From Legionella sp. (GTDB lineage: Bacteria > Pseudomonadota > Gammaproteobacteria > Legionellales > Legionellaceae): a DNA stretch of 64,000 nucleotides. The stretch's first letter is position 1. The number at the start of each line of letters is the position of its first letter. Of this stretch, positions 1-64,000 are shown piece by piece. The position numbers were made by a program, and so were the translations under genes. The notes under the pieces are model-generated. The model had not been told where the DNA came from. It ran no database searches and saw only the letters and a program-made list of their open reading frames with translations. Where the stretch lies: assembly GCA_017306715.1 (NCBI GenBank), contig JAFKHV010000017.1:5220-69219 (forward strand), in the 5' to 3' direction.

Positions 1-621
1 ATTATCCCCCAGTTTATTGCGTAAATTACTGATATGAACATCAATGCTGCGATCATAAGCGGTGTATTTTCTTCCCAGCGCATACTCGGTTAGTTCTTCT
101 TTTGAAAATGCTTGCCCGGGTGATTTTATTAACATTTCCAAAATATTAAATTCAGCGTTGGTTAACTCCAGGTAATTACCTGCTAAAGTTACGTGGCGCT
201 TAGAGCAATCAACAATAATATTATGCTGTTCAATCACCGGTTTTGAGACGGGTGTTTTTTGAGTGCGTCTCAAGATGGCGCGCAGACGCGCGACTAGCTC
301 ACGCGGATTACAAGGTTTTGGCAGATAATCATCAGCACCTATCTCAAGTCCTACAATGCGGTCGATATCGTCGCCTCTAGCCGTGAGCATAAGCACCGGT
401 GTTTCTAAGTGCTCGCGAATAGCTTTTAATACCTCAAAACCATTCAATTGCGGGAGCATGACATCCAAAATTATGGCTTCAAAGTTTTGATTTAATGCCT
501 TTTTAACGCCAGCTGCCCCATCATGGACACAAACTGAGTCAAAGCCTTCTTCAGTGAGAAATTGAGCGAGTAAGTCTGTTAATTCGATATCATCATCAAT
601 TACCAGGATTGTGCCATTCAT
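1..621 (-). CDS. cpxR: OmpR-family two-component response regulator, CpxR-like (3' end lies beyond window start)
   Basis: Absent from the ORF track because it runs off the window. Manual reverse translation from the ATG at 619-621 gives MNGTILVIDDDIELTDLLAQFL...LDVMLPQLNGFEVLK...LTARGDDIDRIVGLEIGADDYLPKPCNPRELVARLRAILRR, followed by a winged-helix part (...FNILEMLIKSPGQAFSKEEL...DRSIDVHISNLRNKLGD). This is a receiver domain plus OmpR-type output, very close to the CpxR pattern I recall. Confidence 0.8.
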   Translation of the reverse strand, partial: MNGTILVIDDDIELTDLLAQFLTEEGFDSVCVHDGAAGVKKALNQNFEAIILDVMLPQLNGFEVLKAIREHLETPVLMLTARGDDIDRIVGLEIGADDYLPKPCNPRELVARLRAILRRTQKTPVSKPVIEQHNIIVDCSKRHVTLAGNYLELTNAEFNILEMLIKSPGQAFSKEELTEYALGRKYTAYDRSIDVHISNLRNKLGDN

Positions 622-712
622 GAAACACCTTATATTTTTGTTTTAATAGGGAGCTATGTAAATTATAGCTGTAAATTAAATTGGCTCAGTACACAATTAT
701 TGATAATTTTAA

Positions 713-1537
713 TCATTTTTTTACAATGCATTCGAGTAATTTAATGCGTCGAGCGTCAGCATTTATAATTTTAAATTCAATGGGCCCCAACGTAATGGTT
801 TCGCCACGAGTGGGTAAATAACCAAAACCATTCATCACAATGCCCCCGATGGTGTCATAACTTTCATCACTAAAGTCTGTATGCATCTGCTCGTTAAACT
901 CATCAATAGGGGTGTGGGCTTTGACAATAAAATGCCCATTCTCATGAACTTTTATGTACGCATCTTCATCGATGTCAAACTCATCTTCAATATCACCAAT
1001 TATTTGTTCGATGATATCCTCAATAGTAACAAAACCTGAAATTTCCCCATATTCATCGACAACGATCGCCATATGATTTTTGTTACTTCTGAATTCACTT
1101 AGTAAGCTGTCAAGACGACGGCTTTCCGGTACAAACGTCACCGGTCGACAAATATCGAGCAAATTAAATGAGGGGTCCGATTGGTAACGTAATAAATCTT
1201 TTGCATGTAAAATACCAATAACTTCTTCATTATTTTCATCCGTTACTGGGAAGCGTGAATGACCCGTATCAGTAACCAGACGGACTATTTCCGCATATTC
1301 CTGGTCTTTTTTGATAGCGATCATTTGATTTTTAGGTACCATAATGTCGCGGACGCGCATTTTAGAAAATAAAATAGCACCTTCAATGATTGCTAAAGTT
1401 TCTGAGTCAATCAGGGCACGAATTTGTGCGTCCCGAAGCAAATTCACTAATTCTTCCTGGTTTTGCGGCTCGCCTTGTAAAAAATATTTAAGACGCGCTA
1501 ACCATGAACTATTCTCTTCCTCTTTAGCCAAGATCAT
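713..1537 (-). CDS. corC: CorC/YbeX-type Mg/Co efflux-associated protein (CBS pair + CorC_HlyC domain)
   Basis: Translation shows CBS-domain motifs (VRDIMVPKNQM, GHSRFPV, ILHAKDLL) and a CorC_HlyC C-terminus. I chose the start at the ATG at 1537, preceded by GAGGAGG, which gives MILAKEEENSSWL. It overlaps the ybeY stop and sits in the conserved phoH-ybeY-corC order. Confidence 0.85.
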   Translation of the reverse strand: MILAKEEENSSWLARLKYFLQGEPQNQEELVNLLRDAQIRALIDSETLAIIEGAILFSKMRVRDIMVPKNQMIAIKKDQEYAEIVRLVTDTGHSRFPVTDENNEEVIGILHAKDLLRYQSDPSFNLLDICRPVTFVPESRRLDSLLSEFRSNKNHMAIVVDEYGEISGFVTIEDIIEQIIGDIEDEFDIDEDAYIKVHENGHFIVKAHTPIDEFNEQMHTDFSDESYDTIGGIVMNGFGYLPTRGETITLGPIEFKIINADARRIKLLECIVKK

Positions 1538-2003
1538 AATCCTCCTCAATGTCGTAAGGGTTTTTATAGCCTTGTTCAGCGAGTAATTGAATCTCAAGCC
1601 CTTGCATGATTTTGGCATCCTCATCTTCGACGTGATCAAAGCCTAGTAAATGCAAAATGCCATGAAAAATGATCAGTGTCCAATGTTCCTCAAGCGATTT
1701 ATTCTGCTCTGTACTTTCAGCAGCCAAAACCTCGGGGCAGATGACAATATCCCCTAGATAATGATAATCGGGAATAGCTACTGGGGGTGCTTCCATAGGG
1801 AAGGCTAAAACATTAGTAGCCTTGTTCTTATTTCGATAAGTATGATTTAATTCGGTTATTTCCTCAGGGGTCACGAAACGTAAAGTCAGCTCAGTACCGG
1901 GCGGCTGCTCTCGTAAAGGGATTTGCGCCAGGGCACAAATTCGCTCTTCATCCAGGAATAGGGGGGTTGGGGTAGCGTTTTGAATATCAATAATATGGTT
2001 CAT
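1524..2003 (-). CDS. ybeY: Endoribonuclease YbeY (rRNA maturation factor)
   Basis: Zn-binding signature HGILHLLGFDH, about 159 aa, located between phoH-like and corC. Confidence 0.9.
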   Translation of the reverse strand: MNHIIDIQNATPTPLFLDEERICALAQIPLREQPPGTELTLRFVTPEEITELNHTYRNKNKATNVLAFPMEAPPVAIPDYHYLGDIVICPEVLAAESTEQNKSLEEHWTLIIFHGILHLLGFDHVEDEDAKIMQGLEIQLLAEQGYKNPYDIEEDYDLG

Positions 2004-2716
2004 TAATCTTTGGCTCTAGGGGTTAACTTTTTACGCGCATCATCCAGTTCGTAACAATCGATTACTTTTGAAACCAATGGATGGCGCACGACCTCTTGGC
2101 TTGTAAAGGTATGGATACTAATCTCAGGGAGGTTTTTAAATAAGCTAACAGCATGGGAAAGACCTGAATGGGTACCTCGTGGCAAATCAACCTGGGTCAT
2201 ATCTCCAGTGACTACAGCTTTCGAGCCGAAACCAATGCGTGTTAGAAACATTTTCATTTGCATTTGGGTCGTGTTTTGAGCTTCGTCAAGGATAATAAAG
2301 GCTTCGTTGAGCGTTCTACCCCGCATAAATGCAAGAGGCAAGACTTCGATAATGTCGCTTTGAATAAGCTTTTGGGTTTCTTTAAAGCCTATCATTTCAT
2401 ACAATGCGTCATAAATGGGCCGTAAATAAGGCAAAACCTTTTCAACTAGGTCTCCAGGTAAAAATCCCAGCTTCTCACCTGCTTCAACAGCTGGCCGAAC
2501 AAAGATTAACCGCTGAACTTCGCCTTTTTCATAACATTGTATAGCTTTGGATACTGCAAGGTAGGTTTTACCCGTTCCTGCGGGCCCTACAGCAAAAGTG
2601 ATGGCGTGTTTGTCGATTGCATCCAAAAATGAGGCTTGCTTATCATTGCGGGCGGCTATCAGTTTTCGTGAGAGCCTCACATGATGGGTCATTGCTTTTT
2701 GATTATCCTCAGTCAT
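2003..2716 (-). CDS. ybeZ: PhoH-like ATPase (YbeZ family)
   Basis: Walker A GPAGTGKTYLAV, the FIILDEAQNTT box and the PhoH C-terminal pattern. Its stop overlaps the ybeY start. Confidence 0.9.
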   Translation of the reverse strand: MTEDNQKAMTHHVRLSRKLIAARNDKQASFLDAIDKHAITFAVGPAGTGKTYLAVSKAIQCYEKGEVQRLIFVRPAVEAGEKLGFLPGDLVEKVLPYLRPIYDALYEMIGFKETQKLIQSDIIEVLPLAFMRGRTLNEAFIILDEAQNTTQMQMKMFLTRIGFGSKAVVTGDMTQVDLPRGTHSGLSHAVSLFKNLPEISIHTFTSQEVVRHPLVSKVIDCYELDDARKKLTPRAKD

Positions 2717-2920
2717 TTATCTTAAAATAGAGTTACTACTATGTAAATATAGTGCAGGAAGCATATCTTTTGCAATACCTTTCGGATGACCCACAAAAGT
2801 ATCGGTATGATTTATACTTATAATAATAAGTATACTTGGAATTGTTTTAGAGTTCCTGGAACTTTTAGAGGACGTATTTGACGTTGTATGTTACAATAAT
2901 TTTTTTTTCGTGCAGTTTTC

Positions 2921-3748
2921 ATGATTGATCTTCATTGCCACAGCATTTTTTCGGATGGGACTTTAACACCTGAAGAATTAATTGAGCGTGCGGAGCAACA
3001 ACAAATACGTTACTTATCCCTGACGGATCATGACACCATCGCAGGTTACCCTCGTTTGTTAGCGCGAGCAGCGCATTCTACAGTTACCATTATTCCTGGT
3101 ATTGAACTCAGTACGCGTTGGAAAAAGTATGATATTCATATTTTAGGGTATCAGATTAAATCGACTAAAGAGCTGGATCAATTGATTCAACGCCAGGTAG
3201 ATAGCCGTATTGAGCGCGCAAAGAAAATTGGTGAGGCATTAGCAACATTAGGCCTTGAAGACGCTTATCAAAAAGCATGTAGCTTAGCAGGGCATGAGCG
3301 TGCTGCTCGGCCTCATTTTGCTCAGGTTTTAGTCAATGAAAATATGGCTCGTGATCTGCAAACGGCCTTTAAACATTACCTGGTAAAGGGTAGAAAAGGT
3401 TATATCCCGACTCCTTGGCTAAGCGTTGCGGAGGCGGTTGAAGGTATAGCTGCCAATGGCGGACAAGCGGTGATTGCACATCCTTTAAAATATGGATTGA
3501 CGCGCTCGAAATTGCATGAGTTAATTAACGAATTTAAAGAAGCAGGGGGTATAGGTTTGGAAGTGATTTCCGGAGGAATAAACCTGAACGACATCCAAGA
3601 AATGGCTGGTATATGTAATCGTTTTGGTTTGTACGCATCGACAGGGTCTGATTTCCATGGCGATACGGCCTCGTACACACAGCTGGGACGCCAAAAAACC
3701 TTACCTGAACAGTGTTTGCCTATCTGGCAGAATTGGAACTTGTCCTAA
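2921..3748 (+). CDS. trpH: PHP-domain phosphoesterase, TrpH/YciV (RNase AM-like)
   Basis: N-terminal MIDLHCHSIFSDG...LSLTDHDT PHP metal motif. Followed by yciO, as in enterobacteria. Confidence 0.8.
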   Translation: MIDLHCHSIFSDGTLTPEELIERAEQQQIRYLSLTDHDTIAGYPRLLARAAHSTVTIIPGIELSTRWKKYDIHILGYQIKSTKELDQLIQRQVDSRIERAKKIGEALATLGLEDAYQKACSLAGHERAARPHFAQVLVNENMARDLQTAFKHYLVKGRKGYIPTPWLSVAEAVEGIAANGGQAVIAHPLKYGLTRSKLHELINEFKEAGGIGLEVISGGINLNDIQEMAGICNRFGLYASTGSDFHGDTASYTQLGRQKTLPEQCLPIWQNWNLS

Positions 3749-3756
3749 GGGAATAT

Positions 3757-4377
3757 ATGAGTCAGTTTTTTGCTTTGCATCCGGATAATCCACAAGCACG
3801 TTTATTAAGAAAAGCCGTATCCATCATCGAAGAGGGTGGCTTGGTTGTTTACCCGACCGATTCGGGTTATGCTCTGGGTTGCAGCTTAGGCAATAAGTCG
3901 GCTTTAGAGCGTATTCGGCGTCTGCGTCAATTAGACAAGAATCATAATATGACGCTGGTTTGTCGTGATCTATCGCAATTAGGTACGTATGCACGAGTTT
4001 CAAACCCTATTTTTCGTCTGTTAAAAGCACTTACACCCGGTTCTTACACCTTCATTCTCAATGCAACCCACGAAGTTCCACGCTTGATGTTACATCCTAA
4101 AAAAAGAACGCTCGGGCTGCGTGTTCCGGATAATATAATTACGCTCTCTCTACTTGAAACACTCGAATCACCTTTAATGAGCTCTACCTTGATTCTTCCA
4201 GGAGCCAAAGCGCCGCTGAGTGAACCAGAAGCGATACGCGACTTATTAGGTAATCAGGTGGATTTGATCATCGATGGTGGAAACTGCGGCCAAGAGCCAA
4301 CAACAGTAGTTGATTTAACCGGTGATCAACCAGTGATTTTGCGAGAGGGTAAAGGGGATCCAAATCCTTTTCGTTAA
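3757..4377 (+). CDS. yciO: YciO, Sua5/YrdC/YwlC-family protein
   Basis: MSQFFALHPDNPQARLL...VYPTDSGYALGC...PGSYTFIL...PTTVVDLT is near-colinear with the E. coli YciO sequence I recall. The start at 3757 has AAGGGA upstream. Confidence 0.85.
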   Translation: MSQFFALHPDNPQARLLRKAVSIIEEGGLVVYPTDSGYALGCSLGNKSALERIRRLRQLDKNHNMTLVCRDLSQLGTYARVSNPIFRLLKALTPGSYTFILNATHEVPRLMLHPKKRTLGLRVPDNIITLSLLETLESPLMSSTLILPGAKAPLSEPEAIRDLLGNQVDLIIDGGNCGQEPTTVVDLTGDQPVILREGKGDPNPFR

Positions 4378-4419
4378 TGTTTTAATCTGAATAATTTTAT
4401 TGCCAAAAAGAGGAAATTG

Positions 4420-5634
4420 ATGTCTGCGTTATTTACTTCCAACAAGCGAGTAGTATCTGGAATGCGGGTTAGTGGAAGGTTGCATTTGGGTCATTACCAT
4501 GGTGTGATTAAAAATTGGATCAAGCTCCAACATCAATACGATTGTTTTTTCTTCGCTGCGGACTGGCATGGTTTAACAACGCAATATGCTGAGACTGGTT
4601 CTATAGAGAATCATTTATGGGACATGATTATTGATTGGTTAGCCTGTGGAGTTAATCCAGGACTTTCACGTATTTTTATCCAATCCTGGGTTCCTGAACA
4701 CGCAGAATTGCACTTATTACTATCGATGATTACGCCCTTGGGGTGGCTGGAACGGGTGCCGACCTATAAAGATCAGCAAGAGAAATTAAAAGAAAAAGAT
4801 TTGTCTACTTATGGTTTTCTCGGATATCCCTTGCTGCAAAGCGCTGATGTGTTGTTATATAGGGCTGATTTTGTACCCGTAGGTGAGGATCAGGTGGCTC
4901 ATATAGAACTTACCCGCGAAATAGCACGTCGTTTTAATCATATTTATGGCAAAGAACCCAATTTTGAAGAATTAGCGGTCGAAGCGATTAAAAAAATGGG
5001 GAAGAAAAATAGTAAAATATACAGCGAACTACGGCGTCAATTCCAAGAAGATGGCAATCATGAGTCCATTAAAACAGCGCAGGCTTTACTTGAGGATCAA
5101 GTCAATTTATCCATTGGTGATAAAGAGCGGCTTTTAGGATATCTCGAAGGTAGTGGTAAAATCATTTTACCGGAGCCTTACCCACTATTATCGCCAACAT
5201 CAAAAATGCCCGGGATCGATGGACAAAAAATGTCCAAATCCTATCAAAATACCATTATGTTGCGCGAAGAGCCTGCTCAAGTTGAACGAAAAGTAATGAC
5301 AATGCCCACTGATCCAGCACGAATCAAACGTACTGATCCAGGGGAGCCTGAGAAATGTCCGGTATGGCAATTTCATAAAATTTATTCAAATGAAGAAGTA
5401 AAAGACTGGGTGCAAGTGGGATGCCGCAGTGCTGGAATTGGTTGTATTGATTGCAAACGGCCTATAGTTGAGAGTATTAACAAAGAACTGCAACCAATTC
5501 AAGAATCCATTGCAGAGTATGAAGCGGATCCAGGTTCGGTTAAGCGAATAGTTTCTGAGGGTAGTGAAGCTGCTCGTGATGAAGCAATTAAAACGATGCA
5601 TATTGTTCGCGAAGTCATGGGAATTGATTATTAA
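4420..5634 (+). CDS. trpS: Tryptophan--tRNA ligase
   Basis: Class I synthetase motifs GHYHG (HIGH) and KMSKS. Overall TrpRS pattern, long form. The ATG at 4420 lies directly after an in-frame TTG at 4417. Confidence 0.9.
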   Translation: MSALFTSNKRVVSGMRVSGRLHLGHYHGVIKNWIKLQHQYDCFFFAADWHGLTTQYAETGSIENHLWDMIIDWLACGVNPGLSRIFIQSWVPEHAELHLLLSMITPLGWLERVPTYKDQQEKLKEKDLSTYGFLGYPLLQSADVLLYRADFVPVGEDQVAHIELTREIARRFNHIYGKEPNFEELAVEAIKKMGKKNSKIYSELRRQFQEDGNHESIKTAQALLEDQVNLSIGDKERLLGYLEGSGKIILPEPYPLLSPTSKMPGIDGQKMSKSYQNTIMLREEPAQVERKVMTMPTDPARIKRTDPGEPEKCPVWQFHKIYSNEEVKDWVQVGCRSAGIGCIDCKRPIVESINKELQPIQESIAEYEADPGSVKRIVSEGSEAARDEAIKTMHIVREVMGIDY

Positions 5635-6428
5635 TGTCCGTTGCAGAGGCAGTTCGCCCCGAGATTAAAGCGTTTGTTGAGGGTAAAGAGTTCACAGAAA
5701 TACCGGAGGATTTGTTTATTCCTCCAGATGCTTTGGAAGTACTCTTAGATTCATTTAGCGGTCCGCTCGATTTATTGCTTTATCTAATTCGCAAACAGAA
5801 CATTGATATTCTGGATATTCCCATTGTGCGTATTACGCAACAGTACTTGCAATATATACACCTTATGGAAAATAGGCGCCTAGAGCTCGCTGCTGAATAC
5901 CTTCTCATGGCGGCAACGTTGGCTGAAATAAAGTCACGACTTTTGCTTCCAGTATCTCCGCAATCGGCAGAAGAGGAGGAGGAAGATCCAAGAATGGTAT
6001 TAGTACGCCGTTTGCAAGCTTATGAACAGATAAAAAAAGCAGCGGAGTTCATTGATGCATTACCACGCCAGGAACGTGACCAATTTGCTATAAATCTCAA
6101 AGCCCCAGAAATTGAATTGTTAAAAATCCATCCAGAGGTATCCCTTGAAGATTTAATCATGGCAATGCAGCAGATTTTAAAAAAAGAGGAACAGACAAGT
6201 CATCATCAAATTACTCGCGAAGTTATGTCCGTGCGTGAGCGAATGTCTTTAGTCTTGGAAAAAATCCAACAAGGGACCGTTGTTGAACTGCGTGAATTAT
6301 TCACTCAAGAAGAAGGACGGATGGGGCTAGTTGTCTCTTTATTGGCTATTTTAGAGCTTGCGCGGCAATCACTGATTATCATTACGCAACATGAAGCATT
6401 TTCTCCCGTGCATTTACAGGCAGCTTAA
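5634..6428 (+). CDS. scpA: Segregation and condensation protein A
   Basis: FSGPLDLLLYLIRKQNIDILDIPI and LAAEYLLMAATLAEIKSRLLLP are ScpA hallmarks. The start overlaps the trpS stop. Confidence 0.85.
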   Translation: MSVAEAVRPEIKAFVEGKEFTEIPEDLFIPPDALEVLLDSFSGPLDLLLYLIRKQNIDILDIPIVRITQQYLQYIHLMENRRLELAAEYLLMAATLAEIKSRLLLPVSPQSAEEEEEDPRMVLVRRLQAYEQIKKAAEFIDALPRQERDQFAINLKAPEIELLKIHPEVSLEDLIMAMQQILKKEEQTSHHQITREVMSVRERMSLVLEKIQQGTVVELRELFTQEEGRMGLVVSLLAILELARQSLIIITQHEAFSPVHLQAA

Positions 6429-6992
6429 ATGGTAGCAATCGATTTAAAAATGATTCTTGAGGCTGTTTTGTTAACAGCTACAGAGCCTTTATCCTGTGAC
6501 AAACTATTGAATGTTTTTGAGGAATGGCAACGTCCGGATAAAGCGCAGATACTACAGGCACTACATGAATTACAACAGGACTATGTACCTCGCGCTTTTG
6601 AATTAGTGGAAGTAGCAAGTGGTTTCCGTATACAAACACGCAAAGAATATGCCTATTGGGCGGCCCGCTTACAGGTTGAAAAACCAGGTAAATATTCGCG
6701 TGCTTTACTGGAAACATTAGCCATTATTGCTTATAAGCAGCCGGTAACCAGGGCAGATATTGAAGAAATACGTGGTGTTACCGTAAATAGTCAAATTGTA
6801 AAAACCTTAATCGAACGAGAATGGATTCGTATCGCAGGGTATAAGGATGTTCCGGGTAAACCTGCAGTCTATACAACCACACGTGAGTTTTTAAATTATT
6901 TTAATCTTAAAAGCTTAAATGAACTTCCCTCATTACCCGAGGTGATGGAAACTTTGACTTTAAATAATTTAATTGAAGAAGAGCTTGAATGA
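6429..6992 (+). CDS. scpB: Segregation and condensation protein B
   Basis: LETLAIIAYKQPVTRADIEEIRGV winged-helix motif. Immediately follows scpA. Confidence 0.85.
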   Translation: MVAIDLKMILEAVLLTATEPLSCDKLLNVFEEWQRPDKAQILQALHELQQDYVPRAFELVEVASGFRIQTRKEYAYWAARLQVEKPGKYSRALLETLAIIAYKQPVTRADIEEIRGVTVNSQIVKTLIEREWIRIAGYKDVPGKPAVYTTTREFLNYFNLKSLNELPSLPEVMETLTLNNLIEEELE

Positions 6993-7729
6993 GTAGTGAA
7001 CGTTTACAAAAAATATTAAGCCAAGCAGGATTTGGCTCGCGTCGGGAAATGGAACGGTGGATAACGAGCGGTTGGGTGCAGGTCAATGGTAAGACAGCGA
7101 CTATAGGTGACTCAGCAGGTCCTAATGATAAAATCACCGTTAAAGGCAAATTAATCAATAATCCCTTAAAAGTAAAAAGCAATACGCGAATTTTACTTTA
7201 CCATAAACCGGTGGGTGAAATTTCTAGCCGTCATGATCCAAAGTTTGAGCGCACCGTATTTGATTCATTACCCTCTCTTCGTAATGGCCGGTGGGTGCAG
7301 GTTGGGCGCCTGGATTTGAATACTTCAGGCTTGCTTATTTTTACCAATGATGGCGAGTTGGCGAATAAACTAATGCATCCCCGTTATGCTTTGGAGCGTG
7401 AATATGCTGTTCGTGTTCATGGTCAAGTAACTCCGGAAATGCTTCTGGACTTACAAAAAGGAGTTACTTTGGATGATGGCCCTGCGCAATTTAAAAAAAT
7501 AACTTTTCGCGGTGGCGAGGGTGCCAATAGTTGGTATCATGTAACGCTCACCGAAGGACGTAATCGTGAGGTACGTCGCTTATGGGAATCCCAAGGGCTT
7601 GAAGTAAGTCGTCTCATCCGGATACGCTATGGAAGCATTACTATGCCGCGATTCTTGGCTCGTGGTCAGACCTATGAGTTAAAACCTGAGGAAGTTAGTA
7701 GCTTTTTGGCAACGTTACCATCCCTATGA
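6989..7729 (+). CDS. rluB: 23S rRNA pseudouridine synthase RluB
   Basis: N-terminal S4 domain (RLQKILSQAGFGSRRE) and the RsuA/RluB catalytic motif GRLDLNTSGLLIFTNDGEL. Overlaps the scpB stop. Confidence 0.85.
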   Translation: MSSERLQKILSQAGFGSRREMERWITSGWVQVNGKTATIGDSAGPNDKITVKGKLINNPLKVKSNTRILLYHKPVGEISSRHDPKFERTVFDSLPSLRNGRWVQVGRLDLNTSGLLIFTNDGELANKLMHPRYALEREYAVRVHGQVTPEMLLDLQKGVTLDDGPAQFKKITFRGGEGANSWYHVTLTEGRNREVRRLWESQGLEVSRLIRIRYGSITMPRFLARGQTYELKPEEVSSFLATLPSL

Positions 7730-7781
7730 AGCCTCTAGAGACGACAGGGTGATCTTCTGGGCGTGGATAGTTAAAGTGAAT

Positions 7782-7825
7782 TTCGAAGCAGAAAATTAGA
7801 TTTACACCTCTGATTCTGCTTCGAA
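7782..7825. terminator. 12-bp perfect inverted repeat between convergent rluB and yheU (possible bidirectional terminator)
   Basis: TTCGAAGCAGAA (7782-7793) pairs with TTCTGCTTCGAA (7814-7825) across a 20-nt loop. The loop is long and the U-tract weak, so confidence is low. Confidence 0.35.
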
Positions 7826-7876
7826 TATCTCGAATCTTATAAGCTTCTGCTTAAAATGCCTGAATTTTTAACTTAG

Positions 7877-8128
7877 CTAGCCCTCTTTTACCCGAATATT
7901 GGTACTCAAGTGAGCCAACTCCTCTCTAGTCACGATAGTGCAATACTCTTCTTCTGATAGATAGACAACCACCGCCTTACCTAATTGCAGTTGCGCCAAG
8001 AGTTGCTTTTTTTTCACCAAAATATCGACTTCATATTCTCCATAATCAGTGCCCTGACGGGTAATGACATCCATAACAAGATTATCTAATGCTTCTAAAC
8101 TCAAGAGGGTATGATCAATTTCAATCAT
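7877..8128 (-). CDS. yheU: YheU family protein (UPF0270)
   Basis: LEALDNLVMDVITRQGTDYGEYE...LGKAVVVY matches the E. coli YheU pattern ([20 protein letters not shown]...GEAVLVW). Confidence 0.75.
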   Translation of the reverse strand: MIEIDHTLLSLEALDNLVMDVITRQGTDYGEYEVDILVKKKQLLAQLQLGKAVVVYLSEEEYCTIVTREELAHLSTNIRVKEG

Positions 8129-8280
8129 TTATATTTTCCAGATATGGAGTACAAATTATTTTTTGCTTGCTTATAGTACATGGCAGAACGCATATATTAA
8201 TCAAGAAATTCCTAAACCCGCACTCATTATTAACCTTACAAACACCATAAGTTAATGTTTGGTGGCAGGTTAAGGCTAAA

Positions 8281-9141
8281 TTACTTCTTAATTATTTCTA
8301 AGTAAACAATATTTTGAAGCTCATCACTGAAAATACTTATTTTTTCAATCTCCGCTTTTGGAATAGTGTGAGCAAGTTTTTCCATCTCTTGAGTATCACG
8401 ATAAATAAGCCACCAATTCATAAATGCTTCCATATAACCAATTTCTTGCATATTAGGCATAAAATTAGGAATAAGTAGGCGACCTCCAGAGTTTAGTGCT
8501 GAAAATAAATACTGTGTCAGTAAAGTTGCGGTTACCTCGTCTAAATAGTCATATAATCCGGTGGCATAAATCAAATCGAAATTATTTAAGGTAATTCTGT
8601 TTTTAAGAATGTCACCAATAGAACCAAGTATTGTTTTAATTTGAATATTCTTAGTATCCTCGCTCACTACAGCGAGACTTTTGGGATCCTGGTCAAATGC
8701 GATAAATTCTTGTAAATGAGCTTGAGGATCAACTATGTATAGCGCTTCACGTAAATGCCCACTCGCTACCGCCAATAGGCGTGCATTGTTTTTTGATTCA
8801 ATAACTTGATTTAATAATTCAACTATTATCTTCAATCGGATGCATACTGATTTTGAAGAATTTCGGGACAGAGAATAATCAAAAATTTCTTGACCCATTG
8901 GGGTAAGTTGAAAACCAAAATCCTTCTGTATCAACCCATCGCTCGCATACAAATAATCCATCATTTCAGCATCGCCAGCATACCCCCTTGGTTTTTTATA
9001 TGTCCTCTCAGTAAAAGGATCTTGATATAAAATTTTCGCAAGCGGATGAGCTTGAGATTTGGGTAAAGGTTTTCCAGTCATTGGGGGCTTCATTGAGTCG
9101 TATTTGGCTGAGCCTGGACACAATATCCTCCATGACCACAT
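8281..9141 (-). CDS. Class I SAM-dependent methyltransferase. The 5' end is probably disrupted by a frameshift, and the true gene may start at 9205.
   Basis: Motifs KPRGYAGDAEMMDYLY, LLAVASGHLRE, AFDQDP, FDLIYATGLYDYL and GGRLLIPNF fit a Rossmann-type methyltransferase. An overlapping 65-aa ORF (9008-9205) in the other frame looks like the detached N-terminus. Confidence 0.6.
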   Translation of the reverse strand: MWSWRILCPGSAKYDSMKPPMTGKPLPKSQAHPLAKILYQDPFTERTYKKPRGYAGDAEMMDYLYASDGLIQKDFGFQLTPMGQEIFDYSLSRNSSKSVCIRLKIIVELLNQVIESKNNARLLAVASGHLREALYIVDPQAHLQEFIAFDQDPKSLAVVSEDTKNIQIKTILGSIGDILKNRITLNNFDLIYATGLYDYLDEVTATLLTQYLFSALNSGGRLLIPNFMPNMQEIGYMEAFMNWWLIYRDTQEMEKLAHTIPKAEIEKISIFSDELQNIVYLEIIKK

Positions 9142-9408
9142 TTATAGGCTCATTTTGCAAAAATTCGTTATGCCATCTATCCAGTATGTTTGTATTATTG
9201 CTCATAAATTACCCTATTAGTTAACTTTTACTGATAACTATAGTTCAAAATTAAAACATTTATTGTGAATAGGGTGGAGTAATAGGATGAGGGGCTTGGA
9301 ATTTGCTATTTAATTAACCATCGTTAATCCCGAAGCTCCTCCTTATTCTAAACTAGGCAAAGTCCCAGAGTAAAAATCAGGTTTATGGGGATTTAAAGCG
9401 ATATCTCA

Positions 9409-11337
9409 CTATCTGCATTGAGCAATCCTTACGTCCATGTTTGTCTCCGGGCTCGGTTCATCATATTCTGGCTTCAGCCAAAAATTAAAATTATCATCGA
9501 TTTCAACGTAGGAATAAACACGTTCTATAAGAAGTCTTAAATTGAGTTCCGTATATTGATTTTCGATTTTAATTACCTGATGACACCATCCCTGTTGGAA
9601 AAGTATATGCTCTAAAAATACAGAAAAAATAAATATTTTCTGGTCGCCCGGGAGCGCCTGTAAGTCTTTAAATGCCGCATTGATAAGTATCCAATGACGG
9701 GCAATTGCCTGATATAAGACAGATTCGTTGTTGAGGTTAATATCTGCAACACGAGGGTAGTCGAAGAGTTTAGAACAGTAAAACCCTATGGTGCTGAGGT
9801 GTTTCTTACGCAGAAGCCCGGCTTGTGTTTTCTTTAAGACCAACAGCTCTGCTTTAATATCCTTAATCGCATGCCCTTCATGATATTTTTTAAATGGCGT
9901 ATGCTTCTTTAAAAAATCGGTGACTGATTTCTGAGTTAATTTCTTGCTGTTAGCTAATAAGGCTGGGGGGAGCATTTCTGCGCTGGGTTGCCCTTTTATA
10001 AGTGCTTTTGAAATGTCTTTTAACGTCTCATCTGTTAGTTCATTTTGCTCTGGATTATTTTTCATTTCATGCTGAATTACTTGAATGAGGCGCTTTTTAA
10101 ATGGTAATAAGCGTGGATCCTGTAATTGTGGTTCGCGATCTAAAAGAAAACAAAGTTGGTTTAGCCTGTAGGATTTAGTAAGACTACTCTTTCTTGCTTG
10201 GGAGAATGTTTCATGTTCCAGTTTATTGATTTTCCCAATAAAATCATCAATCATGTTTTCCACTTGGGTCGCGATGAGTGCTATTTCCGTTTTTTTAAAA
10301 TGGTTTTCGCTGGCCACAATAAAGGTTTCACTTAAGTTTTGATCTTTCTTCAAGGCAGCAATAGTTGTTTTTCTTAATCGCCGTGCCCGGTTTAATTCTA
10401 CAATATTTTTTTCCATGACTTGATCAAGATTTTCCTTCTCAGCGGGAAGGGCACGGAGGGTTAAATCATAAATTAGTTTGGGTAGCTTTTTTATACACTC
10501 CCCTTCGCAATGGGCAAAACTACTTAAGAGTAAAATATAAGCGGTCACGTGGTCACCCTGGCTGCCTTGGATCGCCGTATCTAATCGCCAATCGGAGGGA
10601 ATGAGCGATAATTCTGGAATGGAACGCACGACCATATTTTCTTCAATTATCTCTCGATACGACACGCGTGCAGTGAATTTTTTGTTGCTCACAGAATGAA
10701 GGCGGCCTAAGCTTTCCTCACCAGAATCGGAATCAGAGTCCTCCAGGTAGCTGTAGGTCTCTTGACTGCGCTGATCACACATACTAATAAAATTTCCATT
10801 TTTAAAAAAATAATTAAGATGCGTTAAATCAACTATCTCCTCCTCGTAAAGAACCTCGTTCTCATCTTCATCTAAAATCTTCTGAGCAATAGGGGAGAGC
10901 GAGGAAATTAAATCTTGCTGCTCTTGCGGAGTTAAATAAGATAAAATGGAAAGAACAACTGGGGTAATCTCCACATCCTCTTCTGGTAAAAAGTCTACTA
11001 AAAGTATTTCAAGTATATTTCTTCCATCGGGACCTCTTAAAAAGATATATTCTTTTCTTTGATCTGGGTTATCAAACGATTTAAGAATTTCCCTTACGGC
11101 GTTTAGATTCAATGTCGCATTTAATGCTGCAACATGGATGGGGTAGAAGCCTGCAAAATCGCCTGCGGGTTTTGGCGTAAAAAGATCAGCGCCATCCTTA
11201 ATGGTTTGGAAAATATTCGTATATTGAGTATAACCTTCCTCCAACTGTGCAAATAAAGAAGCCGTTTTTTCTTTAACAAGCGAATTTTTAGTGATTCTCG
11301 GGGAGCTATTGGTTTTTTTTTCAAAAAAGGTGCGCAT
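9409..11337 (-). CDS. Large hypothetical protein (642 aa), candidate translocated effector
   Basis: Long uninterrupted ORF in AT-rich DNA with no signal peptide and no family I recognise. One ankyrin-like stretch (PIHVAALNATLNLNAVREIL). Acidic C-terminal tail EYDEPSPETNMDVRIAQCR. Confidence 0.7.
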   Translation of the reverse strand: MRTFFEKKTNSSPRITKNSLVKEKTASLFAQLEEGYTQYTNIFQTIKDGADLFTPKPAGDFAGFYPIHVAALNATLNLNAVREILKSFDNPDQRKEYIFLRGPDGRNILEILLVDFLPEEDVEITPVVLSILSYLTPQEQQDLISSLSPIAQKILDEDENEVLYEEEIVDLTHLNYFFKNGNFISMCDQRSQETYSYLEDSDSDSGEESLGRLHSVSNKKFTARVSYREIIEENMVVRSIPELSLIPSDWRLDTAIQGSQGDHVTAYILLLSSFAHCEGECIKKLPKLIYDLTLRALPAEKENLDQVMEKNIVELNRARRLRKTTIAALKKDQNLSETFIVASENHFKKTEIALIATQVENMIDDFIGKINKLEHETFSQARKSSLTKSYRLNQLCFLLDREPQLQDPRLLPFKKRLIQVIQHEMKNNPEQNELTDETLKDISKALIKGQPSAEMLPPALLANSKKLTQKSVTDFLKKHTPFKKYHEGHAIKDIKAELLVLKKTQAGLLRKKHLSTIGFYCSKLFDYPRVADINLNNESVLYQAIARHWILINAAFKDLQALPGDQKIFIFSVFLEHILFQQGWCHQVIKIENQYTELNLRLLIERVYSYVEIDDNFNFWLKPEYDEPSPETNMDVRIAQCR

Positions 11338-11685
11338 AATTGAAAATCCTTAGGAATGAGTAATACAGATATTAACTCGAATGAGATGATTTTTAAGTAA
11401 ATTATTGTGGTTATCTATAGATCTTGATGGTCATTTTGTGCTGGATTTTATCATTAATTTTACTGATAATCACGGATATCGAGAAACTAACTGAGATGAC
11501 TCCAAGATCTTCTTAACTTTTAGATCGTAACTTGAAAATCCAAAAAGCTTGGAAGTAACCAAGTTGTTCCCATGCCACTAACTCATGTGCGCAAGTTACA
11601 CGAGCGATTTGTGGACATAGGATGAGGAGAGCTTGTAATTAGGCCACCCAGATATAACCGGGATGGCCATACAATCTAACATGGG

Positions 11686-13521
11686 CTATGGTGTAATTCG
11701 GCATAGCTCGTTTGGTGCGCACGTGGAATATTGGTCTAAATACATTAAAAAATTTGCGGAGACATCCCGTAAAGATTCATCAGACAGTTCTTTATCTAAA
11801 AGTTGTGCCAGAAGCATTGTTCGGAACGAATGAGGGTGAGTATTCCCATTTTCTGTATTCTGCAGATAATCAACTACATTATGTTTTTGCTCTTCGATTG
11901 TTAGACTTTTATTAAAAGTTGCTCTGAATGAATTTGCGCGCCTTATGCCTTTTTCTCCATGGACATGGAAAAGGCAGAAACGAATGCCGCGGGTATATAA
12001 TTCATAGGCTTTGTAAGTGGTGGTAATTGCCGTTGAGATTTTATCTTGATTTTTTTCTGAAGAATTAATTGCTGGCTTGGGCTGCTCTGGGATTTCTATG
12101 CTTTTTAGAGGAGCTGCTGCATCTTCTGGTTGAGAAATATTAGAGTGTTCCTTGTGAATTACATCAGTAGGCTCAGGAGCGCTCTCTTCATTTATATTTG
12201 CAGGAGATACGGGTGGAAGACCCATTCGCAACTCTTCTTCACGAATATAATCGGCTATCTCTTTTATTTCGAGTAGAGATTGCCATTTATACCCGGGTAG
12301 AAAATCATGGCGTTTTAGAATAGTCAAAATAGCTATGAAGGCGTTAAACTTTTGCTCCTTGTCTTCTTCGACATCAAAATTACGTATGTCGACTATCCTC
12401 CTCATGTATTCTTTTATGTAATCCTGCGTAAGTTCATTTGTTGACTGCGCAAAATGATAAATCGCGTCAATATTTTGGGTGAGAAGATGAAAAAATACCT
12501 CTTTGTGCTTGTGTTGCAGTGCCAGGCTGTACCATCTATCCTTTTTTTCAAAATCAAATAATAGTTGATGATTAAACGGATAAGTTGATTGAAGAAATTG
12601 AAGCGTTTTTGGATCATCATTTCCAATGATTACCTGCTCATAAAGAGCATAGAGCTTTTTGGGGGAGGGTTTATAGTCTTCAACTAGAATTTTTAAATAG
12701 CTTACATGACCATTTAGAGCGGCTAGAGTAAAGGCCTCACGATAACATTTTTTATCCGGCTTAAAGTTATTTATATTAAATAAATTCCTAAGTCCTCTGA
12801 GACAATCTGTAGCCCCTTGTTGTGCTGAAGATTTAAATAAAGCAAGGCATTTATTTTGAACTTCAGGCATTATTTGAAAATTAAATGAAGGTTTTAAATG
12901 GGTTAATACTGCTACCGAATTACCCAAAATTGCTTGAACATAAATCTCAAAATCATTATTTTTTAATAAATTTTTAGTATATGCTTTATCCCCACCATTA
13001 TGTAAGATTTTTGTTTCTAATTGTATAACACAATTTAAATCATTGTGACGTACTGCTAATCCGTAAATTTCTTTTTGTATAAAAGATTTCAAATATTTAT
13101 AAGGTACTGTTAATCCGTACCTTTCTTTTTGAGTATTTTCGTCATTAATTTTCTCTGCATCAATTTCTTCTACTAATTCGACTAAATCCTGTAATTGCTG
13201 GGAGCTTTGCGTTCTAATTAAAATTTCTGCAAGTTGGATTACATTGAGCTTCATGTCTTTCATTAAATTTAAGCATTTATCTAATCCTAAATCGGGAGTG
13301 TGTATGAGTACACAATAAAGATGCTTTATAGAATATTCGTGATTTTTTGTCAGTTTACAATCTTTTTCAAGGAAGAAGCCAGAGTGCAACGAGAGGATAA
13401 GTTGGCTTATTTCATCCAGTTCCCCATTAAAATAAGTATGATCAAACCATTCTTTGTCAAGGATTCTCTGAGCTTGAGGATGACTTTTTCGCTCTTCTTC
13501 GGTGTTAAATCTGATGCCCAT
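11686..13521 (-). CDS. Large hypothetical protein (611 aa), candidate translocated effector
   Basis: Long ORF in AT-rich DNA with no signal peptide. Ankyrin-like stretch FTLAALNGHVSYLKILVEDY. C-terminal module GIRFCLFHVHGEKGIRRANSF...HPHSFRTMLLAQLL that I cannot assign. Confidence 0.7.
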   Translation of the reverse strand: MGIRFNTEEERKSHPQAQRILDKEWFDHTYFNGELDEISQLILSLHSGFFLEKDCKLTKNHEYSIKHLYCVLIHTPDLGLDKCLNLMKDMKLNVIQLAEILIRTQSSQQLQDLVELVEEIDAEKINDENTQKERYGLTVPYKYLKSFIQKEIYGLAVRHNDLNCVIQLETKILHNGGDKAYTKNLLKNNDFEIYVQAILGNSVAVLTHLKPSFNFQIMPEVQNKCLALFKSSAQQGATDCLRGLRNLFNINNFKPDKKCYREAFTLAALNGHVSYLKILVEDYKPSPKKLYALYEQVIIGNDDPKTLQFLQSTYPFNHQLLFDFEKKDRWYSLALQHKHKEVFFHLLTQNIDAIYHFAQSTNELTQDYIKEYMRRIVDIRNFDVEEDKEQKFNAFIAILTILKRHDFLPGYKWQSLLEIKEIADYIREEELRMGLPPVSPANINEESAPEPTDVIHKEHSNISQPEDAAAPLKSIEIPEQPKPAINSSEKNQDKISTAITTTYKAYELYTRGIRFCLFHVHGEKGIRRANSFRATFNKSLTIEEQKHNVVDYLQNTENGNTHPHSFRTMLLAQLLDKELSDESLRDVSANFLMYLDQYSTCAPNELCRITP

Positions 13522-13630
13522 AATGTTCTTCTTGATGTTATTGTAAGTGGCAGAAATTTAACACAAATAACTTTCAATCCGCAAATAAATTTGCTTTAGT
13601 GTTGCTAAAATTAACAAGAAGGCGGAATCA

Positions 13631-15097
13631 TTATCCGATTACAATCCTTTGACCCGCATGGGCTGCATCATTCCAACGCATACCCGGATTTAAACGGAGC
13701 AAATAGGGGAGGCGCACGCCATTTTTTTGGGCAATCTGCTGCATGGTCTCACCGCGATGGGCGTAATAGTATTTTGCAGGTGAGACGGTTTTTTTCCAAA
13801 TAATCAGTTGCTGTCCGGTGCGTAAGCGTTGATAAGTGGACATTTTATTCCAGGTTTGTATTTCTTTTGTGGTTACCCCATACAGCCGCTCCAGGTGTGT
13901 GTACGTATCAGTGCCTTGCACGATATGAATTACGCGACGGCTCGTTCCCTCTTTTAATGGTTTTGGGATGGCTATTTTATTGCTATTCGGACTGTAGGGG
14001 GTGGTGACCGCGATCGCAATTTCTTTTTTAGGGATAAGCGGTGCATTTTTCGTGCTGGGGATTAAAATGGCCTGCTGTGGTTTTACCTGATTATTTTTCA
14101 ACTGATTGAGTTCTTTAATCAGATTGACGGTCGTATGATAACGAGAGGCGATTAAGGATAAATCATCACCAGGCTTTACCACGTGTTTTGTCCAGCTTAC
14201 TCTTTTTTCAAAAGGGAAATGAGCCAGGTTAAAATTAAATTGCTGTACTTTTTCGGCTGGAATAAGCAATTTAAAGGGTTTATAAGGTGCCGTGGTCCAG
14301 CGGTTATAACCTGGGTTTAATTTGATTAATTCCTTATAACTAATCCCTGCAAGTTTGGCTGCATGGCTTAAATCAATCTGACTACCAATATTTACTTCTT
14401 CGAAATAAGGCAGATAAGGAATTTCGGGGAGTGAAATTTTATAGCGCTGGGGGTTTTGAATAATTTCAGCTAGAGCCAAAAGCCTGGGGACATAAACTTG
14501 AGTTTCCCGCGGTACGGGTAGATCCCAAAAGCTCACATTAGGAGAGGCCGCTTTGATGAGGCGCGAAATAGTTCCTTCTCCAGCATCGTAAGAGGCAATA
14601 GCAAATATCCAGTTTCCCGAAAAAAATTGCTGCAAATACTGTAAATAATTAAGTGCGGCATCGGTAGAGGGGCGAATACTGCGACGACCGTCAAACCACC
14701 AATCTTGTTTGAGACCCAAATCAGCTCCGGTACGGGGCATCAATTGCCAAAGGCCTGCCGCTCCGACACCGGAATAAGCAAATGGGTCGTAAGCACTCTC
14801 GATCATGGGTAAAAGCGCAAGCTCTCCGGGAAGATTTCTTTTTTTGATTTCCCCAAGGATATGATAAATATAGGGTTCTGATTGTCGGCATACTTGTTGT
14901 AAGTAGCTAGGATGGTTTACTATCCAGTGAATTTGCTGTTGCACCTCAGCCCTGGAGGTTTCATGGTTTAGCTGGAATTGATGTCGTAATACATCCCAAA
15001 CATCCGGTGTGGTCTGCGCAAAAGCATTGATTGTGGCAAACCAAAAAAACAACCAATTTAAAATAACGTTTTTTATTATTGGTACATAAAACTTCAA
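13631..15097 (-). CDS. mltD: Membrane-bound lytic murein transglycosylase D (SLT domain + LysM repeats)
   Basis: Signal peptide, SLT catalytic region MIESAYDPFAYSGVGAAGLWQLMP, and C-terminal LysM-like repeats (VKPGDDLSLIASRY, VQGTDTYTHLERLYG, HRGETMQQIAQKNG). Adjacent to gloB, as in E. coli. Confidence 0.85.
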   Translation of the reverse strand: MKFYVPIIKNVILNWLFFWFATINAFAQTTPDVWDVLRHQFQLNHETSRAEVQQQIHWIVNHPSYLQQVCRQSEPYIYHILGEIKKRNLPGELALLPMIESAYDPFAYSGVGAAGLWQLMPRTGADLGLKQDWWFDGRRSIRPSTDAALNYLQYLQQFFSGNWIFAIASYDAGEGTISRLIKAASPNVSFWDLPVPRETQVYVPRLLALAEIIQNPQRYKISLPEIPYLPYFEEVNIGSQIDLSHAAKLAGISYKELIKLNPGYNRWTTAPYKPFKLLIPAEKVQQFNFNLAHFPFEKRVSWTKHVVKPGDDLSLIASRYHTTVNLIKELNQLKNNQVKPQQAILIPSTKNAPLIPKKEIAIAVTTPYSPNSNKIAIPKPLKEGTSRRVIHIVQGTDTYTHLERLYGVTTKEIQTWNKMSTYQRLRTGQQLIIWKKTVSPAKYYYAHRGETMQQIAQKNGVRLPYLLRLNPGMRWNDAAHAGQRIVIG

Positions 15098-15211
15098 TGA
15101 ACTTGCCCGTGTTTTATCAGCGGATGCGTAGTTTACTAAAAAATAAGCCAGGATAAAACCCTTGGTGTTTTTAATTTAAACAAATAGGGGTATCAAATGA
15201 CTTCTCAAGCG

Positions 15212-15973
15212 TTATTTGAAAACATTTTTCTGATCCCGTAAGATACAAAACACCTCAAATGGAGTCTGTGCTCGAGCAAACTGATTGGCAAATGCTTTTA
15301 CTGCAGGTTCATGCACACGGAAAAAAGGGTTAATCTGTAATTCATGTGTAAGAGTTGAAGGTAGGGAGCAGGGCGTGGGCTGCTGTTCCAGCTGTTTTAA
15401 GGCGCGACGAACTTCCTGATTCTGTGGTTCCACCAACTGTGCAAACCGTAGATTTGTGTGTGTATACTCATGGGCGCAAAAGACCTGAGTTGCGCTGGGT
15501 AAATTTTTTAATTGGTTTAAGGAATGAAACAACTCCTCCAGGGTTCCATCAAAAACACGACCACAACCGGCAGAAAATAACGTATCGCCACAAAAGAGCC
15601 AACCTTGCTCGGCCTCATAATAACAGATATGAGTTGAGGTATGGCCTGGGGTATTTAGGATTTGCCAATGATAACCCCCATAAGTAAAATTTTTGCCCGG
15701 AATGAGCGTCTGTGTTAGATGAGGCAGGCGAGTTTCGTAAACACCATAGGTTTCACAATCGGGGAAAGCATGCACTAGATCCGTGACACCACCGATATGA
15801 TCTGCATGATGGTGAGTCAAGAATATTGCCGCAAGTTTCTGCTGATTCGTTTTCATAAAGGACAGAACCGGAGTTGCTGTTCCAGGATCAATACAAATGA
15901 ACGCATTTCCCGCTTTCATGTGGATGAGCCAAATATAGTTATCAGAAAAAGCTGGAATAGCAATGGGTTGCAT
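15212..15973 (-). CDS. gloB: Hydroxyacylglutathione hydrolase (glyoxalase II)
   Basis: Metallo-beta-lactamase motif THHHADHIGG, TPGHTSTHICYY and CAHEYT. Confidence 0.9.
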   Translation of the reverse strand: MQPIAIPAFSDNYIWLIHMKAGNAFICIDPGTATPVLSFMKTNQQKLAAIFLTHHHADHIGGVTDLVHAFPDCETYGVYETRLPHLTQTLIPGKNFTYGGYHWQILNTPGHTSTHICYYEAEQGWLFCGDTLFSAGCGRVFDGTLEELFHSLNQLKNLPSATQVFCAHEYTHTNLRFAQLVEPQNQEVRRALKQLEQQPTPCSLPSTLTHELQINPFFRVHEPAVKAFANQFARAQTPFEVFCILRDQKNVFK

Positions 15974-15974
15974 T

Positions 15975-16805
15975 TTAGAACACCTCTATGCTAAATGTTG
16001 CATGGCCGGAATTAAAATAATTTTTCAAAAAGGAACAGACGGTTTTCATTTCTTCGGCGAAAGTATAGGGTGGATTAATTATCCAAAGTCCCGTTCCCGT
16101 CATGCCCACCATCGCGGGATCATTTAGATTAAATTCGATACGGATACGGTTCGCACCGTTGATTGCTTGCATTCCACGGTCAAGCTTATTGACTAAAAAT
16201 CTATCGACAATAGGGTACCAGATGCAATAAACACCCGTCGCAAAACGTGAGTAGGCCGCCTGTACTGCTTGGGCAATCGTTTTATATTCATCCTTAACTT
16301 CATAGGCGGGATCGATAAAAATTAATCCCCGCTTCTCAGGAGGAGGAAGCATCGCCTTTAATGCGGCAAGGCCATCGTCAGGACTAAAATGTACCCGTTT
16401 ACCTTGGGTGTCGAGCTGGTTTAATTCCTCAAATTCGCGTGGATGAAGTTCGCAGAAAAACATTCGATCCTGATCACGCAACAGATTAATCGCAATCATC
16501 GGTGAGCCAGGATAATAGCGTAGTTCAGAGTGTAAATTAACTTGATTAATCATCTGCAAGTAAGGTTGGAGCAGGCTTGGCGCTTTTTTACGTTCAGTCC
16601 ATATTTGCTGGATCCCTTTTTTATATTCGCCCGTTTTAATGGCCTGTCGATCACGAAAATCGTAAAATCCTTTACCCGCATGTGTTTCTAAATAGAACAA
16701 AGGTTTTTCTTTGAGCGTTAAATAGGAGAGGAGTCGTGTTAAAGCAATATGCTTCAATACATCCGCATAATTTCCAGCATGGTAACCGTGTTGATAGCTC
16801 AGCAT
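15975..16805 (-). CDS. rlmJ: 23S rRNA (adenine2030-N6)-methyltransferase RlmJ
   Basis: MLSYQHGYHAGNYADVLKH...YYPGSP...IDPAYE...RFATGVYCIWYP is colinear with E. coli RlmJ. Confidence 0.85.
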   Translation of the reverse strand: MLSYQHGYHAGNYADVLKHIALTRLLSYLTLKEKPLFYLETHAGKGFYDFRDRQAIKTGEYKKGIQQIWTERKKAPSLLQPYLQMINQVNLHSELRYYPGSPMIAINLLRDQDRMFFCELHPREFEELNQLDTQGKRVHFSPDDGLAALKAMLPPPEKRGLIFIDPAYEVKDEYKTIAQAVQAAYSRFATGVYCIWYPIVDRFLVNKLDRGMQAINGANRIRIEFNLNDPAMVGMTGTGLWIINPPYTFAEEMKTVCSFLKNYFNSGHATFSIEVF

Positions 16806-16918
16806 GAGTCAAAATTCCGCAATATAGAAGACGCGAGTATAGCAGATTACGATATTAATTTCGGTATTCTTTACTTAAATTGACTATACTCAAGATAAAG
16901 ATGCTGGTGGAGAAAAAA

Positions 16919-17113
16919 ATGGAACTACACGAAGAATATGATGACCAAACCTTCTCCGATTTAAATTACGAAGAAGAAACGACTGAGCTTTCACATCGTA
17001 AAAATGTGAGAAGGCTTTTAGAGGAGCGTCTCGAGCGTAAACGATTGCAGGAAGAATTTAAAGACGATTTCGATGAACTGGACGCAGATTTTGACTGGAA
17101 TGAGGATAAATAG
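16919..17113 (+). CDS. Small acidic protein, possibly PA3496-family envelope-integrity protein
   Basis: The ATG at 16919 has GGAG 7 nt upstream. MELHEEYDDQTFSDL...RRLLEERLERKRLQEEFKDDFDELD resembles the small acidic family with an RR-LEERRL-ELxD core. The family assignment is from memory only. Confidence 0.45.
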   Translation: MELHEEYDDQTFSDLNYEEETTELSHRKNVRRLLEERLERKRLQEEFKDDFDELDADFDWNEDK

Positions 17114-17126
17114 ATAAGCCCCATTA

Positions 17127-17990
17127 TCAAGCCTCGTTAGCAGGATTCATTTGAGCTGCCATCAAGGTATTTTCCAACAGACTAATTACCGTCATCGGGC
17201 CCACACCCCCTGGTACAGGCGTAAGCCAGGAAACTCGGTTATACGCTTCATTAAAATTTACATCACCGCGAATTGTACCGTGTTCCAGGCGATGAATCCC
17301 GACATCAATGACGATTTGCTCTTTATGCAGCCAGTCAGGGTGCACTACATCAATTTGCCCTGCAGCGACTATAAGAATTTCTGCCTGACGAACATGTGCC
17401 TGAAGGTCTTGGGTAAAACGATGACAAATTGTCACGGTGGCGCCAGCCATTAATAACTCAAGACTCATAGGACGACCAACAATATTGGAAGCGCCAATAA
17501 CTACGGCATGTTTGCCAGTTATGGCAAGATTGTAGTGGTTTAATAGGCTCATAATCCCTTTGGGGGTACAAGGCCTCAAAAGAGGGTTGCGTTGAGCCAA
17601 TCGTCCAAGATTGTACGGATGAAAACCATCTACATCTTTACTAGGATGGATATGTTCAAGCACGAGCCTTTCGTTAATATGTTCGGGAAGAGGGAGCTGT
17701 ACCAAAATCCCGTCGACTACGGGGTCAGAATTTAAACGGTGTAAAAGGTTAAGAAGCTCTTCTTGACTTGTCGTCGTAGGTAAATCATATGCGTATGACA
17801 CCATGCCCACTTCAGTGCAGGCTTTGCGTTTATTGGTGACATAAATTGTGGAGGCTTGATCATTACCCACCAAGATTACGGCCAGCGCGGGTGTTCGTCC
17901 ATGCTCTCGTTTGAATTGATTAATTTCCTCTGCCAATCGTAGACGCCGTGATACGGCTAAGGCTTTCCCATCAAGAATTGCAGCTGACAT
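17127..17990 (-). CDS. folD: Bifunctional methylenetetrahydrofolate dehydrogenase/cyclohydrolase
   Basis: [12 protein letters not shown]...[14 protein letters not shown]...VDGFHPYN...PCTPKG...[11 protein letters not shown]...[11 protein letters not shown]. Confidence 0.9.
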
Positions 17991-18109
17991 AGTACTCCCA
18001 ATAAATTAAGGTCTGATTATGTAGGAGCAATTGCGGTATTGCAAGCCTCAATGGGAACATTTCAGTACGCACGTTTTCGGTGCTAGTGCGTTATTTTTTA
18101 GCCGTTAAT

Positions 18110-19888
18110 CTAGGCTAATAACTTCGCAATTTCTTTAATGTTACCCCGCAGTAGTAAATCCTGTGGCGCCCAAAAATCCGGCCAAAAACTTTGCAATGCG
18201 GTGAGATAATGATGACCAAAATCAGGACTTAATTGAATGAGTGCCTCGGCACATTTTATAAATTTAGACGCTTGAAAAGGTCTTTGTTTCTGAGATGATT
18301 CTTGATTGTTGAGCATTTGCGCATACATTTGCTGAAAATGAGTATTAAGCATTGCCGGCACTGGGGTATTTCCATCATATAAACGATGATCGGCACTAAT
18401 GGATATCGGGAGATGATCCTGAACCTCAAATTCATTTATTTTTTTATTCCATACTTGTCGACGCTCGACTTGCAGCATAACAAATTTCATCACTTCATTT
18501 TTAAAAAGGGGAGATTTAGCAACGGTGTAGCCCCAGGGACCTACATTGCTTAATGTTGCGACCGGATTACCCGGCAGTGGGTATCCATAAACAGCCTCGC
18601 TAAAATCGTAGAGCTTTTTGGGATCTAATGATTTTAAATGAGGATAATAGGACTCGAGTTCTTCACGTCGTTTATAGCAGTACACCATCATAGGAATAAT
18701 GTCGCGTATGCGAGTTGCTAATTCACCGTGATGCCATTGGTGACAATTAGCAAAAGCAATGGTCGCGATGTGATCACGACAACCGGGTAATTGTACGATA
18801 ATGCCCGTGTAGGCGTCTTGACTGCGAAATAACTTTTTTCCATGGATGTAGACACGGTATTCTTCATGTTCAGCAAGCCAGCAGCTCATTGTTTGCAACA
18901 TCAATGTGGTCAAAGTCTCAGGAGGAAATTTTTTACTGAAAAAATCCAGCGCGCTGATATTGATATTGGATTGAGAGAACATTGTGGCGTCGCTGCTGTT
19001 ATCCCATTGAGACATTAACAGCTGGCGCATAGGGGTCATGGGAATTTCTTCCTGTGAATCACCATATTCTTTAACCAGGGGGAGCAAGTTATCCGCCAAA
19101 TGCATGAGCGCTTGCCATTTTTTCCCAGGACGCAAGTTGATTTTTTGTAATTGACTTTGATGTTTCTGGTGTAATGCTTGGATAAAATGAGTCGCTTCGG
19201 CAACCCCGAGCAGATTGGTTGTTGCTACCAGATAACGGTGTTGTAGAAAGAAGTTATGTAATAATTTATCTTCAAAATGAAGGAGCTTTTCTCTCATAAC
19301 TTCTGCCGCCGGCAAGCCAACATCCTGGTAAAGATCCGCCTCACACACATGACGATGTTCATCAGCAAGAATCGCTGAAAATACTTTCGGAGCAATGTTT
19401 TGGCGCATAAAGCATTTAAACGCTTCTTCTATCCAGCCTTCAGCGACCAGATTTAAAAGCATGATTGCCGCTTTCGGGCACTCTTCTTCTCGAACAAAAT
19501 TACAAAGCTCTTCAATGGCTGTATTGTATGCTGGTGGGAGATTGTATGGAGCGCATAGTAAGTAAACAATTTTAGTAAAAACTAATCCATGAAAAATCTC
19601 ATCCAGTAATTGGGCGCGCATACGCTGTTGATTTTCTTTAGAGATCATTTTATCCGCAAATTTAAGCGGTATTTGAATTGCTAAAACTTCAAGTTGGGCC
19701 AACATTGAAAACGCATAGACATAAAGTATTTTTTCATGTTCTAGTTCAAAGGGTAATCCTTCAGCAAAAAGGACGTTGAGACGAGTCGTTATCGTCTCCT
19801 TTTCTGCAGAAGTAAGTACAGCCCAGCCTTCTGCAATCCATTTTTCTGAACCCCAAACAGGGTTTAACAATGCGCGCATTTCATCCAT
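18110..19888 (-). CDS. Fusion protein: N-terminal ferritin-like di-iron carboxylate domain + C-terminal 2-oxoacid-dehydrogenase-type (CAT-fold) acyltransferase domain
   Basis: The N-terminal half carries the E...ExxH...E...ExxH ligand pattern (AQLEVLA, LLDEIFHG, VAEGWIEEAF, LADEHRHV). The C-terminal half ends with the E2-type catalytic motif ISISADHRLYDG (DHRxxDG). AAGGAA RBS. Only 14 nt downstream of the previous gene. Confidence 0.6.
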   Translation of the reverse strand: MDEMRALLNPVWGSEKWIAEGWAVLTSAEKETITTRLNVLFAEGLPFELEHEKILYVYAFSMLAQLEVLAIQIPLKFADKMISKENQQRMRAQLLDEIFHGLVFTKIVYLLCAPYNLPPAYNTAIEELCNFVREEECPKAAIMLLNLVAEGWIEEAFKCFMRQNIAPKVFSAILADEHRHVCEADLYQDVGLPAAEVMREKLLHFEDKLLHNFFLQHRYLVATTNLLGVAEATHFIQALHQKHQSQLQKINLRPGKKWQALMHLADNLLPLVKEYGDSQEEIPMTPMRQLLMSQWDNSSDATMFSQSNINISALDFFSKKFPPETLTTLMLQTMSCWLAEHEEYRVYIHGKKLFRSQDAYTGIIVQLPGCRDHIATIAFANCHQWHHGELATRIRDIIPMMVYCYKRREELESYYPHLKSLDPKKLYDFSEAVYGYPLPGNPVATLSNVGPWGYTVAKSPLFKNEVMKFVMLQVERRQVWNKKINEFEVQDHLPISISADHRLYDGNTPVPAMLNTHFQQMYAQMLNNQESSQKQRPFQASKFIKCAEALIQLSPDFGHHYLTALQSFWPDFWAPQDLLLRGNIKEIAKLLA

Positions 19889-30558: not shown

Positions 30559-31263
30559 ATGAATACTTTTAAATTTTTTAAAGAAATTGAATTGAATCGA
30601 TTTAAACAATTACATTTTCGCTTAACTGGCAAAGAAGTAAATACAGGTGAAGAATGGTCTTCCTTTAAGAGCGAATTAGTTTCTTGGCTCATTCTTAATC
30701 AAGGCTTGGATATCGATGTTCTTAAAACAAATTTTGGTTTTCGAGACGAGGGGGGTATTTATCGTTTTTTAATGCTGCCTGAGATTCGTGATCTCCTCAT
30801 GAATAAGATTCAAGTGCCGATTCACTTATTAACGCCTACGCTGCTCCAGAAGATTCATTTATGTAAACAACAGACAGAAAAAGCAGAGTCACCAATTTTA
30901 GAGTTACGCTCATTACTGGCTTTATATCCAGTATTTGAATTCATAAAACATCTTACAGATGAAGAAATAATTCTGTTAGAACCGTATACGGACAAAGTGG
31001 TGAGGGATTATTTTAAGGGCTCAACTTTACACCAAGTACGTACTCATTTAAATGAATTAAATTCTAATGATTTTGAACACCGCTACCAAGCATGTTTTGC
31101 GGGCTTGGCGGAAAATATTTTAGCAAGTATTATCAATCGCTTACGGTTACACCTTTATTTAACTAAAGGGCTCGCTCTCTGGGACGAAGATGCATTTCTG
31201 ATATATGAGCCTGAAGATGATCATTCCCACAAGTATTCTAAAAGAAAATGTACGGTTTCATGA
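30559..31263 (+). CDS. Hypothetical protein (234 aa) with C-terminal polybasic CaaX prenylation motif
   Basis: The translation ends ...EDDHSHKYSKRKCTVS followed by the stop. Cys lies at position -4, Val at a2 and Ser at X, preceded by the basic patch KYSKRK. No signal peptide. Confidence 0.65.
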   Translation: MNTFKFFKEIELNRFKQLHFRLTGKEVNTGEEWSSFKSELVSWLILNQGLDIDVLKTNFGFRDEGGIYRFLMLPEIRDLLMNKIQVPIHLLTPTLLQKIHLCKQQTEKAESPILELRSLLALYPVFEFIKHLTDEEIILLEPYTDKVVRDYFKGSTLHQVRTHLNELNSNDFEHRYQACFAGLAENILASIINRLRLHLYLTKGLALWDEDAFLIYEPEDDHSHKYSKRKCTVS

Positions 31264-32706
31264 ATTACGGAAGGGTGCTCCCATTCCATAAAACTTGTCA
31301 TCTTGCCTTTGGAGCATTAAAAGCCGTTTGGCCTGTGCCAGATGTGAGGAAAAAAGACGAGCTATAGTGGCTAGGGATCCCTGCTCAAGCTGGGCTAAGT
31401 AGTCAATAAGGATTTCTGGTGGGGCATTATCCCAGACTACATTTTTCAATGCTAAGGCCGCTTTTTTCTTTTCATGGGCAGAATAGCCAAAATTTTTTTT
31501 GCAGCCAAACAGACGCAAGGTTTTATTGTAATGCGCATCGTCACGAACAGCGAGCTTATTTAAATAATCGAGTAAAAGATATTTGCCGATTTCCTCGGCA
31601 ATCCTAGTGTATCCCTGCTTCAGTGCAATCATAAGTGGCGTTCTCTTTTTAGCATCAATGGCATGATAGTCTGCTCCTTTTTCAAGCAAAATCTTAACCA
31701 CAGCGAGATGACCACCCCATATTGCTCTATGCAGAGGCGTTTCTTTGCCGAGTATCTTGTGGCCAAAATAAAATTTTTTCCCGGCAATTTGAATATAAAT
31801 TGCTTTGGTGTGTTGAAGCGGAGTTTCAATATGAATATTTGCACCTTGCTGCAGGAGCCAGGTAACCATCTTTTTTTGTCCATACTGAGCTGCAATCCAT
31901 AAAGCAGTCTTGCCATCATGTAACAGTTCATCCACCTCGAGTTGCTGTTCTTTAAGCCAATATTGAAACAATTCAATATTACCTAAGGCAGAACTTGAGC
32001 TCAGTATCGCTCTTACAGCCATAGGTTGAAGTTGAAAGTTTGTCTTACAGTCATCTAAAAACTGCGCTAGACAGGGATAGTCTTTTGCGCTTAAAGACTG
32101 AAGCTTATCTTTATAAGCAAATAAATAATAATAATCTAGGTAATAGACCATGAGCTCATCATAAGTCGTGTTCCGTTGTAATTGCTCCTCGACCACAGCA
32201 AATGGTTGCAGACAAATAATTGACCAAAGCAGGGTTAGTTTATTATTTTCCAATAAGTTCTCATCCAAATAGCGTATAACACCTGAATAAAAGAAATCTA
32301 AAGCAGCTTGAAATTTGCAGTGAAGAGCGGCCCAGGCAAAAGAATTTAAATGCATGCGATCGTATATCCGAAGTAAATCGGGAGTAATGGTATACTTTTT
32401 TATTCCCTCCATATCATATTCTTTAATATAAGAAAATAGTGGTCGCACCGATTGTGGAATAGCAGAATATTCTTGCAGGTAAATCTCACGAAATGCAGTA
32501 AAAACAGGACTATCGAATTCGCTAGCAGCAGCGTAGGGAAAATGCTGCCTTAACTTTTTCTGCCATAATGATCGATCCCGACTTGCTAATAAAAAAACTT
32601 TATTGGGAACCGCTCTGAAAATCATTTCAGGATTTAAATAACTAAGGATGCGAATAATAATTTCGATGGGTAGTTGCATCCCAAACTCCAAAACAACAAT
32701 TTGCAT
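31258..32706 (-). CDS. F-box + ankyrin-repeat protein (eukaryotic-like, AnkB-type architecture)
   Basis: N-terminal F-box LPIEIIIRILSYLNPEMIF...SRDRSLWQKKL. Ankyrin repeats DGKTALWIAAQYGQKKMVTWLLQQGANI, ETPLHRAIWGGHLAVVKILLEKGADYHAID and KRTPLMIALKQGY. The start may instead be the second Met (MQLPIE). Confidence 0.8.
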   Translation of the reverse strand: MQIVVLEFGMQLPIEIIIRILSYLNPEMIFRAVPNKVFLLASRDRSLWQKKLRQHFPYAAASEFDSPVFTAFREIYLQEYSAIPQSVRPLFSYIKEYDMEGIKKYTITPDLLRIYDRMHLNSFAWAALHCKFQAALDFFYSGVIRYLDENLLENNKLTLLWSIICLQPFAVVEEQLQRNTTYDELMVYYLDYYYLFAYKDKLQSLSAKDYPCLAQFLDDCKTNFQLQPMAVRAILSSSSALGNIELFQYWLKEQQLEVDELLHDGKTALWIAAQYGQKKMVTWLLQQGANIHIETPLQHTKAIYIQIAGKKFYFGHKILGKETPLHRAIWGGHLAVVKILLEKGADYHAIDAKKRTPLMIALKQGYTRIAEEIGKYLLLDYLNKLAVRDDAHYNKTLRLFGCKKNFGYSAHEKKKAALALKNVVWDNAPPEILIDYLAQLEQGSLATIARLFSSHLAQAKRLLMLQRQDDKFYGMGAPFRNS

Positions 32707-32915
32707 TTAATTCTATCAGTATGAAAAAAATATATCAATTTTTGCTGAATAAACTAAGCTCTGTGTTTTACAAGCTTGCAGTGAGTTATTCCGGCTGCTC
32801 GAAACCAAATTTAAATCTCGCTCGGAGTCTCACTGCTTATGGCACATAAAGCAACCTCGAATAGTTTCAGGTGAATCTAACAATGCGACCTTATTGTTTA
32901 AAAATTACGGTATTA

Positions 32916-35900
32916 TTATTGTCTCTGTATAGTTGAAAAATTGATTTCCGGAGCACCGGGATCTTCCTGTAAGGTTTGCGAAGTCTCAAACAGGACAAAA
33001 TTCTTTTTTGGTTTATATTCATCTATCATCCTCACGATTGAATCCAATCTTAGTATGCGTGCTATCTTACGTGGAGTTATTTGGAAAATTCCAGTGTTTT
33101 CATTGGCGGGAATAGGATAATCCACCCCTTTCGCTTTAAGAAATTCACTTAAAGATTTAGCGGTAAATTTTCCGGGTAATTTTATGTCTGCCCCACATTT
33201 TAGGAGCAGTTCAACAATGTCTTCATGCCCATTATATACTGCCAAAAATAGGGGGGTTGCATCCAGCGCACCCTGAATATTTAGGTCTGCATGCGCATGA
33301 ATTAATTTTTTAACCAACGCCAAATAACCCTCTTGTGCTGCTATGTGCAGGGGGCTCTTCTCATCAGCTTGCGCGTTAACGTCAAGGCCTTTCGTGATTA
33401 ATAAATCTAAAATTTTTCCACGGTTGTATAGACAAGCAAAGGTAGCAAGGTTATGTTCTTTAATTGCACTGTTCACTACCTGGCTATCAAATTCCAGTAT
33501 GTTTTTTAATATATTAACACTATCAAACCGAATTGCTTGTAAAGCAAATTGGGTAATATCGTTTTCAATATCATCATCAAAACAGGGATAGTTCATTAGT
33601 ACTGAATATATCTCCACTGCGTCGGGTAGCAACGTAGTTTGCAACAACTGTTCGATGAAATCAGCTTCCAGCGGATTTTGAAATGCATGAGGAAACAGTT
33701 CATTGAAAACATGTAGACTATTATTACGTATTGCTTTTTCAAGACATATTTTTTTGGTTTCATCTGTCATTTTTTTTAAATAAGTTTTAATACCTTCGAC
33801 ATCATCATAAGTCGCCATTAATGGACAAACATCTTTTGGTTCCAGGCAGTAAAATTTGATACGAATTTTTTCAAGTTCTATCTGAATTTTTTTAGTGCTC
33901 ATCGCGCTTTCTATCAGACAGACGGTGCTATTCAAAATAAATTTCTCCGGGTCTGAGCATGTTCTTGAGAAGCCCTCATATATAGCATCGATTAATTCGG
34001 TTCCTACCGATGGGAAAAATTTGGTTGGATAATGATCTAAATCCAGTAAGTGCCAGCTATTGGAAACGTTGGGAGTAAAACTGAGAGAAAGACTAAGTTG
34101 TTCGTTCGCAAGATGAATGATTGCTAAATCTTCAGGGTTCAATGATAAAAATATTTCTTGTAGTTGTTGTAAATACTTCCGTAAACTTTTGGCACTAAAA
34201 GATGTTGTCAAAGTGTGTTTTGGGCTCACCATTTTATTTGAAAGATTTAAATGATGGTCCCCCATAAGAGGTGTGTTATTCGCAAGAATTTTTATAACCT
34301 TATGACCACATAATGAAAGACTTAAAAAATCTAATGGCGATAATAAATTGGGTTCCGTTCTAAAAGCCATAGCATGACTTGCTATATCTTTAGCAGTAAT
34401 TTTTAGTATGAGTTTATGGTTTATTTTTAAGATTTTATATAAAAACTCTTGCCCCATCGTACTTATGGAAAGCCAAAAAAATGGTGTTGTATTCGGATGA
34501 TACATTGATTGGGCAGGCATCTTGTAAAAAAGAATTTCATAAGGTAAAGACATATAAAGAGTAGTTGCCAAATGATCAAGAAGTCCAATACCGTAAAAGC
34601 TACGACATAAGTGGAAAAATAAGGGTTCTTTATATATTGAGTCAACTGGTTTGATGAGTCTTTCAATGGACAGCGCATCAAAAATTTTCTTCCTGTTACT
34701 CATAAACAAATTGTTAAACTCCTTTTTAAATTTACTTTTATTCAGATGCGTGAATAAAATGTCACCATTGTTTAATGGGTAGTCAAAAAGAAGACTTATA
34801 AGACGTTCGTGGGCGAATAAATTTTTTAAATTATTTAAGGTAAGTTTATCCATCAAACCCTGACAATATTCTTTAGAGGTTAATTTAGGCTTCACAGGCA
34901 CTTCTTTTTGGCTTAGTGTTAATTCCTTCTCATTTTTTACAATAACTTTTTTTTGAATGCTCTTTTTAACGCTTGGTTGTGGTATGATTTGGCGGTTTGT
35001 CTGCGGTGGTTGAGCTTGGTTTAAGTGTTGTTGGACGTCTTGCTCATTCAGCTGTAGGTAAGTACTCATAATGGTACGAGCAAGCTCATATTCACCTTTT
35101 TTAAGATGGTGTTCGACCAATTGTCCCCATTGTTCCTTCGGGTTTGTTTTTCCTTCAGGTGATGGAGCCTCCTGGTTATATTGCATTAATTTTAAGTTTA
35201 ATAATTGATTGATTTTATTTGCAAAATCAGTCATTTCATCGATGAAATATACCTCATGTACAGCACGTGTTAGCATCACAAAAAGTTTGTTGATTCGTAT
35301 TTCATTTTCTGGAGACAAGGTCATATCCTGATTTTTTTTAGTAAAAAAATTAAGTCCTTGTGACCAAAAATTAACACAAATAACCTGATCAAACTCTAAA
35401 CCTATCGCTTGCTCAGGAGTTAAAACGTAGTGAAAATTGTGCCCTGCAAACACGCTTTTTAACTTAGGTGATAAAATGCCACTATAAATCACGGGTGTGA
35501 CGCGATTGGTTAAAAAAGAAATCTGATTTAACGCCTCCAGTTTTACCCACTCAACACTTCCCTTATTATTTGGCATAGCCGATTTCAACGAGGAATAAAT
35601 TCGCCGTTTGCTTTTACCGGCAAGGCTATATTTGAACTCTAATACTTTGTTAGCAACCGCTATTATTTCAGGATCAGAGCGCCATACTGTGGGTAAAGTA
35701 ACCTTGGTATATTTTCCAAAATTTTGATGCATTTGTGCCTTGATACCACCTAGGAAATTACCTGCTAGATGGACATTTTGTTCTGTATCAAGACAACCTA
35801 CGAAATTATTCTCTAGTGTTATTTTCATTAATTGATCGATCGTTACAGGAGATAAATTTTGCATTTCATCACAAAAAATAACATCATAACGACGGTGAGT

Positions 35901-36848
35901 AGATGGTAAATGACTGATCATTTCGTCATAAAGCTTATTCTTTACCAAGTGTTCTCGCCATTTGGGTAATAATGCAATGAGCATTTTTTGCAGCTCAGGG
36001 TTTCCAGAGGCATGGGATTGTCTTAATCCTAATTTCAGGTACTGGTCTTCTTGCATCGAATGGATCAAGCTTAATTCATAATAAATAATCGCTGCAGGTG
36101 CTTTGATGTTTTTGTATGAGCCAAGCCATTGAGTAAAATCGCTATAACGAGCTAAACGCCCTTGAGGATAAGCTTCGTGTAACAGATCAGTCCAGGTTTT
36201 AAATAATACAGTTGCGCCCTCCGGGATTTGTTCTGCAAGCAATTGTTGATTTAATTTATCCAGAAGGTCGCGAGAGCGGGACACGTAGAGAATTGTTTGA
36301 TTTTTTGCAGAATCGATGTGGAGCATGCGCTTCAAGAGCTGAAATAGGAGTACGGTCTTACCGGAACCAGGTGGTCCCATAAGTAAAAGAGGTAAGCGAT
36401 ATTGTAGTGCTTGATATTGATGCTCATCGAGAACCAAAATTTGTCTAGACAAAGTAACTGCAGGCTTTATGGTTAAGGGTGTTTCGTCGGCTTGATGCTC
36501 CTCCAATAGTGAGTAAGAATCGATATAATTCACGCTTGGATTACTTAATTGCTTGCGTAGTTTGCCATAATTATGAGGATTACTCGCAAGGATCAGTGGC
36601 ACACGTTTTCCTTGGAAGTCGATAAATCGAAAAGCCAGGCGATTTTTTTTATCTAACTTAAGGCGATAAACGGCCTGACCTTCATGGGTAATGCCGATCA
36701 GCTTTTTTAAACCAATTTCACCTGTGACCAAGCGTCGCAAGATACCCGTATAGAGTTCTAGCTCATCCCGAGTGATGTGTGTTGTATCAAAGAGAATATC
36801 AGGCATTAACTGCTCCATAGAATGCACAAAATGGTGCAATTGTATCAT
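32916..36848 (-). CDS. Giant (1310 aa) SF1 (UvrD/Rep-like) helicase-type P-loop NTPase fused to C-terminal ankyrin repeats
   Basis: Walker A LLLMGPPGSGKTVLL, Walker B/motif II YDVIFCDEMQNLSP, a WRS motif, LTPEQAIGLEFDQVICV and LFVMLTRAVHEVYF (motif VI-like). About 600 aa are of unknown fold. Ankyrin repeats follow: KSPLHIAAQEGYLALVKKLIHAHADLN and ATPLFLAVYNGHEDIVELLLKCGADI. Confidence 0.75.
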   Translation of the reverse strand: MIQLHHFVHSMEQLMPDILFDTTHITRDELELYTGILRRLVTGEIGLKKLIGITHEGQAVYRLKLDKKNRLAFRFIDFQGKRVPLILASNPHNYGKLRKQLSNPSVNYIDSYSLLEEHQADETPLTIKPAVTLSRQILVLDEHQYQALQYRLPLLLMGPPGSGKTVLLFQLLKRMLHIDSAKNQTILYVSRSRDLLDKLNQQLLAEQIPEGATVLFKTWTDLLHEAYPQGRLARYSDFTQWLGSYKNIKAPAAIIYYELSLIHSMQEDQYLKLGLRQSHASGNPELQKMLIALLPKWREHLVKNKLYDEMISHLPSTHRRYDVIFCDEMQNLSPVTIDQLMKITLENNFVGCLDTEQNVHLAGNFLGGIKAQMHQNFGKYTKVTLPTVWRSDPEIIAVANKVLEFKYSLAGKSKRRIYSSLKSAMPNNKGSVEWVKLEALNQISFLTNRVTPVIYSGILSPKLKSVFAGHNFHYVLTPEQAIGLEFDQVICVNFWSQGLNFFTKKNQDMTLSPENEIRINKLFVMLTRAVHEVYFIDEMTDFANKINQLLNLKLMQYNQEAPSPEGKTNPKEQWGQLVEHHLKKGEYELARTIMSTYLQLNEQDVQQHLNQAQPPQTNRQIIPQPSVKKSIQKKVIVKNEKELTLSQKEVPVKPKLTSKEYCQGLMDKLTLNNLKNLFAHERLISLLFDYPLNNGDILFTHLNKSKFKKEFNNLFMSNRKKIFDALSIERLIKPVDSIYKEPLFFHLCRSFYGIGLLDHLATTLYMSLPYEILFYKMPAQSMYHPNTTPFFWLSISTMGQEFLYKILKINHKLILKITAKDIASHAMAFRTEPNLLSPLDFLSLSLCGHKVIKILANNTPLMGDHHLNLSNKMVSPKHTLTTSFSAKSLRKYLQQLQEIFLSLNPEDLAIIHLANEQLSLSLSFTPNVSNSWHLLDLDHYPTKFFPSVGTELIDAIYEGFSRTCSDPEKFILNSTVCLIESAMSTKKIQIELEKIRIKFYCLEPKDVCPLMATYDDVEGIKTYLKKMTDETKKICLEKAIRNNSLHVFNELFPHAFQNPLEADFIEQLLQTTLLPDAVEIYSVLMNYPCFDDDIENDITQFALQAIRFDSVNILKNILEFDSQVVNSAIKEHNLATFACLYNRGKILDLLITKGLDVNAQADEKSPLHIAAQEGYLALVKKLIHAHADLNIQGALDATPLFLAVYNGHEDIVELLLKCGADIKLPGKFTAKSLSEFLKAKGVDYPIPANENTGIFQITPRKIARILRLDSIVRMIDEYKPKKNFVLFETSQTLQEDPGAPEINFSTIQRQ

Positions 36849-36880
36849 TCAAGAGCTTTTTGTGTTAATGATTTCTCCTA

Positions 36881-37081
36881 TTAAGTTCCTGCCTCAAGGC
36901 ATTGGTTGGTAGCTGTTTTTGTACAAAGAGAATCGCAGTCGGTAATAGAGGACTGCTGACATTTGCTATGACATTCTTTAAAAATTATATGGACGCAACG
37001 CTCTATAGGTGGGGGTATGCTGGAAAATCCACTTGAAAAAACCAATACCATAAATAGCACACTTAAAGATAGTTGTTTCAT
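36881..37081 (-). CDS. Small secreted Cys-rich hypothetical protein (66 aa)
   Basis: Signal peptide MKQLSLSVLFMVLVFSSGFSS. The mature part has 6 Cys (CVHIIFKECHSKCQQSSITDCDSLCTKTATNQC). It lies 9 nt after the reductase gene and 32 nt before the giant gene. Confidence 0.5.
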   Translation of the reverse strand: MKQLSLSVLFMVLVFSSGFSSIPPPIERCVHIIFKECHSKCQQSSITDCDSLCTKTATNQCLEAGT

Positions 37082-37090
37082 GAGAAAGCC

Positions 37091-38098
<1,008 letters not shown>

Positions 38099-38212
38099 TT
38101 AATGTTTAATTTTTTTCCATGTTGCGAAGATAATTTATAGTATAGATGAGAAGTTTATGAAATAAAGCTAATGACTAAGAAAGAAGAGAATCAACATAAA
38201 AATCAATAAGAT

Positions 38213-38240
38213 AAAGGCTATGATTAACTTCATAGCCTTT
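38213..38240 (-). terminator. Intrinsic terminator downstream of the permease gene
   Basis: AAAGGCTATGA (38213-38223) pairs with TCATAGCCTTT (38230-38240) across a 6-nt loop. On the minus strand a T-rich tract follows (ATCTTATTGATTTTTAT). Confidence 0.6.
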
Positions 38241-38247
38241 ATGGCCA

Positions 38248-39618
38248 TTAATGTTTTTTTGCGAAGAACCAAGGAATGGCTACAAATAAAATGAGTCCGC
38301 CGATAAGAAAACTTTCAAACACCACCACATTACCTACCGGTATTTGGGAGGGCGGGGCAAAACCCACGAGCATTGCGCTAATACAGCAGAGTACACCAAT
38401 ACCACAAAGAAGCCACATCACTTTATTGCCGCCTGGTACAACATAACCTCGAGGTTGCTCTGGTTGACTGTATCGCAGACGCACAGCTGCCGCAAACATG
38501 AAGAGATAAACTAACAAGGCCATTTGTGCACTTAAATCACTAAGCATCCAATAAGCGGCATTAATTGATGGAAGCAAAATGAATACAGTGCTGAGAATGG
38601 TAACAATGATTGCCTGAGTGAACAGGATTATAATCGGAGCCCCATGCCGATTAGTTCGTGCAAAGATTGCCGGTAGCGAACCATCACGTGCTGAGACCAG
38701 TAATCCTTTGGTTGGCCCGATGATCCATGCTGAAACACCGCTTAGGCCGCCAAGAATGATCAACACGGCAATTACAGAGGTCATCCAGGGCATATGATAC
38801 GATTGGAAAAACACAGAATAGGCATCAATAAGCCCGGAAACTACGCTTAAGTTATCATTAGGTACTACAATGACGATCGCCAGGGATCCTAACGATAACG
38901 TTGAGATGATTAAAATCGTAGAATATAGCAAAGCACGCGGGTAATCTCGTTGAGGATCTCTAACCTCCTCAGCATGTACGGCGGACATTTCCATGCCGAT
39001 GAGTCCAAATAATACTGCAGCAAAAAGAGAAAGATTACCAATGGATTTAAAGTCGGGTAGCCATACCGAGGGATAATCCACTGCCATGGGTTTGCCTTGT
39101 AACGCCCAGATTATCGCCAGGCTGATTATTAAGATCATGGGCAATACGGTTCCAATCGTCGCGCCGATAATGCTCACAATACTGGAAACTTTCATTCCAA
39201 AACAATTGAGTAAAGTAAATAACCAAAATAACCCAATGACCGTACCTAGAAGATAAAACTTATTATTGGCAAGCTCGGGCGCGATTAGATAAGATAAAGT
39301 GGCGGCAATAAACGCAAGGATTGTGGGGTACCAAACCACGTTGTAAATCCATTGTAGCCAGATGGTGATAAAGCCTGCGCGCTTGCCAAATGCCTCCCGA
39401 ACCCAGAGATAAATACCTCCAGTACTGGGGTATGCTGTGGCTAATTCAGCAGCAACCAATGCCACGGGAATAAAGAAAGCAAAGGCTGCAATCACGTAGT
39501 AAAAGACCAAGGAAAGACCGAGTTTTGCACTGATTGGTAACGTGCGTAAGCTATCCACAGCGATTACATTAATCATTACCAGTGAAAAAACGCTTAAAAC
39601 TTTTTTCGGTGGATTCAT
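38248..39618 (-). CDS. APC-superfamily amino acid permease
   Basis: About 12 predicted hydrophobic helices. N-terminal FSLVMINVIAVDSLRTLP and the GGIYLWVREAFG motif are typical of amino-acid/polyamine/organocation transporters. Confidence 0.85.
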   Translation of the reverse strand: MNPPKKVLSVFSLVMINVIAVDSLRTLPISAKLGLSLVFYYVIAAFAFFIPVALVAAELATAYPSTGGIYLWVREAFGKRAGFITIWLQWIYNVVWYPTILAFIAATLSYLIAPELANNKFYLLGTVIGLFWLFTLLNCFGMKVSSIVSIIGATIGTVLPMILIISLAIIWALQGKPMAVDYPSVWLPDFKSIGNLSLFAAVLFGLIGMEMSAVHAEEVRDPQRDYPRALLYSTILIISTLSLGSLAIVIVVPNDNLSVVSGLIDAYSVFFQSYHMPWMTSVIAVLIILGGLSGVSAWIIGPTKGLLVSARDGSLPAIFARTNRHGAPIIILFTQAIIVTILSTVFILLPSINAAYWMLSDLSAQMALLVYLFMFAAAVRLRYSQPEQPRGYVVPGGNKVMWLLCGIGVLCCISAMLVGFAPPSQIPVGNVVVFESFLIGGLILFVAIPWFFAKKH

Positions 39619-39812
39619 GGTTAATCCTTAATTAATACAAAAATAGTGAATCAGGGGTCAATGGCTAAGCGGATGTAATTAAGGATTTTTGGAAATAAAA
39701 AGACTCCATGCACCTACCTGTATTCATTGTCTAAACTGAGGTCGCGAAGTATAGCATTGAGACAAATAAGTGACAATAAGAGTCAGAACATTGTTGGGTA
39801 GCAAAAGGGATA

Positions 39813-39841
39813 ACGACCTCCTCAAAACGTGAGGAGGTCGT
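39813..39841 (-). terminator. GC-rich hairpin downstream of acnA (terminator, possibly bidirectional)
   Basis: ACGACCTCCTC (39813-39823) pairs with GAGGAGGTCGT (39831-39841) across a 7-nt loop. It starts 6 nt beyond the acnA stop. T-rich runs follow on both strands (GATTTTT on plus, CCCTTTTGC on minus). Confidence 0.6.
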
Positions 39842-39846
39842 GATTT

Positions 39847-42522
39847 TTAGGAGGCTAAATTACGTAAAACATACTGTAAAATCCCACCATTTTTGTAATA
39901 TTCGAGTTCATCAGCAGTATCAATACGGCATAATGCTTTGATTTCATCGGTTTCGCCATGAGCGCGCTCAATCTTAACCGCAATATGTGCGCCAGGTCGT
40001 AAACTTTCTGAGACATCGATGCTAATACGCTCGTCACCTTTAAGGTTCAAACTTTTACGATTCATGCCCTCAATAAATTGTAAAGGCAACACGCCCATAC
40101 CAATCAAGTTCGAGCGATGGATGCGCTCAAAGCTCTCGGTAATTACCACTTTAATACCGAGCAAATTCGTACCTTTGGCAGCCCAATCACGCGAGGATCC
40201 CGTACCATATTCTTTACCGGCAATGACAACCAACGACTGTTGTTCTTGTTGGTAACGCATCGCCGCATCATAAATCGACATCACCTCACCTGTGGGGATA
40301 AAGCGTGTTACACCACCTTCCTGTTCAGGGGTCATTTCATTACGAATACGGATGTTGGCGAATGTACCCCGCATCATCACCTCATGATTTCCTCGACGCG
40401 AACCATAGGAGTTAAAATCTTCTTCACGAACACCTTTAGATTTCAAATACAATCCAGCAGGAGAGTTCGCTTTAATCGAGCCCGCTGGAGAGATATGATC
40501 GGTGGTGATAGAATCGCCGAATAGGGCAATAATGTATGCTTTGTGAATGGGCTTTATGGTCTCAGGTTTGGGCTGAAGATTTTCAAAAAAAGGCGGATGC
40601 TGGATGTAGGTTGAGTCTGTATTCCATGCATACGTTTTTCCGGCAGTGGTTTTTATTGACTGCCAGTGCGCATCGCCCTCGAAAACTTCCGCATACTCTT
40701 TACGGAACATGGAGCCTGTAACTTTTGCGACCTCCGCAGCAATCTCTGCATTGGTAGGCCATATATCTTTTAAATAAACTTCATTACCATCCTTATCTTT
40801 ACCCAGTGACTCTTTTGCAAGATCCTGAGTGGTAGTACCACATAATGCATAAGCGACAACTAAGGGTGGAGAGGCGAGCCAGTTTGCTCGAACCTGAGGA
40901 TGAACGCGGCCCTCAAAATTGCGATTTCCGGATAGAACCGCTGAAACCACTAAATCGTTTTCGCTTATCGTATGGGCAATTGCATCAGGAAGTGGTCCTG
41001 AGTTACCGATACAGGTCGTGCAGCCATAACCAACCAAATTAAAGCCTAATTGGTCAAGATATGTTTGTAAGCCCGCTTGCTGCAAATAGTCTGTAACTAC
41101 TTTTGAGCCAGGTGCTAGGGAAGATTTTACCCAAGGCTTGCGTTGCAAACCTTTTTCAACTGCTTTTTTTGCGACTAAACCCGCGGCCATAAGCACGCTC
41201 GGATTTGAGGTGTTGGTACAACTGGTTATTGCAGCAATTACAACATTGCCGTGTTTCATTGAAAAGTCATGTCCTTTTACGGCATAAGTTTGTTCATGTT
41301 CACTGGCTTTACCTGCTTCTGTGAGAAATTTATCAAATTCTACAGGAAGGGTGTTTAAAGTTACCTTGTCTTGGGGGCGCTTAGGTCCTGCCAATGATGG
41401 GACAATTGTTCCCAAGTCTAATTCTAAGATATCAGTGAATACCGGGTCTTCCTGATTTGCGTCATACCACATTCCTTGAGCTTTGCAGTAGGCTTCTACT
41501 AAGGCAATGGTATGGGCATCACGACCGGTTAATTCCAGATAGCGTAACGTCTCTTTATCCACGGGAAAAAAGCCACAGGTCGCACCGTATTCTGGAGCCA
41601 TATTGGAGATGGTTGCTCGATCAGCAAGAGGTAAATCACTTAATCCTGGGCCATAGAATTCAACAAACTTTCCGACAACACCTTTTTTACGCAGCATTTG
41701 GGTTACAGTGAGTACTAAGTCCGTCGCAGTGATGCCTTCGTTCATTTTACCATGAAGCTTAAAGCCAATAACTTCAGGAATGAGCATGGATACAGGTTGA
41801 CCCAGCATTGCAGCTTCTGCTTCAATACCACCAACCCCCCAACCCAAAACTCCGAGGCCATTAACCATAGTAGTATGAGAGTCTGTGCCCACGAGTGTAT
41901 CTGGATATGCATAGTGCTCACCGTTGTCAGTACTGCACCAGACAGTTTTAGCCAAATACTCTAAATTGACCTGATGACAGATACCTGTACCAGGAGGAAC
42001 CACTCGAAAATTGTCAAACGCTTTTTGGCCCCAACGTAAAAATTCGTAGCGTTCGTTATTACGTTCCATTTCAATTTCAGTATTAATCTTTAAAGAGTCC
42101 TTAGTACCGAATTTATCAACCATCACGGAATGGTCTATGACTAAATCAACAGGAGAAAGTGGGGAAATCTTGTCGGCGTTGCCACCTAAAGCAACAATGG
42201 CATCCCGCATTGCGGCTAAATCTACCACGGCAGGCACACCAGTAAAATCCTGCATCAGCACGCGAGCAGGGCGGTAAGCAATCTCGTGCTGAGAGGTTTT
42301 TTGTTCAAGCCAGGCAGCAATTGCAGCTACATCTTTGGTAGTTACTGTATTGTTGTCTTCAAAGCGCAAGAGATTTTCAAACAGCACTTTAAGAGAATAC
42401 GGAAGACGGTTAATCCCTTTAAAATGCTTATTTTCTGCTTCTTTGAGACTGTAGTAATTGTAGACTTTTCCATCGACATTGAGTTGACATTTTGTGGATA
42501 AACTGTCATGGCCTACTTTCAT
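39847..42522 (-). CDS. acnA: Aconitate hydratase A
   Basis: 891 aa with aconitase Fe-S ligand regions ([20 protein letters not shown]) and a swivel domain. Unambiguous family pattern. Confidence 0.95.
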
Positions 42523-42732
42523 AAAAAGACTCCTGGAATTAAAAGGGGAATGATAGCTTAAATTTTATATTTTTTCATGGATTCTTGGTAACTTAATAGA
42601 TAAAAACCTTGCTTTGCAAGGGATCATAAAAACTGGATGCTTTACTCTATTAGTTTATTCTTTACATTCATAAAGACTAACGTAATATGTATTGAAAGGG
42701 ATGCTGTAATTTATACCGATTAGGGAGTTTCG

Positions 42733-44046
42733 ATGACCGAGTTAGCTCTAGCTTTAAGTTCTTTGTTGTGTTGTGATTTAACCCAGAATCGTCTGGATGA
42801 TGTAAAAGCAATGGATCAGGATCTGGATAGTGCAACTGAGGACAATTCTTCCACTGATGTAGGAGCTTTTCTACTGCTGTTGTCACAAATTCAATTGCCT
42901 CAAACTCCCGATCAGAATCGCGATTTTTTAAACCTTACCCAGGCCCATGAAGTGCAAGAGCCTACCTCTTCGTCCTCGGAAGCTGCGAGTTGCTGGGAAG
43001 ATAATATTGCAGTGACTTGGATAAATTCAGATTTTTACGAACAAAACTCTGCCAACGTATTGCTTGCACAAAATGCCGCAGTGGATATTGCGCAGCAATT
43101 AGTCGAACAGTCTGCGTCTACTAATACCGTGGAATATGAAAATTTAATAGACAATTCAATGCCTATAGACACTCAATCAGTTGAGACTTTAACTGCTCAA
43201 GCCGATGCGCAGATAGCACCAACAAATGCAGAAGCTCAGCTCATTAGCGACAAAATGGTATTGACCAAATTAAATCAAGAGACACCTTTTGCGCAAGAAA
43301 AAGATAAAGCAGTCGATATTTTGCGAAAAAACGTAGGAGTTCCAGTAACGAACTCGTCATTTACCAGTACCTCCCTGAAGCCTCAGGATCTTAGTGATCT
43401 TCCTGGGCCGCAAAATCAGTCTGATTCGGTATTGATATCTGCGCCCACTTCGGAAATCGTTTTTAATACAGATAATAACGAACAGATTTATTCTGAGTTA
43501 CCGTTAAGTGATATGGGCATGAATGCGGCTGATTTTCAGGATTCAGCTTTGTCGTCAACTTCCGTAACGACAGCAGCACCCATCAGTCAAAATCCAGAAA
43601 AAATGTTCGTTGCAATGCCTACTCTAACAATACCCGTACCCGTTGAGCATTCCCAATGGTCGCAACAATTGGCAGAGCATACCCTTTGGCTGGGACAAAC
43701 TGGACAGCAATCGGCTTTATTAAAATTGCATCCTGAGGAATTAGGACCCTTACAAATACACGTACAAGTTACTGAGAGCAATGCTGCAGTTCACATTACG
43801 AGTCCAACCCCGGAGCTTCGTGATCTAATAGATCAATCGGTCTTGCGTTTGCAAGAATTGATGGCCGAACAAGGATTAACGCTGGTGGAAGTTAATATAC
43901 AGGCCGGAGATGGACGCTCACAACAACGTTTTGTAGAGCCTGTACTCGCAAGCTTAGAGCCAGATGAACCTGAAGTTTTGGAGAATAATGCACTTTTTTC
44001 AAAAAAGACTCAGCGTTCCCAAAATTTAATTGACTATTTTGCTTAA
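42733..44046 (+). CDS. fliK: Flagellar hook-length control protein FliK
   Basis: Low-complexity Q/S/T-rich central region plus the conserved C-terminal Flg_hook domain (ALLKLHPEELGPLQIHVQVTESNAAVHITSPTPELRDLIDQSVLRLQELMAEQGL). Confidence 0.8.
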   Translation: MTELALALSSLLCCDLTQNRLDDVKAMDQDLDSATEDNSSTDVGAFLLLLSQIQLPQTPDQNRDFLNLTQAHEVQEPTSSSSEAASCWEDNIAVTWINSDFYEQNSANVLLAQNAAVDIAQQLVEQSASTNTVEYENLIDNSMPIDTQSVETLTAQADAQIAPTNAEAQLISDKMVLTKLNQETPFAQEKDKAVDILRKNVGVPVTNSSFTSTSLKPQDLSDLPGPQNQSDSVLISAPTSEIVFNTDNNEQIYSELPLSDMGMNAADFQDSALSSTSVTTAAPISQNPEKMFVAMPTLTIPVPVEHSQWSQQLAEHTLWLGQTGQQSALLKLHPEELGPLQIHVQVTESNAAVHITSPTPELRDLIDQSVLRLQELMAEQGLTLVEVNIQAGDGRSQQRFVEPVLASLEPDEPEVLENNALFSKKTQRSQNLIDYFA

Positions 44047-44053
44047 ATAAAAA

Positions 44054-44074
44054 AGCTCTTCTTAAAGAAGAGCT
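44054..44074. terminator. Hairpin between convergent fliK and a small secreted-protein gene
   Basis: AGCTCTTC (44054-44061) pairs with GAAGAGCT (44067-44074). An A-run precedes it on the plus strand, which is a T-run on the minus strand. That fits an intrinsic terminator best for the minus-strand gene. Confidence 0.6.
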
Positions 44075-44079
44075 TCGAA

Positions 44080-44397
44080 TTAGAAACGTCGATGATGTCG
44101 TGTGCAGGTATTCTTACAGCGAATTACACGACCGCTCCATCTATCAACGAGGCAACTTCGGCGGCAACCATGACCAACTGCTCGCCATCCAGTCCAATAG
44201 GTGCGGTTTGCGCGCGAATGTCTTGGGCCATGGTAAACATATCCTGGAGAGGTGTGATAGCCAACGAAATAAGCGAATTGTTGTCCTGTTACATTATCGG
44301 CAGCAGCTTTGCTACTATAAAAACTTCCTGCAAAGAGGAATAATGATAACAAGAGATAGGGGAGTGCTGAGCTGTGTCTTATTTTAGTTCGTTCCAT
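44080..44397 (-). CDS. Small secreted basic hypothetical protein
   Basis: The start at the ATG at 44397 has GGGAGAAATT upstream. Signal peptide MERTKIRHSSALPYLLLSLFLFAGSFYSSKAAA. The mature part is Arg/His/Trp/Cys-rich. Confidence 0.5.
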   Translation of the reverse strand: MERTKIRHSSALPYLLLSLFLFAGSFYSSKAAADNVTGQQFAYFVGYHTSPGYVYHGPRHSRANRTYWTGWRAVGHGCRRSCLVDRWSGRVIRCKNTCTRHHRRF

Positions 44398-44456
44398 AAT
44401 TTCTCCCTGTTTTTTATTCATCTTCAGTATAGAACATAATTATTTATTTAACACAG

Positions 44457-45314
44457 TTGGGGTTAAATGTGATCAGAAAAGTCATATTAATAACAGGATG
44501 CTCTTCGGGTATCGGATTAAATGCAGCAATACAATTAAATGAACAGGGTTATCAAGTTATTGCCTCATGTCGCAAAGCTGAGGATGTGGCACGATTACGC
44601 GCTTTAAATCTGCAAGCAGTGCAGTTGGATGTTAGCAATATGGAATCCATAAGGGCAGCCTTTGCGGAGGTGATGATTCTAACCTCGGGACGCTTGGATG
44701 TTCTCATCAATAATGCGGGTTATGGTCAAGTCGGTGCATTAGAGGATGTGTCCACTGAGGTATTAAGCCAACAATTTGCTACTAACGTTTTTGGTTTACA
44801 TGAGTTATATCGATTGGCTATACCCGTGATGCGGAAGCAGGGAAGTGGCAGGATCATTAATATTAGCTCCATTCTCGGTTTGGTAAGCCTTGCTTTTCGC
44901 GGTGCCTATTGTGCCTCTAAATATGCTGTTGAAGGATTAACAGATACTTTGCGTTTAGAACTTGCGTCCTCCGGCATCAAGGTTATAGCAATTGAACCTG
45001 GGCCAATCGAAAGTAATTTTCGTGATCGCTGTGTCGATGTATCCTTACAACTTATCGATCGCACCGAGTCTTTTTTTAGCAAGCAATACGCGGTGATGTT
45101 GGCTCGATACCAATCTCGAGCGAATGATTCCGTGTTTACCCTGAAACCCCAAGCAGTGATTGATAAAATCATCCATGCCATCGAAGCAAAGCGCCCCAAA
45201 CCCAAATATGTCATAACCTTTCCCGCTCATTTTATGGTTTTCTTAAAGAGGATATTAAGCAATCGTTTATTGCATCGATTTTTACTGCTCGCCTCGCGTC
45301 AGGATTTAGCTTAA
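44457..45314 (+). CDS. Short-chain dehydrogenase/reductase (SDR) family oxidoreductase
   Basis: ITGCSSGIGL (TGxxxGxG), NNAG and YCASKYAVEG (YxxxK). The true start may be the GTG at 44469. Confidence 0.85.
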   Translation: MGLNVIRKVILITGCSSGIGLNAAIQLNEQGYQVIASCRKAEDVARLRALNLQAVQLDVSNMESIRAAFAEVMILTSGRLDVLINNAGYGQVGALEDVSTEVLSQQFATNVFGLHELYRLAIPVMRKQGSGRIINISSILGLVSLAFRGAYCASKYAVEGLTDTLRLELASSGIKVIAIEPGPIESNFRDRCVDVSLQLIDRTESFFSKQYAVMLARYQSRANDSVFTLKPQAVIDKIIHAIEAKRPKPKYVITFPAHFMVFLKRILSNRLLHRFLLLASRQDLA

Positions 45315-45396
45315 ATATCTCGGGTTAGGAATTTTTTAAATTTGTTTGCTATGCTAAAGATGGTTAAAACCCAATAACAATCAAGGACGTTAAATC

Positions 45397-45594
45397 ATGA
45401 AAAAATCAACTATGGCTGTCGCTGCGCTGTTAACCGTACTTTCTGCTCCAGTTGTCTCTGTTGCTTATGCCGATGATATGGCTCCTTCGGCTACATCCAG
45501 CTGCCAGGGTTGCAAGGGTTGTGCTGGTCATTGCAATGGCTGCAAAGGTTGTTCTGGTGAAGCAACATGCAAAGGTAGTTGCGCAGGTGAGTAA
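45397..45594 (+). CDS. Exported Cys-rich mini-protein (25-aa signal peptide + 40-aa mature peptide with 8 Cys in CxxC spacing)
   Basis: AAGGA RBS. MKKSTMAVAALLTVLSAPVVSVAYA then DDMAPSATSSCQGCKGCAGHCNGCKGCSGEATCKGSCAGE. A hairpin follows. Confidence 0.6.
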   Translation: MKKSTMAVAALLTVLSAPVVSVAYADDMAPSATSSCQGCKGCAGHCNGCKGCSGEATCKGSCAGE

Positions 45595-45605
45595 TTGAAT
45601 CGACG

Positions 45606-45630
45606 TAAGGAGATGATAATTGTCTCCTTA
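45606..45630 (+). terminator. Hairpin directly downstream of the Cys-rich peptide gene
   Basis: TAAGGAGAT (45606-45614) pairs with GTCTCCTTA (45622-45630), including one G-U pair, across a 7-nt loop. T/A-rich sequence follows. The U-tract is weak. Confidence 0.4.
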
Positions 45631-45656
45631 TATACTTGTGCGATGAGCGTTTTTAC

Positions 45657-46367
45657 ATGATAACAGCGACCCCACCTTTTGCCTTACCTAGATTAAATGC
45701 CGCCAACAAAGAGCGCTATCTTCATTATGCGATGCAGATATTAGAAGCCCAAAAGCATATGCTTGGGGAGGACGGAAAAAATCTACTTCATTATCTACTT
45801 AAAAATCGTGAACGCTACGAGCGAATGACGCATTATCCGCAAGGAGACAGGATAGATTCTGTATCTGGTGCGCAATATTTTTATCACTGTCATCGAGAGA
45901 ACTTTGCCAGTACTGAGCATGGGCATTTTCACTGCTTTTTGCGGTATAAAAATATCCCAACAAGCATAAAACCTTCTGCTCTTAAAGATTGGGATTATTA
46001 TATTGAAAACCCAATGACACATATTATAGCGATAGCGATGAACCAAATGGGACAACCCATTCGTCTGTTTACAGTGAACCGATGGGTAACCTCTGAGATT
46101 TGGTATGATGCATCGAACATGAGTAAAATTATAAAGAATTATCAGCTTAATTTAACTCATTCCTACTGGAGTGTATTGGATCATTGGGTGGAAGGAATCA
46201 TCCATTTATTTACCCCCCAAATTACGTGGTTACATCGTCAACGTGACCGATACATGCAACATCAAATAGACTCAGGGAATGTGAATCCCTACACCGATCG
46301 CAGCCTGGAAGAGCTGTCCGAGTTATCCATCGACTTAAAAAAACAGATTGAGTGGGTGATTCAATAA
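45657..46367 (+). CDS. Conserved hypothetical protein with His-rich putative metal site
   Basis: HYPQGDRIDSVSGAQYFYHCHRENFASTEHGHFHCFLRY and NRWVTSEIW resemble a widespread proteobacterial domain of unknown function. I recall the pattern but not a validated function. I preferred the ATG at 45657 over the TTG at 45636. Confidence 0.55.
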   Translation: MITATPPFALPRLNAANKERYLHYAMQILEAQKHMLGEDGKNLLHYLLKNRERYERMTHYPQGDRIDSVSGAQYFYHCHRENFASTEHGHFHCFLRYKNIPTSIKPSALKDWDYYIENPMTHIIAIAMNQMGQPIRLFTVNRWVTSEIWYDASNMSKIIKNYQLNLTHSYWSVLDHWVEGIIHLFTPQITWLHRQRDRYMQHQIDSGNVNPYTDRSLEELSELSIDLKKQIEWVIQ

Positions 46368-46458
46368 GCTTACCGAGTAGTGTAACGCATTGTTTGCATA
46401 ATATTTGTTCTCCATTTTGTACTATAATTAGCATGCAATAATATAACGGAGTTTTTGC

Positions 46459-47352
46459 ATGTCCCCTCATCGCGCGCGGCCAAATAAACAAATTGAAATA
46501 ATTAGCCACCTCTACATGGAAATCATCAATGCAATGCCCAATATTGTCTACTGGATTGATAAAGAATGTCGTCTGCAAGGATGTAATAAAAAATTTCAGA
46601 AACTCCTGGGTTTGAATAAATTAAAGGATTTTGATGGCACTCCATACGATAAAATGCTCAATTTTGGTCGCTGGCCAGAGAAAATAGTAGATGAATTTAA
46701 GCTGGATGACATGAATGCGCTGTTTACTAAAGAAGCGGTTTTTGATAAGCAGGCCCCGGCAATAACTTTAAAACAAAAAACACATCACTTTCTTGTACAG
46801 CGTACACCTATGCACAATTTGGAAAAAGAGGTTATTGGTCTGATTGTAATATTGACAGAAAAAAATCTGGATTTAAAAACTGTTGAAATATCAAATAGTT
46901 TATCAGAACCGCAGCATGTAAAGATACCAACAGAAAGCAAAAATCAGTTACCCAACGTGCTGATGGTTGAAGATAATATAATCGCTCAGCAAGTTGAAAA
47001 GTCACTTCTTACCTCTCTAAACTGTACGGTAGACATTGCCGCCACCGCTGATGATGCAATTAATATATTTCAACCTGGAAAATATGATTTAGTATTGATG
47101 GATATTGGATTGGAAGATTCTTCTGGATACCTAGTAGCAAAAAAAATTCGTCAGAAAGAATCGAGTACCAAACATCATGTTCCCATCATTGCATTGACCG
47201 GATATGAAGCTGAGATCATTAAAGATGATTGTCAGCATTACTTCATGGAAGGAGCAATTACAAAACCGTTAACAAGTGAACAGGCCCAGCAGCTGATTCA
47301 ACACTTTATCTATCGCATGGATGTATCGGTCAATGGTTTGAAGAGAAACTAG
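46459..47352 (+). CDS. PAS-domain + receiver-domain response regulator (no DNA-binding output)
   Basis: N-terminal PAS-like MEIINAMPNIVYWIDKECRLQGCNKKF. C-terminal receiver: VLMVEDNII..., DLVLMDIGLEDSSG (phospho-Asp), IIALTG and ITKP. Confidence 0.75.
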   Translation: MSPHRARPNKQIEIISHLYMEIINAMPNIVYWIDKECRLQGCNKKFQKLLGLNKLKDFDGTPYDKMLNFGRWPEKIVDEFKLDDMNALFTKEAVFDKQAPAITLKQKTHHFLVQRTPMHNLEKEVIGLIVILTEKNLDLKTVEISNSLSEPQHVKIPTESKNQLPNVLMVEDNIIAQQVEKSLLTSLNCTVDIAATADDAINIFQPGKYDLVLMDIGLEDSSGYLVAKKIRQKESSTKHHVPIIALTGYEAEIIKDDCQHYFMEGAITKPLTSEQAQQLIQHFIYRMDVSVNGLKRN

Positions 47353-47390
47353 TTGTTTGTTATGATGCGTTATTTGCTGCATAAACCATC

Positions 47391-48506
47391 ATGACTTATC
47401 CGTCCAGACGCATACTTTCACTTGATGTATTTCGTGGACTCACGATGGTTTTAATGATCCTGGTGAATGGCCAGGGCACGCGCTCTATTTACCCCATCCT
47501 TGAGCACGCAACCTGGAATGGCTGTACTCTTGCGGATATCGTATTTCCTTCTTTTTTATTTATCGTTGGGGTAACGATTGCAGTCAGTTTGCGTCAGTAT
47601 GTGGCTCATGATTTTCATCTGCGCAAAGGTCTCCATTGGAATATTTTTAAACGAAGTATTCTATTATTCGCAATCGGATTATTTCTTAACGCGTTCCCAC
47701 TTCATGTCTATTGGGACCATTTGCGGCTTTTAGGAATTCTCCAACGTATTGCGCTCTGCTATTTGGTCTGCGCACTACTGTATTTACATGCGTCTGTACG
47801 CACCCAGGCACTTATTTTTCTATTGATACTCGCGGTTTTTGGTTTGTTGTATTTAGCGATACCGCTCCCTTATGGTTCTGCCAATACTTTGAGTATGGAT
47901 GCCAATTGGCCAGGATATATTGATGGCTATTTATTAACACCGCAACATATGTACAAAGCCCAATATGACCCAGAAGGGGTGCTCACGACCATTCCTGCGC
48001 TTGCCACAACCTTGTCCGGTCTTATGGTGGGGCAATTAATTTTGTGTGCAATTCCTGTTATAAGACAAGTCCAGATTTTATTGATTAGTTCCGGATTGAT
48101 GTTGTTATCCGGATGGTTGTGGAGTTTTGTGCTTCCCTTAAACAAAAATTTGGGGACCAGTTCCTTTGTATTGTGGACTTCAGGAGTCGCTACCGGGGTC
48201 TTTACTCTATGTTACTATCTCATCGATGTGCGTAAGAACACCTGGTGGACTAGACCGTTTCAAATTTTTGGTGTGAATGCTTTGTTCATTTTTATTATTC
48301 ACGTTGTCTTATTGAAGCTGCAATCCTTATTTGAATTACCCTTACGTGATGGCCGTATGGAAAATATGAGAGTGGCAATTGCTGATTATCTATTCGGCTT
48401 CACAACGCCAGAATGTGCCGGATTAGGCTATGCTGTTGTGTTTTTGATGCTTAATTTTTTGGTTGCCTGGTATCTTTATAAGAAAAAAATTTTTATTAAA
48501 CTTTAA
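47391..48506 (+). CDS. Integral-membrane acyltransferase, heparan-alpha-glucosaminide N-acetyltransferase-like (DUF1624/DUF5009 type)
   Basis: RILSLDVFRGLTMVLMILVN...ADIVFPSFLFIVGV and about 10 further hydrophobic helices. Confidence 0.7.
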   Translation: MTYPSRRILSLDVFRGLTMVLMILVNGQGTRSIYPILEHATWNGCTLADIVFPSFLFIVGVTIAVSLRQYVAHDFHLRKGLHWNIFKRSILLFAIGLFLNAFPLHVYWDHLRLLGILQRIALCYLVCALLYLHASVRTQALIFLLILAVFGLLYLAIPLPYGSANTLSMDANWPGYIDGYLLTPQHMYKAQYDPEGVLTTIPALATTLSGLMVGQLILCAIPVIRQVQILLISSGLMLLSGWLWSFVLPLNKNLGTSSFVLWTSGVATGVFTLCYYLIDVRKNTWWTRPFQIFGVNALFIFIIHVVLLKLQSLFELPLRDGRMENMRVAIADYLFGFTTPECAGLGYAVVFLMLNFLVAWYLYKKKIFIKL

Positions 48507-48621
48507 TATGCTTATCAAGCTTAAGTCTTAATTTTAGAGACTAAGCAGTGTATTGTTGATTCCATCGTACTTAGCTATAATCCCGCCCTGGTTCGTTCTC
48601 TTCACTTACGGAGTGTACTAC

Positions 48622-48891
48622 ATGCCTATTTACGAATATCAATGCACAAATTGTAATCAAAATTTCGATCTTCTACAGAAGATTAGTGATGAGCCGATTA
48701 AAGAATGCCCACAGTGTCATCAACAAAGTATGCAAAAATTAGTTTCTGCTGCGGGATTTCAACTCAAGGGCACAGGTTGGTATGCAACCGATTTTAAAAA
48801 TAAAGGAAAACCCGTAACCGAAACAGCATCCAGCGATGATCAGGGAACAAAAAAAAGTGATACGGGTACCTCATCAACGAGCTCTGATTAA
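48622..48891 (+). CDS. FmdB-family zinc-ribbon protein
   Basis: MPIYEYQCTNCNQNFDLLQKISDEPIKECPQCH with CxxC...CxxC. Conserved position upstream of DUF502 and aspS. Confidence 0.8.
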   Translation: MPIYEYQCTNCNQNFDLLQKISDEPIKECPQCHQQSMQKLVSAAGFQLKGTGWYATDFKNKGKPVTETASSDDQGTKKSDTGTSSTSSD

Positions 48892-48900
48892 GGACTACTT

Positions 48901-49536
48901 GTGAATAGTCGAATATTCCGTAGCTATTTATTGGCAGGACTTGCTGTATGGTTGCCTATTTTGGTAACCATGCTGGTATTACGTTTCATTATCGACATAC
49001 TCGATAGCTTTATCCCGCTTGCATATCAGCCAGAGCGTATCTTCGGCCATGCTATTCCCGGGATTGGCGTTTTATTTTCTCTGGTGCTCTTGCTAATCAC
49101 CGGAATGATTGCCACCAATTATATAGGCCAGAGGCTAGTTATTTGGAATGATGCCTTGTTTTCAAGGATTCCACTTGTTCGTTCTATTTATACCACCGCC
49201 AAGCAGGTGATTAATGCTTTATTTTCTACGAATAGTGAATCCTTTCGAAAAGTAGTCCTTCTTGAGTATCCACGTAAAGGATTGTGGAGCATTGCTTTTT
49301 TAACTGGAGGCTCTAATGAGCGTATAAATGAACAGATTGAACAGGACGTCGTCTCTGTTTTTATTCCCACTACACCCAATCCTACCTCAGGATTTTTACT
49401 GTTAGTTCCTAAAAGTGACGTAATCGAGTTGGAGATGGGAGTTGATGAGGCTCTTAAGTATATTATCTCTCTAGGTGTGATGCAGACTGGCGCTGCAACA
49501 AACACCCCAGGGAACAGTTTTAAACAGAATAAATAG
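48901..49536 (+). CDS. DUF502-domain membrane protein
   Basis: Two N-terminal TM helices and the IPLVRSIYTTAKQV and PTTPNPTSGFLLLVP motifs. GTG start. Confidence 0.8.
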   Translation: MNSRIFRSYLLAGLAVWLPILVTMLVLRFIIDILDSFIPLAYQPERIFGHAIPGIGVLFSLVLLLITGMIATNYIGQRLVIWNDALFSRIPLVRSIYTTAKQVINALFSTNSESFRKVVLLEYPRKGLWSIAFLTGGSNERINEQIEQDVVSVFIPTTPNPTSGFLLLVPKSDVIELEMGVDEALKYIISLGVMQTGAATNTPGNSFKQNK

Positions 49537-49545
49537 GCGGTTATT

Positions 49546-51327
49546 ATGCGTACACACTACAATTTGAGCGTGAATGAGGCATTATTAGGACAAGAAGTTA
49601 CGATTTGCGGTTGGGTGCACAATCGTCGCGATCATGGTGGTGTTGTTTTTTTGGATATTCGCGACCGCTCAGGAATAGTTCAAGCAGTCTATGAGCCAGA
49701 ATTGGCCTCTGTATTTGCCGAGGCGGAGAAATTACGCTCGGAGTATGTTGTTAAAATTACCGGTAAAGTTCGTCGTCGTCCCGAAGGGATGGTGAATCCA
49801 AATATGGCCACAGGTGCTGTAGAAATTCTGGGTGAACAACTGGAGATATTAAACCAATCCCCAACGCCGCCATTTCTTCCTGATGATTTCCAAATTGTAA
49901 GCGATGACTTGCGCTATAAGTACCGCTATTTGGATTTGCGTCGTACGAGCCTGCAAAATAAATTAATACTGCGCCATAAAATGAATGCATGCATTCGTAA
50001 TTATTTAAATCAGCGGGATTTTCTCGACATTGAAACTCCTATGCTCACCAAAGCCACTCCCGAGGGCGCCCGTGATTATTTGGTACCATCTCGAGTTCAC
50101 CCAGGACAGTTTTACGCATTACCCCAATCTCCTCAGCTGTTTAAGCAGTTACTGATGATGTCTGGATTTGATAAATATTACCAAATCGTACGTTGTTTTC
50201 GTGATGAGGACTTAAGAGCAGATCGCCAACCTGAATTCACTCAGCTTGATATTGAAATGGCATTTATCGATGAAGAGCATATTCTAAATCTGATTGAAGG
50301 CCTTTTAAAGACCATATTCAAAGAGCTGCTTGCCGTTGATTTGCCTGAGCAACTCCCGCGAATGACTTATGCTGAGGCAATGCGACGCTTCGGGAGTGAT
50401 AAACCGGATCTGCGTAATCCTTTAGAGTTGATTGATGTTGCGGATTTGCTGACCCAATGTGATTTTAAAGTATTTTCTAACGCAGCGAATGATCCTGAGT
50501 CACGGGTGGTTGCTTTAAAATTACCGAATGGCTGTGCATTGAGCCGCAAAGAACTAGATGACTATGGTGTATTTGTAGGCATATATGGTGCAAAAGGATT
50601 AGCTTACATCAAAGTTAATGATCGCGGCGCGGGAATGGAAGGGCTGCAATCACCTATTTTAAAATTTCTGGCACCCGAAATTGTCGAGGCATTATTAAAT
50701 CGTGTCGAAGCCCAAACGGGTGATGTTGTATTCTTTGGCTCTGACAAAACCCATATTGTTAATGAATCGATGGGCGCGTTACGCAACAAATTAGGGCATG
50801 ATCGTAAACTAATTTCTGAAGGGTGGGCTTTATTGTGGGTTATTGACTGGCCTATGTTCGAAAAAGATTATGGAAACAATCGCTTACAAGCGATGCATCA
50901 TCCGTTTACGTCTCCTAAAGAGCTATCTGCTGAATCATTATGTGCAAATCCTACTCACACTTTAGCTAAAGCTTATGATATAGTAATAAACGGCTATGAA
51001 ATTGGTGGCGGTTCCATTCGTATACACCAGCCGGAATTACAAAAAGCTGTATTCAGCCTATTGGGAATAAGCGAGCAAGAGGCACAAGACAAATTTGGCT
51101 TTCTTTTAGAAGCATTACAATATGGCGCACCTCCTCATGGAGGAATAGCCTTAGGAATAGACAGGCTAGCCATGTTGTTGACAGGCTCTAACTCGATTAG
51201 AGATGTTATTGCGTTTCCTAAAACGCAAAATGCTTCATGTCTTTTAACCTCTGCTCCGACGCATACGGGTGAGGCGCAGCTTAATGAACTGGGAATAAAA
51301 CTTGCAACATCGAATCCAAAAAAATAA
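49546..51327 (+). CDS. aspS: Aspartate--tRNA ligase
   Basis: OB-fold N-terminus ([19 protein letters not shown]) and class II motifs [18 protein letters not shown] and GGGSIRIH...GIDRL. Confidence 0.95.
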
Positions 51328-54310
51328 CGGGCAACATCAGCGCCTCACCCAGCGGTGTGGCGCTTTAATATTGGGCATTCTATTTAGCTTGTCATCCAGT
51401 TGGTGTTTGGCAAAAAACCAACCCTTGGCTAAAGTGGTGCCCTCTGTAGTTGCGCAAACCAAGGCTACGGCGACCTTCAGTGAATATTTAAATCAGGAAA
51501 AAGAGCATTTAACTCGCGCTATTAGCGAGGCAAAATTATTTATTCCTCCAAAAAATGAACAAGAGTATAAAGCTAAAACTGAAGAAGTTACTTCAATCCT
51601 GAAGATGACCCAGATAAAGATTAACAATTTCGAAGGGTTTTTAGAGCAACTCAATCAAGAGCAATCGGCGCTTGGGCAGCGTTTAAAGCACCTGCAGCAA
51701 TTACCTGTAGTGAAAGAAGGATTAACCGTTGAAGAACGGGTCGCAAAAGTTGAAGCATTAATTACGATAAATAAAGAAAATATTCAAACCATCAATGAGG
51801 ATATTAACCTTGCAAAAGAATTTAATACCACTCTTGAGGATAAAATAAATCAACTTGAATTTTGGTACGAAAATTATCTTCTTGAGCAACGACTTTTGAC
51901 GATTAAATCGACTAAAGCAAAATTAAATCAAGAGTTAGCTAAACTTTACCGGGAAATCCCCACAACAACATCACCCGATGTTAAGAATAAAGCGCTGCAG
52001 AGGAAAGCTACAGCCGTTGTATTACCTAATAATGCAGATTATGAAGCACGATTGCTGGTTAATAATCAGCATATAGCGATTATTCAATTTCAATTGAATA
52101 CCCTGGCAACAGAAAAAAAGATAATTCGCGCAGATTTAATGCATTTAAAAAATCCAGATAACAAAACATTACAAGTTGTAACCGATCTTTATAAAGATGC
52201 CTTAAACCAATATGCAAAAATCGAAAAATCATTAAAGCAAATTGATGCCATACTCAATAATCAAACACCTGCGGTTAAAAGTTTAGAGTTAAAAAAATCA
52301 ATTCATACACTGCAACTGTTGATAAATGAACACCTCCAAAAGATTTCTGAGCATAAACAAACAGTATTGCAAAATCTTAACGACTTCCAAAGCCAGCTGA
52401 AACAAATGATCTCATCTCGGCAAACCCTTGCAGAATATAATATTGGTAGTTGGCCGATTATTATGAAGAAAATCGCTGCAATACCTGGTATGTTGTATAA
52501 ATATGTTAAAATCTTAAGTTTAAAAGTATATGACAGTTATACCTGGTTGACACCGGTTGCTGTAGTCTTTTTCTGGACAGTTTTTGGCGCCATTTCCATT
52601 GCTTTTTTTCTACTCAATCGATTCCTTAGAAGCTTGCGTGGAAACAAAGAGCGCTCTCGTTTGGCGGGATACTTGTATGAAGGGGCAATAATCTTAATCG
52701 AACGGAATGTGATTTACTTATGGGCCACCAGTATCCTCTTGTTTGTTTTTTATATCACCCATATTTCTTTTGCTAATTATCAGCTCGTAGTTAAGCTCAT
52801 TGCGGTATGGTTCATTTTTCGTATTTTCATTCTCATCGCGCGCCTGGTCCTTTTGGAAAGCATTACGGATGCTTCCGGTAAAGATGTCAAACTATACTAT
52901 CGACTCAAATGGCTTCTATTGCTTGGTGGATGGACTACCTCATTAATGACTATTGGCAATTTATTACCCCTTTCCCCCTTGTTACAAGATATTTTTAATC
53001 GTTTATTTATGTTATTCATGCTCACGGTATCTTTGGTAGCCTGGAAAAGCAGGGAAGTAATCCGGTATTTAATATGGCCTTTGGTCACGAATAAGAAAAA
53101 ATATATTCATAATGCGGTTTCAATATTAATAACATTAATACCCATAACCATATTTTCTACCGCGGTGATTGGGTTGGCAGGATTTATCAATCTGGCCTGG
53201 ACCATGAGCCAATACCAGGCAAATGCACTGATTGTGCTCGTCGCTTATATCCTTGCTCGTGGGCTATTGTTTGATGCGTTGGAGTTATTCTCCGAGTGGA
53301 TGATTTCAACCTTACGTAATGGTTGGTTGTGGATTGAAGTATTCTTAAAGCCCGTAGATCGTATTATTCGCACGGGATTGATCATCATCAGCTGTATTAT
53401 TTTAGGCAAACTTTACGGATTAAGCACGGACTCAATTATTGTGGTGGGCCTGGAGAATGTAGCTAAATATCCGATTGTCAATATCCCAGGAATTCATGTT
53501 ACCGTTGCAAGCACGATTGCCTTTTTTATTCTTTTAGCCAGTTTTATTTGGGCAGCACGCTGGACCCGAGAGTTCTGTTATCGCTGGCTGTTTCGTGGCA
53601 CCAAAGATGCGGGTATTCGCAATAGTTTATCCGTGTTTAGCCAATACGCAGTGGTTTTGGTGGGTAGTGTGGTCACATTGCATGTCCTGGGGTTTGATTT
53701 TAGTGGTATGTCGATGATCATTGGGGGCTTGGCAGTGGGTATGGGATTTGGGTTACGTGATTTTGCCAGCAACATTGTTGGGGGCATTATGTTACTTATC
53801 GAGCGACCCGTGCGCGAAGGGGATTTGGTGACTATCGGCGAGCATGAAGGTCGTGTAGCCCACATTGGTATCCGCTGTATGCGCGTCTCTTCTTGGGATA
53901 ATATGGAAGTACTTATCCCCAATGCCGAAACATTTAACAAGCCCTTTACCAATTGGACGCATCAGGATGGTATCGTGCGTACGGTTATTCCCATTAAAGT
54001 CAGTCGCGCTGATGATCCGGTTATTGTACAACAGTTGATATTAGACGTGTTGGCAACAACACCTGAAATTGTGAGTGATCCGCCAGCACAAGTATTCCTT
54101 AAAAAAATTGATGCTGCGTTGGTAGAATTTGAAGCACGGTACTTTGTTGATGTACAAATCCATACCCGTATTGAAGTGCAATCCAAGGTGTTGTTTGCAA
54201 TTACCGAACAATTTAAAGCGGCAAACATTAAGCCTCCCATTGAGCCGATTGCCGTAGAATTAAAGGAAAAAAATGAAGTGCCTGCGCGCATTGCCGCCCC
54301 CACAAAGTGA
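51302..54310 (+). CDS. Large MscS-family mechanosensitive channel (MscK/KefA-like)
   Basis: Signal and coiled-coil periplasmic N-terminus, about 11 TM helices, and an MscS core ([13 protein letters not shown]...[23 protein letters not shown]). The only in-frame start before the signal peptide is the TTG at 51302, overlapping aspS, so the start is uncertain. Confidence 0.85.
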
Positions 54311-54953
54311 GGAAGAGCTATTGCAACGGTGCCAAACGATTGCAGGACTAAGTTTTAGCCAGTTATGTGCTTATGTGGGTGTGCAAATACCCGAGCAAGA
54401 ATCGCAACGCAAAGGTTGGATTGGTCAGGTCATTGAACAAGCACTCGGTGCTGATGGGAAAAACCTGGCTCGCCCTGACTTCCAGGAATTAGGTATTGAA
54501 TTAAAAACCCTGCCATTGTCGGCACGACATATCCCTTCCGAATCGACCTTTATTACCACGATTCCTTTACTCACTATCCATCAGGAATCCTGGGAAAACT
54601 CCTCGTGCTTTGCCAAATTAAAAAGAGTGTTATGGCTCCCAGTTGAGGGAGATGCCACGATTCCCTATGCGCACAGACGTATTGGACAAGCCTTCTTATG
54701 GTCACCTGTTGATGAAGACCTCCGTATTCTTAAAGAGGATTGGATTTATTTAACTTCGCAAATTGTTCTGGGGTGTTTAGACGAATTAGACGCCACAGTG
54801 GGCACTTATTTACAGATTAGACCCAAAGGGGCTAACGGTAAGTCGTTGTGTTACGCGTTTGACCGTGAAGGGAATAAAGTGAAAACGCTTCCTCGAGGTT
54901 TTTATTTACGAAGCCGGTTTACGGCGATGCTTTTGAACCAGGTAAATAATTAA
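54273..54953 (+). CDS. mutH: DNA mismatch repair endonuclease MutH
   Basis: [63 protein letters not shown] and LPRGFYLR are colinear with E. coli MutH. Confidence 0.85.
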   Translation: MKCLRALPPPQSEEELLQRCQTIAGLSFSQLCAYVGVQIPEQESQRKGWIGQVIEQALGADGKNLARPDFQELGIELKTLPLSARHIPSESTFITTIPLLTIHQESWENSSCFAKLKRVLWLPVEGDATIPYAHRRIGQAFLWSPVDEDLRILKEDWIYLTSQIVLGCLDELDATVGTYLQIRPKGANGKSLCYAFDREGNKVKTLPRGFYLRSRFTAMLLNQVNN

Positions 54954-55021
54954 TTATAATGAGAAGTGTTCTTCTCCTCGCCCATATTCTATTGGAGGGA
55001 GAGGAGCAATTAACGATTAGA

Positions 55022-55840
55022 TCAAATATTAGCGTATTGTTGATTAGTAGACTTTTCTTCATTAAATTTTTGCCATGATGCAAGCACTAAACCAATATTT
55101 GCCTTAATGACCTCACTCACGATTTGTTTTAGGGATGTGGGTATATTTTTTGTTAGCTTAATAAAATTGCCTGGTTTTGAAAAATAAGCCATGGTCGCCT
55201 GGAGAAAGTCTTTATCGAGTGAAAGCTCGTTTTTTCTTAACTTCTCGAGCATGTGATTTAGCGTGTAAAGTGGTTCGTGAGCATGAACGATTGAATCATG
55301 GGTAAACATCCCGGAAATAAATTTTGAGAAAGAATTTTTTTGTTTATCTTCCGTATCATTAAAATTCACTTTTTTGTTGAAATTAAATTGGAGGAACTCT
55401 TTTTTACAATATGGGGTTAAACATAATAAAAGGCGCGGCAAAGAGCTATGATTTAAGACATCAGGATTAGGATCTTTAATACACCAGATGTATACCAATC
55501 TCATTTTTTCAACGTCTTCAGCCAATGAGTCAATCTGAAAGTTTTTTAAACAAAACCCGATGATGCCCATATAAAACGCTGTAGTCGTTAATGATTTAAT
55601 AAATTCAGGAACGGGTAATAACCAGCTCGCCACAGTAGTATTCGCCCATATCGTAAACGCTTGTTGCATACATTTGTAAAGAAGCATGCGATGAACTTTT
55701 AATTCGAAATCATCCACTAAAATATTTAGTTGTGTTATTTGCTCGGGTGAGGCATTAAAAGGGGTGGCAAGAAGTTTATTTAAGTTATTTTTTGCTGCAG
55801 TCTTGGTCTGATTTATTTGCTCAATCTTTTGAAACATCAT
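55022..55840 (-). CDS. Hypothetical protein (272 aa) with central hydrophobic hairpin, candidate effector
   Basis: AT-rich ORF with no signal peptide. Hydrophobic pair TVASWLLPVPEFIKSLTTTAFYMGIIGFCL. C-terminal tail WQKFNEEKSTNQQYANI. Confidence 0.55.
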   Translation of the reverse strand: MMFQKIEQINQTKTAAKNNLNKLLATPFNASPEQITQLNILVDDFELKVHRMLLYKCMQQAFTIWANTTVASWLLPVPEFIKSLTTTAFYMGIIGFCLKNFQIDSLAEDVEKMRLVYIWCIKDPNPDVLNHSSLPRLLLCLTPYCKKEFLQFNFNKKVNFNDTEDKQKNSFSKFISGMFTHDSIVHAHEPLYTLNHMLEKLRKNELSLDKDFLQATMAYFSKPGNFIKLTKNIPTSLKQIVSEVIKANIGLVLASWQKFNEEKSTNQQYANI

Positions 55841-56022
55841 TTACTCCTGTAGGGTCAATCTTAAACTCCAAAACCATAGTACCGTAAAGAATTTTAAAAA
55901 AATATTTTTTTAAGCGGCTTCCTTTATTTTTTATAAAAAATAACACAACTGACCCTTCAACATTGACAAATTGGTCATTAATTACTAATCTTGACTTGTG
56001 CAGTGCACCACAAGGAGAGAAA

Positions 56023-56826
56023 ATGAAAAACATGAATATGAATATTGATATGAAAATGTTTCGCGGTATGGATATCCCATTGCAACAAATGATGGAATTA
56101 AATTTTAAAACCTTACGCGGTATGTCCTTTGTTAAGGCGAGTGATTTAATGAGCATGAGAAATCCTGAGGAAATGTTTTCCCGTAATATGGATATGCTGT
56201 TTCAAAACAGTCAAATGGCTCTGGATTACATGCGTAAATCGTTCGATATTATGGGCGATCATTGGTTCAATATGTCCCATCGCACCAATGAGCAAATGAA
56301 TGATATGATGGATCGTAACATGTCCATGATGTCACAAAATCCCATGGAGCGTGCATCGTCAATGATGTCTGACTCTCTTAAACAATCTGGCAACATGATG
56401 AAAAAAGCTTCTTCATCCAGCAGTTCAAGAAAGTCACCAGCAAAAAGTTCCGCTAAACCTGCAGCGAAAAGTGCCTCTTCCAGAAGCAGCACTTCCGCTA
56501 AAAGTTCAAGTGTGAAAAGCTCATCTGCTTCTAAGTCTTCCTCCAGTTCAAGCCGAAAAGCCGGAAGTTCGATGATGAAAAGTGCGCAACCTGCTAAAAA
56601 GACTGCAAGCACTAAAAGCTCTTCTTCTAAAACTGGTTCAACAATGAAGAAGCCTATGCAATCTTCTGCTAAACAGCCTGAGTCTATGCATAAATCAAAT
56701 GGCAGCAGTCAGCAAGGTAAAGCACAAGTTCATGCTATGAATGATAAACATCATGGCCACACTCAAGATAAAGGACATGATATGTCTAAATCGATGGGCG
56801 GTGAGAAATCAGCTTCCAAGATGTAA
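56023..56826 (+). CDS. Phasin-like protein with extremely Met-rich N-domain, Ser/Lys/Ala low-complexity linker and His-rich C-terminus
   Basis: The ATG at 56023 is preceded by AGGAGA. The N-domain (LQQMMELNFKTLRGMSF...PEEMFSRNMDMLFQNSQMALDYMRKSF) resembles the phasin_2 family. SSSSSSRKSPAKSSAKPAAKSASSRSS... follows, then HAMNDKHHGHTQDKGHD. The family call is tentative. Confidence 0.5.
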   Translation: MKNMNMNIDMKMFRGMDIPLQQMMELNFKTLRGMSFVKASDLMSMRNPEEMFSRNMDMLFQNSQMALDYMRKSFDIMGDHWFNMSHRTNEQMNDMMDRNMSMMSQNPMERASSMMSDSLKQSGNMMKKASSSSSSRKSPAKSSAKPAAKSASSRSSTSAKSSSVKSSSASKSSSSSSRKAGSSMMKSAQPAKKTASTKSSSSKTGSTMKKPMQSSAKQPESMHKSNGSSQQGKAQVHAMNDKHHGHTQDKGHDMSKSMGGEKSASKM

Positions 56827-56840
56827 TCAGTTAAATAAAA

Positions 56841-56859
56841 ATGCCGCGTAAAGCGGCAT
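56841..56859. terminator. Bidirectional intrinsic terminator between convergent phasin-like gene and yfcH
   Basis: ATGCCGC (56841-56847) pairs with GCGGCAT (56853-56859) across a 5-nt loop. AAAA precedes it and TTTTATTTT follows. Confidence 0.7.
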
Positions 56860-56869
56860 TTTTATTTTA

Positions 56870-57790
56870 TTAAGAATATTCTTTGAGTAAGGCCGCGCGT
56901 AAATCTGGATAGTTAAACGTGAATTGCGCATCAAGCAACCTTCGCGGTGAAACTGCTTGTCCAGAGAGTAATAGCTCCTCACCCATTTCTCCGAAAGCCA
57001 TACGCACAAACCAGGATGGAAGTTTTAAAAATGTCGGTCGATGTAAGCATTCCGCTAAAATTGTATTGAAGCTCTTCTGAGATACAGGCTCCTGCGCAAC
57101 ACAATTTACGGCCCCTTGAATCTCAGGATGCGCCAAGAGAAATTTAATCGCCTGCACTAAGTCGTGATAATGAATCCAGGATAAGGGTTGTTCACCATTA
57201 CCAAGCGTGGCTCCTAAACCAAACCTGGCAGGTAGTTCAAGTTTTTTAAGCATCCCTTCATTTTTTTTAAGGACTACACCGAAGCGCATTAAAGTAACTG
57301 GAACTGCAAATTGTTCACCGATTAAAGCGGCAAGCTCCCATTGGTGAACCAAGTTGGTGGCAAAACATGAGGGTGCGTGAGGAATAGGTTCATCTTCATC
57401 TAGAGGATAAGCAGGAAGGGTTTTGTGTAATCCATAAATGCTCACGGCACTTGCATTATATAAATGAGGCTTTTTGGTTTTCGCTTTCGCTGCCCACTGC
57501 ACCAGTTTTTCTGTTGGGAACAAACGGCTTGTCAATAAGCGTTCTTTTACTTTTGCAGACCAACGTTGGTCTCCGATATTTTCACCACAAAGATTAATTA
57601 TGGCATCGAAAAGATCCGGATTAAGGCCTGTCAGTTCATCCCAATGGCATGCAGTAACTTTATCTTTGAATAGGGATTTGATTTTTTCTTTATCGCGTCC
57701 AATAACATAAAGTTCGTGACCTGACTGGAGTAATTCGGGCACCAGAACGGATCCAACAAACCCTGTACCACCACCAATAATTATTTTCAT
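56870..57790 (-). CDS. yfcH: Epimerase-family NAD-binding protein YfcH (TIGR01777-type, DUF1731 C-terminus)
   Basis: MKIIIGGGTGFVGS Rossmann motif, INLCGENI and a C-terminal LLLSGQAVSPRRLLDAQFTFNYPDL pattern. Confidence 0.8.
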   Translation of the reverse strand: MKIIIGGGTGFVGSVLVPELLQSGHELYVIGRDKEKIKSLFKDKVTACHWDELTGLNPDLFDAIINLCGENIGDQRWSAKVKERLLTSRLFPTEKLVQWAAKAKTKKPHLYNASAVSIYGLHKTLPAYPLDEDEPIPHAPSCFATNLVHQWELAALIGEQFAVPVTLMRFGVVLKKNEGMLKKLELPARFGLGATLGNGEQPLSWIHYHDLVQAIKFLLAHPEIQGAVNCVAQEPVSQKSFNTILAECLHRPTFLKLPSWFVRMAFGEMGEELLLSGQAVSPRRLLDAQFTFNYPDLRAALLKEYS

Positions 57791-57874
57791 GAAGCGATTC
57801 CTTTATGCTTTGCACTTGGTTGTACTCTTAGGCAATAATACCGTAATTTTTAAATTTCCCAAATGAAAATGACT

Positions 57875-58480
57875 ATGGCAAAACTTTATTTTTACTATGC
57901 AGCAATGAATGCAGGCAAAAGCACCGTTCTCTTGCAATCCAGTTATAATTACAAAGAGCGCGGCATGCATACGTTACTCTTCACCCCAGCAATTGATAAT
58001 CGCTACCAACAGGGCGTTATTCATTCACGGATTGGACTTAATGAACAGGCCTATGCCTTTAAAGAAGCCGATGATTTGTATGAAATCGTACGCCTGCAGC
58101 AACAAAAGTATGCGTGTATTTTAATCGATGAAGCTCAGTTTCTAACCCGCGACCAAGTACATCAGCTTACAGAAATTTGTGATCAGGAACGTATACCGGT
58201 ATTGGCTTATGGCCTAAGAACAGACTTTCGTGGTGAATTGTTTATTGGAAGTCAATATCTTTTAGCATGGGCTGATGAGCTGATTGAGTTGAAAACTATT
58301 TGTCATTGCGGACGCAAAGCCACCATGAATCTACGTCTCAATATGCAGGGGCAGGTCATTGCTGAGGGTGAGCAAGTGTGTATCGGTGGTAATGAGCTTT
58401 ACGCGTCAACCTGTCGTATCCACTTTAAAAAACAGCAACCACAAACTATGATTGAAGAAGAAACATGCATGCACGCTTAG
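57875..58480 (+). CDS. tdk: Thymidine kinase
   Basis: [31 protein letters not shown] is near-identical in pattern to E. coli Tdk. C-terminal Zn-ribbon CHCGRKA...C. Confidence 0.9.
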
Positions 58481-58488
58481 GAGGGAAT

Positions 58489-59487
58489 ATGAAAGCTGCG
58501 GTGATTTCAGCATTTGGCGACACCTCACAATTTAAGGTCGAGGAGCTTGCCAAACCAGTCGTGAAAGAAGGCTATGTTTTAGTTAAAGTGATTGCAACCA
58601 GCGTCAACCCCGTCGATTGTAAAATCCGTTCAGGTAAGTATGGAGAGCTTGCTCCTGCATTTCCCGCGGTTTTACATGGTGATTTTGCCGGTATTATTGA
58701 AGAAGTGGGGCCTGGCGTTACAGAGTTTAAGGTTGGTGATGAGGTCTATGGTTGTGCAGGGGGTTTTAAAGAAGAGCCAGGTGCTTTAGCCGAATATATG
58801 CTCGCTGATGCGCAATTAATTGCCCCTAAGCCTAAAAATCTAACCATGCTGGAGGCGGCAGCGTTGCCTTTAGTCGCAATTACGGCCTGGGAAGCTTTGT
58901 TTGAAAAAATTAATTTAACCGCCAAACAAAATATTTTGGTCCATGCGGGTGTGGGAGGGGTTGGTCATATCGCCGTACAATTAGCAAAATGGGCTGGCGC
59001 AAAAGTTTATGCGACTATTTCTTCAGTCGATAAAGCAGCACTTGCTCAAGCGATGGGAGCTGATGAAACGATTAACTATCGTGCCGAATCGGTAGCACAG
59101 TATGTGCAACGATGCACTGATGGTCATGGCTTTGATGTGGTTTTTGATACGGTCGGTGGCGATAATCTAGCTCAATCTTTGGCCGCTGTAAGCTTATACG
59201 GTACCGTGGCTACAATACAAGCTCATGGTGCTCATGATCTGACGTCACTCCATATGCACTCGGCAAGTCTTCATGCAGTTTTTATGCTGATACCTCTTTT
59301 ATATTCCATTCAAAGAGCGCGGCACGGGCACATATTACGAAAGATAACAGAGCTCGTGGAGCAAGGGCATTTACGCCCCCTTATTTCACCAAAGCAATTT
59401 TCCTTAGACGATGTGGGTGAGGCGCATGCATTACTGGAATCGGGTAAAGCAATTGGGAAAGTAGGAATTCAAGTGCAAAACCCATGA
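58489..59487 (+). CDS. Zinc-type alcohol dehydrogenase/quinone oxidoreductase (MDR superfamily)
   Basis: MKAAVISAFGD..., GDEVYG and the Rossmann motif VHAGVGGVGHIAVQLAK. The start at 58489 has GGAGGG upstream. Confidence 0.85.
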   Translation: MKAAVISAFGDTSQFKVEELAKPVVKEGYVLVKVIATSVNPVDCKIRSGKYGELAPAFPAVLHGDFAGIIEEVGPGVTEFKVGDEVYGCAGGFKEEPGALAEYMLADAQLIAPKPKNLTMLEAAALPLVAITAWEALFEKINLTAKQNILVHAGVGGVGHIAVQLAKWAGAKVYATISSVDKAALAQAMGADETINYRAESVAQYVQRCTDGHGFDVVFDTVGGDNLAQSLAAVSLYGTVATIQAHGAHDLTSLHMHSASLHAVFMLIPLLYSIQRARHGHILRKITELVEQGHLRPLISPKQFSLDDVGEAHALLESGKAIGKVGIQVQNP

Positions 59488-59548
59488 TTGATTTATTCGC
59501 TTATTGGGCTAAATTTAAATAGTCTGTATCACATTATGGAGAATGACC

Positions 59549-59671
59549 ATGTCCAAGAAAGACAAATTTAAAAATGAATCACAAGATGCCCGTCGCCATG
59601 ATCAACAACACGAAGTACATCCACCACGTAAAGATAAAGACCATGTAAAAGACAAGCATAAGCCTCGATAG
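59549..59671 (+). CDS. Possible 40-aa highly basic/hydrophilic small protein (below ORF-track cutoff)
   Basis: The ATG at 59549 is preceded by GGAGAA. It translates as MSKKDKFKNESQDARRHDQQHEVHPPRKDKDHVKDKHKPR. A 14-bp hairpin follows at 59679-59714 and needs G-U pairs only on the plus strand. Confidence 0.3.
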   Translation: MSKKDKFKNESQDARRHDQQHEVHPPRKDKDHVKDKHKPR

Positions 59672-59779
59672 TTTCTACACTCTTATTGGCCGCCTAAAGA
59701 CGGTTAATAAGAGTAATTTCCACTTTTTATCTTTACATATTGCTGCGCGACTGCCTTAGCGTTTTTTTAATTATAAAGC

Positions 59780-64000: not shown

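Follow-up and report, generated by a model that had tools for sequence, protein, structure and literature searches.

A Legionellaceae protein family joining a ferritin-like di-iron domain to an E2-type acyltransferase domain, and its possible link to isoprenoid lipids

What is the role of a protein that carries, in one polypeptide, a ferritin-like di-iron domain and a catalytic domain of the kind found in 2-oxoacid dehydrogenase E2 subunits? An earlier note on a 64,000-nucleotide stretch of Legionella DNA (the whole stretch is here called the window) pointed to one open reading frame of this kind and proposed that its product first oxidises and then acylates a substrate. Our analysis of the 592-aa product (P0001), which was taken from the list of open reading frames with its translation and had its key codons re-translated, suggests with moderate confidence that P0001 is a soluble, cytoplasmic, bifunctional oxidase/acyltransferase of an uncharacterised family, whose substrate is a long-chain lipid and probably an isoprenoid.

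The N-terminus of P0001 lines up with the starts of its homologues, and neither a signal peptide nor a membrane segment was found by hydropathy (maximal 19-residue Kyte-Doolittle mean 1.52). AlphaFold2 modelled the whole protein with a pLDDT of 82.7 and a pTM of 0.81, and the N-domain alone with a pLDDT of 84.3; the all-helical N-domain runs on to residue ~277. The two catalytic domains are flanked by smaller parts (Table 1). The Trp-rich motif columns of the N-terminal extension are invariant among Legionellaceae homologues and helical in the models, while in the alignment the same residues are mostly gapped in relatives of ~450 aa, where the extension is thus largely missing. The C-terminal helical tail is absent in these 450-aa relatives and longer by ~100 aa or more in a clade of ~700-aa proteins, and no Pfam family matches either the tail or this extension. 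Scans for promoters and terminators around the gene found sites no more numerous than in shuffled sequence.

Table 1. Coordinates of the P0001 gene and its parts in the window
Feature	Position	Strand	Basis or remark
Whole gene P0001, di-iron/E2-type fusion, 592 aa	18110..19888	-	ORF list, translation
Stop codon of the P0001 gene	18110..18112	-	
N-terminal extension, residues 1-46	19751..19888	-	Trp-rich conserved motif W12, W17, E20, G21, W22
Ferritin-like di-iron oxygenase domain, residues ~47-262	19103..19750	-	VIA-align, Foldseek, Atlas
E67 codon, predicted first carboxylate ligand, helix 53-80	19688..19690	-	Conservation, re-translation
E97-I-F-H100, predicted first ExxH ligand pair, helix 84-112	19589..19600	-	
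E150 codon, predicted third carboxylate ligand, helix 138-162	19439..19441	-	
E177-H-R-H180, predicted second ExxH ligand pair	19349..19360	-	
E2/CAT-fold acyltransferase catalytic domain, residues ~296-527	18308..19003	-	Foldseek, VIA, PF00198, family profile
L446-S447-N448 of the SNxG stretch	18545..18553	-	FTISSIG of E. coli E2p, first Ser aligned to S447
D500-H501-R502-L-Y-D505, E2 catalytic motif DHRxxDG (His and partner Asp)	18374..18391	-	
C-terminal helical tail, residues ~530-592	18113..18301	-	Conserved LQ(T/S)xWxDF motif

In the predicted model, the C-domain (model residues 296-527) matches the E. coli E2p core (AceF, 4n72) with a Foldseek E of 4.5e-8 (prob 1.00) and a VIA Z of 15.7, at an rmsd of 2.9 A over 189 residues. 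This is in line with the sequence, where PF00198 scores 31.1 bits (cut-off 23) over residues 445-508 and a profile of the family finds PDB E2p at E 5.8e-5, with the SNxG and DHRxxDG stretches of the family aligned to the matching stretches of E. coli E2p. P0001 thereby has in common with E2 catalytic cores (4n72 and the A. vinelandii E2p 1eaa/1dpc) the complete fold, the DHRxxDG motif and the serine of the S-N-x-G stretch, whose E2 equivalent we take to be the residue that stabilises the reaction intermediate. The motif lies in ISISADHRLYDG, which contains D500, H501, R502, D505 and G506. Judged from the model, the C-domain is confirmed as a complete E2/CAT catalytic core with S447, H501 and D505 in place, as the earlier note had predicted.

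Public records name the homologues '2-oxo acid dehydrogenase subunit E2', and with PF00198 above its cut-off P0001 could be taken for an E2 subunit, if a divergent one, from some 2-oxoacid dehydrogenase complex. We find this scarcely credible. At E <= 1 Pfam finds PF00198 alone in the whole protein, with neither a lipoyl domain nor an E3-binding domain (PF02817), so that the earlier view of P0001 as a non-canonical E2 holds. Identity to canonical E2 proteins is 14-20%, the N-terminal di-iron domain and C-terminal helical tail are additions, and the NCBIfam equivalog models of the AceF/SucB type give 13-17 bits against cut-offs of 552-722. There is no E1 or E3 gene near the P0001 gene, and the genome has three canonical E2 genes elsewhere (179-299 bits), therefore P0001 is not the housekeeping E2. 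The dehydrogenase name thus mislabels P0001-type proteins in the public records.

For the N-domain, every motif that had been quoted as part of an E/ExxH/E/ExxH di-iron ligand set was found in its place: AQLEVLA holds E67, LLDEIFHG holds E97 and H100, VAEGWIEEAF holds E150 (with E154 and E155), and LADEHRHV holds E177 and H180, with a spacing of ~30 residues inside each half. Since E154 is not conserved outside Legionellaceae, we assign E150 as the third carboxylate ligand. In the predicted model the ligands fall on four different helices: E67, E97/H100 and E150 lie within three of them, E177 sits at the end of the remaining one (167-178) and H180 just past it. By sequence the N-domain has no Pfam or NCBIfam match, and against the PDB its matches were insignificant, the best being designed di-iron bundles; the DE(H)RHV.EA motif around E177/H180 resembles the consensus helix of the designed 'due ferri' proteins.

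Structural comparison was more informative. VIA aligned the modelled N-domain to cyanobacterial aldehyde-deformylating oxygenases (ADOs) with Z 17-18 and rmsd 3.0-3.4 A across ~204 residues (5ux2, Z 17.5-18.0; 4rc5, Z 17.3) and to the sMMO hydroxylase alpha subunit with Z 16-17, followed by bacterial multicomponent monooxygenases, RNR R2 and R2lox. For helical bundles the caution level of VIA lies at Z ~13, which is exceeded by the ADO (17-18) and the sMMO, T4MO and phenol hydroxylase (15-17) matches. Every Foldseek match was a ferritin-like di-metal protein, the best at a weak E of 0.018, and the structural neighbours in the Atlas belong to ferritin-like/AurF clusters (TM 0.68). Taken together, the model confirms the N-domain as a ferritin-like four-helix bundle of the di-iron oxygenase type, as had been claimed earlier, and the six residues E67, E97/H100, E150 and E177/H180 would form a di-metal site, most likely Fe-Fe and possibly Mn-Fe. 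F104 follows H100 at H+4, a position that the radical tyrosine occupies in RNR R2, and is invariant in the remote relatives.

The likeness to ADOs (4rc5, 5ux2, 4kvq) covers ~204 of ~220 residues of two compact ferritin-like bundles with the same E/ExxH/E/ExxH pattern. However, identity is 10-14% and PF11266 does not match the N-domain alone even at E <= 10. ADO is a single-domain protein working with an acyl-ACP reductase; neither feature holds for P0001, and no deformylation chemistry is implied. The overlap is longest with sMMO MmoX (1fyz), toluene-4-monooxygenase (3dhg) and phenol hydroxylase (2inn), where 238-254 residues (model 24-282) align at Z 15-17, and in sequence MmoX is matched weakly (residues 227-283, E 1.4). 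These alpha subunits have ~500 aa and belong to multi-subunit enzymes with their own reductase and regulatory proteins, none of which is encoded near P0001. AurF reached a VIA Z of 10.0 to the N-domain and an Atlas feature score of 0.82, which is a lead only; the AurF/CmlI profile PF11583 does not match P0001, and gives 15.9 bits (cut-off 29.6) in P0171, a remote N-domain-like relative of ~315 aa. COQ7 and alternative oxidase had no Pfam match and were not among the best 50 structural rows for the N-domain.

E2 cores form 24- or 60-mer cages, and with an N-domain inside the ferritin-like superfamily P0001 could in principle be an iron-storage or ferroxidase cage in which ferritin-like domains sit on a self-assembling E2 core. 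The fold itself makes this very improbable, as the N-domain is of the ~215-residue, substrate-oxidising type (ADO, sMMO and R2lox at Z 14-18), whereas Dps and bacterioferritin-like proteins reach Z 8-9 only. Moreover, the acyltransferase catalytic residues are conserved, and a cage leaves no place for the strict links to isoprenoid synthases described below.

How widespread and how constrained is the fusion? In an alignment of 30 Legionellaceae homologues (48-64% identity) all quoted motif residues were invariant. Among 33 remote relatives of ~450 aa (17-24% identity) the sole invariant columns were E67, Q93, E97, H100, F104, N146, E150, W152, E177, R179, H180, E465 and H501. Since the six ligands and H501 are invariant even at this distance, the fusion is an old family and not a local accident. 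Nor is it a rare oddity: of the 198 genomes sampled from Legionellaceae, 115 carry the family, named Legionella species included, and remote relatives of the same two-domain architecture occur in metagenomes. A second word-index search for the ~450-aa relatives gave six proteins only, their alignments offered the locus scans no stretch of sufficient conservation, and scans of the genome and metagenome collections with single proteins gave no usable contig. When 400 Pseudomonadota genomes were searched with a profile, all hits outside Legionellaceae were ordinary E2 subunits. In the literature, solved structures and curated families we found nothing that describes this architecture, which agrees with the earlier remark that no such enzyme had been characterised. 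The family thus appears to be unnamed and undescribed; both of its domains are textbook catalytic modules, and the joining of the two is what appears to be new.

A tree divides the closer homologues into clade (a), which holds P0001, its sister clade (c), and clade (b), which is nested inside (a). In clade (c) both active sites are intact. The ~700-aa proteins of clade (b) are 42-48% identical to P0001 over residues 1-550 and have the same architecture and the same six metal ligands, but H501 is replaced by G, N or S, with further changes at S447 and E465. In P0001, by contrast, the acyltransferase set is complete. The reverse loss is seen in P0144 and P0150, where the metal ligands are gone (E67 is left in P0150) and DHR is kept. 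It follows that either domain can be maintained when the chemistry of the other is gone.

The losses in clade (b) raise the question of whether the di-iron domain alone is catalytic, with the E2-like domain kept as a scaffold for oligomerisation or substrate binding, which must be its role in clade (b). E2 cores are stable oligomers, and clade (b) retains its whole C-domain in 7/7 loci despite the changed residues. Yet a pure scaffold needs none of D500, H501 and R502, which are found in every tabulated sequence of the group made up of P0001, most of clades (a) and (c), the other long forms and the 450-aa relatives (D505 and G506 in most of them). Furthermore, as P0144 and P0150 retain these residues without a metal site, the C-domain would have a chemistry of its own, and for P0001 we consider the scaffold role unlikely. 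The two-step idea fares differently in its two parts. With both active sites kept, oxidation followed by acylation is still the best reading for P0001, while an obligatory coupling does not survive: judging from the residues retained in clade (b), P0144 and P0150, the two chemistries need not be coupled across the family.

The substrate is best approached through the gene neighbourhoods of the sister branches. In 11/11 fetched loci the clade (c) gene is followed by a squalene-synthase-like gene, with gaps of -1 to 223 bp and in at least 7 different outer contexts, and the pairing holds in 12/12 genomes within the 198-genome sample. The best named match of this partner is the squalene-synthase model TIGR01559, and it keeps DxIED, YCFFVAGxVG and FLQKxNxLxDxxxD, which we take to be squalene-synthase signatures. 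The squalene cyclase PF13243 was not found in the genomes carrying the synthase, where positive controls were detected. In clade (b) an IspB-type polyprenyl-diphosphate synthase precedes the gene in 7/7 fetched loci; this is an extra copy, as the sample contains 19 genomes with two copies and 18 of them belong to clade (b). Since a dedicated gene for building isoprenoid chains is firmly tied to each of the two nearest branches, the most likely class of substrate would be an isoprenoid lipid with a long chain (squalene-like or polyprenyl-derived).

Clade (a) itself has no conserved neighbour across species, and synteny with the window is confined to close relatives. P0001 is surrounded by folD, rlmJ, gloB and a thaumatin-domain gene, and elsewhere the clade (a) genes stand beside amino-acid permeases and a Dam methylase. 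The genome of the window has no squalene-synthase homologue and a single IspB copy, without the extra partner of clade (b), and for this reason an isoprenoid substrate of P0001 is an extrapolation from the sister clades.

These same features leave room for a fatty acyl thioester as substrate, in which case the di-iron domain would desaturate or hydroxylate a chain borne on CoA or ACP and the E2-like domain would load or off-load the acyl group. We regard this as possible, if clearly less probable than an isoprenoid. E2 domains have binding sites for CoA and a swinging thiol arm, the best VIA matches are ADOs, which use fatty aldehydes, and the top Foldseek matches of the N-domain are the castor stearoyl-ACP desaturases (2j2f, at the E given above, and 1afr), di-iron enzymes whose substrate is a lipid chain attached as a thioester. 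Such chemistry would go well with a domain of the E2 type that handles thioesters. The desaturases are, however, larger (~350 aa), have no acyltransferase domain and reach a VIA Z of 11.2, and their profile PF03405 (acyl-ACP desaturase) has no match in P0001. In none of the clades is a fatty-acid or ACP gene a conserved neighbour, and the sole strict gene associations in the family are those with isoprenoid synthases.

The lack of squalene synthesis in the genome, set against the tie of the sister clade to a TIGR01559-like synthase, also bears on whether P0001 might be secreted as a Dot/Icm-type effector and act on a lipid of the host (squalene, a sterol precursor, dolichol or ubiquinone, for example). 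The DNA comes from a member of Legionellaceae, and the window carries what we presume to be eukaryote-like genes. Nevertheless, with remote relatives of the same architecture in metagenomes, and none of the best 150 representatives from a named non-Legionella source, P0001 hardly resembles an effector of recent origin, and the gene that would build the substrate in clades (b) and (c) is a bacterial neighbour. An effector role is accordingly quite unlikely in our view.

Returning to an oxidase/acyltransferase acting on an isoprenoid lipid, we propose that the di-iron domain would draw on O2 and on electrons from an outside donor for the hydroxylation, desaturation or other oxidation of a long hydrophobic chain. 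ADO enzymes act on long aliphatic chains, although no electron-transfer partner is fused to or adjoins P0001. The E2-type domain would transfer an acyl group between CoA or a phosphopantetheine arm, as the thioester carrier, and an acceptor, which most simply would be the oxygen function made by the di-iron domain. P0001 probably assembles as E2-type trimers. If the isoprenoid link is true, squalene- or polyprenyl-type lipids would be oxidised and acylated by a soluble di-iron route that is new, a part of Legionella lipid biology not yet explored would come into reach, and a widespread annotation error would be corrected.

A bolder version, which we hold to be rather doubtful, makes the family the core of an isoprenoid-lipid tailoring pathway in Legionellaceae, the di-iron domain oxidising squalene or a polyprenyl chain and the E2-type domain esterifying it. 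Clades (b) and (c) would then act on lipids from their own dedicated synthases, and clade (a) on a housekeeping or a host (amoebal) isoprenoid, so that the bacterium could modify host pools of squalene, sterol precursors or polyprenols.

In one genus there are N-domain-only genes, for which the role of a free-standing oxidase was weighed and rejected, since H100, E150 and H180 are all missing from the copy examined (L035), which seems to be a remnant in decay. The family offers three natural experiments, namely an intact branch tied to a squalene-synthase-like gene, another in which the acyltransferase is dead and an extra polyprenyl synthase is present, and relatives with a dead metal site, which together make the function directly testable.

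Residues 1-282 of the window's protein gave no match in any profile library (Pfam, NCBIfam). Modelled alone, this N-domain formed an all-helical bundle (pLDDT 84.3), which we compared exhaustively with 48,161 PDB representatives. It matched aldehyde-deformylating oxygenase (ADO) with a structure-alignment score of Z 17.5 (rmsd 3.2 A, 201 residues), sMMO hydroxylase alpha with Z 17.2 over 254 residues, toluene-4-monooxygenase and phenol hydroxylase with Z 15, and RNR R2 (14.5), R2lox (13.9), PaaA (12.2), BoxB (10.3) and AurF (10.0), the top scores exceeding the aligner's caution level for helical bundles, Z ~13. A second look with the full model agreed, returning a dozen cyanobacterial ADO entries (Z 16.4-18). 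Foldseek matches had weak E-values, yet all were ferritin-like di-metal proteins, and the ESM Atlas neighbours agreed. In the predicted models the six ligands (E67, E97, H100, E150, E177 and H180) follow the canonical pattern, spread over four different helices, and together with the bundle and the ADO match this upholds the ferritin-like di-iron domain proposed in the earlier note. F104 stands four residues after H100, at the position of the radical tyrosine in RNR R2, and a radical-generating R2 role is therefore unlikely. The bundle could also belong to an iron-storage cage; Dps and bacterioferritin-type proteins reached only Z 8-9, and we consider a cage less likely than a host-directed effector.

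The sole Pfam family detected was PF00198 (2-oxoacid dehydrogenase acyltransferase catalytic domain), which scored 31.1 bits (cut-off 23) over residues 445-508 only. An AlphaFold2 model of the protein with 30 homologues (pLDDT 82.7, pTM 0.81) contained the entire E2 fold, and the best PDB matches of the C-domain by Foldseek were all E2 cores (E. coli AceF 4n72, E 4.5e-8, probability 1.00); a second structural aligner gave Z 15.7 and rmsd 2.9 A over 189 residues (model 296-527). The E2/CAT fold claimed earlier is thus confirmed in full by the structural model and in part by PF00198. In the family profile S-L-S-N-x-G pairs with FTISSIG of E. coli E2p and S-A-D-H-R-x-x-D-G with SFDHRVIDG, which places H501 and D505 at the E2 motif positions. 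S447 faces the first Ser of FTISSIG, presumably the intermediate-stabilising residue. The Pfam search detected neither a lipoyl nor a subunit-binding domain, as had been stated. The public annotation as a dehydrogenase E2 subunit was rejected, since the protein scores 13-17 bits against the NCBIfam AceF equivalog models (cut-offs 552-722 bits) and three ordinary E2 genes (179-299 bits) lie elsewhere in its genome; a true E2 subunit is the least likely of the five rival explanations weighed here. The third canonical PF00198 match in that genome, outside the window, has one in-frame TGA in the matched stretch; a pseudogene, two separate genes or a sequencing error could each explain it.

All motifs quoted earlier were found at the claimed residues, with key codons re-translated at window coordinates, and the start codon of the fusion gene is credible since the N-terminus aligns with the starts of homologues. 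A signal peptide and a membrane segment were sought in the protein by simple hydropathy and neither was seen; the highest 19-residue mean, 1.52, falls on the ligand-bearing core helices.

A large protein database held 286 relatives; all 120 listed were full-length (556-639 aa), and among these 120 all organism-named ones were Legionella or Legionellaceae. The fusion gene occurred in 115 of 198 sampled Legionellaceae genomes and in 42 of the 61 from the window's own genus (not found in 19); the genomes are a sample of species representatives, in which related ones do not count as independent and three went unscored. As to a host-directed effector, we regard it as less likely than a C-domain serving only as a scaffold. 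Searched exhaustively with a profile, 1.84 billion representatives yielded 178 matches, including a second tier of ~430-490-aa proteins matching both domains, several of them above the PF00198 cut-off. These remote ~450-aa relatives are metagenomic, and independently, in the Atlas, a 450-aa member lay nearest to the 596-aa Legionella-type cluster (score 0.94). At 17-24% identity to them, exactly E67, Q93, E97, H100, F104, N146, E150, W152, E177, R179, H180, E465 and H501 are invariant, and D96, D500, R502 and G506 are found in at least 90% of those aligned. Invariant columns at such identity make chance untenable and show that the fusion is ancient. The same conservation identifies E150, not E154, as the third carboxylate ligand.

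We retrieved another 30 Legionellaceae loci for neighbour clustering and for a tree of the fusion proteins, rooted on the 450-aa forms; three groups emerged. Clade (a), including the window's protein (~590-615 aa, 40-64% identical to it), lies beside folD, rlmJ, gloB and a thaumatin-domain gene in the window and close relatives, and elsewhere beside Trp/Tyr permeases, Dam methylase or MFS transporters. Clade (b) is nested in (a); its ~700-aa proteins are extended at the C-terminus by ~100 aa or more, a stretch that matched no Pfam or NCBIfam family. Immediately upstream of the clade-(b) gene, in all seven fetched loci, is an IspB-type octaprenyl-diphosphate-synthase-like gene. This is an extra copy, as three such genomes (G093, G079, G081) have a second one too; the window's genome and G034 have one only. 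Two IspB-type copies were present in 19 genomes of the 198-genome sample, 18 of them clade-(b) genomes, and in 17 the copy closest to the query adjoins the fusion gene; the exception is G170, with 4% contamination.

Clade (c), sister to (a) and (b) (~600-655 aa, 35-38% identical to the window's protein), is directly followed by a ~340-aa squalene/phytoene-synthase-family gene in 11/11 fetched loci; the two genes are -1 to 223 bp apart, and their outer contexts are of at least seven kinds. Across the 198 genomes this partner occurred in 12, each time adjoining a clade-(c) fusion. Among named models it matches squalene synthase TIGR01559 best, and it retains DxIED, YCFFVAGxVG and FLQKxNxLxDxxxD, which we take to be squalene-synthase signatures, both Asp-rich motifs included. 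A squalene cyclase domain was absent from four partner-bearing genomes and from the window's genome. A clade-(a) gene and a clade-(c) gene coexist in one genome (G147), which makes them paralogues. In a paper on L. lytica, 'squalene synthase' appears among the rare Legionella genes that have not been studied (PMC11828895). A further squalene/phytoene-synthase-like gene, of ~320-347 aa and more distant (E 1e-21 to 1e-34 against the partner profile), is present in five genomes; three of them (G053, G136 and G188) gave no fusion-gene match at all, and in the other two (G019 and G037) it lies well away from the fusion gene.

Taken together, the window's protein is a soluble single chain that carries two catalytic folds, both intact and with conserved active sites, and its two nearest branches are strictly paired with dedicated isoprenoid chain-building enzymes. 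We propose that the N-domain would activate O2 at a di-iron (or Mn/Fe) site and oxidise a long hydrophobic chain, and that the C-domain would take an acyl group from a thioester donor and pass it on, in the simplest case to the newly introduced oxygen function; the substrate would be an isoprenoid. For the window's own clade (a) this is an extrapolation, because no squalene-synthase homologue was found in the window's genome (positive controls were detected), IspB is single and the fetched loci gave no conserved neighbour. The main rival is a fatty-acyl thioester as substrate, to be weighed with this clade-(a) context on one side and the isoprenoid partners of (b) and (c) on the other.

All of clade (c) and most of clade (a), the window's protein included, keep the six ligands and D500-H501-R502, as do the 450-aa forms and most other long forms. 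Clade (b) keeps all ligands while H501 is changed to G, N or S, S447 to A or C and E465 to T or S; by these substitutions its acyltransferase should be dead. Two full-length metagenomic relatives in or beside clade (c), P0144 (598 aa) and P0150 (594 aa), are the mirror image of this histidine-less clade: S447, N448 and D500-H501-R502 are intact and the di-iron ligands are replaced, all six in P0144 and all but E67 in P0150. This overall pattern implies that each domain is selected for its own chemistry in most lineages, and that either can persist as a non-catalytic module. A C-domain that is a scaffold only would agree with the latter point and not with the former, and is less likely than the fatty-acyl alternative. 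N-only genes of ~300 aa are still open in three species of one genus; the 301-aa copy in G166, at the clade-(a) syntenic position, has H100R, E150Q and H180L and looks, from its sequence, like a truncated remnant. Stop-interrupted or multi-frame copies in three genomes suggest recurrent loss of the gene within Legionellaceae.

Coordinates of the fusion gene, its window neighbours and related features in other loci and genomes
Feature	Position	Strand	Basis or detail
Fusion gene, 592-codon uninterrupted ORF	window 18110-19888	(-)	ORF list and translation
807-aa ORF, thaumatin-family domain	window 19903-22326	(-)	PF00314, E 6e-12, residues 462-633
270-aa outer-membrane beta-barrel ORF	window 22292-23104	(-)	PF13505
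N-terminal ~300-aa-only gene, G166	L035:9839-10744		
N-terminal ~300-aa-only gene, G064	G064:C10:11118-11963		
N-terminal ~300-aa-only gene, G047	G047:C15:21879-22649		
Broken copy, G142	G142:C1:2917686-2919427		
Broken copy, G170	G170:C107:1189-2921		
Broken copy, G126	G126:C34:4606-6150		
Clade-(b) C-terminal extension, example	L032:8812-9400		equivalents in L047-L052
E2 match with in-frame TGA, window's genome	G000:C19:29737-30363		PF00198

In full-text literature we found no paper joining a ferritin-like/di-iron domain to a 2-oxoacid-dehydrogenase-type acyltransferase and none on the Legionella fusion protein; no PDB chain spans both domains, and the N-domain has no Pfam or NCBIfam model. 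The view that no enzyme of this architecture has been characterised therefore stands. Two known enzyme folds are joined here in a new architecture of predicted function. To it the window contributes the catalytically complete form, a squalene-synthase-linked sister clade and the reciprocal active-site losses, and the remote 450-aa relatives date the fusion.

In the window, the thaumatin-domain ORF shares its strand with the fusion gene and stops 14 bp upstream of it, and the two may therefore be co-transcribed here. Their pairing is not conserved, since in a close relative (locus L031) the two homologues are separated by an opposite-strand 613-aa gene. The beta-barrel ORF has a weak, below-cut-off match to lipid A 3-O-deacylase PagL (PF09411, E 0.004), and it shares 35 nt at its end with the listed start of the thaumatin-domain ORF.
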